Origin: Octopus vulgaris
Taxonomy: Eukaryota
DNA length: 64,000 nt
Direction: 5' to 3'
Assembly (NCBI GenBank): GCA_951406725.2
Contig: OX597814.1
Span: forward strand, 209,126,001 to 209,190,000
A program made the translations under genes and the position numbers. Positions 1 through 64,000 of the stretch are shown one piece after another. Numbering within the stretch: position 1 is the first letter of the stretch; the number at the start of each line of letters is the position of its first letter. The notes under the pieces are model-generated. The model was not told the DNA's origin. It did not search any database and worked only from the letters and a program-made list of their open reading frames with translations.

Positions 1-210
1 GTGTTTGTGTGTCTGTGTTTGTCCCCCTAGCATTGCTTGACAACCGATGCTGGTGTGTTTATGTCCCCGTCACTTAGTGGTTCGGCAAAAGAGACCGATA
101 GAATAAGTACTGAGCTTACAAAGAATAAGTTCCGGGGTCGAGTTGCTCGACTAAAGGCCGTGCTCCAGCATGGCCGCAGTCAACTGACTGAAACAAGTAA
201 AAGAGTAAAA
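1..210 (+). mobile_element. SINE family A, 3' half (continues upstream of window)
   Basis: Near-identical to the 3' halves at 3961-4169 and (reverse) 1138-1345 and 20426-20620; ends in an (AGTAAAAG)-like tail. Confidence 0.9.
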
Positions 211-394
211 AGAGAGAGTATATGTGTGTATATATTTTTATATACATCATCTACTGATCTCTGTGCTTCCGGATTAAGTTACTATGATTAAGTTTCTCCC
301 TATATATATGTATTTGTATGCATGTGTGTGTTCGTATACATGTCAGCATATGTATGTATATAAGTATGTATATATCTATATCTATTTTTATATA

Positions 395-442
<48 letters not shown>

Positions 443-1137
443 CATACATACACACACACACAAGCACACATCACGTACATGTTTGAATATTTGTTAGACA
501 TTTGTGCTACGCAGCATCTGATCATTTAAGTGTGTTTAATTCTATCGCACATATATTATATACAAGCTGTTGAGCAAAGCCAGCCTAAACACACACACAC
601 ACACACAGAACTGAACTCTTACCATTTGAAATAGCAAAATACCACACAGATCACATCAACACATCGGATACACTCACATCATCACGCAAGACTAACACCT
701 CGAATGATATATATGTACAACATACGACTGCATTACATCTGCATAACCACACATTAACATACATAATTTAAGTTGGACAGTGTTGTGTTATTAATGTGCT
801 ATGATTGTGTTGATTACACCTAAAATAAAACATCACACATAGTCAGACTGATAAGCTGAGGATTTGCTATTCAAATTAACTTTTCACAAACAATATATCT
901 GACTTGGTCATCACTAGAAAAGTCTATTAAGTTATTGATGTGAATTTGAGTGGTGATATTATGATTGACAAACATCTAACTAAATTCTCAATTTCCATTT
1001 CAACTTAATTTAAAATAAAAATTCTAAAATTGTATTTTCTAAAAAAAAAAAATTCGTTTTTCTTTTTTCAGTTCATATACTTTTTAACTCGTGTGTGTGT
1101 ATCCATTACGCATGTGTGTATATACTTATATATATAT

Positions 1138-1352
1138 ACTCTTTACTCTTTTACTTGTTTCAGTCATTTGATTGCGGCCATGCTGGAGCACCGCCTTTAA
1201 TCGAGCAACTCGACCCCGGGACTTATTCTTTTTGTAAGCCCAGTACTTATTCTATCGGTCTCTTTTACCGAACCGCTAAGTAACGGGGACATAAACACAC
1301 CAGCATTGGTTGTCAAGCAATGCTAGGGGGACAAACACAGACACACAAACAA

Positions 1353-1411
<59 letters not shown>

Positions 1412-1574
1412 TACGACAGGCTTCTTTCAGTTTCTGTCTACCAAATCCACTCACAAGGCATTGGTCGGCCTGGGGCTATAGCAGAAGACACTTGCCCAAG
1501 ATGCCACGCAGTGGGACTGAACATGCAACCATGTGCTTGGTTAGCAAGCTACTTACCACACAGCCAGTTGTGCA
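1138..1574 (-). mobile_element. SINE family A, tRNA-derived, full length with internal (TA)n/(CA)n
   Basis: Reverse complement of 3779-4169; tRNA-like head followed by a CTTGGGCAAGT CORE-like segment. Confidence 0.9.
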
Positions 1575-1577
1575 TGT

Positions 1578-1615
<38 letters not shown>

Positions 1616-1789
1616 TGGGGGGAGCATAAAATGTCAGGGGTTGATATCCATAAGCTTACGGCTGTTTCGCAGCCTCCATCATGTAATATGTTTAATGTAT
1701 GATAGATTATTTTACATGTCTGCATGAATATGCATGCTATACATTGCACGCATATTGTACAATAACAAATCAAATAGAAGGCTAGATCT

Positions 1790-2350
1790 TCAGATCGCCA
1801 GAACATCATGGTTACACCAATGCTTCAACTCTACATATAAGAATAAGATGGAGAAAATTCAGAGAGCTTTTGCATTTGTTAGTAATAAAAGGTTTCTCTC
1901 TCCGCATCAAAGGAAGGTTGGATGATGCTTGTGTACGTACAGCAATGATACATGGGAGTGAGGCATGGGCCCTAAATGCAGAGGGCATGCAAAGATTAGG
2001 GGCAAGGTAATTAAGCCAGTATGCTCCGTTGGCTGTGCATTGCGTTTACTTGTACGACAAGGTGCTAATCTGTCGAGAGAAGTGTAAGTCAGAAGAGGAA
2101 TTAGAAGCAGTGTGCAAGAGAGAAAATTCCGCTGGTTTGGTCGTGTGATGCATATGGATTAGGAAAGTTGCATTAAGAAGTGCCGATCATTTAAAATAGG
2201 TAGATCTTATGGAAGAGAAAGACCCAGGAAAAACGTAGGATGAAGTACTAAAGATGCTCTCAAGATGCTGGAACTTACGACGAAGTTGACAAAAGGCTGA
2301 GATGAGTGGTGTTTTATTGTGTCCACGATGACCCGTCGGCCACAGTAGAA
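1790..2350 (+). mobile_element. Degenerate RTE-type LINE, ORF2 3' fragment
   Basis: Frameshifted translation gives KGFSLRIKGRL..ACVRTAMIHGSEAW and VQERKFRWFGRVMHM..GRERPRKT, typical of RTE C-termini. Confidence 0.7.
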
Positions 2351-3704
2351 TTGATATCCTAAAACCAACTTGGTAATTCTTTTACGCGGAGGGCCCTGCT
2401 CCACCTCCGCTCTCTGTACGCCGTCATGCATTTCCCCTACATCTCATTCCCAGACAATCATTACTTCTGTACCTGTGGTGTACTCAGCTGTCTTAATATT
2501 CCAAGAACAGAATAGGTTCATGCTACATCCCCCGCCCTTTTGGTTAGCTTCCTTACCATCCCTACAACTACTCCCATTTCTCATTATCTTCCCTACCCAC
2601 GATTTCCACCAATTGCTTCCTTTCTGTGTCTTCAACCATTGCTCTGCCTCCCACCTGCTATTCTCCATCCTTAAGACCTCTCCTGACTGCTATCGATCTC
2701 GGTGCCCTCATATATCTACCATAGCCTCACTCGAGCCACTTCTATATCTCTCACCATGACTTGCTGCAGTAGCCGCCTGCATACACACACTCACACACAT
2801 ACACACCTGCTACTGTCCCGTCTCTAACCATCTCACCTCACACTCTTATGAAAGTTCCCACTCTATCCTCCCATCCATTCACCCTTTCCAATCTTCTGTA
2901 CCAGTTCACTTATATTCACTCCCCACTTTACCTTGAGTGTATGCCTCGACTTACCACCACCACCACCTCCTCCTCCCCTCCCCTCCTCCTCCTCCTCTCC
3001 CCCTCCTCCTCCTCACTAACTGACTCACTTTCTCTGTCTTTCTAACTCTCTCTCCATTCTTTTCCAACTGGGGTAGCCATGTATCTCCCACATTACAAGA
3101 TGCCTATCCCTATCCCTCTATTATACATTAAACTCTCATCAACTGTCCCAAAGCAACCTCCTTCAATACTACTTCCATTTCTAATCGAGGGGACCTTGCC
3201 TTGCAAGTTACTTGGTGACCCCACCGGTGTTGGTGTTACGTAAAAAGCACCCAACGCACTCTGTAAAGTGGTTGGCATTAGGAAGCGTGGTACTTTTTGG
3301 TTATCTCACACCCATTAAAAAATTGCCACTAAAAAATTGGGTTATCTCCACACTAAAAAGTTGATTTTATGTGGCGAAAAGAGATTGGATTAAAAGGGTT
3401 AAATCCTTTTGATTCAATACTTCAACACATTGTTGACTTTTGGCCTCATAAACACGCATGGTTTGATTTGTTATAAAAATGTTATTAGATTCAATAAGAT
3501 GTTTAATTTTTTCAGTTAACATGTTTATTAATTTTTTCAATTTTGTATGATTTGTTGTAAAAATATTATCAGATTCAATAAGATGTTTAATCTCTTCACT
3601 TTCCATGTTTATTACTTTTTTTTTTGTTTTATTGAGGGCTAAACAATGTTTTTAGTTGGGGGAAATAAAACAATTTTTTAATGTAAGAGCATAGAGCATA
3701 TATG

Positions 3705-3778
<74 letters not shown>

Positions 3779-3780
<2 letters not shown>

Positions 3781-4169
3781 CGCCGGAGTGGCTGTGTGGT
3801 AAGTAGCTTGTTTACTAACCACATGGTTCCGGGTTCAGTCCCACTAGAGCACCTAGAGCAAGTGTCTTCTACTATAGCCTCGGGCCGACCAAAGCCTTGT
3901 GAGTGGATTTGGTAGACGGAAACTGAAAGAAGCCCGTCGTATATATGTATATATATATGCGTGTTTGTGTGTCTGTGTTTGTCCCCTAGCATAGCTTGAC
4001 AACCGATGCTGGTGTGTTTATGTCCCCGTTACTTAGCGGTTCGGCAAAAGGGACCAATAGAATAAGTACTGGGCTTACAAAAGAATAAGTCGCGGGGTCG
4101 AGTTGCTCGATTAAAGGCGGTGCTCCAGCATGGCCGCAGTCAAATGACTGAAACCAGTAAAAGAGTAAA
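3779..4169 (+). mobile_element. SINE family A, full length
   Basis: A-box-like TGGCTGTGTGG, B-box-like GGTTCAGTCCC; multiple copies in window. Confidence 0.92.
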
Positions 4170-4187
4170 TATAGGTAGGTATGTATA

Positions 4188-5448
4188 TTGAGTTGGCAAC
4201 TAAGTTCCCGCTGTTTTTTTAATTGAATTTTTTTAAAAGGTTTAATAAACAAATAACAACTAATTAATCAATAATGTATTCACCCTTGTTGTTTACAACT
4301 TCTTCCCAACGTTGAGCAAGATTTTCAATACCTCGTTGGTAGAAATCACCCGATTTCGACTCGAAAAATTGATCCAACCGAGCTCACAATCCTGCATCAG
4401 CATTGAACGAAATTCCGCGCATAGCATTTGAAAGAGATCGAAAGCAAAAGAGGTGGAAATCCGTTGGTGCCAAATCAGGAGAGTACTACGAGTGTGGCAG
4501 CACTTCCCAGCCATGCGTTTGAATGGTCATATTGGTGATATGAGGGCGGGCGTTTGTCGTGCAGCAGAAGAACTTCATGCTGTCGATTAGGTCTTTTCTC
4601 TTGAATAGCCATGTTGAGTCGTTCCATCTGTTGAACATAGAGTCCCGTGTTGACCGTTTGGTTTTGTTCAAGCAATTCGTAATGGATAATCCCTTCCCAG
4701 TCCCACTATACGCACAACATCGTTTTACGCGGGTGAAGATCTTGTTTCACACGCGGTGTCGCTTGTTTACCGGGACTAAGCCATTCCTTACGCTGCTTCA
4801 TATTGATGTACAGGTATCATTTCTTGTCGCCAGTAACGATTCGGTAAAGAAATTCTTGCTTGTGTCCATGAGTTAAGCGGTGACGAGCAAGCAAACCAGC
4901 GGAATTGTGACTCGTTGATTTTTCTTGTGGTCACTTGAGGCATGCAGAACCCATGCTCCCTACTTCTGAACCTTTCCCATCGAGTGAAGATGCTTCTCTA
5001 TAGCAGTGTGGGAGCATTCCATTTTCTCTGCCAGTTCCCTTGTCGTTTGATGAGAATTTTCGTGCAAAAGTTAGTTTAATCGCTTTTCATCGAACTCAAC
5101 TGGATGCCCAGAACGAGGTGCATCTTGAGGTCAAAATTTCCATTTTTGAGCTTGGCATACCAATCACGAGCGGTTCTTTCAGCTATGGCACCCTCTCCAT
5201 ACACAGCACAAATGTCGCGAGCCACTTCTGCCGCCTTAGAACCTTGATTAAAAGCAAAAAGAAGGAGGTGTCGAAAGTGCTCGTTTTTCTTAACTTGATC
5301 ATTTTAATGATCTGAAAACAAATAAAAATTAACTAAAATTAACTAAAAAAAAAAAGAAAAAGAAAAGCAAAATAGATTCCAAAATGATCAAAAATAGAAT
5401 TCTCGAAAAAAAAAAAAAATTCCAAAATTTAAAAACGCAATAAATTCC

Positions 5449-5486
<38 letters not shown>

Positions 5487-5510
5487 GCGGTAACTTAGTT
5501 GCCAGCCCAA
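4188..5510 (-). mobile_element. mariner (DD34D) DNA transposon, full length, transposase pseudogenised
   Basis: TIRs TTGAGTTGGCAACTAAGTTCCCGC / GCGGTAACTTAGTTGCCAGCCCAA with TA flanks; motifs RIVTGDK, LLLHD(NARPH), GWEVLPHS.YSPDLAPTDFHLF across frameshifts. Confidence 0.95.
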
Positions 5511-5724
5511 TATATAAAATATTATTCTTTTGATACATAATGTGATTATTTTTAGCTTTTATGAAAACGAAAAGCATATTTCCAAAATATATAAATAAAT
5601 AAATAAATAAATAAATAAAAATATAGAAAAATACAAAACAAATCAAAACTAACACAAACCTTATCTATATGATGGCTTGAAATATCCATTTAATCTTCTG
5701 AATTCTATGAATTAAATGTGTTGT

Positions 5725-6090
5725 GTCTCCTTTTCCGTTTCTTCTTCCTCTCCCTCGCTCCCACCCTCTTCCTGCTTCTTCTCCACCCTTCTCTTTTCTC
5801 TTCCCACTCTTTCCTCCTCTTCCTTCTTACCTCTTCATCCCTCTCTTCCATTCTTCACCACTTCCTCTCCTCCATCATCATTTTCTCTTGCTCTCCTTCA
5901 CTTCTCCTTCTCTTCTTATTCTTCTCCCTTCCTCCCCTCCTCCTCTTCCTATTCTTTTTCTTCTCCTCTCGTCCCCTTCATCGTCGTCCTCCTCCTCTTC
6001 CCAATCCCCTCCTACCGTCATCCCCTCCTCTTCCGGTCCTCCCCTCCTCCTCCGGTCCTCCTGTCCCCTCCTGCCCTCCCCTCCTCCTCC
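5725..6090. repeat. CT-rich low-complexity polypyrimidine tract
   Basis: Almost exclusively C/T on the + strand; source of the Ser/Pro/Leu-rich spurious ORFs. Confidence 0.9.
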
Positions 6091-6205
6091 CGTAGGCTTG
6101 AAACGTTAAAGACTTTTTCACTTCCCGAGCGTTAAACTAATACATCTGTTTGTTGTCTACACCACCTATCTTCGTCTTTTGTTTTTGTAGTGAATTCTCC
6201 CCAAT
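6091..6205 (+). mobile_element. Penelope pLTR-like tail with truncated HHR 3' half
   Basis: CGTAGGCTTGAAACGTTAAAG...TAAACTAATACATCTGTTTG matches the reverse complement of 35581-35695. Confidence 0.7.
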
Positions 6206-6333
6206 ATATATATATAGGTTTCAAAATTTGAACAGAAACGAAACAAAGGAACAAATGGAGAATTCACACAGAATAGGACGTAGCTAATTCCTCATCACTT
6301 GTAGTCCAAAAGAACCTCACTAATTCATGCCTA

Positions 6334-7267
6334 TAGAGAGTATTCGGGATAAATTTGACGATTTTGTCTCCTTCTTTCAAAAACAGCTTGATGTATTGGT
6401 GAGTTAGAGAGCATAAAAATTGAAGTTGTAGCTTTGAAAGACTTAGATGACATGGAGGTCTGGAAGCCGTCTGAATATTGGAAAAGCATTTCAGTATCAT
6501 GATGGTTCGCGCCGTGTATCAAAATACCTATTTCTTTACTACCCACAAGGGGCTAAACACAGAGGGGACAAACAAGGACTGACAAACGGATAAAGTCGAT
6601 TATATCGATCCCAGTGCGTAACTGGTACTTAATTTATCGACCCCGAAAGGATGAAAGGCAAAGTCGACCTCGGCGGAATTTGAACTCAGAACGTAACGAC
6701 AGACGAAATACGGCTACGCATTTCGCCCGGCGTGCTAACATTTCTGCCAGCTCGCGGCCTTGGAAAAGCATTATAGTATCATGATGGTTCGCGCCGGGTA
6801 TCAAAATACCGACATTACGACTACTGCTCAACGCTCTGTGAATACTCTAAAGGCTGCAAAACGTGGCTTGGACTGCTGCAACGGAGACTACGAAACCGTG
6901 GCAAGTAGAAAGGGACACATTAGGTGCTCTGATTGCGTCTGCTCGCCACAGTTCGCCCGTTCTTCTTCAAACAGGGCCTTAGACTCAACTAAGACGGCAA
7001 TGTGAAGCTGCTAGAGACTGTAGTCAATCCCTGGCTGAAGTAGGTGCTCGAAGGTTTTCCCTAAGGCACAATGAGTATGCATGTAGCCAAGTTCCGGAGC
7101 CGTCAGAGGTTGTGGTGGAAGTTGAGTGCGACTACGTTGAGTAAACTTATCCCCCAGCCATCATAATCTAATTGATGTTTATTGATTTTTTAAAATACTT
7201 TTATTTTTGAATGGAATATTGCTTTTTTTTCCTTTTATGAAAACTCATATTTAGCCCAAACACCCTG
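6334..7267 (+). mobile_element. maT/DD37D-like Tc1/mariner remnant, internally deleted and SINE-interrupted
   Basis: Imperfect TIRs (GAGAGTATTCGGGATAAATTTGA / TCATATTTAGCCCAAACACCCTG); HTH-like MMVRAGYQNTDI..RKGHIRCSDCV and DDE-region KLLETVVNPWL fragments. Confidence 0.65.
6529..6759 (-). mobile_element. SINE family B
   Basis: Reverse complement of 53989-54219; flanked by a 51-bp direct duplication. Confidence 0.92.
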
Positions 7268-7322
7268 TGTTTGTGTGTGTGTGTATATATATCTATGTAT
7301 ATATATATATATATATATACAT

Positions 7323-7383
<61 letters not shown>

Positions 7384-7814
7384 TATATAACGCAAGACAC
7401 ATACATGCACACACATTCATACACACACGTACATACACACACATACACATGAACACACATATACCTCCGCACACAACCTCACACAGATCACCCACACAAG
7501 CAAACACATGGAAAAAGTTAATACCACACACACATACACACACTCTACCATACACACACCCTATCACACACACATGCCACTACACCCACACGCGCACACA
7601 CCCACAAATACACTCAGATACCAACCATTCTTCACACTCTCCTGTCCCAGAAAGCACTTTCTCTTTGTCTATCTACTTCCGGTCAGTCCAAAATGTAACT
7701 ACACGTTCTATATTTGAGAGATGAGGAATTATGTACATTATTTATATTTTACACGTGGATTGTTGGCGATTTTTCCCCCTCCTTCCATTTCCTTTGGACT
7801 TTTCTATGTCTCCT

Positions 7815-7849
7815 GTTTCCGAAGAAGAGCTTTGCTCGAAACGTAAAAT
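7815..7849 (+). ncRNA. Minimal type I hammerhead ribozyme motif (U4C variant)
   Basis: GTTT-CCGAAGA-A-GAGC ttt GCTC-GAAAC-GTA-AAAT. Confidence 0.6.
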
Positions 7850-7954
7850 AACCACTCTTTCTTTCCTTCTCTGAGCGTCTCATTAATACTTTGCATTACT
7901 ACGTTCTTGCGTTGTTTTTTCTTGTCTTTCTTCTCCGTTGTTTTTTTTAATTAG

Positions 7955-8029
<75 letters not shown>

Positions 8030-8137
8030 CACACACACGCACATATATATGTACGCACACGTATATATGTGACCGCGTGTGTACCGTTGGCGATTTTTCC
8101 CTCTGTCTTCCCTTCTCTGGATCTTTCCTTCTCCTAT

Positions 8138-8172
8138 GTTTCCGACGAAGAGCTCCGCTCGAAACGTTAAAC
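8138..8172 (+). ncRNA. Minimal type I hammerhead ribozyme motif (U4C variant)
   Basis: GTTT-CCGACGA-A-GAGC tcc GCTC-GAAAC-GTT-AAAC; identical motif at 34536-34570. Confidence 0.65.
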
Positions 8173-8259
8173 TCTCCTTCTTTCCTTAGCGTCCAATAAT
8201 ACTATATTTGTTCCACGTCCTCGCGTTGTTGTGTTTTTTTTGTGCTTTCTTGTTTGGAT

Positions 8260-8329
<70 letters not shown>

Positions 8330-8374
8330 TATGTATGTATGTATTTATGTGTATGTGTATGCGTGAGTGTGTGT

Positions 8375-8575
8375 GTGTTTCTTCCCACCGCTTGTCAACC
8401 AGTTTTTGTTTCTGTACATCCCCGTAACCTGGCAGTTCGGCAAAGGAGACCGACAAAATAAGTACTAGGCTTTAAAAAAAAGTACTGGGATAAATTCGTT
8501 TGGCTAAAAATAAAAAACGTTGAAGGTAGTGCCCCAGCATGGTCGCAATGAAATGACTGAAACGAAAGGTGAAAG
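8375..8575 (+). mobile_element. Diverged SINE family A 3' part
   Basis: GGCAGTTCGGCAAAGGAGACCGAC..AAGTACTAGGCTT..GCCCCAGCATGGTCGCA resembles family A. Confidence 0.75.
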
Positions 8576-9589
8576 GTATATGGTTGTGCAGTCATAATAA
8601 TAAGAAAAACAAAACCTACTGTAATACTAATTGAGGAACTTCAAAGAGTATTCTACTGCAAGAAGATCCAAATACTTTGGAGAGATATTTAATGAAAGCT
8701 TATCTACCAGGGGGATGGTTTTTCTTTTATTTCTGGTTTACCAAATAATTTTGTTTACGAAAACTTCGTAGTTAATTTTCTCTGTATTTTTATTATATCA
8801 CAGTATCACTATTGTGAGAGTAGGAGTCGTCTTAGCTCTGGATAGAACGCTAATGTATCGCAGGCGTATTAGATTTAAAACATAGTGAATTACAACTCCC
8901 GTATGGTACTTATTTTACAGTTACTTAACCTGAGCCATTTAGAATTAAGTGACTTTGATGGAGATATAACACACTGATGGCGATTGATCAGATTCCATAA
9001 TAGGTTTTGGCCACAAGAGCCAGTATCCTAACAACTCATCTGGCTATGTCTCAGTAGGGTTAATAAGATAAATTTCTCACTGACAAACTGATGTGGGGAA
9101 AGAGAGAGAGAGAGAGAAAAGTAGAAGGCGGCCGACTGAAAAGACATAATTCGCGTTACATGATTACCTCCATACTTGTAATTCATTAAGTTTGGTGATC
9201 AAATTAATTTACAGTGTCATTAAGAATACGACCTCGAAATTTGACAGACTTAAAGAAAGTAGTACTTATTGAGTGATATTCAAACAAGCGTGTAATTATT
9301 CCGGATTAACAGAATCAAATCAAATCGAGCATATATCAGCATAACACAAACGAGTGGATAATTTCAACTTCCATCGACTAAACAGTACAAATGAAATCGT
9401 ATATGACAACTGTAGCTATAGAACGATTAAATTTTGAATTAGCTTATATAATGTAACAGTAGGTAAAAATCACGATTAAAATGTGTGTTGGTGAAATACA
9501 GCAGAAATGAAACGAGAGAATGAGAGTGAAAGGCAAAGCATCAGGAAAGTATAAAATTATAAGCACAAAATGTGTGTAGTGACGCTATC

Positions 9590-10520
9590 CAACAGCGCGC
9601 ACGCGCACAACGTCCTCTTCAGTTTCGCGTGTGCGGGGTTGGAGCCTTCAGGAAAGGCAGAGGGGAAGAGCCCTCTCGCGCATGCGCGAAGACCGGAAGA
9701 AGGGATTGCTGATGTGTCATTAGCTGATAGGCAGGGGAGAGGTACCTACAAGGCGTACAGGGATACGCATAGCAGTAAGCGGTCAGAGAAGGCTTTCCGC
9801 CAGACATTGTTGCAGACGTATTTTCTTCGCTCCTTAAGGACGCCATATTTGACCAGCTCAGTTTGCTGTTGAACTTGTAAGATTCTTACAAGCGTTAAAG
9901 TTTCAGCCTTGCCACATCCATACCAAGTGGAACCAAATATACCACCTTATTTCTTACTGTTATAAGAACAATAAAGAGTATATATTTTTACTGTTGCTTT
10001 TGTGTTCTTTGACTGGTAGAATCTGGAAATTTAAGCAACGGAAATTGTGAATGCACCAGTTGCACCCTAAAAGTGCAAGAAGCAACCAAATCCCGTTACA
10101 TGTGATTATAGAGTAGAGAAATGATGTAAAGAATACTAAATAGAAACAGACGAACTGACTGTCAAGGCTTAAATAAACAAACAACCGAAGGAAGAAGGGA
10201 ACAGCAGCTGCGTCTTGGAAAGAAATGAAGAATGGGGAATGAATGAAATACAGTTATTGTCAAGAGAAACATACATTAGTCAGCTTTTAACAATTTCGGA
10301 CTCAGAGGATTTGAATAGTTTAGACTGAAATAGATAACAGCTAGCCTCCGGCCTTTTGGACCCTGTTGTGTCCACTACTCTGATTGGTTGATATTGGCGC
10401 AATTTGTCTCTTGCTCTATAACGCGTCTATATGCAACCCATAAGGTCATGTGAGACAGTCTCTTCTAAAACTCCGGTGAGCTGACTGCTGACTATAAAAC
10501 TCTTCGCGCCGTCGCAGTCT
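9590..10520. promoter_or_regulatory. CpG-enriched, non-repetitive promoter-like island
   Basis: NRF1-type palindrome TCGCGCATGCGCGA 9676-9689, ETS-type ACCGGAAG 9692-9699, YY1-type CGCCATATT 9841-9849, two ATTGG (CCAAT) boxes at 10383 and 10393, TATAAAA 10493-10499. Confidence 0.5.
9746..9846 (-). CDS. Possible first coding exon of an unidentified host gene (MASLRSEENTSATMSGGKPSLTAYCYAYPCTPC)
   Basis: AAATATGGCG start context inside the CpG island, candidate AG|GTACCT donor; no homologue recognised and no downstream exon found. Confidence 0.25.
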
Positions 10521-10535
10521 TTCGGTTCCAGACAA

Positions 10536-11585
10536 CACATTGCCGCTGTTTTTATAATTTCTTATATAATTTTAGTATTGGTAATTTGCTGAGTGTGTGA
10601 GTGTTTTGTACTTGCTGTGCAGCGGTTTTGAAGGTGGTGCTTTTTCTCCGCGTTAAGGAGAAGTAGCTAGGCTAAATGAGTATTCAAGCTGAGGCGGAAA
10701 CGCCGGAGAGCTTGGCAGAGACGATAGCGATAGGAGATAAGTCTGGGAGTGTGGGTGGAGGGCAGAATTCCTCGCTGCTTTAAATGTGGCCTGAAGGGCC
10801 ACATAAGAGCGAATTGCCCTCCATCGATCAAGGAAGCGGAAGAGCAGCGACCCCAGGAGTGTCCACGAGAGAAACAACAGGAAGAACCAAGGAATGACGA
10901 GACAACACCGGTAGAGGCGGAAAAAACAACAGAAGAAAAAGAGTGGGAAAACCAGCGGGAAAAGAAAGAGGAAGAAGTTAAGTCACTCACATGCGGAACC
11001 CCAACCCACCCAATGCTCTTCCACACCATCTTCGTCCTACCCTCTCCCTGCAGACACTAAACCTATCCACTCCTCTCCAATACGAATACAAAAAAGAAGC
11101 GACAGTACACACAATGATTTACAAATTCCCCCTCCCATTGATTGCTATGCATGTATTCTTTTTGAGGGCGCAGAAGCTGAACTACTAGATATAGTAGTAG
11201 GATGGCTTAATTTAGTCTATGTGAACGTAAATGACAAGGAGAGCGGTGAATATACATCTTCTCTGCTAACAGAAAAACATTTGAACGAAATCAAAAGATT
11301 TAAGGACGGTTATGAGGTATGGAAGGTGAATTATAACCCGGATAAGTTACCTAGAACAATAAACCATGAAGGACTTAAAAAAACGATACCGACGAGATAT
11401 AATGGAAAACAGGAAAAAAAAAGGCAAGTAAGTGATGTTACTTGATGGGGCAAGTAACATCATTTCCATTTCGCATCTTAATTTTTCCATCATATCATAC
11501 GTTTTAATTTTTTTCTTTGTTCTATGTCCCCAATGTTTTGTATGACCCCCCCCCCTTTGTAAGCCCGTATGGGTAATAAAGAAAT
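10536..11585 (+). mobile_element. ORF1-only (gag-like, CCHC zinc knuckle) non-LTR element, L1/Tx1-like, degenerate
   Basis: WVEGRIPRCFKCGLKGHIRANCP knuckle; 3' tail GCCCGTATGGGTAATAAAGAAAT; flanked by the 20-bp direct repeat AGTCTTTCGGTTCCAGACAA. Confidence 0.7.
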
Positions 11586-13310
11586 AGTCTTTCGGTTCCA
11601 GACAATAGCTAGCAAGCCTGCGCTTTTTATTTTTTGGGTCACTCATGAGTGTTGGTAGTGAATTCTTCGACGTGAGTTCGAATCATTACACACTGATATT
11701 GTTATGTTTGTTGTAGGTCTCCCCGCGCGGGTGAACCAAGATTCGTTGAATTGTTTAAATTGTTGAATTTTAGTCGCTGTTTTGTTTGCATCTGTATATT
11801 CCCCGTCTACAGGAGAAGCAGAGAAAGGGAGAGAGAGATGGAGAATAGACAAAGTTACACAGCGGCAACGACCCAAAGAATAAATGCCAACACCCTGGAA
11901 GTACAGGAATTAGAAATTGACACAAGAAACTGGAGGGAAGGAAGCCAATTGGTAAAAAAAGGAGGTAGCCAGTCTACAGCTGACTCCCCCAGAAGAACTG
12001 ATGAACAGAGGACAGTAGTATACAGAACGTTGTCTACGTCCTCGAAAAAGATAGTTAGCCCCAACAGAAGAAATGCAGGAGTGCCTCGAAAAAGTTAAGA
12101 TCGACCACATTCTATACACGTGGTAGAAAGTATGGCACAGTGGAAGTAAAGTTTGGCAACGAAGAAGATGCCATAAACCACTCCACAGACCTGTTACGGA
12201 CAACAAAATGGATACAACTTCCGACATACTGTGGCAAACGCATTGCCAGAGTGAGAGTTGGAAGAGAGCCCCCCGAAATCGAGGAAGAATGGCTAGTGGC
12301 AGCCATAACGCATGATATGAAGGAGGGGCGGAAATCCTCAAGATTACGAGGACCCAAAAGGTTAATTGGTGGGACTATGGCCTCGAAATTACCATGCACT
12401 TGTCTTTGGAATACTTGCATAGTATAACGGAGGAAATAATACTCCCGGAAGACAGCAGACTTCGAATAACAGTAGAAGAAGACCGCCAACATGCTTCCTA
12501 TGCGGCAAAAAAGGGCACTTGAAAGCAACATGTCCCGAGAAGAAAAACGAAGAGGAGAAGAAAAGTGAAGAAAACAATACCGAAGAGGTAGTACCAACGA
12601 AAGAGACAGAGTGGAGGAATCCTTCACAGTAGTAAACAGGAAGAGAAAGGAACGGGTGAATTCTCCCACAGACAGTCAAAAAAAGTTAAAAGAGATTGAA
12701 ACGGAAGAAAAAAGAAATAGGTGCGAAGCACCAACAGAAGTAGTGACGAAAGAAGGCACACAGGAAGAAACAATATTACAACAGGTGGAAAGAGAAAGCG
12801 TCTATGATATTGGTTATAATGTTTCTGCACGCCCGGACAGATCAGGACGGGAGCCGAAGCAAGCAGAAATGAAAAGGAAGAGATATAAGTGGCATTTTGT
12901 CACGTATACCAAAAGTACAGAAATAGAGAAAAAATATTGTAAAATGTAAATCGGTAATAAGAGTAAAGCTGCCGCCAGGAAAATACCCGGAAAAGACTAA
13001 AGGAATAATCACGGATAGAGACAGATTTGAGAAATTGAGAGAGATGTTTGGAAGTTGCAAGGACCCGCTGGTGGTTGAAGTCGAGTTTGACGAGCTCCCA
13101 CCGGTCGTGGAATTAGAAGATTTGAAACCCTTTATGAACATTTAAAAGCCAGTGAGTAAAATTTGTGTTTCATAAAAAAAGAGGAAAATAGACTGTTTAA
13201 AAGTCTAAAGAAAAAAGAAAAAAGAACGATAAAAAAAAGACTGTAAGAACGTTTAGTTGTAAAAAAGAAATCACGGTTTCGTCTCGGAGCAGGACCGAGA
13301 AAACCGCCTC
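11586..13310 (+). mobile_element. ORF1-only (Tx1 ORF1/ZCCHC3-like) element, frameshifted
   Basis: Joined frames give RRM-like RTVVYRT..VEVKFGNEEDAI..RVRVGREPPEIEEEWL, then RPPTCFLCGKKGHLKATCP, an acidic linker and a C-terminal domain ending KPFMNI*; no ORF2 follows. Confidence 0.75.
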
Positions 13311-13660
13311 ATATTCTTTCAAATCTCTGTACTTATCGCACACGCATACATCCATGTTTGTACACACACACTTTGTTCTCATGACGAGCTGTCTATTATT
13401 ATGCATATATGATGCTCACGCATGTTCTATCAATAAAATCTTCTCTTAAACATTCTACCCGGTTGTGTCTCTCTTTTCCTTCTGGCACATATACGCATTC
13501 TTTTCATATTTATTGTATCGACCGTGTGATGTGCAAAGGAGCCATTCTCGTCACCTCACTTCGCATGGTCGTTTACAGATGTTTCTTTGGAATTGCTGAC
13601 GCGATGCAAAAGCACAGAAATCTTTGCTACGTTAAAAAAAGAAGATACAAATACGCTATA

Positions 13661-13957
13661 TCTTTATATATAAAAGTGAAGTTGTGTGTCTGTCTCCTAC
13701 GATTTAGATTCCTAACTACTCCCACATTTTGCGGTACAGTTTAACCAAAACCGGGTATCTTATAGTCGTGATTCATATCGAGCCCTTCTGGGTATTAGCG
13801 CGCGTCTACGATGAGTCTACGATTTAAAAAAATTTACCATCAATTTTTCCCATTTTTAATGCATTTTTTTGCTATTATATAAGGGAAGTAACTCTCTAAA
13901 AATGCTTATATAGTTATTTCCCTTACAAATCCGAGCAACGCCGGACGATACTGCTAG
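13661..13957 (+). mobile_element. Non-autonomous Helitron
   Basis: A|TC 5' end, subterminal hairpin TCCGAGCAACGCCGGA, CTAG|T 3' end, no TSD; three copies in window. Confidence 0.9.
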
Positions 13958-14399
13958 TATATTATATTTATATATCCAACAAAATGAGTTTTCGCTATTT
14001 CAAAGTCGTTATCTAGTAAATGACTTCATCTGAGACAGTGAGTTGAAATTGAAGCAACTACATCACGGAAGAAGAGCTATTTATTAAACACACAAAATTG
14101 TTAAATACACTTTTACTTTATTTGACGAGGTGTGTAGTTGTAACGGTGACCAGGTCGCAGTTGCTCGACGAAAAACTTTTACTTTTCATGAAATATATTT
14201 AAAGTAAATCTAACAGCTTTACGTATCACTAAATGGCTTTTCCACGAAGTAGTTGGTTGTCCTTTATTTTGTGGGATATCAAAAGTGATTTCAAATATAC
14301 ACCTACGTGCGAACACATCGAGGGTCTTAACTGTTTTCATTTATGAACAAATCATGGTTTAATATAAAATTTCATTGAACTGGAGTGACTACTAATTTC

Positions 14400-14819
14400 G
14401 GATCTTTTCGGTTTGAACGGCAGTTTTTAACATAATTTCTAGGTAACTAAAAAATTTTAAACTTCGTATACTGGTAGAATGTGTTTATAAAACATTCTAC
14501 CAGTATTCTGAGAAAATTCTATAGTTTGTAAGATACTTGTTTTTTTTTCTTCAATTTCTGCAATTTCAACCAATCACTGACATCTATTGAGGTAAAAAAC
14601 ATTATCTGCCGTATGAATATGTCCCTCGTATAAGAAACAGATTGGGTTTATTTACATTTGTGAAGAAAAAAAGATACCCCTCCTCCACCCCAAACTCAAA
14701 CCTTAACCCTAACCCTAAAACAGATTGAAATGCAATAGATCGATACTAGGGTCATAATTATGGGTGACAATTTCATATGACACCGCTAGAAAAAACTGCC
14801 GTTCAAACCGAAAAGATCC
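14400..14819. mobile_element. MITE with GGATC termini and 8-bp TSD (Merlin-like), internal CCCTAA repeats
   Basis: 29-bp TIR GGATCTTTTCGGTTTGAACGGCAGTTTTT; TSD CTAATTTC/GTAATTTC. Confidence 0.85.
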
Positions 14820-15230
14820 GTAATTTCCTCTTATTGTTCTTGTCTCGATTGTTTAACCGGGTGAGAAAAAAACCCAAAAGGAGTACTCAATGTTTATATG
14901 TTAATTTATTTGAAGCTAACATTTGACTTTGTCGCTATTCTACGTTTCTCTTTCTAAACATATTCGTTGACAGTTAATAGGAAACATGAACTACATGGAT
15001 TACTAGCAGGTATACAAGTTGTAGACTTGTCTGCCTTAATGCTGTTAATTAATTTTGGTGGTTAGATTTGGTTGCTTGGGGGAAAATAATGAGATGCAAC
15101 TGTCAGAACAGCTTGGCAGCAGCAAACGTTTTCAATTACAAACGAGATTTTAACCACTTTGTAGTCATGTATGTACTCAAACACACAAGTATTTTTGTAT
15201 TTCAGCTTACATAAACATATAACCACGAGA

Positions 15231-15581
15231 AGGCGTGTGAGCTGGCAGAAACGTTAGCGCGCCGGGCGAAATTGTTTTATTCCTACCCACAAGGGGCAAC
15301 ATAGAGGGGACAATACAATCGGGAAAAATAAAATAATGAATTATGAAGTTTGTACAATGTGGTGTAATGCCCACTGCGCGCCGGGCGAAATGCGTAGCCG
15401 TATTTCATCTGTCGTTACGTTCCGAGTTCAAATTCCGCCGAGGTCGACTTTGCCTTTCATCCTTTCAGGGTCGATAAATTAAGTACCAGTTACGCACTGG
15501 GGCCGATGTAATCGACTTAATCCGTTTGTCGGTCCTTGTTTGTCCCCTCTGTGTTTAGCTCCTTGTGGGTAGTAAAGAAAT
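15231..15581 (+). mobile_element. SINE family B carrying a nested antisense insert
   Basis: TSD TATAACCACGAGAA on both sides; insert at 15273-15375. Confidence 0.9.
15273..15375 (-). mobile_element. 5'-truncated LINE-like 3' end with a SINE-B-type tail
   Basis: 16-bp TSD GCGCGCCGGGCGAAAT (15257-15272, 15376-15391); tail GTCCCCTCTATGTTGCCCCTTGTGGGTAGGAATAAAA on a body unlike SINE B. Confidence 0.7.
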
Positions 15582-15735
15582 GTATAACCACGAGAATGTA
15601 GAGATACTATTTAGGGATTTCAGAATGAGCATGAAGGCAAAAAAAAAAAAGAAAAAAATACCAACAAACTAGGATTCTTGGCTTTTACCCAGGCGACTTA
15701 GTTCAGTTCTCGGTGTGGGATCGGTGGTATTTATA

Positions 15736-16650
15736 GGCGCAGGCGTAGTTCTGTGGTAAGAAGTTAGATTCTGAACCACATGATTCTGGGTTCAGTCCTA
15801 CTGCATGGCATCTTGGGCAAGTAATTTTATAAATAGCTCCGGGACATCTAAAGTAAGTGGATTTGGAGGAACGAAACTGGGATCTTTACCTTTTGACCGA
15901 CAGATTTTAAAAATAATTTTTTGTAACTAAGTATTATCAAACTTCGTACACTGGTAGAATGTGTCCCATAAAACCTCTTTTACTCTTAGCGCTTTTGAGA
16001 AAAGCTTATATTAAGGAAGTTATTTCACGTTAAAGTTGTAGTATTTCGGTAATTTCAACCAATCAGTGACGTGTATTCAGTTGAATAAAATTACTGTCGT
16101 TGTTTGTCAACAAGAACTTCCAGTGGTGTATATTTCGTTTGTCACTGTTATTTGTGACAACCCTAACCCTAAAATCTTAATCTTAAAACCCTAACTAACC
16201 CTTACCCTAAAACTCTAACCCTAACCATAAAACATTATGACTAAAACCAGTGCAAACGCACGAACGATGTCATAAATAACAGTGACAAATGAAAAATTTA
16301 CCGCAGATAGTTGTTGTTGACAAACAACGGTAGAAATTTTATTCAGCTGAATACACTTCATTGATTGGTTGAAATTACCGAAATACTACAACTTTAACGT
16401 GAAATAACTTCCCAAATATAAGCTTTTCTCAAAAACGCTAAGAGTAAAAGATATTTTATATGACACATTCTACCAGTGTCCGAAGTTTGAAAGTGTTTAG
16501 TTACAAAAAATTATTTTTTAAGTCTGTCGGTCAAAAGATAAAGATCCCGAAACTGAAAGAATCGTGCCCTATATATATATGTATAAAACACTTCAAGATA
16601 ATGCTCCAGCACGGCCGCTGTCCAATGAATTCAGCAAAAGAAGATAAAAG
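15736..16650 (+). mobile_element. Diverged SINE family A interrupted by a MITE
   Basis: Head GGCGCAGGCGTAG..GGGTTCAGTCCTACTG..CTTGGGCAAGT; resumes at GAAACTGAAAGAA after the MITE. Confidence 0.75.
15880..16547. mobile_element. Foldback MITE (about 280-bp arms) with a telomere-like spacer, 8-bp TSD
   Basis: GGATC...GATCC termini, perfect TSD CGAAACTG, arms are reverse complements, centre ACCCTAACCCTAA-like. Confidence 0.9.
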
Positions 16651-16908
16651 ATTGGTATGTCATGTATGCAATATTTGATCAAAGGATGTACATTTTTCAT
16701 CAAAATATGGCCAAACGTGCGTTGTATCCAACTTTTGACAGAATTCTACAAGATGTTTATATCTAAACAAAGGGTTCAAAGGGTAACGGGTGACATTGAT
16801 TCAATTGGTGATCTCATCTGACCAGGAAAAGCTTTTAGCTCTATAGATTATTACGCATTGTAAAACTAGAAAATGTTGATATATTTATTGAATTTATCAA
16901 ATTAAAAG

Positions 16909-17302
16909 CGAGCGGTTACTGTTTATTTCTCGCACTGAGATTTAATAATGTTTACAGTCAGTTTTTCGAAATCAGTGGCAGACGTCACTAGAAAAACTCT
17001 TATATATTTTGCAAAGCAGGCCTAATCTTTCATCGTGACCTGGTGGTTACCGCCCGTTGATAGGAGACAATAATCTCGAAACCGGTCCGGTGCGTATCAC
17101 TCAGGCTTACGAGGAAGGTATGGCCTCCCTTTGCAAATACCTGAAGGTCACAGAAAGTGTGTCTAAAGCCAGCTGGAGACGTTGATCTCCTGGGGGTAAA
17201 AAGCTACAGTAACACCCCCACTTTGTGGTTAACCATATTGAGATGGCTTTTATACTTTACATTGTCGAGCGGTTACTGTTTACATCTCGCTCTGAGATTT
17301 AA
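16909..17302 (+). mobile_element. Retrozyme-like / pLTR-like unit, 357-nt period with 37-bp terminal redundancy
   Basis: Direct repeats 16909-16945 and 17266-17302; HHR-like motif at the apex of a long stem. Confidence 0.55.
17051..17094 (+). ncRNA. Type I hammerhead-like motif (U3-A8, G9)
   Basis: CCG-TTGATAG-GAGA caataa TCTC-GAAAC-CG-GTC-CGG; palindromic ACCGGT stem III. Confidence 0.6.
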
Positions 17303-17341
17303 CAAATTAAGAGTGTTTTCTTTTTAATATTCATGAAATCA

Positions 17342-18088
17342 AGGCGGCGAGATGGCAGAAACGTTAGCACGCCGGGCGAAATGCCTAGCGGCATTTCGTC
17401 TGCCGTTACGTTGTGAGTTCAAATTCCGCTGAGGTCGGCTTTGCCTTTCATCTTTTTGGGGTTGATAAATTAAGTACCTGTTACGCACTGGGGTCGATGT
17501 AATCGACTTAATACCTATGTCTGTCCTTGTTTGTCCCCTCTGTGTTTAGCCCCTTGTGGGTAGTAAAGAAATAGGTAATACCACTAAGCATTTCGCACGG
17601 CGTAAGTACCAGTTACGCACTGGGGTCGATATAATCGAGTTAATCCGTTTGTCTGTCCTTGTTTGTCCCCTCTGTATGTAGCCCCTTGTGGGCAGTAACA
17701 TAAGAATCGTTAGCACGCCGGGCGAAATGCTTAGCAGTATTTCGTCTGCCGCTCCGTTCTAAGTTCAAATTCCGCCGAGGTCGACTTTGCCTTTCATCCT
17801 TTCGGGATCGATTAAATAAGTACCAGTTACGCACTAGGGTCGATATAATCGACTTAATCCGTTTGTCTGTTCTTGTTCGTCCTCTCTGTGTTTAGCCCCT
17901 TGTGGGTAGTAAAGAAATAGGTATTTCGTCTGTCTTTACGTTCTGGGTTCAAATTCCGCCGAGGTCGACTTTGCCTTTGATCCTTTCGGGGTCGATAAAT
18001 TAAGTACCAGTTGCGTACTGGAGTCGATTAGATCGACTGCCCCCACCCCCAAATTTCAGGCCTTGTGCCTAGAGTAGAAAAGAATATT
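17342..18088 (+). mobile_element. Tandem/nested cluster of SINE family B units
   Basis: Three heads or partial heads and three tails; junctions AAAGAAATA|GGTA. Confidence 0.9.
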
Positions 18089-18900
18089 CATGAAATCCTT
18101 GTCCCCTCTAAAATATCAACAAATATCTGTACTGGTTGTCGAAATATAATTTATGATCTCTTTTTTTTTGCCTGGTTAATGAGATACACACATACACACA
18201 CACACACTTATTCCACTTTCACACAAACACACACTCACACAAAAAGACACTTGTCAGATTTTTGAAATTTGCCCAAAATTATTTCCAATTTTGTTGAAAT
18301 CAAATAATTCACTGAATTAAGATTAAAAAAAAAAAAGAATGTTTATTGATAACCAAAATTAAATAGCAAATGCTTCCAGCAATTATTATCTTTGAGTTTA
18401 AAAATAAAAATAAATTCTTTTCTTCATATTATCTGCGAGATTTTTTTCCAGAAATACTAGTTCAAATTTTTACCACTTTCTGAATTGCTACAAATAAAAT
18501 ATTCCAAGTTTTTTTTTTTAAAGATTTCAAATTCAATTTATATTTAATCACCTACCAAAAAAATTTTCTTTCATGGTTCAGTTATGAAGATCTTTCTGGT
18601 CAAAACCAAGATTCAAGTGTTATAATTCTGGAGGAACTTTTCAATAAATTTGATAAGATGATCTGTTAATTTTTTGTTTTTTTTAGTTAGGAGGGAAAGT
18701 AATGCCCATGATCCTTAACAGAGTCTCCAAGACTGGTGGATGCATCCACTTAGCTTGAAACTGGAGTCCTGGCCCGAATGCTTGGAACGGAATAGGATCT
18801 ACTAAGAACATCCAAGGTGCCAAGTGGTGGTGTTCAACTGGGTGACGGATTAAGTTAACCACGCAAATAGGCCTTGGTGGCATTTGAACCGTATTTTGTT

Positions 18901-19250
18901 TCTTTTACTTGTTTCAGTCATTTGACTGCGGCCATTCTGGGGTACCGCCTTTAGTAGAATCAAATCGACCCCAGGACTTGTTCTTTGTCAGCCTAGTACT
19001 TATTCTATCGGTCTCTTTTGCCGAACCGCTAAGTGACGATGGTGATGAGGGGACACACACAGAACCCCCCCACATATATATATATATACGACGGCCTTCT
19101 TTCAGTTTCCGTCTACCAAATCCACTCACAAGGCTTTGGTCAGCCCGAGGCTATAGTAGAAGACACTTGACCAAGGTGCCACGCAGTGGGACTGAACCCG
19201 GAACCATGTGGTTGGTGAGCAAGCTACTTACCACACAGCCACTTCCTGCG
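18901..19250 (-). mobile_element. SINE family A
   Basis: Reverse complement match to 3779-4169 with a small internal deletion. Confidence 0.9.
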
Positions 19251-20425
19251 TATACGAAAAAAAACCCCCCAAAAACAGAAGAAATATCATAAAGCATCCG
19301 GTCCCATTTTGTTACAGTTATGCCAGTCTAGCAACGCTAATTACTACTTTTTTTTTATCAGTCCCAAGAAAATAAAAGGTAAAGTTGACGTCAGCAGTAT
19401 TTGAACTCAGGACGAATACAATCGAAACAAATGTCACGCCAACGACGTTTTTCCAGCTCTTTATCTTTTATGCCGCCATGCTCAACCTTACTTTTGCTCC
19501 TTTTGGGTTCGATGAAATAAGGTATCCTAAAATTGCTGGCCTTGTGCCGAAATGAGAAAGTCTTTCATCGGGTGCTTATCGCTCTTTAACCAGTCGGACG
19601 TAGACTCATAGTATTTGGTGTTTGTCACTGAATGGTTTTGGATTATATTTTTCTCTGAGAGGCAATTTGTTACTCTTCTAAGAGAATCAGGATTGTTAGA
19701 TTGTTCGGCGATAGAGCATTGCATTGATATTACTTCTGTGTTTGTACTTGGAAGTTAGCTCTCTGTCCACTGTAATGGTTGCATATTTTGCTTCTATTTT
19801 TTTACGAGACTTGTAGATGCTATTATTGACCATTAAAGGTTTTCTGACACTTTTCTCTTTAAGTATCAAGGTTTATTTACATAAAAACGTTGCGTTCTAC
19901 CTAGTTGGCTTGAGGAATATTGTATTTAATGAGTTCCTTTTTTTTATGTTCAAGACTTTTTGTGTCACTCTAATATAGCTGGTCTGCTTGCCGTTGATAA
20001 TTATTACTTTTACATGGAATGCAATATTCTTCTGGCATTTACAGTTAAAGGAGCAATTATTTTAGGGATTGTAAATACCTGTGGTTTCAAGCTCGTTTAT
20101 ATAACTGACCATTTTGTGATTATGCTTTTGTCTGATAATTCCTATCTAAAGTATGCAACTTTGGTCACATGTCTTGTTGGTTTAGTTAAAGAACACGTAG
20201 TTATGTTGCCATTATCGGAAAATACTACCTGAATAATGCTTCAAAGATTTTGGTCAAAGTACCATATTACTATTACACCGAAGGTCGAAGCAATTAATCC
20301 TCCCTGTTATGGTTATCTTTTTCAGTGAATTTTGGCTTTGTTGGGGCATCATTGTGAAATTTTCAATCTCAAAACAGGCGTATATGCATGTATATGTTCA
20401 CGTTTATGCATATAAATATATTGTA

Positions 20426-20821
20426 TTTAACTTGTTTCAGTCATTTGACTGCGGCCATGCTGGAGCACCGCCTTTAGTCGAGCAAATCGACCCCGGGTCT
20501 TATTCTTTGTAAGCCCAGTACTTATTCTTTCGGTCTATTTTGCCGAACCGCTAAGTGACGGGGACGTAAACACACCAGCATCGGTTGTCAAGCAATGCTA
20601 GGGGGACAAACACAGACACACAAACACACACATACATATATATATATATACATATATACGACAGGCTTCTTTCAGTTTCTGTCTACCAAATCCACTCACA
20701 AGGCATTGGTCGGCCCGGGGCTATAGCAGAAGACACTTGCCCAAGATGCCACGCAGTGGGACTGAACCCGGAACCGTGTGGTTGGTTAGCAAGCTACTTA
20801 CCACACAGCCACTCCTGCGCC
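20426..20821 (-). mobile_element. SINE family A, full length
   Basis: Nearly identical to 1138-1574. Confidence 0.92.
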
Positions 20822-21001
20822 TATATATATTTTATTTAATGTTTGTTTTTTTATGTAAATTATACATGCATATATACATGCACACACACATACACACACA
20901 CACACATATATATATATAAACTCTGAAGGCACTGCAAGGCTTTTGCTTGTATTTTAACAGTGAGAATTAATGAAAGAAAACGCCATGTACAGATCGTTAT
21001 A

Positions 21002-21391
21002 TCTTTATATATAAAAGCGAAGTTGTGTGTCTGTTTACTCCGATTTAGATTCCTAACTACTCCCACATTTTGCGGTGCAGTTAAACCAAAAGCGGGTATC
21101 TTATAGTCGTGATTCATATCGAGCACTTCTGGGTATTAGCACGCGTCTACGATGAGTCTACGATTTAAAAAATAATTTACCATCATTTTTTTCCATTTTA
21201 ATGCATATTTTTTTTAAAGGGAAGTAACTCTCTAAAAATGTCTACGATGAGTCAACGATTTAAAAAAAAGTTTACCATAATTTTTTTTCCATTTTTTATG
21301 CATTTTTTGCTATTTTTTTGCTATAACTCTCTAAAAATGCTTTATAGTTATTTCCCTCACAAACCCGAGCAACGCCGGGCGATACTGCTAG
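21002..21391 (+). mobile_element. Non-autonomous Helitron
   Basis: A|TC start, CCCGAGCAACGCCGGG hairpin, CTAG|T end; internal duplication relative to the 13661 copy. Confidence 0.9.
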
Positions 21392-22137
21392 TAAACATAT
21401 AAAATATATTTATAAGTCGTTTTAAAAATGTCATACATTTGTTTAAATGTCATTCAATGTACAGAAAAAAAAAATGTCTTTCTACTATTTGAAATAGAAA
21501 ATAGAAAATGCGCAAGCACATTAATAACAAACTGCATAATATTCCCTCCCTAATCTCAATACTTATGTAGTTAACAGATATACAGATGAAGCGATATGGG
21601 TACATGGAGACACTGACAATTTGAAGTCGTTAAAAACAATCCAAAAATAAGATATAATAAAATCTAATATCTTTCTCTTCGACTTCAAATTTAAGATACA
21701 TACTCATAAAAAGCAAGAACAATAACAAAACGACAAAGACTATTTTTCAGCAAAACTAAATGCATTGTAATTAACTGTAACGAAATGATTAAAACTGGCA
21801 GTTTTAATTACATACAAACAAACGCAGGCCTAACACATACGTAAGTACATAGATCGGTGCGTATTCATAGATATATATATATATATATATGTGGAGAGAG
21901 ACATACATGCATAGGTACATACAAATTTGAATATATACATGCATACATATATATATATACATACAAACTTACATGTATACGTAGGAACACCTGATTACAC
22001 ACATATACTTACATAATTACATACGTTCATACATATACAGATGGGCACAACCACGCATTCGCACGTATATAACTTTGTATGTATACACACATACACACAC
22101 CTATGGACATATATATATGTATATTTACATACTTACT

Positions 22138-22181
<44 letters not shown>

Positions 22182-22298
22182 CATATATACATATATATAT
22201 ATATATTGTTATGTGTATATTCGAAGGTTATATACACATGTATTTATATGCATCCCACACACGCGCGCCCGCGCACACACATATACATAATAAATGTA

Positions 22299-22332
<34 letters not shown>

Positions 22333-22450
22333 TACATTTATTATGTATATGTGTGTATATATATATATATTCATGCACACACATACTTACAAATGTATAT
22401 AAATATATATATACATGCATATATGTGTGTATGCATTCATGCTTGCTCAC

Positions 22451-22505
<55 letters not shown>

Positions 22506-23409
22506 CACACACACTTACATACTTACATACACGCATCTACCCACACAGTTACACACCTACTTGCAGATACTCACACACACACGCACACTCACACACCCCC
22601 TTCTTTTGAAATATATATTGAGCTACTTCACAATTTAGCATAATGGCATTTTGTGAAGAATCTGTGAAAATTGCAATTTTAGAAAATTACTTTACATCTG
22701 TAAAAATATCGTTTTTATTACTTTGCATTATTTGTTTATTTATATATTTATTAGCTATCCATTATTAAAGAAAAATAATTATTTCTTTTATTACTTATGA
22801 CTAATTCCGAAAATAAATTTCAAAATACACTTGAAACGCATTTTAGAACGTTAGAAGTAGCAGAGTCGTGAGTTGGTAAATTCGCCGTCGGCATTGTGTT
22901 GGCTTCTTTGACAAGAAGCTGTCATTTGTACATGACACTGAAATAGAGTAAAACAGATCTGTTCCCTCGTTGGCATTACTAGGTGAACTTAAAGTGGTAC
23001 TTCATTCCAACAATTTCTTTTTGTAGTTGACGTGAGAGTTTGTGATTTTCATGCCTTTTACGAGATCAAAACGAAAACGCGTAGGAGTATTTACTTTATG
23101 CAATTGTTTTGCTCGGCCTGCTGAAAATGCAACCAAATATCTTTCTCTTTCATCGTGTCTTAAAAAAAACGTGAAAGTTACAACGATTAGTGAAGCTCTA
23201 GATTGAGTATGTACGAATATATGAGAGGATGGGCACGGATGGAAATCTTTCCATTGTAGCTCTGCTTATCAAGGCTGAATTGTGACTAAACATTAAGAAT
23301 AAGAAAACCAGATTAGATCTGTATGTCTTAAGTCATATAAATCTCAACAAAAGTACCTCTCCAAGCTGTGCGCATGATAAATATATAAATTTGAACTGCA
23401 ATATTGCTT

Positions 23410-23586
23410 TCCAATTTTGGCACAACGCCAGCAATTTCTGGAAAGTGACTAAGTCAATAACATCGACCCTAGTACTCAACTGGTGGTTATTTTATCGGTC
23501 ATGAAAAGATGAAAGGTAAAGTCGACCTCGGCAGAATTTGAACTCAGAACGGCAGACGAACGTTTCTGTCAGTAGCTCGCTGCCTT
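23410..23586 (-). mobile_element. Diverged SINE family B relative
   Basis: GATGAAAGGTAAAGTCGACCTCGGCAGAATTTGAACTCAGAAC core. Confidence 0.75.
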
Positions 23587-23948
23587 AAATTGAACTGCAA
23601 TATTAAATGAACAAAGCTGTTGTGAATTATCGAGGTCAGCTTTCCTTTTCCCTTTTCGGGAGATTGATAAAATACAGTAGACAAGTACTGAAATCAGTTA
23701 AATCGCATAACCAACTTTAGTCTTAGTATATATTTTAATTAATGATCACATATCCATCATTGTACATAATATCCCACATTGTTTATTTATCCCACCTCAA
23801 AAATGAGCAGTTACCTCCCATGTCCTGAATAATAACTATCACCAATTACCCCCACTTACATTTTTTCTTCTTGTTAATTCATTCACAAGCTTTTATACAA
23901 GATCATGGACTAAAATCTTAAGAAAATGCGAAATTACAATAATTTCAA

Positions 23949-23981
23949 TGTCATGATTAGGGAAAGCGAAACCGGTCGACA
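23949..23981 (+). ncRNA. Minimal type I hammerhead motif (A3-U8 variant)
   Basis: TGTC-ATGATTA-GGgaaaGC-GAAAC-CG-GTC-GACA. Confidence 0.55.
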
Positions 23982-24429
23982 ACCGCAATACTCTTCCATT
24001 TAAAATATATTTAAACTATGTAAACCGTGTGCGTTTTCCTTCTTATATATATGTATATATATCTCACACAGGTCTAGACAAGATTTTTTTGTGGAAGACT
24101 GGTGATTGTCTATGGGTACAATCTCCTTTCTTCACGCCATGGAATTTAATCTAAGGGAAAGATCCCCGATGCAGCTTGGAACATTGACGCCACAGGTCTT
24201 GTTGGAATGCAAACAATCGGATCAGCTACAACAATTAATCTTGCACGACTCCTCGAAACATTTTTCCAATCCACCAGTCTGGGTTGATACTTTTGTGTCA
24301 ACTCCGAAAGGATGAAAATTAAAGTTGACTCCAACGGGACTTGGCCGTATAGGTTTGGAAAAAATACTGCAAGGTATTTTATTCAAGGCGTTTACCAATG
24401 ACTCTTCCACTTCGTCCCCTTCAGTACGG

Positions 24430-24640
24430 AAGTAGTGAAGGGGATGGATGAAGACAAGAGGTTGGCTCTGGACTTGGGCAGCTCACGTTTTCTTTGTGCT
24501 TCTGCAATCCTGATCTCTTCGTAGGAGGTGGTACCTCTGTTGGTATAGTTACGCTAGGCAGGGCGGTCATGTGCTTACATTTCCACGTTGTTGGGGTTGA
24601 TCTGAAAGTACTTCAGTGAGGCTCTGAGTAGGACTAAATT
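24430..24640 (-). mobile_element. RTE-type LINE 3' fragment
   Basis: INPNNVEM*AHDRPA*R..GTTSYEEIRIAEAQRKRE resembles the RTE ORF2 C-terminus. Confidence 0.6.
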
Positions 24641-24927
24641 CTTTTCGTAGTGGGACTAAATTCCATCTTCTTGAACGAATATTGCAAGACAGAATAACAC
24701 TTCAAGGTACATATTCAACGAATTGGCCGTCGTTTCATTTAGGCTGTGGAGATGGTACACCGTTGATCTGTTTAGCTGTGGCTTGATAAAATATGGAGTA
24801 TTACTAAATAACATCTTTTCTTTCTTCTTGGGCTTTCGACTGCCGATGGAGCCATAGGGACAACATCGTGGCATATATCGTGCCTTTGACAATTTGAAAC
24901 TTGCAGAGTCTATCCCTACTTGTTCTG

Positions 24928-25043
24928 GTTTGTTGTTGTTGTTGTTGTTGCTGTTGTTGTTGTTGTTGTTGTTCTTCTTCTTCTTCTTCTTCTTCTTCTT
25001 CTTCTTCTTCTTCTTCTTCTTCTTCTTCTTCTTCTTCTTCTTC
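24928..25043. repeat. (GTT)n(CTT)n compound microsatellite
   Basis: Directly visible. Confidence 0.95.
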
Positions 25044-25699
25044 TAGAAAGTGAGAGATGGAGGGAGAGAGGGAGAGAGAAACAGAGGAGGGAGAATAAAT
25101 GATTCCAGCACTATAAAGATGCTTTACTTATCGACCTCGAAAAAAATGAATGTCATGGTTAACTTAGGATTAGAACTCACAACGTAGAGAGCTGGAAATA
25201 ATGCTGCAGGGCTTTCTATCCGATACCCTAAAGGTTCTGTCAACTTGCCACCTACTTATTAACTGAGGGTCACCGCCACCAAACAAAATACAAACAAAAC
25301 CTCCCCAAAAAACAAACAAACAAATAAAAGAACTAAAACAAATAAACAAACAAACGGCAAATCGAAACACTTTGAGAAGCAATTAATTATTTAAAATGAG
25401 TAGATAAAATATTTAGCTGTATCTTCTATATTATTCTTGCTTAATTATTTTATTTTTGCTTCACTTTGTTTAAGAGGAAACAAAACACTGAAGCAAAAGT
25501 TATCTTGCAATACTCTAGTGTAGCCTTCAACATGGGAGAAAAGCAAACTAAATCGGAATGCAGATAAATTCTTTTTATAATTTAGTCTGAAGATGTGATA
25601 GATAATTGAAAGAAGGACGGTATTATACTTCTGTCATGACGTCGAATTCATTACAGAAAGACTTGAACTGACATGAGACATATACAAGCTAATGAATAA

Positions 25700-26200
25700 C
25701 TCGTTAATTTTACAGCATTGCGGTTGCTTTTAGAGACTAGTTGCTGATGTTTAGACCCAAGGTAGTCTTTATCGAGCATACTTATGCTGGAAGACGTCAA
25801 ATAGTAATTAGCAAATCAAGGCTCTCACGCCAAGTTTTATTCAATGAACTCACCTTAGGGAAAGACCACAGAGTTGCCTTCTTCGAAAATCAAGGACCAA
25901 CTCAAAACAACACTGAAAGCCGCTGGACTGGAGCCTAAATAATTTGAAACATAAACCCTAGAGTGTGACACGTGGCGGTGTTTCATCATTATAGGAACCA
26001 AAATCTTTGAAGCCACCAGAAGAGAAAACGAAGAAATCAAACGATAGGAGAGAAAGACTCGACAAAATCAAGGTTCATTCTTCACCAACATTTCCATGCA
26101 GTCAATGCCTTTGACTCTTCTATGCAAGAATTGGTCTTCAGAGTCATCAATACTATCACCATAAAGGAAGCGTTCAACAGAAAAAAGAACTAAATTCTCG
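25700..26200 (+). mobile_element. RTE-type LINE 3' fragment
   Basis: RLSRQVLFNELTLGK..KDQLKTTLKAAGLEP..TWR..GTKIFEATRRE. Confidence 0.65.
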
Positions 26201-26407
26201 GATCCGAGATAAAAACCTCCGCCGCCGCTGCCGATGCCGAAAGCCGTCAAATAGTAATTATCTATTTCGTTTTTGGATTTGGCTTGCAAGATTCTTTATA
26301 TGACTTCGTGTGTTGAAGCATATTCTGTTGTGTCTAGGGTGAGTCATTTTCTTTTTGTGCCTTATAATGTAACACACTCAACGGTAAAATTTCCACAATA
26401 GTCAAGA

Positions 26408-26444
26408 CTATTGAAAAGGTTGCAAGACGCAACGAAAATTTTAG
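26408..26444 (+). ncRNA. Minimal type I hammerhead motif (U3-A8 variant) between about 73-bp inverted arms
   Basis: CTA-TTGAAAA-G-GTTGC aagac GCAAC-GAAAA-TTT-TAG. Confidence 0.5.
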
Positions 26445-26586
26445 GAAAATAAAAATAAGAAATAAGTGGAAATTTTTCCGGTGAGTGTGCTTACATTATA
26501 AGGCATAAAAAGAAAATGACTCTCCCCAGACACAACAGAGTAATTATCTAGTCTTATCTTTTTCAAATACAATGTATCTAGGATTA

Positions 26587-26997
26587 GGATCTTTTCGGTT
26601 TGAACGGCAGTTTTTTCTAGCGGTGTCATATGAAATTGTCACCCATAATTATGACCCTAGTATCGATCTATTGCATTTCAATCTGTTCTAGGGTTACGGT
26701 TAGTTAGGGTTAGGGTTAGGGGTGGGGGGGAAGGGTATCTTTTTTTCTTCAGAAATGTAAATAAACCCACTTTGTTTCTTAAACGAGCACAGAATGTTTT
26801 CACCTCCAATAGACATCATTGATTGGTTGAAATTGCAGAAATTGAAGAAAAAAAATATCTTACTAACTATAGAATTTTCTCAATAAAGCCACGAGAAAAA
26901 GATGTTTTATAAATATTCTACCAGTATACGAAGTTTAAAAGTGTTTAGTTAAGTGGAAATTATTTTTTAAAAAATGCCGTTCAAACCGAAATTATCC
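26587..26997. mobile_element. MITE of the 14400-14819 family, opposite orientation
   Basis: TIR GGATCTTTTCGGTTTGAACGGCA; perfect 8-bp TSD TAGGATTA; internal TTAGGG repeats. Confidence 0.9.
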
Positions 26998-27496
26998 TAG
27001 GATTACATTGATCAATGTCATTTCTTTTGTTACAGTAGTGTTATGGAGAGAAAAATTGGCTGCTATTTCTAGCAGGTCAAGGGATTGCGCAAAGGCTACT
27101 CGACAGGGCTCGTATGATCAGTTATAACGTTCCAAGGTATATATTTACGGCTAGATGAGCTGAGCCGATGCACGTTAAGTAGTTTTCCTTTTTTGCCAAG
27201 GACATCGCGTTCCGCCATGGATAGAATACAACTCGCCAAGCTTTAATTTCACCAATCCACAGCTCGCAATAAATGAATTATAAATACGTAAATAAACTAC
27301 ACACAAATAAATAAGAATAAAGAAACGATTGCCGAAATTTAAGACTCAGCTGTGAAAATGCACAAACTCTGGCTGTGGTTACATAATATAAAGAGAGCAT
27401 TCATCAGCTTTAACACTTCTATCTGCAAAAGCTTTTGTAAAGTGAATAAACCATCACTCGCCTGCACATACCACACAACAAGTTCAGCATGTAATA

Positions 27497-27529
<33 letters not shown>

Positions 27530-27981
27530 GAAGTAGAATAAAATAAAATAAAATAAAATAAAAATCTGCACACGCACATGCCACGTTCAATGTAACGGTG
27601 GCAGATTACGCGAATGAGAGGAGGAAAAATATTCCATTGAAGATCAGGCCAGAAGAACGAGACAACTTCAAAATCAGGTGTAGCAGAGCGTGTATGGAAC
27701 GATAATGGAAATCACTAACCATTATGGAATGAAGTTTCCATTATTGACAAGGAACCACACTGGATGTGATGAAAGATCAAAAGAGTCTGCATGTAAGGGC
27801 ATTATCAACGAATGCCATTAGTAAATGTTGCACATACTTCAAAATCAATATACCAATCTACATTTAGATATGTTCAAACTTGGCAGATAGGCAGAAGAAG
27901 AAGGGACACTGGAGTAGTTCAAATAGTCGTTTCAATTGTAAATAAAGTTTATAAAATGAACACTTTTTCAGGCACATCTTC

Positions 27982-27984
<3 letters not shown>

Positions 27985-28038
<54 letters not shown>

Positions 28039-28300
28039 GCATAGTCGCACACACACAAGCATAACCACACACACATATACACACAAGCATAATCACACAC
28101 ACACAAGCATAATCACACACACATATACACACAAGCACAATCACACACACACAAGCATAATCACACACACATATACACACAAGCACAATCACACACACAT
28201 ATACACACAAGCATAATCACACACACATATGCACACAGGCATTATCACACACATACACACATACACACACACATACACGCACGCACGCACACACACATGC
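27985..28300. repeat. (CA)n-derived minisatellite with ACACAAGCATAATCAC units
   Basis: Directly visible. Confidence 0.85.
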
Positions 28301-28899
28301 ATGGATACACACACGCTATGAAAGTCACTTATTGTAATCACTGAGAACATTAGAAACCGGTTATTGGTCTCAGTCTTATACAATTGGCTGTTTAATATTA
28401 TCAGCTGGTTATTATTATCGAAAAATACTCATCCCAAAATTGTATCACTGTATCACTGTATCACTGTATATATACACTCGCATATATTAGTGCGTCTTGG
28501 AGTGACTGCAGTAATGTATAACACCTTATAATATAAATATTTGGTAAAAACCAATCGTCGAGTTTTCTCGCATTTGTGCAAACCAATTACGGCATCCAAC
28601 ATGATTTAGTATTCGTACCCGTACAGAATTTGTGAATGAAGTATTTTGCAAGTCGATGGACCCATACGTATTCATGTCAAGGTGTTCATAAGAAAGCATA
28701 TATAATGAGTCATTGCTTAGTTTTCCGGCAATGATTTAGAAAACGTTTTTTTTTATGCTTTGGTGTGTCTTTTCTAATTATGCTACCAATCCACTTCCAG
28801 TTTTTCTTAAATATTTGCTCCCTAATCGAAACTTGATTTGTTCTTTGCCAAAGCTCCATATTGCTTATGTGTTCGGGTCATCTAATTTTAAGTATACTA

Positions 28900-29005
28900 C
28901 GCAAACATCTGTTGACAAATTGTTGCGTAAAGAACAAGCCGGATTTAGGAAGAACCTTTCATGTGTAGATCAAATCACCACTCTTCGCATCATCGTAGAG
29001 CAAAG
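28900..29005 (+). mobile_element. LINE reverse transcriptase fragment
   Basis: VDKLLRKEQAGFRKNLSCVDQITTLRIIVEQ is the classic non-LTR RT QxGFR motif. Confidence 0.85.
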
Positions 29006-29049
29006 ATGTATAAAAAACGTATACATCTCTCAATAATGAATGATATCAG

Positions 29050-30030
29050 TGACTGGAAGACTGGCATGAAATATTTTTTATAGTGGGATGATTTTTCACG
29101 GAATATTCAGAATGGCTTAGCACCATGCCGGTGTAAGCGTCATCAAGCTTTGCCCTACTTATTTGGAGAGTGTCCTATCACTGATTTGACAACGTCAGGG
29201 ATGAAGTCCCTCTTAAAAACATAAGTTAGCTTGATTTTTAGATGACATTGAAAACATCAAGAACAATCTATGCTTCAGCGAGATGAAGTTTTACATCCTA
29301 TATTGTGGGTACGATGTTAATTCTAAGTATGTGAAGGAGTCTACATATTTCAGAGGGATTTGTTTGTACTTACTGAGCCCATTAATTATAGCAGATGTAC
29401 TCACTCCTTGTCACACTGATATAAAAACCAATATCTTTTGTTGTGAGGATGACAGCTGCTATGATGATGTCTGTGGCGACAGCAATATCATGGGCGTAAT
29501 CTGTGTCTGTTATTGTGAGATTTGGTGGTGAGAAAAATTGGATTTTGTTAGAGTGAAGCTGAGTTTTCAGATTTTATCCTTTTGTAAATTTAAGTGTGAA
29601 GGGCGTAGTCCAGGCAGATGATAAATATTAGTGAAAGCGTATTGTCTTGCAAAACGCTTGCTTTAGTGTCGAAAAAGTCGGTTTTTCTATCGGTTGTATT
29701 TTGACTCTTGAGTTCTGGTAGATCATAATTACTCCTGTTATTACTTTTTGAAGTAAATCGTATGTAAGAAGAACTTGCTCCCTTTTGCTTCTGTAGATAG
29801 AATCGAATTTTTTTGAGACGTCTACAAAAAGTATAACTGCTTGTAGATTTTTAACTCTGACGACGTCAGTGTTTCATCTTAGAGTTAAGAAATGTCTAGC
29901 AGAAGTTTTGGTTTCCTCATTTGATCTCCTTGAGTTCTGGCTGTATGCGATTCAGCGTCTATTTGTTGTGGACATTTGCTGCTGTCACAAAAGTGTAATT
30001 CCAATGTAAATTTTAGCCACAGCCGCCTAA

Positions 30031-30089
<59 letters not shown>

Positions 30090-30249
30090 CATTCAGTAGT
30101 TTTATTTTTATAGCGTGCTTTCACTTCACTACCGAGCGCATCTCTGTGTGCCTTAGGTATGTGCTTTGATTTGTTGTGATGCTCTGATGGTTATTGTATG
30201 GAAAGTGTTCTGCGTAGGATGTGTGCAGTGCCTAGTAGTGCAATTTTCT

Positions 30250-30308
<59 letters not shown>

Positions 30309-30800
30309 TTTTTTTTTTGTGGGAATAGAAAAATACAATTTTTAGTTCATTTCTAAATAAAGAAGACTTGATACTACAAGAATATACTATAGAATATACT
30401 ACTAAAAATCTTCTAGACTTCTGGTGTTATATTATCAAAACCAGACGACTTTCTATTTTCAGTCTTCTTCAATACTTTAATAAGGTCTTTTAATGTGAAT
30501 TCATCAAGTTTGATGTTATGTTCATGTTTAATAGCAGTTGCTATGGGTAAGATTTGAAACTACTAGGTGAATTACCGAGAGAATTCTGAAAATCTTATTT
30601 CTACTTGTTTAGTCTTTCCTGCAGACTTATGGCTTTTAGTTTCAATTTATTCGTACTTTTCCTGCCATTAGTTTCATTGGTAGTTTGCTATGCAAGGGAA
30701 GATTGTTTGTTTGCTTCTCTATCCGCAATCAAATTTATTTTGCTTTTAATATATTTCTGTTGTTTGATTTCATATGTGTAAGTCCTGCTGAGTTTTTATA
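29050..30800 (-). mobile_element. Degenerate RTE-like LINE ORF2 (RT region)
   Basis: SVLQDNTLSLIFIICLDYA (like GVLQGDTLAPxLFIxxLDY) and ITDTDYAHDIA (like YADD); boundaries approximate. Confidence 0.7.
30090..30252 (-). mobile_element. Dong/R4-clade non-LTR retrotransposon 3' end in a (TAA)n tract
   Basis: IQKIALLGTAHILRRTLSIQ* C-terminus plus 3' UTR, (AAT)n on both sides. Confidence 0.8.
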
Positions 30801-30829
30801 TCACTAAATTAAAAGCACAGCATGAACTT

Positions 30830-30883
<54 letters not shown>

Positions 30884-30904
30884 CAAGTATATGAGTGTAT
30901 GTGT

Positions 30905-30969
<65 letters not shown>

Positions 30970-31792
30970 TGTATGTATGCATGTATGTATGTATATGTAA
31001 GTAATGAAATGAAATAAACTAACAACCAACCAATGGCAGCATCTCAGTATGGGCACAGCCTATGGCTGAATTAACTTAAGTTAAAAGTAAAGTAAAAGTA
31101 TGCATACATACATACATACATACATACATACATACATACATACATACATACATACATACATACATACATACGCACATACATAATACATACATACATACAT
31201 ACGTACGTACATACATAATACATACATATATAAATATACATGCATACATGCACACATACATGTATGCACATACACATATATACATATATATATTTATATA
31301 ACTGGTGTAAGACTATGTGCTGAGAATACTGCTGTACTCCGTTCAAAATAATGCTGGAGTCGAAGCCTCTTCAGTCAGTGATTTAGTTCTGTAGATGTTT
31401 CAGCTCCTTTCGCTGCGACATCAGAGGTACTCGGGAATTCCAGTAACGTCGATGGCAAGACTCGTGCGCAACAACACAAAATTCGGATGCTGTAGATCTG
31501 AGCCAGATAACTCTGTTAACGTTATCTTGGCGAGCAGAAGTTCCTTCACTGTATGTAACGCACCATTCGACCCCTCCCTCGAGACTGCTGCAGTGCCTTG
31601 ATTTCTCCGTGGCTTCTAGTACATTTAATTGAAAAGCAGTTTCTTTCCTCTGCAAGTAGCCCAAGGCTCCTGAGAAACGAACGAACACTTGTCGCAACAA
31701 TTCTACTACACCTACCTTCATAGGAAAGTATGTTGCCTTTCGCAAAGCTTACCCTGCTCACTCTACCTTCTGTCTTTCATGTCAAACATATC

Positions 31793-32203
31793 TATTTCTT
31801 TATTAACCACAAGGGGCTAAACACAGAGGGGACAAACAAGGACAGACATAGGTATTAAGTCGATTACATCGACCCCAGTGCGTAACTGGTACTTAATTTA
31901 CCGACCCCGAAAGGATGAAAGGCAAATTCGACCTCGGCGGAATTTGAACTCACAACGTAACGCAGACGAAATACCTATTTCTTTACTACCCACAAGGGGC
32001 TAAACACAGAGGGGACGAACAAGGACAGACAAACGGATTAAGTCAATTACATCGACTCCAGTGCGTAACTGGTACTTAATTTATCGACCCCGAAAGGATG
32101 AAAGGCAAATTCGACCTCGGCGGAATTTGAACTCACAACGTAACGCAGACGAAATACCGCTAAGCATTTCGCCCGGCATGCTAACGTTTCTGCCAGCTCG
32201 CCA
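31793..32203 (-). mobile_element. SINE family B dimer
   Basis: Two units joined at AAAGAAATA|GGTATTTCGTC. Confidence 0.92.
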
Positions 32204-32789
32204 CTAACGTTTGCCTCTCCTGGGAGATGGGCAATAGTTGTCGATTTGACATTTACTATTTTTGCTACTTTCCTTTCTTAGACGACGGAACGAACTCAGG
32301 TCTTTTAGTAGCAAAAAAAAAAAAAACAATCAGGGAAGTGTTGTTTACCACCAAAATTAATTAACGTCTCTCACCTCTCATACCATTCCATTCTCCACTA
32401 ATTGTTGTCTCCCGCCTTTATGAATTCTTTTTATTCTCTCCCTCGCTGCATCTGTCAGTAGTCTATGTATTTGATTATTCCACTATGTGTGTTCGAAGCC
32501 TAGAGGGCAATTGAGAGTGTGCGCTTCGTTGAGTCAACCTTTGCACATCTACACAGACCACTTCCCTCTATTTTCCAATGCCTTAGGTTCAGTGGGTTAG
32601 GAATGACGTCACAGATATAGCAACCCTCCCCCCCACTCAAAAAGGTCTTTCCATTTCATTTCCCGCTCAATCACAACGACGTACTGTCTCTGTTCGCTAC
32701 ATTGCATCAAATTCCCATAGCAACTTCTGGTTTCATCCTTCATTACTTGGTTGACTCCAGCATTCCGCCTCAAGATTCATGGCTTGTTA

Positions 32790-32998
32790 TAGTCTATCCG
32801 GGTTGCGGATCCGTGGAATAAGCTGCCGGACGAGATGGTGAAGATGCCGACGACCGCTCGGTTCAAAGTCTCCCTTGACCACAAGTGGCCTGAACTCTTT
32901 ACATGAACACCACCCTGTACATAACTCCATGTCCCCCTACATGGCCTTGCTTTTTGCCTTTTGAGCCAAAAAATTAACTAACTAACTAAATAAATAAA
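32790..32998 (+). mobile_element. CR1/L2-type LINE 3' end
   Basis: SIRVADPWNKLPDEMVKMPTTARFKVSLDHKW motif and (TAAC)n/(TAAA)n tail. Confidence 0.8.
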
Positions 32999-33358
32999 TT
33001 CGAAACTTCTGAGGCATTCCCTATTGGTCAGGGGATCCTACAATATCCCTATATTTTTGAGGCTCCACAAAAATTTGTGGCACCTCTGATGTCATCCTTT
33101 CATTCCAAGTTGTAAGCCCTGAAGAGGAAGAACGTATGCCATAATAGTTCAAATGACACAGCATCAATGCTTTTCAATGAAATTGCTAGAAGTCACGGAG
33201 AAATCAAGGTACTACATCAGTCTCGGGGGGGTGGGGTCGAATGGTGCGTTGTATACAGTGAAGGAACTTCTTTTCACTGAGATAAAGTTAACAGAGTTAT
33301 CTGGCTCAGATCTACACCTGACAGCATTTCTTCTGCTCGAACAACTAAGTTTCACTGT

Positions 33359-33746
33359 TTTTTTTTAAGCACTCCGTCGGTTACGACAACGAGGGTTCCG
33401 GTTGATCCGATCAACGGAACAGCCTGCTCGTGAAATTAACGTGTAAGTGGCTGAGCACTCCACAGACACGTGTACCCTTAACGTAGTTCTCGGGGATATT
33501 TAGCGTGACACAGAGAGTGACAAGGCCGGCCCTTTGAAATACAAGGTACAACAGAAACAGGAAGTAAGAGTGAGAGAAAGTTGTAGCGAAAGAGTACAGC
33601 AGGGATCACCACCATCCCATGCCGGAGCCTCGTGGAGCTTTAGGTGTTTTCGCTCAATAAACACTCACAACGTCCGGTCTGGGAATCGAAACCGCGATCC
33701 TACGACCGCGAGTCCGCTGCCCTAACCACTGGGCCATTGCGCCTCC
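33359..33746 (-). mobile_element. tRNA-derived SINE family C, full length
   Basis: Head GGAGGCGCAATGGCCCAGTGGTTAG..GGTTTCGATTCCC, poly(A) tail, 12-bp TSD AAGTTTCACTGT. Confidence 0.92.
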
Positions 33747-34029
33747 AAGTTTCACTGTAATGTAATAATTACTTTATCTTCCGTTCGTTCATACAAACAT
33801 ATATATATAAAGTTTCAAGTCAACTCTGATTGAAGAAGCCCATGATCAAAGGCATTTAAATTATGACGACCCACATTTGTTTAAAGCCCAGTGCCTGAAG
33901 GAGTAAATAGTACAAAGTTTTTATCAAATTGTTTTAGATTGCAGGGCTTCATTTGACAGAAATTTGGCTAAAATTCCAAGCCAATCCAGCAATCATGTAG
34001 AGATTCTCTCGTTGGTTCACCTGTTTTTA

Positions 34030-34164
34030 AAAAGTATTTTTTCGATGTTGTTGTTGTTATTATTATTATCATTAATATTATTATTACTCAGGTCACTGCC
34101 TGGAATCGAACTCGGAATTTTGGGGTTAGTAGCCCGCACTCTTTAACCATTGCGCCATATGCCC
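34030..34164 (-). mobile_element. tRNA-headed family D element, truncated before the HHR
   Basis: Reverse complement of the 63015-63228 head, (AAT)n and CATCGAAAAATAC segment. Confidence 0.85.
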
Positions 34165-34535
34165 AATAATATTGTTTTTTTCGTTTTTGCTTTTGCAGTG
34201 ATTATAAAGCTTTAAAAGTACACTAAAATGTTTAATCTTTTATAAAATCCATTTATTGTCAAAACTTTAATTTCATCGTCTTACTGAATATTAACAGATT
34301 AAAAAAAAAAAAAAAGAAAAGATTATGCGAACCTTACTGATTTATATTTATAAGAACTATACTGTTCGATATTCCCACAGTGTGTTAATCAGTGACTCGC
34401 TTTTACAACACCCCTAGCTCTTGTACCTTTAGCAGAGTTCACTCTGTTTTATGTATGTAACATGTGATCTCTTGAGCACCACCAGCTCAAATATTTTTCC
34501 TCTGTCTTCCCTTCTTGGGATCTTTCCTTCTCCTT

Positions 34536-34570
34536 GTTTCCGACGAAGAGCTCCGCTCGAAACGTTAAAC
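34536..34570 (+). ncRNA. Minimal type I hammerhead motif (U4C) in a pLTR-like repeat (34490-34690)
   Basis: Identical to 8138-8172, with homologous flanks. Confidence 0.65.
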
Positions 34571-34682
34571 CCTCCTTCCCTTCTTTAATAATACCTTAAT
34601 AATAATTAATAATACCTTAATTGTTCCACGTCCTACGTTGCTGTGTTTTTTTCTCCTTTTTTCTGTGTTTTCTTGCTTGGAT

Positions 34683-34754
<72 letters not shown>

Positions 34755-35154
34755 CGTATGTATCACGCCCCTAAACTCCAACATTTGCACACCTCCACAA
34801 ATTTACCATCCCCAAGAAATCATATGCACCCTTTACAACTGCACACTCGTCTCTCTAGGGCCATCTATATATATGAGACCATCCTATATATGCACTCATG
34901 ACACCGCCTCCATCACCTTTGCCTTAATCCCCATAGAACTGCATTTCCACGTGGTCCCTGATCTTCCTGTCTTTCTTTCTTTCTTTCTTTCTCCTCTATA
35001 TTTTCATCATTTTTTTTCTGACCGATGACAAGCGCCCAAAACGTCAGGACTGCCACCCTTCCTTTTTAAGCTTTAAACTAATACATTTGTTAAAACTCGT
35101 TCCTCTCGTATTTTTTTGCACGTTTTGCTCATTACCTTTGAAACACACACGCAT

Positions 35155-35207
<53 letters not shown>

Positions 35208-35209
35208 CA

Positions 35210-35420
35210 TATTTCTTTACAACCCACAAGGGGCTAAATGCAGAGGGGACAAACTAGGACAGACAAACGGATTAAGTCGATTACATCGACCCCAGTGCGT
35301 AACTGGTAGGATGAAAGGCAAAGTCGACCTCGGCGGAATTTGAACCCAGAACGTAACGGCAGACGAAATACGGCTACGCATTTCGCCCGGCGTGCTAACG
35401 TTTCTGCCAGCTCTCCGCCT
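35210..35420 (-). mobile_element. SINE family B
   Basis: Matches family B with a short internal deletion. Confidence 0.9.
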
Positions 35421-36700
<1,280 letters not shown>

Positions 36701-37572
36701 TGTATGTGGTGTGTGTGTGTGTGTGTGTATGCGTGTGCGTAAGTGTGTGTGTTTTGTGATTCTCCATTATCTTTGAACTCCGCAGAAGAAATGGGGGAAC
36801 GTCATAAAACTGGGAGGATGAAACAACTATCAGGTATATTTACTTTTATGATACCCCATCACTTGACACAAACATTATACATACATTTAGCAAAAAAAAT
36901 AAAAGTTTCCATACCAAAGTAAGGCTATGAAAGCTTCTTACCGCGTAAGTATCTCTAATTAGTTATTTAATACTCACTACATATTTAATGCTCACTACAT
37001 ACGTATTTCTAATTAGTTATTTAATGCTCACTAAATATGTTAATGCTAACCTAACTCATGTTTGTGATAGCATGATAAGAGTTACAGAAATTCTAATAGC
37101 TAACATTGACCCAAGTTTTCAAAAGTTTATAGTCGGTTGTGTCTATTATGGTATACAAATAAAGACACATCCGGGGTAAAATTCCGACCGGAGAAGGGAA
37201 AAACAAAAACAAAAGCAAAAACAAAAACAAACAAACAAACGAAGACTGAAAAAAATTAAACAGTGTTTGCTTAAATTTTTCAAGAACTCTTGACTTAATT
37301 TGTGATTTTGAGAAATTGTTGTGTTAAAATAAAAAGGGTAAATTTCCAAGTACCCTCACTTCACGATCGGAATCATACACATCATAAAATGTTGATATAT
37401 CTGTGTGTATATATATATATATATATATAGAAATATTAAAATTAAATATTAAATACTAAGTCTCTATAGCTATCAATAGCTATCTTGATGGCGGTGGCCT
37501 CATGGACCTGACCATGGCAGCGATTATTCTTATATCTATAAGAATGCCATATTAATATGGCGATAACAATTA

Positions 37573-37630
<58 letters not shown>

Positions 37631-37689
37631 CTGCCAATCTACCGCTCTCTCTCTCTCTCTCGTCGCTCTCTCTTTCTCTCTACTCACAC

Positions 37690-38312
37690 ATGCATCACTG
37701 GGCCTCCTTCGGTCAGAGCTGACAATGGGTAGTATCCTTGCTGTTTTCAGCTCAGCTGGAGCAGCGTCTTCAGTGGCTAAACAGACCTATCCGTGAGTGA
37801 CAGTCTCTGTAACATAGAGCACATTTGTATACAGTCTCAGGTCTGTTCGAGTTACTGCATTACTTTTGTCGGGATCGATTGTCTGCTGCTGTGCCCATTA
37901 ACCTCTTTTTCCCTGATCTGAGGTGTTCATTCAGGGTGTTCCTCCATGTTGGCCACTCTGCTGCGAAGCTCTCCCAGGACTCTGTATTGATGACTCGGGC
38001 CTTCATGTCTCTTTTTACATCAACCCTGTATCGCAGCCTAGGTCGACAGGTGTGTCTTCTTCCAGATACCAGCACTCAAAGAGAATGTCCTTTCGGATGC
38101 AGCCATCCTTCATGCAGTAGCTGTATCCTAGCAAGTGCATTCTGCGTTGTCAAAGCAGGGTGAATATGCTGGAAGGGCTTGTAAGATTCAGGACCTCAGC
38201 ATTGGACAGTCTGTTTTGCTACGATATACTTAGGATGTAGCTTAGGCTTCTCAGAAGGAAGGTGTTGAGTCGCCTGTCCTGTCTGGCATATGTGGCCCAA
38301 GTTTCACTGCCA
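37690..38312 (-). mobile_element. RTE/BovB-type LINE 3' fragment
   Basis: YGSETWATYARQDRRLNTF..; SGRRHTCRPRLRYRVDVKRDMK..INTESWESFAAEWPTWR. Confidence 0.85.
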
Positions 38313-38440
38313 TACATACATACATACATACATACATACATACATACATACATACATACATACATACATACATACACGCACGCACACATGCAAGCATGCA
38401 CGCATGCACGCACATACATACGAACGCACACACACATACA

Positions 38441-39784
38441 TCAGGTTGAGTCAAAAGTTTTTTCGTCTTTTAAGTTTCAATTAACAGCTCAAACAAATTA
38501 CATACGAAAAGCACTTAGTTATCAAAATATATCCCATCATATTCTATTTTCTGTTGCCATTGTTGCGTTAGGAGCTCAATTCCACCCTTATATCATTTGG
38601 CTGGTTAAGAAGCAAGAACCTCCATGTACCCGTTTTCAACCTCAGTCCACATTGTTGAGTCTCCGTCTGTGCAGGAAATGAGTCATAGCTCGGAAAAAAT
38701 TGGTAATCTGATGGTGTAAGTCTGGACTGTAGGCATGGTGAAGCAGCACTTCTAACCCGTAAAGTTCCTCAACCTTACACTTGGTCACATTGGCAATGTG
38801 TGCTGGGGCATTGCTATGCTGTAGGAGACCACGTCTTCGATTAGTCAATGCCAACTAGTGCGCTAGTGGGCTTTCAAAGTGTTATATACTCGCTACTATT
38901 GCTGGAAGAAACCACTAATTTCTCTTAATGGGGGGTTACGGAAATAGATCCATTTTACATCCTCAGTTACAGTAGCCGTTCAAGAATTTGGTCCTGGAGA
39001 TCTCCATTTCCAGCGACTTCGAGGGCTTCCTCCTAGTAGTGTCGGGCGTCAACAAAGAGCCCTCGACTACAACAAGACGACCAAAGTTCTTTCTTTCCAA
39101 GGTCTGGGGGTCTCCCACCCCTAAGCCCTAGACCATCACTTAATCTCCCTTACCCGTCTTGTTGCTTAACAACAACAACAACAACAACAACCAGTTACAG
39201 TTCAACCCCGAAAATGGGTATCCCGAAGATTTGTCGGCAGTTATTTCCAAATGTCCTCACGTTGTTAAATCTGATCGTTGGTCAATTCACAAGGAGCTTA
39301 TCGACAGCGTCTGTTCACAAGGTTGAGCCTATAGAAGTGTAGAATAAGGTTGCTTTGTGAAGGACCAAGTTCTACCTACAATACCCAAGTGTTCGTGCTT
39401 ATCTGTTCAACCATTTCAAGCAACAGAAGGTCCCCCTGACTTTGGTTTGTCTTCGAGGCTAATATAACTTTCCTCGAAACCATTTTTGCCTTACACGCCC
39501 TTTGACAGTTCCTGGGTCTTTCACATTTCTTTTGCCGCGACCATTGTATTCAGTCCTTTCTTACGCACGTAACATAAATTGGGTTCTTTTGCAATTTTTC
39601 AACGTTCATTATCAAAGCTTTAAAATATAAAATACTTAATTGATACTTAATGCTATATATGAAAATAAAGAATAAAGAATTTAGCAACGATTGGACAAGT
39701 TCTATCAAATTAATGATATAACATGGAAATACAAGTTACCAAAAATCACAGCGAACATACGTAAAAGCTTTTGATTCAATCTGA
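38441..39784 (-). mobile_element. Degenerate mariner transposon with a nested retroposon
   Basis: TIRs TCAGGTTGAGTCAAAAGTTTT / AAAAGCTTTTGATTCAATCTGA; SLEDKPKSGGPS, TVTEDVKWIYF, LLQHSNAPAH and AYSPDL motifs. Confidence 0.85.
38974..39191 (+). mobile_element. Truncated retroposon with (AAC)n tail
   Basis: 10-bp TSD CAGTTACAGT at 38964-38973 and 39192-39201. Confidence 0.7.
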
Positions 39785-39840
<56 letters not shown>

Positions 39841-39859
39841 TAGTAGAGAGAGAGAGAGA

Positions 39860-40505
39860 GATAAGAAAGTTGGTTTGTGAAAGCACGTGGTTGAATATAT
39901 AGAAAATAGTAAAAACTGAAAAAACTACAGAAGGCTTAAAGGTTAAAAATTATATATTTGAGTCAATATGTCTGAAGAATATTAAAAAAATTTTTTGTAC
40001 AATGACATAATTTAGAAGAAAGACCGGTTTCGCGTTTAGCTTTTCAAATTTCTTACGACGTTATGTTTATGTTGAACAGAGTTATCGTTATGTTTATGTT
40101 TAAAAGAGTTCTAAATAAGGGGAGGTAATGAGTGATTTCTTCCGGTGTAAGGGAGATAATCGCTTACAATTTTTTTCCTTCCCTTGGTGTGAATTTCTCT
40201 GTATCAGTATGTTGGCATGGTTAAGTCTGGGCTTGTACTTTTCAATGAAGAATGTTTCCTTGTTTAGTCTAATTTGTGTTGATGATCCGATAGCACATTG
40301 GTTAAATGGAAAGATTAAAAATTGTGGTAGTAGATGCTTTGCGCATTTCTCAATGTGCTCACTAAAAGGTATCATTCTGTATTCTGGGAATGCAATCTGT
40401 TGTCGATGCAGTGTGCATCTACGTCTGAGTGATAGTCCCGTGGATCCCACGTAGTCTTGGTGGCAGCCCGAGCATTTTATGACATAAATTATGTTTTCAG
40501 ATCTT
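39860..40505 (-). mobile_element. Penelope-like element 3' part (GIY-YIG) with downstream HHR
   Basis: SENIIYVIKCSGCHQDYVGSTGLSLRRRCTLHRQQI..RLNKETFFIEKYKPRLN. Confidence 0.88.
40016..40054 (-). ncRNA. Minimal type I hammerhead motif (U3-A8 variant)
   Basis: AAGAAAT-TTGAAAA-GC taaac GC-GAAAC-CG-GTC-TTTCTT. Confidence 0.55.
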
Positions 40506-40506
40506 G

Positions 40507-40565
<59 letters not shown>

Positions 40566-40676
40566 CTGAAAAGTGGTTATTGTATATAAAAAGAAAACCG
40601 GATGAAAATGTATAGTAAAGTTAATTCTTTTAGACAAACCGAAAGACAAGGTGTCAGATGTCATTTCATTTAGACA

Positions 40677-40828
40677 GGCGTAAACATGGCTGTGCGGTTA
40701 AGTTTTGTTTCCTCACCATATGATTTCTAGTTTACCATGGCACCATGGGTAAGTGCTTTCAACTCTTGCACCAGGTCAACAAAAGAGCCTTATGAAGGAA
40801 TCTGGTAGACGGAAACTGAAAAGAAGCC

Positions 40829-40869
<41 letters not shown>

Positions 40870-41295
40870 TATATAGGGAGAGAGAGAGAGAGATAAAGAT
40901 AGAGATGGCCGGTTTGTCTATCTTTATCTCTATACTCTACTGCTCTATAACTTTTTTCGGATTTATGATTTACTAACGATATCCATGCATATATATATAT
41001 ATATATATATATCGTTATTAACGATGTGTGTGTGTGTGTGTGCATGCTTGTATGTATGACTGTGTCTACGTGTTTGTGTCTTCTCATCTGCATACCATAT
41101 GGCAGTTGTAAACGAATGCCACCTTTATACGAACAGTGTTATTTGTTTTAAGTCTTCCAAGAAACCATATCCAGTCATGTGAAAATATTACCTTGCTTGA
41201 AAACAGATGAAAGTTGACGATATAAAGGGTAAAATCTGCCTCAATGGATTCCTTGCTAGCATGAAAAAGTGAACGTCAAAAAAAAAATTATGACG
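40677..41295 (+). mobile_element. Diverged SINE with a family-A-like head and a different tail, microsatellite-interrupted
   Basis: GGCGTAAACATGGCTGTGCGGTTAAG..TGGTAGACGGAAACTGAAAAGAAGCC head. Confidence 0.65.
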
Positions 41296-41354
<59 letters not shown>

Positions 41355-41548
41355 GCATGTATGTATGTATGCATGTATGTATGTATGTATGTATGTATGT
41401 ATGTATGTATATAATTTAGAGAAAAACCTCTATTAAACAATTCAATAAAGATGTTATTCACACCATATAAAAAAACATATACTATAAAAAATTATATACA
41501 TATATTATATATTGTGAAATTTGATTTAAAATTGTTAAATTATATTTC

Positions 41549-41586
<38 letters not shown>

Positions 41587-41865
41587 TAACCCTTCTCTCT
41601 TACCCTCTGAATTTTTCCCTGTAAGTTTTGGAGTTATTTTCTCTCTTTTGTCTCAAACTAGGGCCCTATCATTTTTAACCGTTACTGTTCCAAAAAATTT
41701 TTGCATGTTCGTCTGTTGGGCATTCTTTCCTTCTGTGCTGGCTATTCAGGCGGATCTCAGAATTAAACGCCGAAATCCGCGATGAGGAATCATACTAAGA
41801 ACGAGCTTTGAATGACCGTTTGTCTTTGTTCGTCCCTTCGTGTATTTCATATTTATTTATAAGGT

Positions 41866-41913
<48 letters not shown>

Positions 41914-42009
41914 GCACACATCAAAAAAGCACATTATTCGTAACCTGTAATATTATGTATAACTGCCATTATGAAATAAGGGAACTTGTATTTGGTGATT
42001 TTTTCTTAT

Positions 42010-42145
42010 TCTACTGTGTCCGGAAAGAGTCATTCTCTTTCGGTGCCTTATTTCTGAACACACTCACCGGTTCGATTTCCACTCATTTACTTACTTATTT
42101 TTCCTAAAATTTTCGTTGCGTCTTGCAGCCTCTTCAATAATAGTT
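42010..42145 (-). mobile_element. Second copy of the 26.3-26.5 kb repeat with HHR-like motif (42104-42140)
   Basis: TTGAAGA-G-GCTGC aagac GCAAC-GAAAA-TTT-TAG, same flanking sequence. Confidence 0.6.
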
Positions 42146-42675
42146 GACTCTGTCCGATTCTTCTTATGTTTAATTTTGAACTCCTAAAATCACAAAGTTT
42201 AAACAAATGCTGTTTTATTCTTTTAATCCGCTTTTCGTTTCTGCAGTCCAATTTTTTTTTCTTTCGCGGGTGTCTTTACTTATATACCATAACACACTCA
42301 CAGTCGACTATAAAATCCACCGAAATTTTGAAAACTTGGGTCAACGTTATTAGAATTTCTGTAACACTAATCACGCTGACACAAACATGAGTTACGTTAG
42401 TATTAACATATTTAATGTAGTGAGCATTAAATAACTAATTATGCAGTGAGAAGAAATTAAAAAGACGATGTAAGCTCAGTTTTCATAGCCTTACTTTCGT
42501 ATGGAAACTTTTTGCTGCTAAAGGTATGTATGATGTTTGTGTCAAGTGATGGGGTATTATAAAAGTAAAGATACCTAATAGAAGTCTCATCCTCCCAGTT
42601 TTATGTCGTTGCCCCATTTTCTCTGCGGAGTTCAAAGATAATGGAGAATCACACACGCATGCGCACACGTACTCA

Positions 42676-42710
<35 letters not shown>

Positions 42711-42809
42711 GCGCACATGTATATATACAAGCAGACAATATACATGTTATAAATATTTATCTATATAATACTCTTTTAATCTTTTACTGGTTCCAGTTAA
42801 CGGCCCGTG

Positions 42810-43001
42810 ACTGTATGTATGTATGTACGTTCGTATGTATGTATGTATGTATGTATGTATGTATGTATGTATGTATGTATGTATGTATGTATGTATGTAT
42901 GTGTGTATGTATGTATGTATGTATGTATGTATGTGTGTATGTATTTATGTATGCATGTATGTATGTATATATGTATGTATGTATGTATGTATATATGTAT
43001 G

Positions 43002-43035
<34 letters not shown>

Positions 43036-43875
43036 CGTATGTATGTATGTAAATGTGTATGTTTGTATTTGTGTATGTACGTGTACATACATATGTGTGT
43101 GTGTGTGTGTGCGAATCTATCTATATGCGCATATACATGTGCACATATATATCCACGCACATGCAAACATATATACATACATACTTATATACATACATAC
43201 GTAAATGTTGAACGATAAAATGAGTGCTGTTTTGTTTCTTTGTTCGTTTTAAAATATATATATATATATATACATACATACATGCATACATATATATATA
43301 TATATATATATAGATATATATATATATATATACATACATGCATATTTATATATATATATATTTAGATATATATGTATGTGTATACGGGTATATATATATA
43401 ACACGTACATACGCATAAATCGCTTTATCTTTATATATATACATACAAACACTCACATACACACACATACACACACATACACACACACATACACACACAC
43501 ATACCCACACACCCACCCATACACCCACACACCCACACACCCACACAAATTTCCTGTTTGTTCAATTCATAGACACAAATTCATGGCACTGAATACCTGT
43601 TGAGTCGATATACACACTGGGTTGTTAAATACCTCATTCTGATGAAATAAAATTATACTGCCTTCCTTTATGTATCATGTATATTTGCGGGTACATATAC
43701 ACATATGTGTGCATGTATGTATGTATGTATGTATATATACACATATGTATATGTATATATATTTATATCTATATATATGTAAATATATATACATATACAT
43801 ATGTATATATATACATATATATATATATATAAATACATATATGTGTGTGTATATATATGTATATATGTATATCTA

Positions 43876-43921
<46 letters not shown>

Positions 43922-43958
43922 CATATATATGTATATATGTATATATGTATATACATGC

Positions 43959-43992
<34 letters not shown>

Positions 43993-44103
43993 ATTATATA
44001 TATATAAATACATATATATGTGTGTGTGTATATATGTATATATGTATATCTATATATGTATATATATATATATAAATACATGTATATGTATATATGTATA
44101 TAC

Positions 44104-44171
<68 letters not shown>

Positions 44172-44400
44172 CTCTATCTATCTCTCTATCTATCTATATT
44201 ATATATATATATAAATACATATATATGTCTGTGTGTATATATATGTATATATATGTATATATGTATATCTATATATGTATATATAGATATATATATAAAT
44301 ACATATATATGTATATATAGATATATATATATATAAATACATATATATATGTATATACAAGCATCTATCTATCTATCTGTCTATCTATCTATATTTGTAA
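42810..44400. repeat. Compound (TATG)n/(TA)n/(CA)n/(TCTA)n low-complexity region
   Basis: Directly visible. Confidence 0.9.
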
Positions 44401-44484
44401 ACATAAATACACACACAAAGCTGCTGCATATTTAAGTGTATGTACACTCACTCGTGCACTCACATCCTTACACATTCACGTACA

Positions 44485-44521
<37 letters not shown>

Positions 44522-44900
44522 ACACGCACACACAACTCCTCTCTCATTCAAATTCATGCACTCAACACAACGCTCACTTTCCTAGGTTCTCTCCACTTTG
44601 TACATTTTACTTGATGTCGCATTATTGAATTTTAGTGAATTTTCATACTCCCTACACAAATAGGCGACTTCTCTCTTTCTCTCTCTGTTTTCTGTCTCCA
44701 CTTCCCTTTCTCACTCCCTCGCACACCCCTCTTACAACCGCATATCTATATTTTATCTATAAAAGGACATAAAGTACTCCTATTTTCATATTTATTTATT
44801 TATCTATCTATCTTTCAATTTATCTAATCTCGTACACCCTCGCCTACATCTGTCTATCTACTTCATAACTCATATATAAATGTATGTAGAAACATCTGTG

Positions 44901-44950
<50 letters not shown>

Positions 44951-44988
44951 CTTCATAACTCATATAGATGTATGTAGAAACATATCTG

Positions 44989-45040
<52 letters not shown>

Positions 45041-45089
45041 CATGTATGTATGTTTGTATGTGCGTATGTGTGTATATATATATATATAT

Positions 45090-45143
<54 letters not shown>

Positions 45144-45218
45144 GCACAAAAAGGTAGGTAAATAGATAATAGATTAGACAGAGCGAGAGAGAGGAGGGAG
45201 GTGAAAGAAAAGTGTGTG

Positions 45219-45286
<68 letters not shown>

Positions 45287-45909
45287 TGAGGGGAAGGAGA
45301 AAGAAAGAAAGAAAGAAAGGAAAAAGAGCAAGATCTAGAAAGTGAGTGAGAAAGAAAGTGAAAATATTCAGTCAGCTGGAGTCTTTGGTGATTGATAGAA
45401 GTGCATCATTAACTAAAACGACATTAAGTGAAACACTATCAAAGCAGAATACAAATGGCGCATAGAGTAGTGAATCAGACATCAAATACTTGGAGCAGTG
45501 ATTCACACATCAAATACAGTTATGCACTGAGTATCTTGGAATTGCGTTTTAATTTTTTATGGAGATAACATTGACATTTCTTCCATTTTTTTTTGTTTAT
45601 AGAGTAGTTATTGTCGTTGTTTAATGATGTCGTCGTTGTCGTTGTTGATGTTAGTGTTGCTGTTGTTGTTGTTGTTGTTGTTCAATCTTCCTCCGCCTCT
45701 CACCCCAGGTCTGTTGATAAAGCAGCTGTCATTAGTTGTGTCGGCCGTGTTGGTATATATTTACTGCCCAATGTTTCAATGGTTCGTATACTTTGACCGA
45801 AGGATAAACTCTTAATTAAGCGGTTAATTCTAATTAGATAGTTAAAATTTGCTCTATATTAGTAATGCTGTTGTTGTTGTTGTTATCATTATTATTATTG
45901 TTACAAAGA

Positions 45910-46790
45910 AGGCGACGAGTTGGCAGAATCGTTAGCACGTCAGGCAAAATGCTTAGCGTCATTTCGTCTGTCTTTACGTTCTAAGTTCAAATTCCGCTGA
46001 GGTCGACTTTCCCTTTCATCCTTTCAGGATCAATAAAATAAGTACCTATTTCTTTATTACCCACAAGGGGCTAAACACAGAGGGGACAAACAAGGACAGA
46101 CATAGGTATTAAGTCGATTACAGCGACCCCAGTGCGTAACTGGTACTTAATTTATCGACCCCGAAAGGATGAAAGGCAAAGTCCACCTCGGCGGAATTTG
46201 AACTCACAACGTAACGACAGACGAAATACAGCTACGCATTTCACCCGGCGTCAGTTGAGTACTGGTGTCAGTGTAATCGACTATCTCCTTCACCTAAAAT
46301 TTCAAGCCGTGTGCCTATTGTAGAAAAGATTATTATTATCATTATTATTACAAATGAGGCGGTGAGCTGGCAGGATCGTTAACACACTGGACAAAATCCG
46401 GAGATGTATTTTTCCCGCTTTACATTCCGATTTAAAATTCCAACGAGGTCGACTTTGTCTTTCATCCTTTTGGGGTCGATAAATGAGTTGCAGTCGAGTA
46501 TTGGGTTTGATATAATCAACTATCGCCCCGTGCCTATATTAGAAGGGATTATTATCATTAAGGGGCCGACGGGCTGGCAGAATTGTCAGCGTGTCGAACA
46601 AAATGCTTAGTAGCAACTATTCCGACTCATTAAATTCTTAGTTCAAATTCTGCCGTGTCGACTTTGTCATTCATCCTTTCGAGCTTCATGAAATAAATAC
46701 CAGTTGAGCACTGGAGTCCACGAAATCGTCTTTCCCTTCATTCCTTAGAATTTGCTGGCATTGTGCCAAGATTTGTAATTATTATTATTA
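45910..46790. mobile_element. Cluster of SINE B-related copies, with a younger minus copy (46046-46250) nested in an older plus copy
   Basis: Outer copy split at AAGTACC|AGTTGAGTACTGG; further diverged copies follow. Confidence 0.85.
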
Positions 46791-46805
46791 TCATTGGTTT
46801 CTAGT

Positions 46806-46908
46806 GGAGGCGCAATGGCCCAGTGGTTAGTGCAGCGGACTTGCGGTTTCGATTCCCAGTTGTGTGTGTTTATTGAACGAAAACACCTAAAGTTCCACGA
46901 GGCTCCGT
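46806..46908 (+). mobile_element. SINE family C 5' fragment
   Basis: Matches the head of 33359-33746. Confidence 0.85.
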
Positions 46909-47117
46909 GGGTCGATGATATAACTCTCAATCAAGAACTGCAATCGATATAATTGTCTCTATAATTGAGTATGTTCTCATTTCATCATACACCATCTTGC
47001 CTAGTGTTAGAAACAGTTATTTAGAAGGTCATTTGTATATCTTTAAATATAAATATGTTTAGTTTAATTTGATAGTTATGTTGTATTGAAGATTATAAAT
47101 GGGGCCTCGATTGATTA

Positions 47118-49057
47118 CACTAGGCAACAAAGATTTTGCTAAAGAAGAGCAAATAGGTGTACCTAGCTACTTTTTGTATGTTGATTTCAAATCTATAATT
47201 AGATTTTTATCTAACACGTTTAGATTTTGTGTAAAATGCAAATCACTTGGTAAAATTTCCTACCACGTCCAGATTTTGGTTTTAATCGGCTTAATGCCAA
47301 TAATATGAAACTTGCTTTTCAAGGTTAAAGCAATTTTTGTTTGCCAACTATGTACAAATTCTAACGATTTTCATCAACAAAATTTATTCCGAGTTGGCAA
47401 CACTGAGTCAAGAGCATAGAAACAGCTCAATGGTCAGTCGTTATATAACAGTCAAGAAGAGCGGTTGTTGAAGACAGGTTGTTGAAGATTCTATTAGAGA
47501 TACGGAAAAGGGGAAAGATGGCGTATGTGTTCCAGATGCAAGTAGTTTCCCATATTTGTCAAGTCAAGTGGACGTTAAATGGCTTAGGACGTGGTTTGGA
47601 ATTACCAGAAGAAAAGGTAGTATTGCTCGGATCCAGACTTCAAGAACAGAATTTTTTCCAGCCGAACACCAGTTTCCCATTTCCGTTATCACCATTTCCA
47701 TCTGCGATTTTCATCATTTTACTTACGAGAAAAAAAACGGTTGTTTCTGCCACAATATCAGTGGCCTGATGGCAAGGATTGGCTTTCGCTATGATCCAGA
47801 AGAACAGAGATTGTTCATTGACTCAAGTAAAGCTCGCCTTAAAGATGTATTACTGCACAACGGCAATAAAAAAACTTTCACTGTCTGTAACATATGCCAC
47901 TGGCTTTAATGACACTTATGAATCAATGGAACCGCTGCTAAGGCTCATCAAATATAAGGACCACATATATAATATGTGTGAGGACTTTAAAATTGTATCA
48001 TTACTTCTTGGATTACAGTTGGACCACACAAAACATGTGCTTTTTGTGTCTAGAGAACAGTAGAGGTGACAAGAACCACAATAAAAAACATGATTGGCCA
48101 TCTAGAACTAGATATGTTGATAAACACAATGTGAAACACCCAGCCCTTAATGACCTTCAGAAAGTACATTTTCCACCACTTCACATTAAACTTGGCCTTA
48201 TGAAAAATTTCGTGAAGGGTATGGACCATCAAAGTAGTGGTTCCCAATATTCAAAGATTAAATTCAAAGGGATATTGATAGATGCTAAGCTAGAAGCTGG
48301 AGTTTTCACTGGACCACAGATCCGCAGTGTCATCCACGACACACGGTTTCCATTTAATCTAGATGAGAATTGGACTTGGAGCGTGGACATCTTTTGTCGA
48401 AGTTGTCAAAACTTTTTTTGGAAACCACAAAGCTGAAGACTACCTGAACTTGTAGAAAACACGCTTAAATCTTATGAAAAAAATGGGATGCAAAATGTCT
48501 TTGAAAATGCATTTTTTACACACTCATCTTGACTACTTCCTGGCCAACCTTGGGGTAGTGAGTGACGAGTATGGTGAGTGCTTCCACCAACAGATCTCAG
48601 TCATGGAAATCAGACACCAAGGTAATTATTGCTGGTTCCTGCAGAAGGTGAGCTCGTTATCATACAGGTGACAAAGGAAGAGGAAACACAAGCTTTTACT
48701 TAAGAAAAGAAATTGCCTTTCGGTAGTAACAACAAAATACTAACGCGCTTTAGGTGGATAGTCAGGTGCAGGGGTGATCGCTCCACCAGTGGAATTCTGC
48801 GGACTGTCTTAAGCCGGAAAAGGAGGAAAGACACCCCTGTTCATTAATTATTTAAGTATGCTTAACATAAAACGTGGCACGGAAAAGTATCTTAGACAAC
48901 TTTCGTAATAGAAACAGGTGAGAAAAATGAAAAATAAGGGTTTTCAGTTACACAAAATCTAGACGTGATAGAGAAATTTAAACATCAGATTTGAAATTAG
49001 CATCAGAATTTTGGTAGGTACCAGTAGTTTAAAAAAGGTGAAATTTGTTGCCTAGTG
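47118..49057 (+). mobile_element. Chapaev3-like (CMC superfamily) DNA transposon, transposase pseudogenised
   Basis: TIR CACTAGGCAACAAA, 3-bp TTA TSD; RLFIDSSKARLKDVLLHNGN, FPPLHIKLGLMKNFVK, GVFTGPQIR, MSLKMHFLHTHLDYF..SDEYGECFHQ. Confidence 0.88.
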
Positions 49058-49147
49058 TTATAAATTATTGATTGATTTTAACAGGATTACTACACTTTGT
49101 ATTAATTTATATTATATTATATTATATTATATTATATTATATTATAT

Positions 49148-49214
<67 letters not shown>

Positions 49215-49849
49215 AGTGGTAACTACACCTACATTTCAATATCTTACTCCACTTAGCTGCCCGTCTACATAATATTGTAGCCACGAATAGGTAACTGCTA
49301 TAGCCGTTACCAGTTGTTAATGACAATGAGAAAACGTTAATGCTGATGAGATAAGCGTCACAGAATCTAGTTCTAAGTGCAATGTTTCAATGTCTAAGAT
49401 ACTTAATTCTCAAAAGAGGTCGACTCACTCAGATGTAAATAGGTACTGCAAAGTAGCAACTGTTCACCACTGTTGGCAACGGTCACTCTTAAATTTAATG
49501 TATTTGAAGTGCTAAGGTGGAGTCCTTCCATGAACACAACATCGGATAGAAACACGCTTGGTATACTATAGGAAGAAGTCTTCAGGGGCGACTCCTACAT
49601 TCCAAACGGTTTGTTGGAGGAGCTGAAAATAAGTTTGACTTCTTGAATCCATGTATGGAAAATCTACCGATGAAGTAATAAGGGTGTCACTACGTGCCTC
49701 CACCCGTTAAATACAGCAACAAAATTTCTCTCAAAATCCTACTGACTCTTTTAGAAAATAACACATTCGATAATGTAATAAAAGTTGAACCTTTTGAATC
49801 CAGCACTCCATTGTCGAGCACGTTTTAAACTTTTAGTTTTTAGACTTTA

Positions 49850-50245
49850 CTAGCAGTATCGCCCGGCGTTGCTCGGGTTTGTAAGGGAAATAACTATATA
49901 AGCATTTTTAGAGAGTTATAGCCAAAAAATAGCAAAAAAATGCATTAAAAATGGAAAAAAAGGATGGTAATTTTTTTTTAAATCGTTGACTCATCGTAGA
50001 CATTTTTAGAGAGTTACTTCCCTTATATAATAGCGAAAAAATGAATCAAAATGGAAAAAAATGATAGTAAATTATTTTTAAAATCGTAGACTCATCGTAG
50101 ACGTGCGCTAATACCCAGAAGGACTCGATATGAATCACGACTATAAGATGCCCGGTTTTGGTTAAACTGCACCGCAAAATGTGGGAGTAGTTAGGAATCT
50201 AAATCGTAGGAGACAGACACACAACTTCTCTTTTATATATAAAGA
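49850..50245 (-). mobile_element. Non-autonomous Helitron
   Basis: Reverse complement of 21002-21391 with the same termini. Confidence 0.9.
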
Positions 50246-51683
50246 TATAACATGAAACGATAATAACATTGTTTGGAAGCATTATTGTTTTACTTCCTGT
50301 TTTAAACCTTATTCTAACTTTGATAAGGTATCAGTGTGTGTGTGTGTGTGTGTGTGTGTATGGACAATAATATGTTTATATAGGGTTTCTTCTTAGCAGT
50401 AAACTTTCCTAAAAAAATATAAACTTTGTGTTCCGGTTTTCTCCCGTGATCTGGTAGTGGCTAAGTTTCAATATTTTCGGAGTTAAGAGGTTCAGCATGT
50501 ACTAATTACACTGTTTGAATAATACGAAGGAGGGATTATCGTGGATGGACGGCCTTTCCTCATAAGGGCTACATTAACAGAGTTTATACGTGTTCAAAGA
50601 ACAATGCGTTTTTGTTTGTTGAGTGTCCGTGTGGTGAACATTTTCCACGTCGCTTGGCTAAAAATGGTAAGGATTTCATTCTTCGTATTCGACACTCTCG
50701 TATCTTGCTTCATTTTTGTTTTAACCTGTTCAACTAGAACAATTTCGACAGTAGAACACCGAAGTTACTAAGAAATTTAAAGTCGTATGGCTTACAGTGC
50801 TGAGATGGAAGCGTGTTAAAAATAGTAATAAAATAACTTAATAAAAAAAAAAAAATAGAAAGAAAAGTAAAATAAACACTCATTGAAAAATCAATTTCCA
50901 GACATTCCATAGAATCGGGTCTGATGTTTCTGATGTTATCAGAAGTAGAAATTTTCAAAATGTTATAAATTTAAAATGCTCACAATCAACTTGTTAAGAA
51001 TATTGACACATAGAAAACCACGAACGCGCGCAACACCCACCCACAAACATTGTTTATTGAGTCAACTGTCATAACTAAGTTTCTGTTCAGTTATATATCA
51101 CGCATGCGTCGTGTGCTGGGTAATATGTATTTCTGAACATAGAAGCAAACATCAACTGTAATTTGCAAATACCAATGTTTTCTTTCTTTAAAACGTGTAG
51201 TTTTGTTTATAGAAGTGTTAAAATAACACAAACTTTCTAAGACTGGGTTTGTTATTTGCAATGTACGGCTGCGTTTTATTTTCTAACATTAACAGCGAAT
51301 ACAGTTGTTGAATTTGGGTCTCATGCTTCCAAATTCAAGTTTTATTATGTCAAAATAGTATACTGTATATCCTACTTAACGTAACGTTTCTACAGTATAT
51401 CGACGTTGAGTAAAATATGCAGAATATTAAAAAAAAATAAGTCATCATATTAATTTATCGAAGTCCTTTTCTGAATATTAGGCGCTTTCTCAGTCAATAA
51501 CAATAAATGTCGTTGCAGTTGTTGTTTAGTCCCAGGCGAACCTTGATCAAACAGAACTCTGGTACTCCAGCCATGACTACCCATCTTTAATTTCCGGCAC
51601 ATGTTCACTGTGTCCTTTCATTGCCTTAAGAAGATAAGCAGTGGGATTGCAAGAATTCTTAGCACTCGTAAGCAAAGATATAT

Positions 51684-51906
51684 ATTTCTTTACTACCCAC
51701 AAGGGGCTAAACACAGAGGGGACAAACAAGGACAGAGAAAGGGATTAAGTCGATTACATCGACTCCAGTGCGTAACTGGTACTTAATTTATCGACCCCGA
51801 AAGGATGAAAGGCAAAGTCGACCTCGGCGGAATTTGAACTCAGAACGTAACGGCAAACGAAATACGGCTACACATTTCGCCCGGCGTGCTAACGTTTCTG
51901 CCAGCT
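51684..51906 (-). mobile_element. SINE family B
   Basis: TSD AGCAAAGATATATA on both sides. Confidence 0.92.
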
Positions 51907-52659
51907 AGCAAAGATATATATTTTAGTGCTCCTCATTTTAATCAACAGACCAGAGAGATTTCACGCCATCACCCAAAGGAAGAAAGCAACAACCCTTCTC
52001 ACTCGTCTCTTGCTCTGCGGCAGGGTGTGATTATCTGGAGACATGGCTGTTATTTTTAGCAGTTGGCATGACCATATTGAGGCCCTCTCGATAGCTCGGT
52101 AATGATAACATAAGTAGTAGAAATAACAGTTTATATAGTAACAATTTAACCGCTGTCCCAATAGTAATACTATTAAACGAAATGTAACTGGAACACATAA
52201 AATATTTTCTCTTCAACTTCAAAGAAATAGAAGGAAAATATAATTGATATTATCGTTTTTATGAAATACTAGAAACTTTACATTTAAAATTATTTAAATT
52301 TCTGTCATTTTAGAAAGAAAAAAAAATATGCAGTTTTGTAGACTGATTAGTTATTTATGTTTCTGTTTTTCTAATAAAAATATCTCCAAAAATTTGTTTC
52401 TGTCGAAAATTGATTTGTGCCAAACATTGCTTGAGTTTAAAAAACAATGTTTAAAAACATAAATTAAAAAAAATAAAAACATTACACGAAAATAAATTTC
52501 ATCGCTGCCAGTGCATTAGCAAGTATCTTAAGTACATAGTCACTCATTTCTAGAAGCGAAAATGAGATTGTGAGGCATTCATATCTTTCTGAACAACATT
52601 ATCGGCATAATGGAAGTTCTGTAGCGATAGACCCCCTTCATCTGGGTTGTCACAAGCTG

Positions 52660-52925
52660 TGACACCTTCTTCAGCGGCAGCTTGGTGTGTTCAGCTACCA
52701 GCTCAGGCTCCGCTGCTCGTCAGGCTGAGAAAGCTATCAAAGTATCGGTCGTTCTTTGATAGGTTTATGGTCGAGCCTGTAGCAGTGGAGACCTCTCGTG
52801 TTCTCGACCCCCGGGCCATATCCCTGCTCACCGCTATCGAGACGGAGATGGCTAACCGCAAGTGCGTATCTCCCTCGCCATCCTCCGGCGTAACGCCTTT
52901 TCCGTTTTGCCTGCTGGGAACATGA
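52660..52925 (+). mobile_element. CRE-like non-LTR element, restriction-like endonuclease C-terminal fragment
   Basis: GSAARQAE/KLSKYRS..RFMVEPVAVETSRVL..SLAILRRNA pattern. Confidence 0.65.
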
Positions 52926-53805
52926 GGCAGTCTGAATTATAGGAAATCGAAGGAATGTTAGAAGCTCAGTACACGAACAAAATAGGTAATATAATATGAT
53001 CAAATGTAAACTCCTTTCACATCTTAAACAATCCATACAAACATGGAAATAAATTGAATTTCAAAGCAGTCACGCTGTTGAAGGATGGAGTCTCTAGAAA
53101 TAACAGCCAAGTTCCCCTGAAATCCTACACAACCATCTTAAAAAGGGAATGGACTAACTGGTCAATGCAGTCCTAGATATTTCTATAAAAGCAGGATGGT
53201 CAAACTGAATTAGTTGATCATAGTATCTGCTCAATCCGGTTTGATCTGGGAATAAGCTATTACTTAGCCTCATGCATCTTATAACATAGATACAGTCTCT
53301 CTCAAGCCTAGAGACCCATGGAGCGGAGATTATATAAATTTCCAAGACATTTCAGCTGAATACACACTGAACAAGATGCCCACCCGTCGCAGGGTTAATA
53401 CCTAAGTGCGACTGGTATTAATTTCCAGAGGAATGTGCTGGGTTAGCATGAAATGAAATACCTTGCTCAAGCCCGGTGCATACCATTCGGTTCGGGAATC
53501 GAACCCGCAACCAAACGATCGCGAGCCCTACACTTTAGTCACTATGTCACACATTTTTACAACGTTCTCTCTCTCTCACACACACACGAACATATACAGA
53601 AGGTCTCAAATTCCATGGAAAGTGACCTGTTAATTGTTTCAACTCAAGAACACAACTGGAACTTTATTCTATTAAATTTGAAAATTCGAAACAAGTGTAA
53701 AGTGACCTCCATGAAATTTGAACTCAGAACGCAAATATCCTAAATAAATATCACAAAGTATTTTGAAAGAATAAAATTCCACCAGTCCACTTCCTTAGCA
53801 AAGTT

Positions 53806-53842
<37 letters not shown>

Positions 53843-53846
53843 AGGG

Positions 53847-53893
<47 letters not shown>

Positions 53894-53988
53894 CGCGCGG
53901 TGTATCACCAACTCAGCTCTAATTTTAAGTAAATTTATGGTATGCAGGTCGTCAGTCGAATGTCTAATCTATTGTTTCAGGTATATAA

Positions 53989-54219
53989 AGGCGGCGAGCT
54001 GGCCGAAACGTTAGCACGCCGGGCGAAATGCGTAGCCGTATTTCGTCTGCCGTTACGTTCTGAGTTCAAATTCCGTCGAGGTCGACTTTGCCTTTCATCC
54101 TTTCGGGGTCGATAAATTAAGTACCAGTTACGCACTGGGATCGATGTAATCGACTTAATCCGTTTGTCTGTCCTTGTTTGTCCCCTCTGTGTTTAACCCC
54201 TTGTGGGTAGTAAAGAAAT
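53989..54219 (+). mobile_element. SINE family B, full length
   Basis: A-box-like AGCTGGCCGAAACG, B-box GAGTTCAAATTCC, TSD TATTGTT(T/C)CAGGTATA. Confidence 0.92.
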
Positions 54220-54663
54220 GTATTGTTCCAGGTATACGTCTTCTCTACCTGTTTGAGTGTAACAGCTTGGGCATATTTTATTCTGAACACTTGGTGCTGT
54301 TGTTGTTCAACTCCAAATTAATCTGATTTAACAACCTGTGACCTAAATCACCCCGACCATGACCATCTGTCTGTCTTAGGGATTGAGTCGAGCTACTGTA
54401 TCGAATGTGCTCTTATATAAAACAGTAGGTTGAAATTTGAGAGAAATTTGACTGCTGTTTCTAGCCAGTCGAGCGATAACGTAGATTCTGGTTCGCTTGT
54501 CCAATCAAATCTCAGTTCCACGAGTCTTTAGGCTCGAAGGAGACAGAGTATCCGTTACAAATCAATGTCATTGTTTAGTTCCAAATCATTGTTTAATCAG
54601 CAATGAGCAGATCTTATGATAAAATTGCAATCCAGAATTGCCCATCCAATCATTTTAGGAGTA

Positions 54664-55357
54664 TCTACGACTGTATTGACTAGTGAGTACTTTTACTTTT
54701 TACGACGACAGGGTATGACTTTTTGGTGACATGGCTACAACTTTTTAGCAAGTCGTGACTATGTAGAGACTCCATAGTTTGCAAGCACATCTACTTTCAA
54801 TTTCTACGACTGTATTGACTAGTGAGTACTTTTACTTTTTACGACGGCAGGGTATGACTTTTTGGGGTCATGGTTACAATCTTTTAGCAAGTCGTGACTA
54901 TGTAGAGACTCCAGAGTTTGCAAGCACATCTTTCAATTTCTACGACTGTATTGACTAGTGAGTACTTTTACTTTTTACGACGGCAGGGTATGACTTTTTG
55001 GGGTCATGGTTACAATCTTTTAGCAAGTCGTGACTATGTAGAGACTCCATAGTTTGCAAGCACATCTACTTTCAATTTCTACGACTGTATTGACTAGTGA
55101 GTACTTTTACTTTTTACGACGGCAGGGTATGACTTTTTGGGGTCATGGTTACAATCTTTTAGCGAGTCGTGACTATGTAGAGACTCCATAGTTTGCAAGC
55201 ACATCTACTTTCAATTTCTACGACTGTATTGACTAGTGAGTACTTTTACTTTTTACGACGACAGGGTATGACTTTTTGGGGTCATGGCTACAATCTTTTA
55301 GCAAGTCGTGGCTATGTAGAGACTCCAGAGTTTGCAAGCACATCTACTTTCAGTTTC
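54664..55357. repeat. Tandem array, 5 x about 139 bp
   Basis: Unit starts TCTACGACTG at 54664, 54803, 54939, 55078 and 55217. Confidence 0.95.
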
Positions 55358-55774
55358 AATTTATTTCCATTATGATCAGTAATGTTCTTCAGAAAGACAT
55401 GAAAGCTTCATAATCTCATTTGTGGAAAAGAGCAAAGGAAACTAAGTTAGATGGCAACAGTTTTTTTGCACTTTCATTTGGTGGTGTGCATGCCAAGATA
55501 TTTTGTATGCTATTTAGCTTATTTAAACCGCGTCCGACTCTGTATGTGTTTTTATGCTTGGTTTGCTTGTAATTCCTTCAACCCATATATATTTTAAGTG
55601 TATGGTTGTGATTTTGTTTTGAAGCTGAGTATTTGGGCTTTAGGATTAAAAGGATTTATATATCATTTGGTATCTTAGAAAAAGAAGTAACGATCTCCGT
55701 AAAAAAAGTGGGTGCTTTTCGTTTTGTATATGTTTTCTTTGAGCAATCTTTGTGACTGATTAAAAAAAATACTT

Positions 55775-55858
<84 letters not shown>

Positions 55859-55997
55859 GTGTTTTTATGTGTATGGGTTTGTGAGCGTGTATGTGCGTGT
55901 GTTTAGAAGCTGAAAACTGAAAAAGGCGAATGCTGAAAGGAAAGAGAAAGCGGGAGTCGAGTGAAGTAATGGATGAGAAACATACATGAAGACATAA

Positions 55998-56578
55998 TGC
56001 ATACATACATACATACATACATACATACATACATACATACATACACACATACATACATACATACATACATACACACATACATACATACATACATACACAC
56101 ATACATACATACATACATACATACATACACACATACATACATACATACACACATACATACATACATACACACATACATACATACATACATACATACACAC
56201 ATACATACATACATACATACACACATACATACATACATACATACACACATACATACACACATACATACATACATACACACATACATACATACATACACAC
56301 ATACATACATACATACATACATACATACATACATACATACATACATACATACATACATACACACATACATACATATATACACACATACATACATACATAC
56401 ATACATACACACATACATACATACACACATACATACATACATACATACATACACACATACATACATACATACATACATACATACATACATACACACATAC
56501 ATACATACACACATACATACATACATACATACACACATACATACATACACACATACATACATACATACATACATACAC

Positions 56579-56609
<31 letters not shown>

Positions 56610-56676
56610 CACACATACATACATACATACATACATACATACATACATACATACATACATACACAAACACATACAT
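55998..56676. repeat. Long (CATA)n microsatellite with CACA variants
   Basis: Directly visible; source of the 235-338 aa spurious ORFs. Confidence 0.97.
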
Positions 56677-56706
56677 ATAATAATTATACTCGCACACTGC
56701 TAGAAT

Positions 56707-57137
56707 CGAGCTGGCAGAATCGTTAGCACGCCGGGCGAAATGCTTAGCGGTATTTCGTTTGCCGTTACGATCTGAGTTCAAATTCCGCCGAGGTCGACTT
56801 TGCCTTTCATCCTTTCGGGGTCGATAAATTAAGTACCAGTTACGCACTGGGGTCGATGTAATCGACTTAATCCGTTTGTCTGTCCTTGTTTGTCCTCTTT
56901 GTTTGTGCCCCTTGTGGGTAGTAAAGTAAAGTATGTATGTGGGTAGTAAAGAAATAGGTATTTCGTCTGCTGTTACGTTGTGAGTTCAAATTCCGCCGTG
57001 GTTAACTTTGCCTTTCATCCTTTCGGGTCGATTAAATAAGTACCTGTTACGCACTGGGGTCGATGTAATCGACATAGTCCCTTTGTCTGTCCTTGTTTGT
57101 CCCCTCTATGTTTAGCCCCTTGTGGGTAATGAAGAAT
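56707..57137 (+). mobile_element. SINE family B dimer
   Basis: Junction AAAGAAATA|GGTATTTCGTC; shared flank AATTATACTCGC on both sides of the dimer. Confidence 0.9.
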
Positions 57138-57169
57138 TAAATTATACTCGCGCACACACGCACGCAGCA

Positions 57170-57213
<44 letters not shown>

Positions 57214-57563
57214 GCACACATACGCACACATACGCATACACACAAACACATACACACACCAACTGTTGATGTGTACCAGTAAAAGGTAGTGCCCCAGCAG
57301 TGAAAGGTCATGCCCCAGCAGTGAAAGGTCGTGCCCCAGCATGGCTTTAGCTTCTCGCTGAAACCAATAAAAGCAATTAAAATAAAACCAACAAAAATTA
57401 ACAGAAAACAACAAAAACAATAATTGTTTGTAGAACTTTCCGCATGCAGGGAAGTTCTGCAGCAGTTTTGTTTGAGCCACTTTGCAAGTCTTGAAAAATA
57501 TCGCTAGAAAATCATTAGAGTCTGTTCTGTGTTCTCATCTCATCTCATCAATGTCCGATATTA

Positions 57564-58116
57564 TTGGGTTGTCCGGAAAGTTCATGCCGATTTATAGTAG
57601 CTTACCTTTCGACTTATTTTAGAACATGATTTAGTCCATAAAACAGGATTTGACTACACCTCGATTTAGAGCACCGTTTAAATTATCTTTTCGTGGAAAA
57701 AAGTTTATGTTCCTATAACTTTTATGTTATAGTTTATGTTCCTATTAATTCTGTAATCCTTTGAAATGGAAAATAAGAAAGTTCATTTTCGGTACTTGAT
57801 GCTTTTCTTTTTTCGTAAAGGGAAAAATGTCTCACAAGAAACCAAAGACCTGAATAAGACATATTCTGCAGAAACCGGAATAGTCTTAATGGTAAAAATT
57901 TCAATTACTTGGATGATGTAAAAAGATTCCTTGATGAATTCTTTGCCATGAAACCACCTCAATTCTGGGAAGAGTGTATTTTCAAGTGAAAGAAACGATG
58001 GAGACACATTGTGCAACAAAATGGTTCATATTTGGTTGATTAAAAATGTAATGGCAAGTATTTATTGACCTTTCTCATTCCTTTAAAAATCGGCACGAAC
58101 TTTTCGGACAACCCAA
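57564..58116 (+). mobile_element. Internally deleted mariner
   Basis: TIR TTGGGTTGTCCGGAAAGTTC / GAACTTTTCGGACAACCCAA, TA flanks; MENKKVHFRYLMLFFFRKGKN joined to SLNGKNF..RWRHIVQQNGSYLVD*. Confidence 0.92.
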
Positions 58117-58763
58117 TACATACTCCTGACTTAAGTCGATATGCAGATGGTTTATTAAGACGGTAGAATCGTTAGCACGCCGTGTAAAATGCTTATTGGT
58201 ATTTCGTCTGTCTTTATGCTCTGAGTTCAAATTCCACCGAGATTGACTTTTCCATTTTATCCTTTCGTAGGTCGATAAATTAAGTATTAGTTGAGTACTG
58301 GGGTTGATGTAATTGATTTAACCACTACCCCGAAATTCCTAGTCTTTTCCGTGTAGAGCGGCAGTGTTGAAGAACCCTGCAGGTTGTTTATATAAATATC
58401 ATCCTGTGGAGAAGTGAAAACAATTTGGAAGTATTTATTTAGTATTTCAGTTATGCATTTGGGGTCTGCATTAACAGAAGGCCTTAAATTAAATACTGTG
58501 AAATAAGTGAAATACTGGGGCACTGCCTTAACAGTTTTAGTCAATCAAATTCAACTAAAACAAACACAAATCTCATACATACATGCATATATACACACAA
58601 CCATACACACACATGCACACACATATACAACGGGCTTCTTTCAGTTACCATTTACAAATTCATTCACAAGGCTTTGATCAACCCAGAGCAGTAGTAGATT
58701 ATATATATAGTATAGTATGATATAACATAATATAATGTAATATAATATAATATAATATTATAA

Positions 58764-58845
58764 TCCATATATATAAAAGAGAGATTCTGTTTGTTTGTTT
58801 GTCCTGCAAAAGGAAAGTAAATGGTTCAGGGGAAGCTATTATGCT

Positions 58846-58892
<47 letters not shown>

Positions 58893-59630
58893 AAATTGAA
58901 AGTCTTTCTCTTTCTTTCTCCGGCAAAATGAAAGTACCTGGTTCAGGGGAAGCTATTATGCTATTGCCTAATTCGTTTCAACAAAAATTATGCAATGGGA
59001 CAACACTAATTGTGCACAAACTTATGTGGAGCTGCATTGAGGCAAATATTCTTACTGGTTGTGGTAAAGGTAACACCGTCTTATTCCTCGCATACCAGTT
59101 ATACCATCTTATATCCAATTCCAATTTAAACCCTTACAGTTTCCTATCCCACTTTCTTTTGCCATGAGCATTAATAAAACTCAGGGCCAAACGCTAAAAG
59201 TTGCTGGATTGCAACTTGAAGACCCATGCTTTTCATATGGCCAACTTTATTTAGGAGCATCACTTGTGGGAGCAAAAGCAAATCTTTTAGCTTATGCACC
59301 CCGAAATAAACAAAAATTGTTTATAAAGACATATTCACTCTTAATGCAAAATGAATCCTGCAATAAGTTAATTTTGTCATTACTATCATTACATTCAGGA
59401 ATGAAATTGATCTTTGTTCTACTTCATTTATTTTTCTCTTATAAAATGCACACGTACAGGAAGTTTATGTATGAAATTGATCTTTTTTCTACCACAATTA
59501 TTGCTTATTTTTCTCTTATAAAATTACATACATACAGGAAGAGTAAATTATGAATATAATAATACTTTGAATGTGCCTCCCGAGAAACAGTGAAAGTAAT
59601 TACCCGATCAACGACGGGTATTTAATATAA
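58764..59630 (+). mobile_element. Deleted Helitron retaining a PIF1-type helicase C-terminal fragment
   Basis: A|TC start; KLCNGTTLIV..ILTGCGKG and AMSINKTQGQTLKVAGLQL..FSYGQLY; subterminal ACCCG..CGGGT hairpin. Confidence 0.85.
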
Positions 59631-59666
59631 TATAATGCAATAATAATAAATATACACATATATATG

Positions 59667-59714
<48 letters not shown>

Positions 59715-59721
59715 AATATAG

Positions 59722-59756
<35 letters not shown>

Positions 59757-61703
59757 TACCAACATATATATATATACATGCATATATATATTTATACATA
59801 TATATGTAAGTATATATGTATGTATGTGTGTATATATGTGTGTCTGTGTGAGTGTGTATGTATGTATGTATGTATGTATGTGTGTATGTATGTATGTATG
59901 TATGAATGGAAATAGTAAGAGGGACGGAAGGAGAGCGAGAGAGACAGACAACAGCGGATCAACAAACATTCACATGACAAAAATACATTGTACAGACAAG
60001 GTATCAGATGATCAAAAGAAACAAATGTTATTTGGTTTATTTTCATAGTCATGTTTTTATGGTAACTCATAGTTTGTAATTCCATCATCTCAACTGAGAT
60101 GAAACGATATTCTAAATACTGTTTTAATCTAATTGTCAAAATACAACTATATATAATGAAAAGTTATTGAATCGCTGATGAGGTTTGGTATTTTAAGTCT
60201 GTTATGAGTTTTACTTGATGAGCAAAAACAGAGAATGATTGGGGAACAAACCAACATTCAAAAGTTATTCGTATTCTGCTGTATGTTGTGTGTGTATGTG
60301 TGTATGTATACACACATATACATTCATACACATACATAGATATATACACATATATCTGGGTTTGTGTATGTATACATATATGTATCTGTCCATACAACTT
60401 ACACACACACACATACATGTATACATACATAAATGCACATACACACATGTATACATACATATATGCACACACACACATATATACACATACATACATTTAT
60501 ATACGTACATTCATATGCATCCATCCATACACACACACGCACACACACATGTATATATACATATATGCACACACACACATATATACACTTACATACATTT
60601 ATATACATACATTCATATGCATCCATCCATACACACGCGCACGCGCACGCACATATACACACACACATATATATACACACACATATATATACACACACAT
60701 ATATATACACACATAAAATCCAAATAAGTTATCATTATCTATACAAATAATGATAAAATGGCCAGCAAACATGATTCAAATATGCAAAATATATAATAAA
60801 AAGTCAGGGTAGAATATGAAAGAAGAGTTAAAACCCTCCAAAACCACGCATCTCTCACAATATTTAAACACGCACGGAAAATATAGCAAATATATTTCTC
60901 CGAAACACTCCTCCCACTTGCAAAATAGTAAAATAGTGGTTTTGGAGGGTTTTAACTCCCCTTTCAAGCAAACAGATGCATATTGTACACTGATTTTTTA
61001 TTATATATGCATATGTGCTTACACAGGCATGTGTATATATATATGGGTATATATATTTGTTCTTCATCCTTTCTGGTTTTCTCTCCTACCCTTCCCTATT
61101 CTTCTCCTCTCCCCTTCACCGTTCCCTCTCTCTCACCCCTCCTCCTTGACTCTCTCGTCGCTGACATGTAATGAGAGGGAAGCCATCTTTCCGACTACTA
61201 CCTTCACCAAGACTAAACCAGCTTATCCTGTCTCTTCATAAGCTGTCTCCTCAAGCGTTCAGAATAATTTTTCCATCGTCTTGGCTTAACAGCCCTCATT
61301 ATTTGTTTTAACTGATTTGTTCTCATTGTTCTGTCTTTTACTGTTTTTACTGTTTTGTTCTCACAGTCCTGTTCTTGTTACCACTCTCACACCCCACAAA
61401 AAATCCCAAATTTTATTTAATTTACTTTGCGGGAAGGACTGTTTCAACAAAGTCGCGTCTTGTCTTTACATTTGAAAAGCGGAGTAGATGAAACAGGGAC
61501 AACTGAAGAAGGGGAATATTCTGTATGTTGTATGTCTCGTTTTTCTGTGTTTTTTTCGTTGTTTGAAAAAATGTTCGTTTCTATGTTTTTGTTTTTGTTT
61601 TCGTTTCTCATTGTGTTCAACGTTTTTTTGGTGTCCTGTACCCATATATGCATGTATATATAATATAAATGTAGGTATGTACATATATGTATGTATATAT
61701 GCA

Positions 61704-61752
<49 letters not shown>

Positions 61753-61807
61753 TACATACACATACATATATGTACTTGGAGGCACATGCAGAATACACAA
61801 ATGCACA

Positions 61808-61843
<36 letters not shown>

Positions 61844-61895
61844 CACATACATATATGTACTTGGACGCACATGCAGAATACACGAATGCACACGC

Positions 61896-61930
<35 letters not shown>

Positions 61931-62306
61931 TTAGGACTTTGCTTAGACACAGCGATGCTCACATCCACCCGTTAGAACTTAAAATACTTATGCTTTAACG
62001 TTAGGTGAATACAAAGCATAATATTAGTTAATGAATGACAAAAGAACGGCAGTTACGTAAAGCACAGACACATTCACACGCACACACATAACACACACAC
62101 ACACACAAACATATTTCGAAGAAGATTTGAATTACAACAGTTCGCATTATTACATCATCGTCTTGACATCCACCCTCATATACTTCAAAATACTTGGAAC
62201 CAGACAATAGATGTCAGCTCAGACATCTTAATTTGTATGATTAATTGAATTCCTACAAGTGATACTGAATACAGTTCTCCATAATAAATGTTTCTATATA
62301 TGTTGA

Positions 62307-62345
<39 letters not shown>

Positions 62346-62604
62346 TTGCGAGTATATGAAGGTTGTGTAAGGAACAATGTAAGCTCTCTACATGCAAAAT
62401 GTGTAACCTAGGCTGTACTCTTACATTTATCAATTTCAATAAGAATAGTTATATTCGTAGATATATCTATTTCAAGAACACTCGCAAACGATATGAACAT
62501 CATACTCTTACCACCCTTTGATGAATACCTCTAGTTATGAAAATTGATGCAAGTCGTCTGTCAAATTATATGTATGTAGTGATCTAAGATAAGATTTGCT
62601 ACTG

Positions 62605-62623
62605 ATTTGTTGTATAATAATAC

Positions 62624-62654
<31 letters not shown>

Positions 62655-62950
62655 TGTATGTATGTATGTATGTATGTATGTATGTATGTATGTATGTATG
62701 TATGCATGCATGCATGTATGTATGTATGTATGTATGTATGTGTGCATGCATGCATGTATGTATGTATGTATGTATGTATGTATGTATGTATGTATGTATG
62801 TATGTATGTATGTATGTCATGTATGTGTGTATGTATGTATGTATGCATGCATGTATGTATGTATGTATGTATGTATGTATGTATGTGTGTATGTGTGCAT
62901 GTATGTTTGCATGTATGTATGCATGCATGCATGCATGTATGTATGTATGA
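62605..62950. repeat. (TATG)n microsatellite
   Basis: Directly visible. Confidence 0.95.
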
Positions 62951-63014
62951 ATGTATGTGTGTGTGTGTTTGAGTGTGTCTATCTATCTATCAATCTATCT
63001 TCTAATTATGCCAC

Positions 63015-63085
63015 GAGTATATGGCGTAGTGGTTAAGAGCGTGGGCTACTAACCCCAAGATTCCGAGTTCGATTCCAAGCAGTGA

Positions 63086-63145
<60 letters not shown>

Positions 63146-63156
63146 CAATAATAATA

Positions 63157-63216
<60 letters not shown>

Positions 63217-63364
63217 TCGAAAAATACCTTAGGAAGGAGAACCCAGGTTCGAAATTTCCCCAAGACACCTGATGACGGCTGGAGGGTATATCAGCCGAAA
63301 CGTTGCGTTAACAACAAACAAGATGAGGACAAATATCCGTCAAATGTAAATAATGTAAATAATT
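63015..63364 (+). mobile_element. tRNA-headed SINE-like family D element containing a hammerhead ribozyme
   Basis: A box TGGCGTAGTGG, B box GAGTTCGATTCC, (AAT)n, HHR, tail (AATGTAAAT)2. Confidence 0.85.
63264..63309 (+). ncRNA. Minimal type I hammerhead ribozyme motif, canonical core
   Basis: GACAC-CTGATGA-C-GGCTG gagggtatat CAGCC-GAAAC-GTT-GCGTT. Confidence 0.75.
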
Positions 63365-64000
63365 CGACAATTGTCATGTAATCTAAGTAACTTATTCTAA
63401 GGAATGAGTATAGTGATAAAAGTTGTTGGTCCCACTCTCCTTACGCACATGCTCAAATATAACGTTATATATTTGTTATATTTTCTAACTCAGAGACGTG
63501 AGATGTTTTGGATTTTCTGTTTTGCTTTTTGCATTATATTAGTTCACTACGCAGTTGTGGATGAGTGATGTATCAGCTATTGTCTCTTTATTTCGCAATA
63601 CCAATACATTCTATGAAAAGTAAAATACTATAATATTATCTAGCAGAAACATATAAATAGCTACAGATAAACCAAATGTTCTTTGACGGTCGAATAATTA
63701 CGTAACTTTTCTCAATGCGAACCATTCATCAAAAAATGCTCAGCCTCGGTGTCGGATTTAAGTATAAACTACCTAATCTACTGCTCAGAGCCTCACAATC
63801 CACAAGGACCTAAAATACTTTAAAAATAAAAGAATATATAAGTTTTTATTTTTGTGAGATCGATTGTTAATTTTTAACAAGTGTCTCCTTAAATTTGTAT
63901 AGTTTAAAGTCTCTCCAATTCTAAATCCGGCAATGAAAACAAATATTTTAAGTTGGCTCAAATCAATAAATCACTAGTAAATTTTGTTGATCTTTAGATT

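Follow-up and report, generated by a model that had tools for sequence, protein, structure and literature searches.

An ORF-less hammerhead repeat in Octopus vulgaris, probably a non-autonomous passenger of Penelope-like retroelements

Introduction

Non-LTR retrozymes have been described in metazoans with sizes of 220-245 nt in coral, 350-390 nt in mussel, and 330/350 nt in axolotl (Cervera & de la Pena 2020, PMC7229834). The axolotl hammerhead HHR_Amex1 cleaves poorly alone and well as a dimer (PMC7229834). In the giant squid, 235 hammerheads have been counted (PMC6962438). The mainly open-access literature that we searched yielded no paper on cephalopod retrozymes, nor one on retrozymes with a tail or internal initiation.

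Penelope-like elements (PLEs) form the second group to which the locus described here can be compared. The protein of the anole element PAc nicks AT-rich DNA on both strands (PMC11167929), and reverse transcription begins at two internal positions of the RNA, both 3' of the hammerhead and 30-40 nt apart; the stretch that separates them corresponds to the genomic tail (PMC11167929; PMC8557442). Penelope insertions of the rotifer Adineta have a 31-bp tail and target-site duplications (TSDs) of 8-10 bp (PMC3846280), and the min-HHRs of Cercyon in Schistosoma show a U3-A8 core variant, with about 1,300 matches in S. mansoni (PMC4209133). On the basis of co-occurrence and trees, a recent study that covers vertebrates, three insects, and a coral regards solo ("monomer") retrozymes as derivatives of Penelope pLTRs (Li, Clavereau & Pollet 2026, 10.64898/2026.07.22.740005).

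Here, we describe an element in a 64-kb stretch of the O. vulgaris genome, referred to as the window. With a probability of about 0.7, it stems from one old insertion event of a multi-copy hammerhead repeat that lacks an ORF and likely travels with Penelope-like retroelements as their non-autonomous passenger; the copy described here is predicted to be dead.

Results

Anatomy and folding of the element

The locus had been flagged from its letters alone by a 37-nt direct repeat (16909-16945 and 17266-17302, three mismatches, period 357), and this repeat is borne out: in 200 shuffles of 16600-17340, the best 37-nt repeat had 12 mismatches. Together, the 357-nt unit and its 37-nt tail make an element of 394 nt. 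Its features, including those of the flanks, are as follows.

16898-16908, unstranded: left TSD, 11 bp; or 8 bp, 16901-16908, if the element ends at 17305
16909-16945, plus strand: first copy of the 37-nt redundancy, the unit start; preceded in relatives by the unit 3' end
16909-17265, plus strand: one full non-coding unit, 357 nt, 43.7% G+C
17001-17006, plus strand: TATA-like hexamer just upstream of the rod, read from the sequence
17008-17137, plus strand: 130-nt imperfect rod (extended stem I) with the hammerhead at its cap; z -5.7, 200 shuffles
17051-17094, plus strand: type I hammerhead; Rfam HH9 match below gathering score; predicted minimum-energy dimer a double hammerhead
17145-17262, plus strand: branched 3' module, with the highest conservation and abundance in the unit, by depth and by loose contig ends at 17145 and 17262
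17266-17302, plus strand: 3' tail, a repeat of the first 37 nt of the unit; 3-5 nt short of the commonest family end
17303-17313, unstranded: right TSD, matching 16898-16908 at 10 of 11 positions

No ORF of at least 100 aa overlaps the element, and all six frames are closed, so that an ORF for a reverse transcriptase (RT) plus GIY-YIG endonuclease is absent from it. In the window at large, none of the 21 long ORFs (of 93) that were compared with Pfam gave a match, so that no Penelope ORF was linked to the family, and no further copy of the element was found within the 64 kb. The repeat, its period, the hammerhead, and the absence of an ORF are thus confirmed, in support of the sequence-only reading of a more-than-unit-length copy of a non-coding hammerhead repeat. 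The flanking TSD, the U3-A8 core pair, and the palindromic stem III are features beyond that reading. The hexamer at 17001-17006 is a putative, possible internal promoter.

The element folds strongly. The predicted energy of the 394 nt is -127.8 kcal/mol (z -4.9, none of 100 shuffles as good), and the linear 357-mer reaches z -4.8. Folding of the circularised 357-mer, which had been proposed as a check, gave -109.0 kcal/mol (z -4.2, none of 100 shuffles as good) with 68% of the bases paired, a high self-pairing as in metazoan non-LTR retrozymes; its reverse strand reached z -3.2, with one shuffle in 100 as good. Every stem named beforehand is present in the predicted fold. The description of the whole unit as rod-like was overstated, since it holds for the 130-nt arm, the main source of the folding signal, and the remainder of the unit is branched: 16909-17007 is unremarkable (z -0.9) and 17138-17265 forms a branched fold (z -2.0). 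Two family variants in the rod arm, 17036 T>C and 17109 A>G, would preserve one pair; they were seen separately, not on one contig. Descent of the branched 3' module from a tRNA was rejected, ARAGORN having found no tRNA.

Viroid-like and HDV-like replicons have a rod-shaped genome and ribozymes in both polarities. The unit has the size of a viroid and folds strongly, which would suit an endogenised RNA replicon of this kind; the alternative of a SINE-like passenger of a LINE belongs beside it. Against both stand a single hammerhead in a single polarity, with the motif on the plus strand only, a fold that is branched and not rod-shaped, the lack of a poly(A) end, the lack of a tRNA match with ARAGORN, and very many genomic relatives. 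We rejected the replicon on its branched fold and single-strand motif, and we regard this whole group of explanations as extremely unlikely.

The hammerhead of this copy

The presence of a hammerhead-like motif was corroborated by an Rfam HH9 match at 17039-17110 (30 bits, E 2.3e-5 in an 801-nt search, against a gathering score of 52); no Rfam match in the window reaches the gathering score. A descriptor composed after the motif had been seen matches once in the window and in none of 100 shuffled windows. Stem I is formed by 17051-17056 and 17088-17094, with one bulge, and is followed by the core U3 U4 G5 A6 U7 A8 G9 (17057-17063). A 4-bp stem II (17064-17077) comes directly after position 9, the GAAA box lies at 17078-17081, and stem III is the palindrome ACCGGU (17081-17086). 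The GUC at 17085-17087 lies where it had been placed, with the predicted cut after 17087. A second hammerhead at 17140-17170 was rejected, as it has no GAAA box and is unmatched in the motif scans and the Rfam search.

The U3-A8 pair is a natural covariation that has already been published (PMC3088659; PMC4209133). As had been pointed out, core position 9 (17063) is G in this copy, and the caveat that this may inactivate it is strengthened by its relatives, which carry A. In the hammerhead core, A9 pairs with G12, and A9G would disable cleavage; the literature searched held no report on the effect of A9G on cleavage.

Structure prediction points to a hammerhead that works as a dimer through its palindromic stem III. 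In the circular monomer, stem II has a pair probability of 0.8-0.95 and the active register of stem I one of about 0.35, and a monomer with a single stem III pair is predicted to cost 5.4 kcal/mol. Two copies of 17040-17104 are predicted to adopt a double hammerhead as their minimum-energy structure, at -42.7 kcal/mol compared with -35.4 kcal/mol for two monomers. The axolotl HHR_Amex1 is alike in that its stem III consists of one pair and a palindromic tetraloop (PMC7229834). Since this copy holds a single hammerhead with G9, it is predicted not to release unit-length RNA, that is, to be dead.

Target-site duplication, age, and surroundings

The window is microsatellite-rich animal DNA with many SINE-like and MITE-like repeats, and the element lies in an AT-rich part of it, between duplicated sites of 8-11 bp. 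None of 4000 random position pairs matched as the TSD does at exact ends, and two of 4000 did so with a 3-nt wobble; among 10,324 AT-rich positions, the left 11-mer matches the right TSD site only. As judged from these comparisons of sequence, a TSD flanks the whole 394-nt element, beyond chance. The last bases of the element resemble the target just upstream of the left TSD, a microhomology because of which the boundary may be placed at 17302 (11-bp TSD) or at 17305 (8-bp TSD).

The occupied 5' junction is identical in four public sequencing runs (X1, X14, X5, and X11; three organism labels, A, C, and D). No empty site was seen in X3, X14, X5, or X11; X3 and X2 are without flank coverage. In X1, a single contig, of depth 48, covers the flank, and more than 80% of the X1 depth differs from this copy at 13 or more positions (17 differences used, among the 40 of 85 listed). 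The insertion is old because 3 of 37 positions mismatch in the redundancy and 1 of 11 in the TSD, and because at least 13 positions are unlike the X1 majority. At window position 16875, G stands here and T in all four flank-covering runs, an allele or assembly difference. Separately, X11, X14, X3, and X5 each have one contig of about 1 kb that covers 16909-16975, with 950-1000 nt before 16909 and single-copy depth; these contigs possibly represent a second locus with an identical 5' boundary.

Several other repeats surround the element. About 27 nt after the right TSD, a SINE-like repeat begins (17340-18038, partial tandem), which looks like an octopus SINE; it has 19 BLAST pieces in the window, many with 85-93% identity. 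Upstream, a MITE-like element (15879-16548) consists of 281-nt inverted arms, 89% complementary, with a spacer of telomere-like AACCCT units. It is flanked by an identical 8-mer (15872-15879 and 16548-16555), likely an 8-bp TSD, and diverged relatives of it lie near 14400-14612 and 26781-26985. A tandem array at 54664-55357 comprises five units of 139 nt with 96% match, in which a window-wide scan found no hammerhead.

A repeat family in public sequencing runs

Contigs of eight public runs place the element in a multi-copy family. Out of 24 runs listed, 20 contain part of the element, and none has half of its words; exact-pattern scans gave no match in metagenome contigs or viral contigs. The contigs aligned to 16560-17345 number 2505 in X1, 916 in X2, 139 in X7, and 75 in X8, where a single locus can be counted in several runs and summed contig depth is not equated with copy number.

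At 17063, the family carries A: 44948 of 45226 units of depth in X1, 76 of 93 in X7, and all depth in X2 and X8. G9 is therefore a rare variant in the family, perhaps not confined to this locus. It is not strictly private, with a depth of about 280 in X1 (compared with 48 for one locus) and 17 of 93 in X7. Among the 40 of 85 differences listed, none changes 17057 or 17062, because of which U3-A8 appears to be the family state. Hence the family carries one type I hammerhead with a conserved core (A9), and this copy has G9.

The helices of the hammerhead vary in a constrained manner. Stem III palindromes of relatives include ACCGGU, ACCGCGGU (CG inserted; three contigs each in X1 and X2), and ACUGCAGU (X8, and X7-like), and stem II occurs as GAGG/CCUC (one contig in X8) and GGGA/UCCC (two contigs in X7). 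Relatives thus change stems II and III yet preserve pairing and palindromy, with few contigs for each variant.

These observations bear on an explanation that dispenses with a ribozyme-driven RNA cycle, in which the element would be a pLTR with an internal deletion, its template being linear multi-unit transcripts that stay uncut, without a circle and with the hammerhead as baggage or a regulatory element. Such a mini-Penelope would agree with the anole PLE, which uses unprocessed RNA and whose ribozyme mutants still insert in vitro (PMC11167929), with the lack of cleavage in eight of nine Xenopus dimers (10.64898/2026.07.22.740005), and with a G9 that may exist in more than one copy. However, A8/A9, the palindromy of stem III, and the pairing of stem II persist in relatives amid changes at other positions, which points to selection on the ribozyme, and the helices have the lengths seen in canonical retrozyme hammerheads and differ from those of the minimal ones of PLEs (PMC4209133). 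We consider this explanation unlikely.

In contigs of other copies, the hammerhead is joined directly to the 3' module without an intervening ORF (for example, X7 records 19 and 21; X1 record 4), so the short unit is a trait of the family. Over the 3' module, summed contig depth exceeds that over the hammerhead half by a factor of 20-45 in X1, X2, X7, and X8, with ratios of 22 and 20 in X7 and X8, which we guess to be RNA, and of 23 and 45 in the DNA runs. Among the runs listed, none that contains part of the element is recorded as RNA. In X7 and X8, the 5' flank is uncovered and the depth has the same shape as in the DNA runs, which has no bearing on expression or circles. Among the loose contig ends listed (24 of 360 and 24 of 46), ends at the module borders indicate that diverged sister repeats also carry 17145-17262. 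This module is likely the enzyme-binding region.

Two further observations concern the same part of the family. One diverged variant in X7 (17110-17218) has a depth of 1376, and its T at 17161 is absent from both DNA-type runs; it may be a single low-copy member that is highly expressed, or lie inside a host transcript. In X1, X2, and X7, six opposite-strand joints occur at different places within 17032-17256, consistent with the inverted 5'-truncated arms typical of Penelope insertions.

Head-to-tail junctions and a recurrent 3' end

In four runs (16760-16975), the 37-mer is directly preceded by the 3' end of the unit itself, in 8 of 51, 9 of 56, 12 of 81, and 9 of 55 contigs. One X2 contig is head-to-tail, with a joint of 17302 to 16963 and unit-start letters between, and four X8 contigs have a similar loose end and continue into the unit start. 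The 37-mer had been open to being read as a long TSD or unique flanking DNA; it is neither, as other copies carry it right behind the 3' end of their unit, and the short TSD is a distinct sequence beyond the element. Of the tandem copies for which a search had been proposed, the crossing of the unit junction was found in relatives; an array with two complete hammerheads was not, the contigs being too short for two units.

Contigs recurrently end at 16948-16950 before unrelated flanks (8 of 51, 9 of 56, 15 of 81, and 9 of 55 in four runs). This is the same register as 17305-17307, that is, 40-42 nt into the next unit. The sequences past this point are AT-rich, often hundreds of bases long, and mutually unrelated (agreement 0.54-0.68), and the aligner may overshoot by a few nucleotides into such flanks. 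Given these recurrent stops and the unit 3' end before 16909, the 37-mer belongs to the element itself, and 3' ends in the family fall preferentially 40-42 nt past the unit junction. A Penelope-type tail at a fixed 3' end is thus present in the family, at 40-42 nt, and measures 37 nt here.

The recurrent ends support an outer start site of reverse transcription. In X1, a depth step and at least 14 loose ends lie at 17262, which is 3 nt before 17265, and X7 has one such contig; these weakly suggest an inner start site near 17262-17265, and a sister family with a different tail also accounts for them. One other copy appears to begin at 16909 (X7 record 17). The 5' end of this copy near the inner site is a weak hint, and not an independent one, since the start of the repeat is its 5' end by definition. 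In X3 and X5, one contig each repeats 16928-16949 around a 21-nt piece resembling the cut-site region 17081-17101, a pattern suggestive of two template switches soon after the reverse transcriptase had started.

The tail, the TSD, and the U3-A8 core are all PLE traits, and the 20- to 45-fold deeper 3' module is what abundant truncated PLE ends carrying it would produce. The element could on these grounds be what remains, as pLTR plus tail, of a 5'-truncated Penelope element of the autonomous, coding kind. In that case, the tail sequence should lead into kilobases of ORF, but here it recurs 357 nt upstream; in relatives it runs into a non-coding unit, and six closed frames argue against it as well. 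This origin is very improbable. An intact autonomous Penelope element was rejected, given the absence of an ORF and a hammerhead that is canonical and not minimal. A plant LTR retrozyme, with type III hammerheads in its LTRs and a 4-bp TSD, was also rejected, as the motif here is of type I, lies outside the repeat, and is accompanied by an 8-11-bp TSD.

Discussion

The element is likely a member of the metazoan non-LTR retrozymes. It shares their unit size (about 170-400 nt), a G+C content below 45%, the absence of an ORF, and strong self-pairing, as well as one type I hammerhead with a 6-bp stem I and a 4-bp stem II, and it matches the mussel and axolotl retrozymes in size, G+C content, and hammerhead type (PMC7229834). 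It departs from these in its U3-A8 core and, as far as this copy is concerned, in being a solo monomer that carries G9. It also has a tail and a TSD, neither of which is reported in the accessible text of PMC7229834.

The element also resembles endonuclease-bearing PLEs, as far as these are described in the published text available, in its tail (optional in PLEs, 30-40 nt, downstream of the hammerhead), its AT-rich target, its TSD (8-10 bp in PLEs), and the U3-A8 core variant. In contrast to them, it has no RT-endonuclease ORF, and its tail measures 37-42 nt. The minimal hammerheads of PLEs have a 7-8-bp helix II and an extra base after position 9 (PMC4209133), whereas the element has neither. 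Solo retrozymes, in which dispersed full-length monomers are seen as dead offspring with an origin from PLE termini, offer a further parallel, although the ends of insertions do not serve as evidence in the available text of that study (10.64898/2026.07.22.740005). The order of hammerhead, conserved module, and tail, and the size of the TSD, all without an ORF, suggest by analogy mobilisation in trans by a Penelope protein. We therefore view the element as likely a non-LTR-retrozyme-like mini-Penelope, inserted by target-primed reverse transcription.

The cycle that we propose builds on the observed anatomy, family, flanking duplication, and recurrent 3' end, and on the A9 of relatives. Head-to-tail source loci would give rise to multi-unit RNA, in which adjacent hammerheads would pair via the palindromic stem III and excise unit-length RNA. 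This RNA may be ligated into a circle, which would be poorly cut by its lone hammerhead. A Penelope RT/GIY-YIG protein would bind near the conserved 3' module and nick AT-rich DNA with an 8-11-nt stagger, and cDNA synthesis would begin within the RNA, at the outer one of two sites separated by about 40 nt. For this copy, the tail, the 3' module, an uncut or re-ligated ribozyme site, and then the remaining unit would have been copied, until synthesis stopped when the inner site was met again.

The cDNA crosses both the ribozyme cut site and the unit junction, so either a circle or a multi-unit RNA left uncut would have served as its template; from a linear monomer that had been cut, only 17088-17302 would result. 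Between the circle and the uncut linear multimer, the odds are about even. A Penelope-type tail is the best reading of the terminal redundancy, which alone is no evidence of a circle, because linear multi-unit RNA also explains such a tail. A more specific scenario would make the element the footprint of one lap of a Penelope RT round a 357-nt RNA circle, from the outer site through the ligated ribozyme junction to the inner site, which would have been occupied by a second enzyme priming from the opposite DNA strand. We put this one-lap scenario forward tentatively, as possible and rather doubtful.

Being old and probably dead, this copy is less suitable as material than younger ones would be. 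The unit is a small, defined RNA that could be used in the published in vitro Penelope assay, as a circle compared with a linear dimer. If the one-lap scenario is true, the element would be genomic proof of animal retrozyme circles as transposition intermediates of Penelope machinery, and a hammerhead active only as a dimer would protect the circle from self-cutting. The Penelope link of animal retrozymes has so far been argued, in the sources available, from co-occurrence, shared hammerheads, and trees; a retrozyme-type unit with a Penelope tail and a short TSD provides an argument for this link from an insertion scar.
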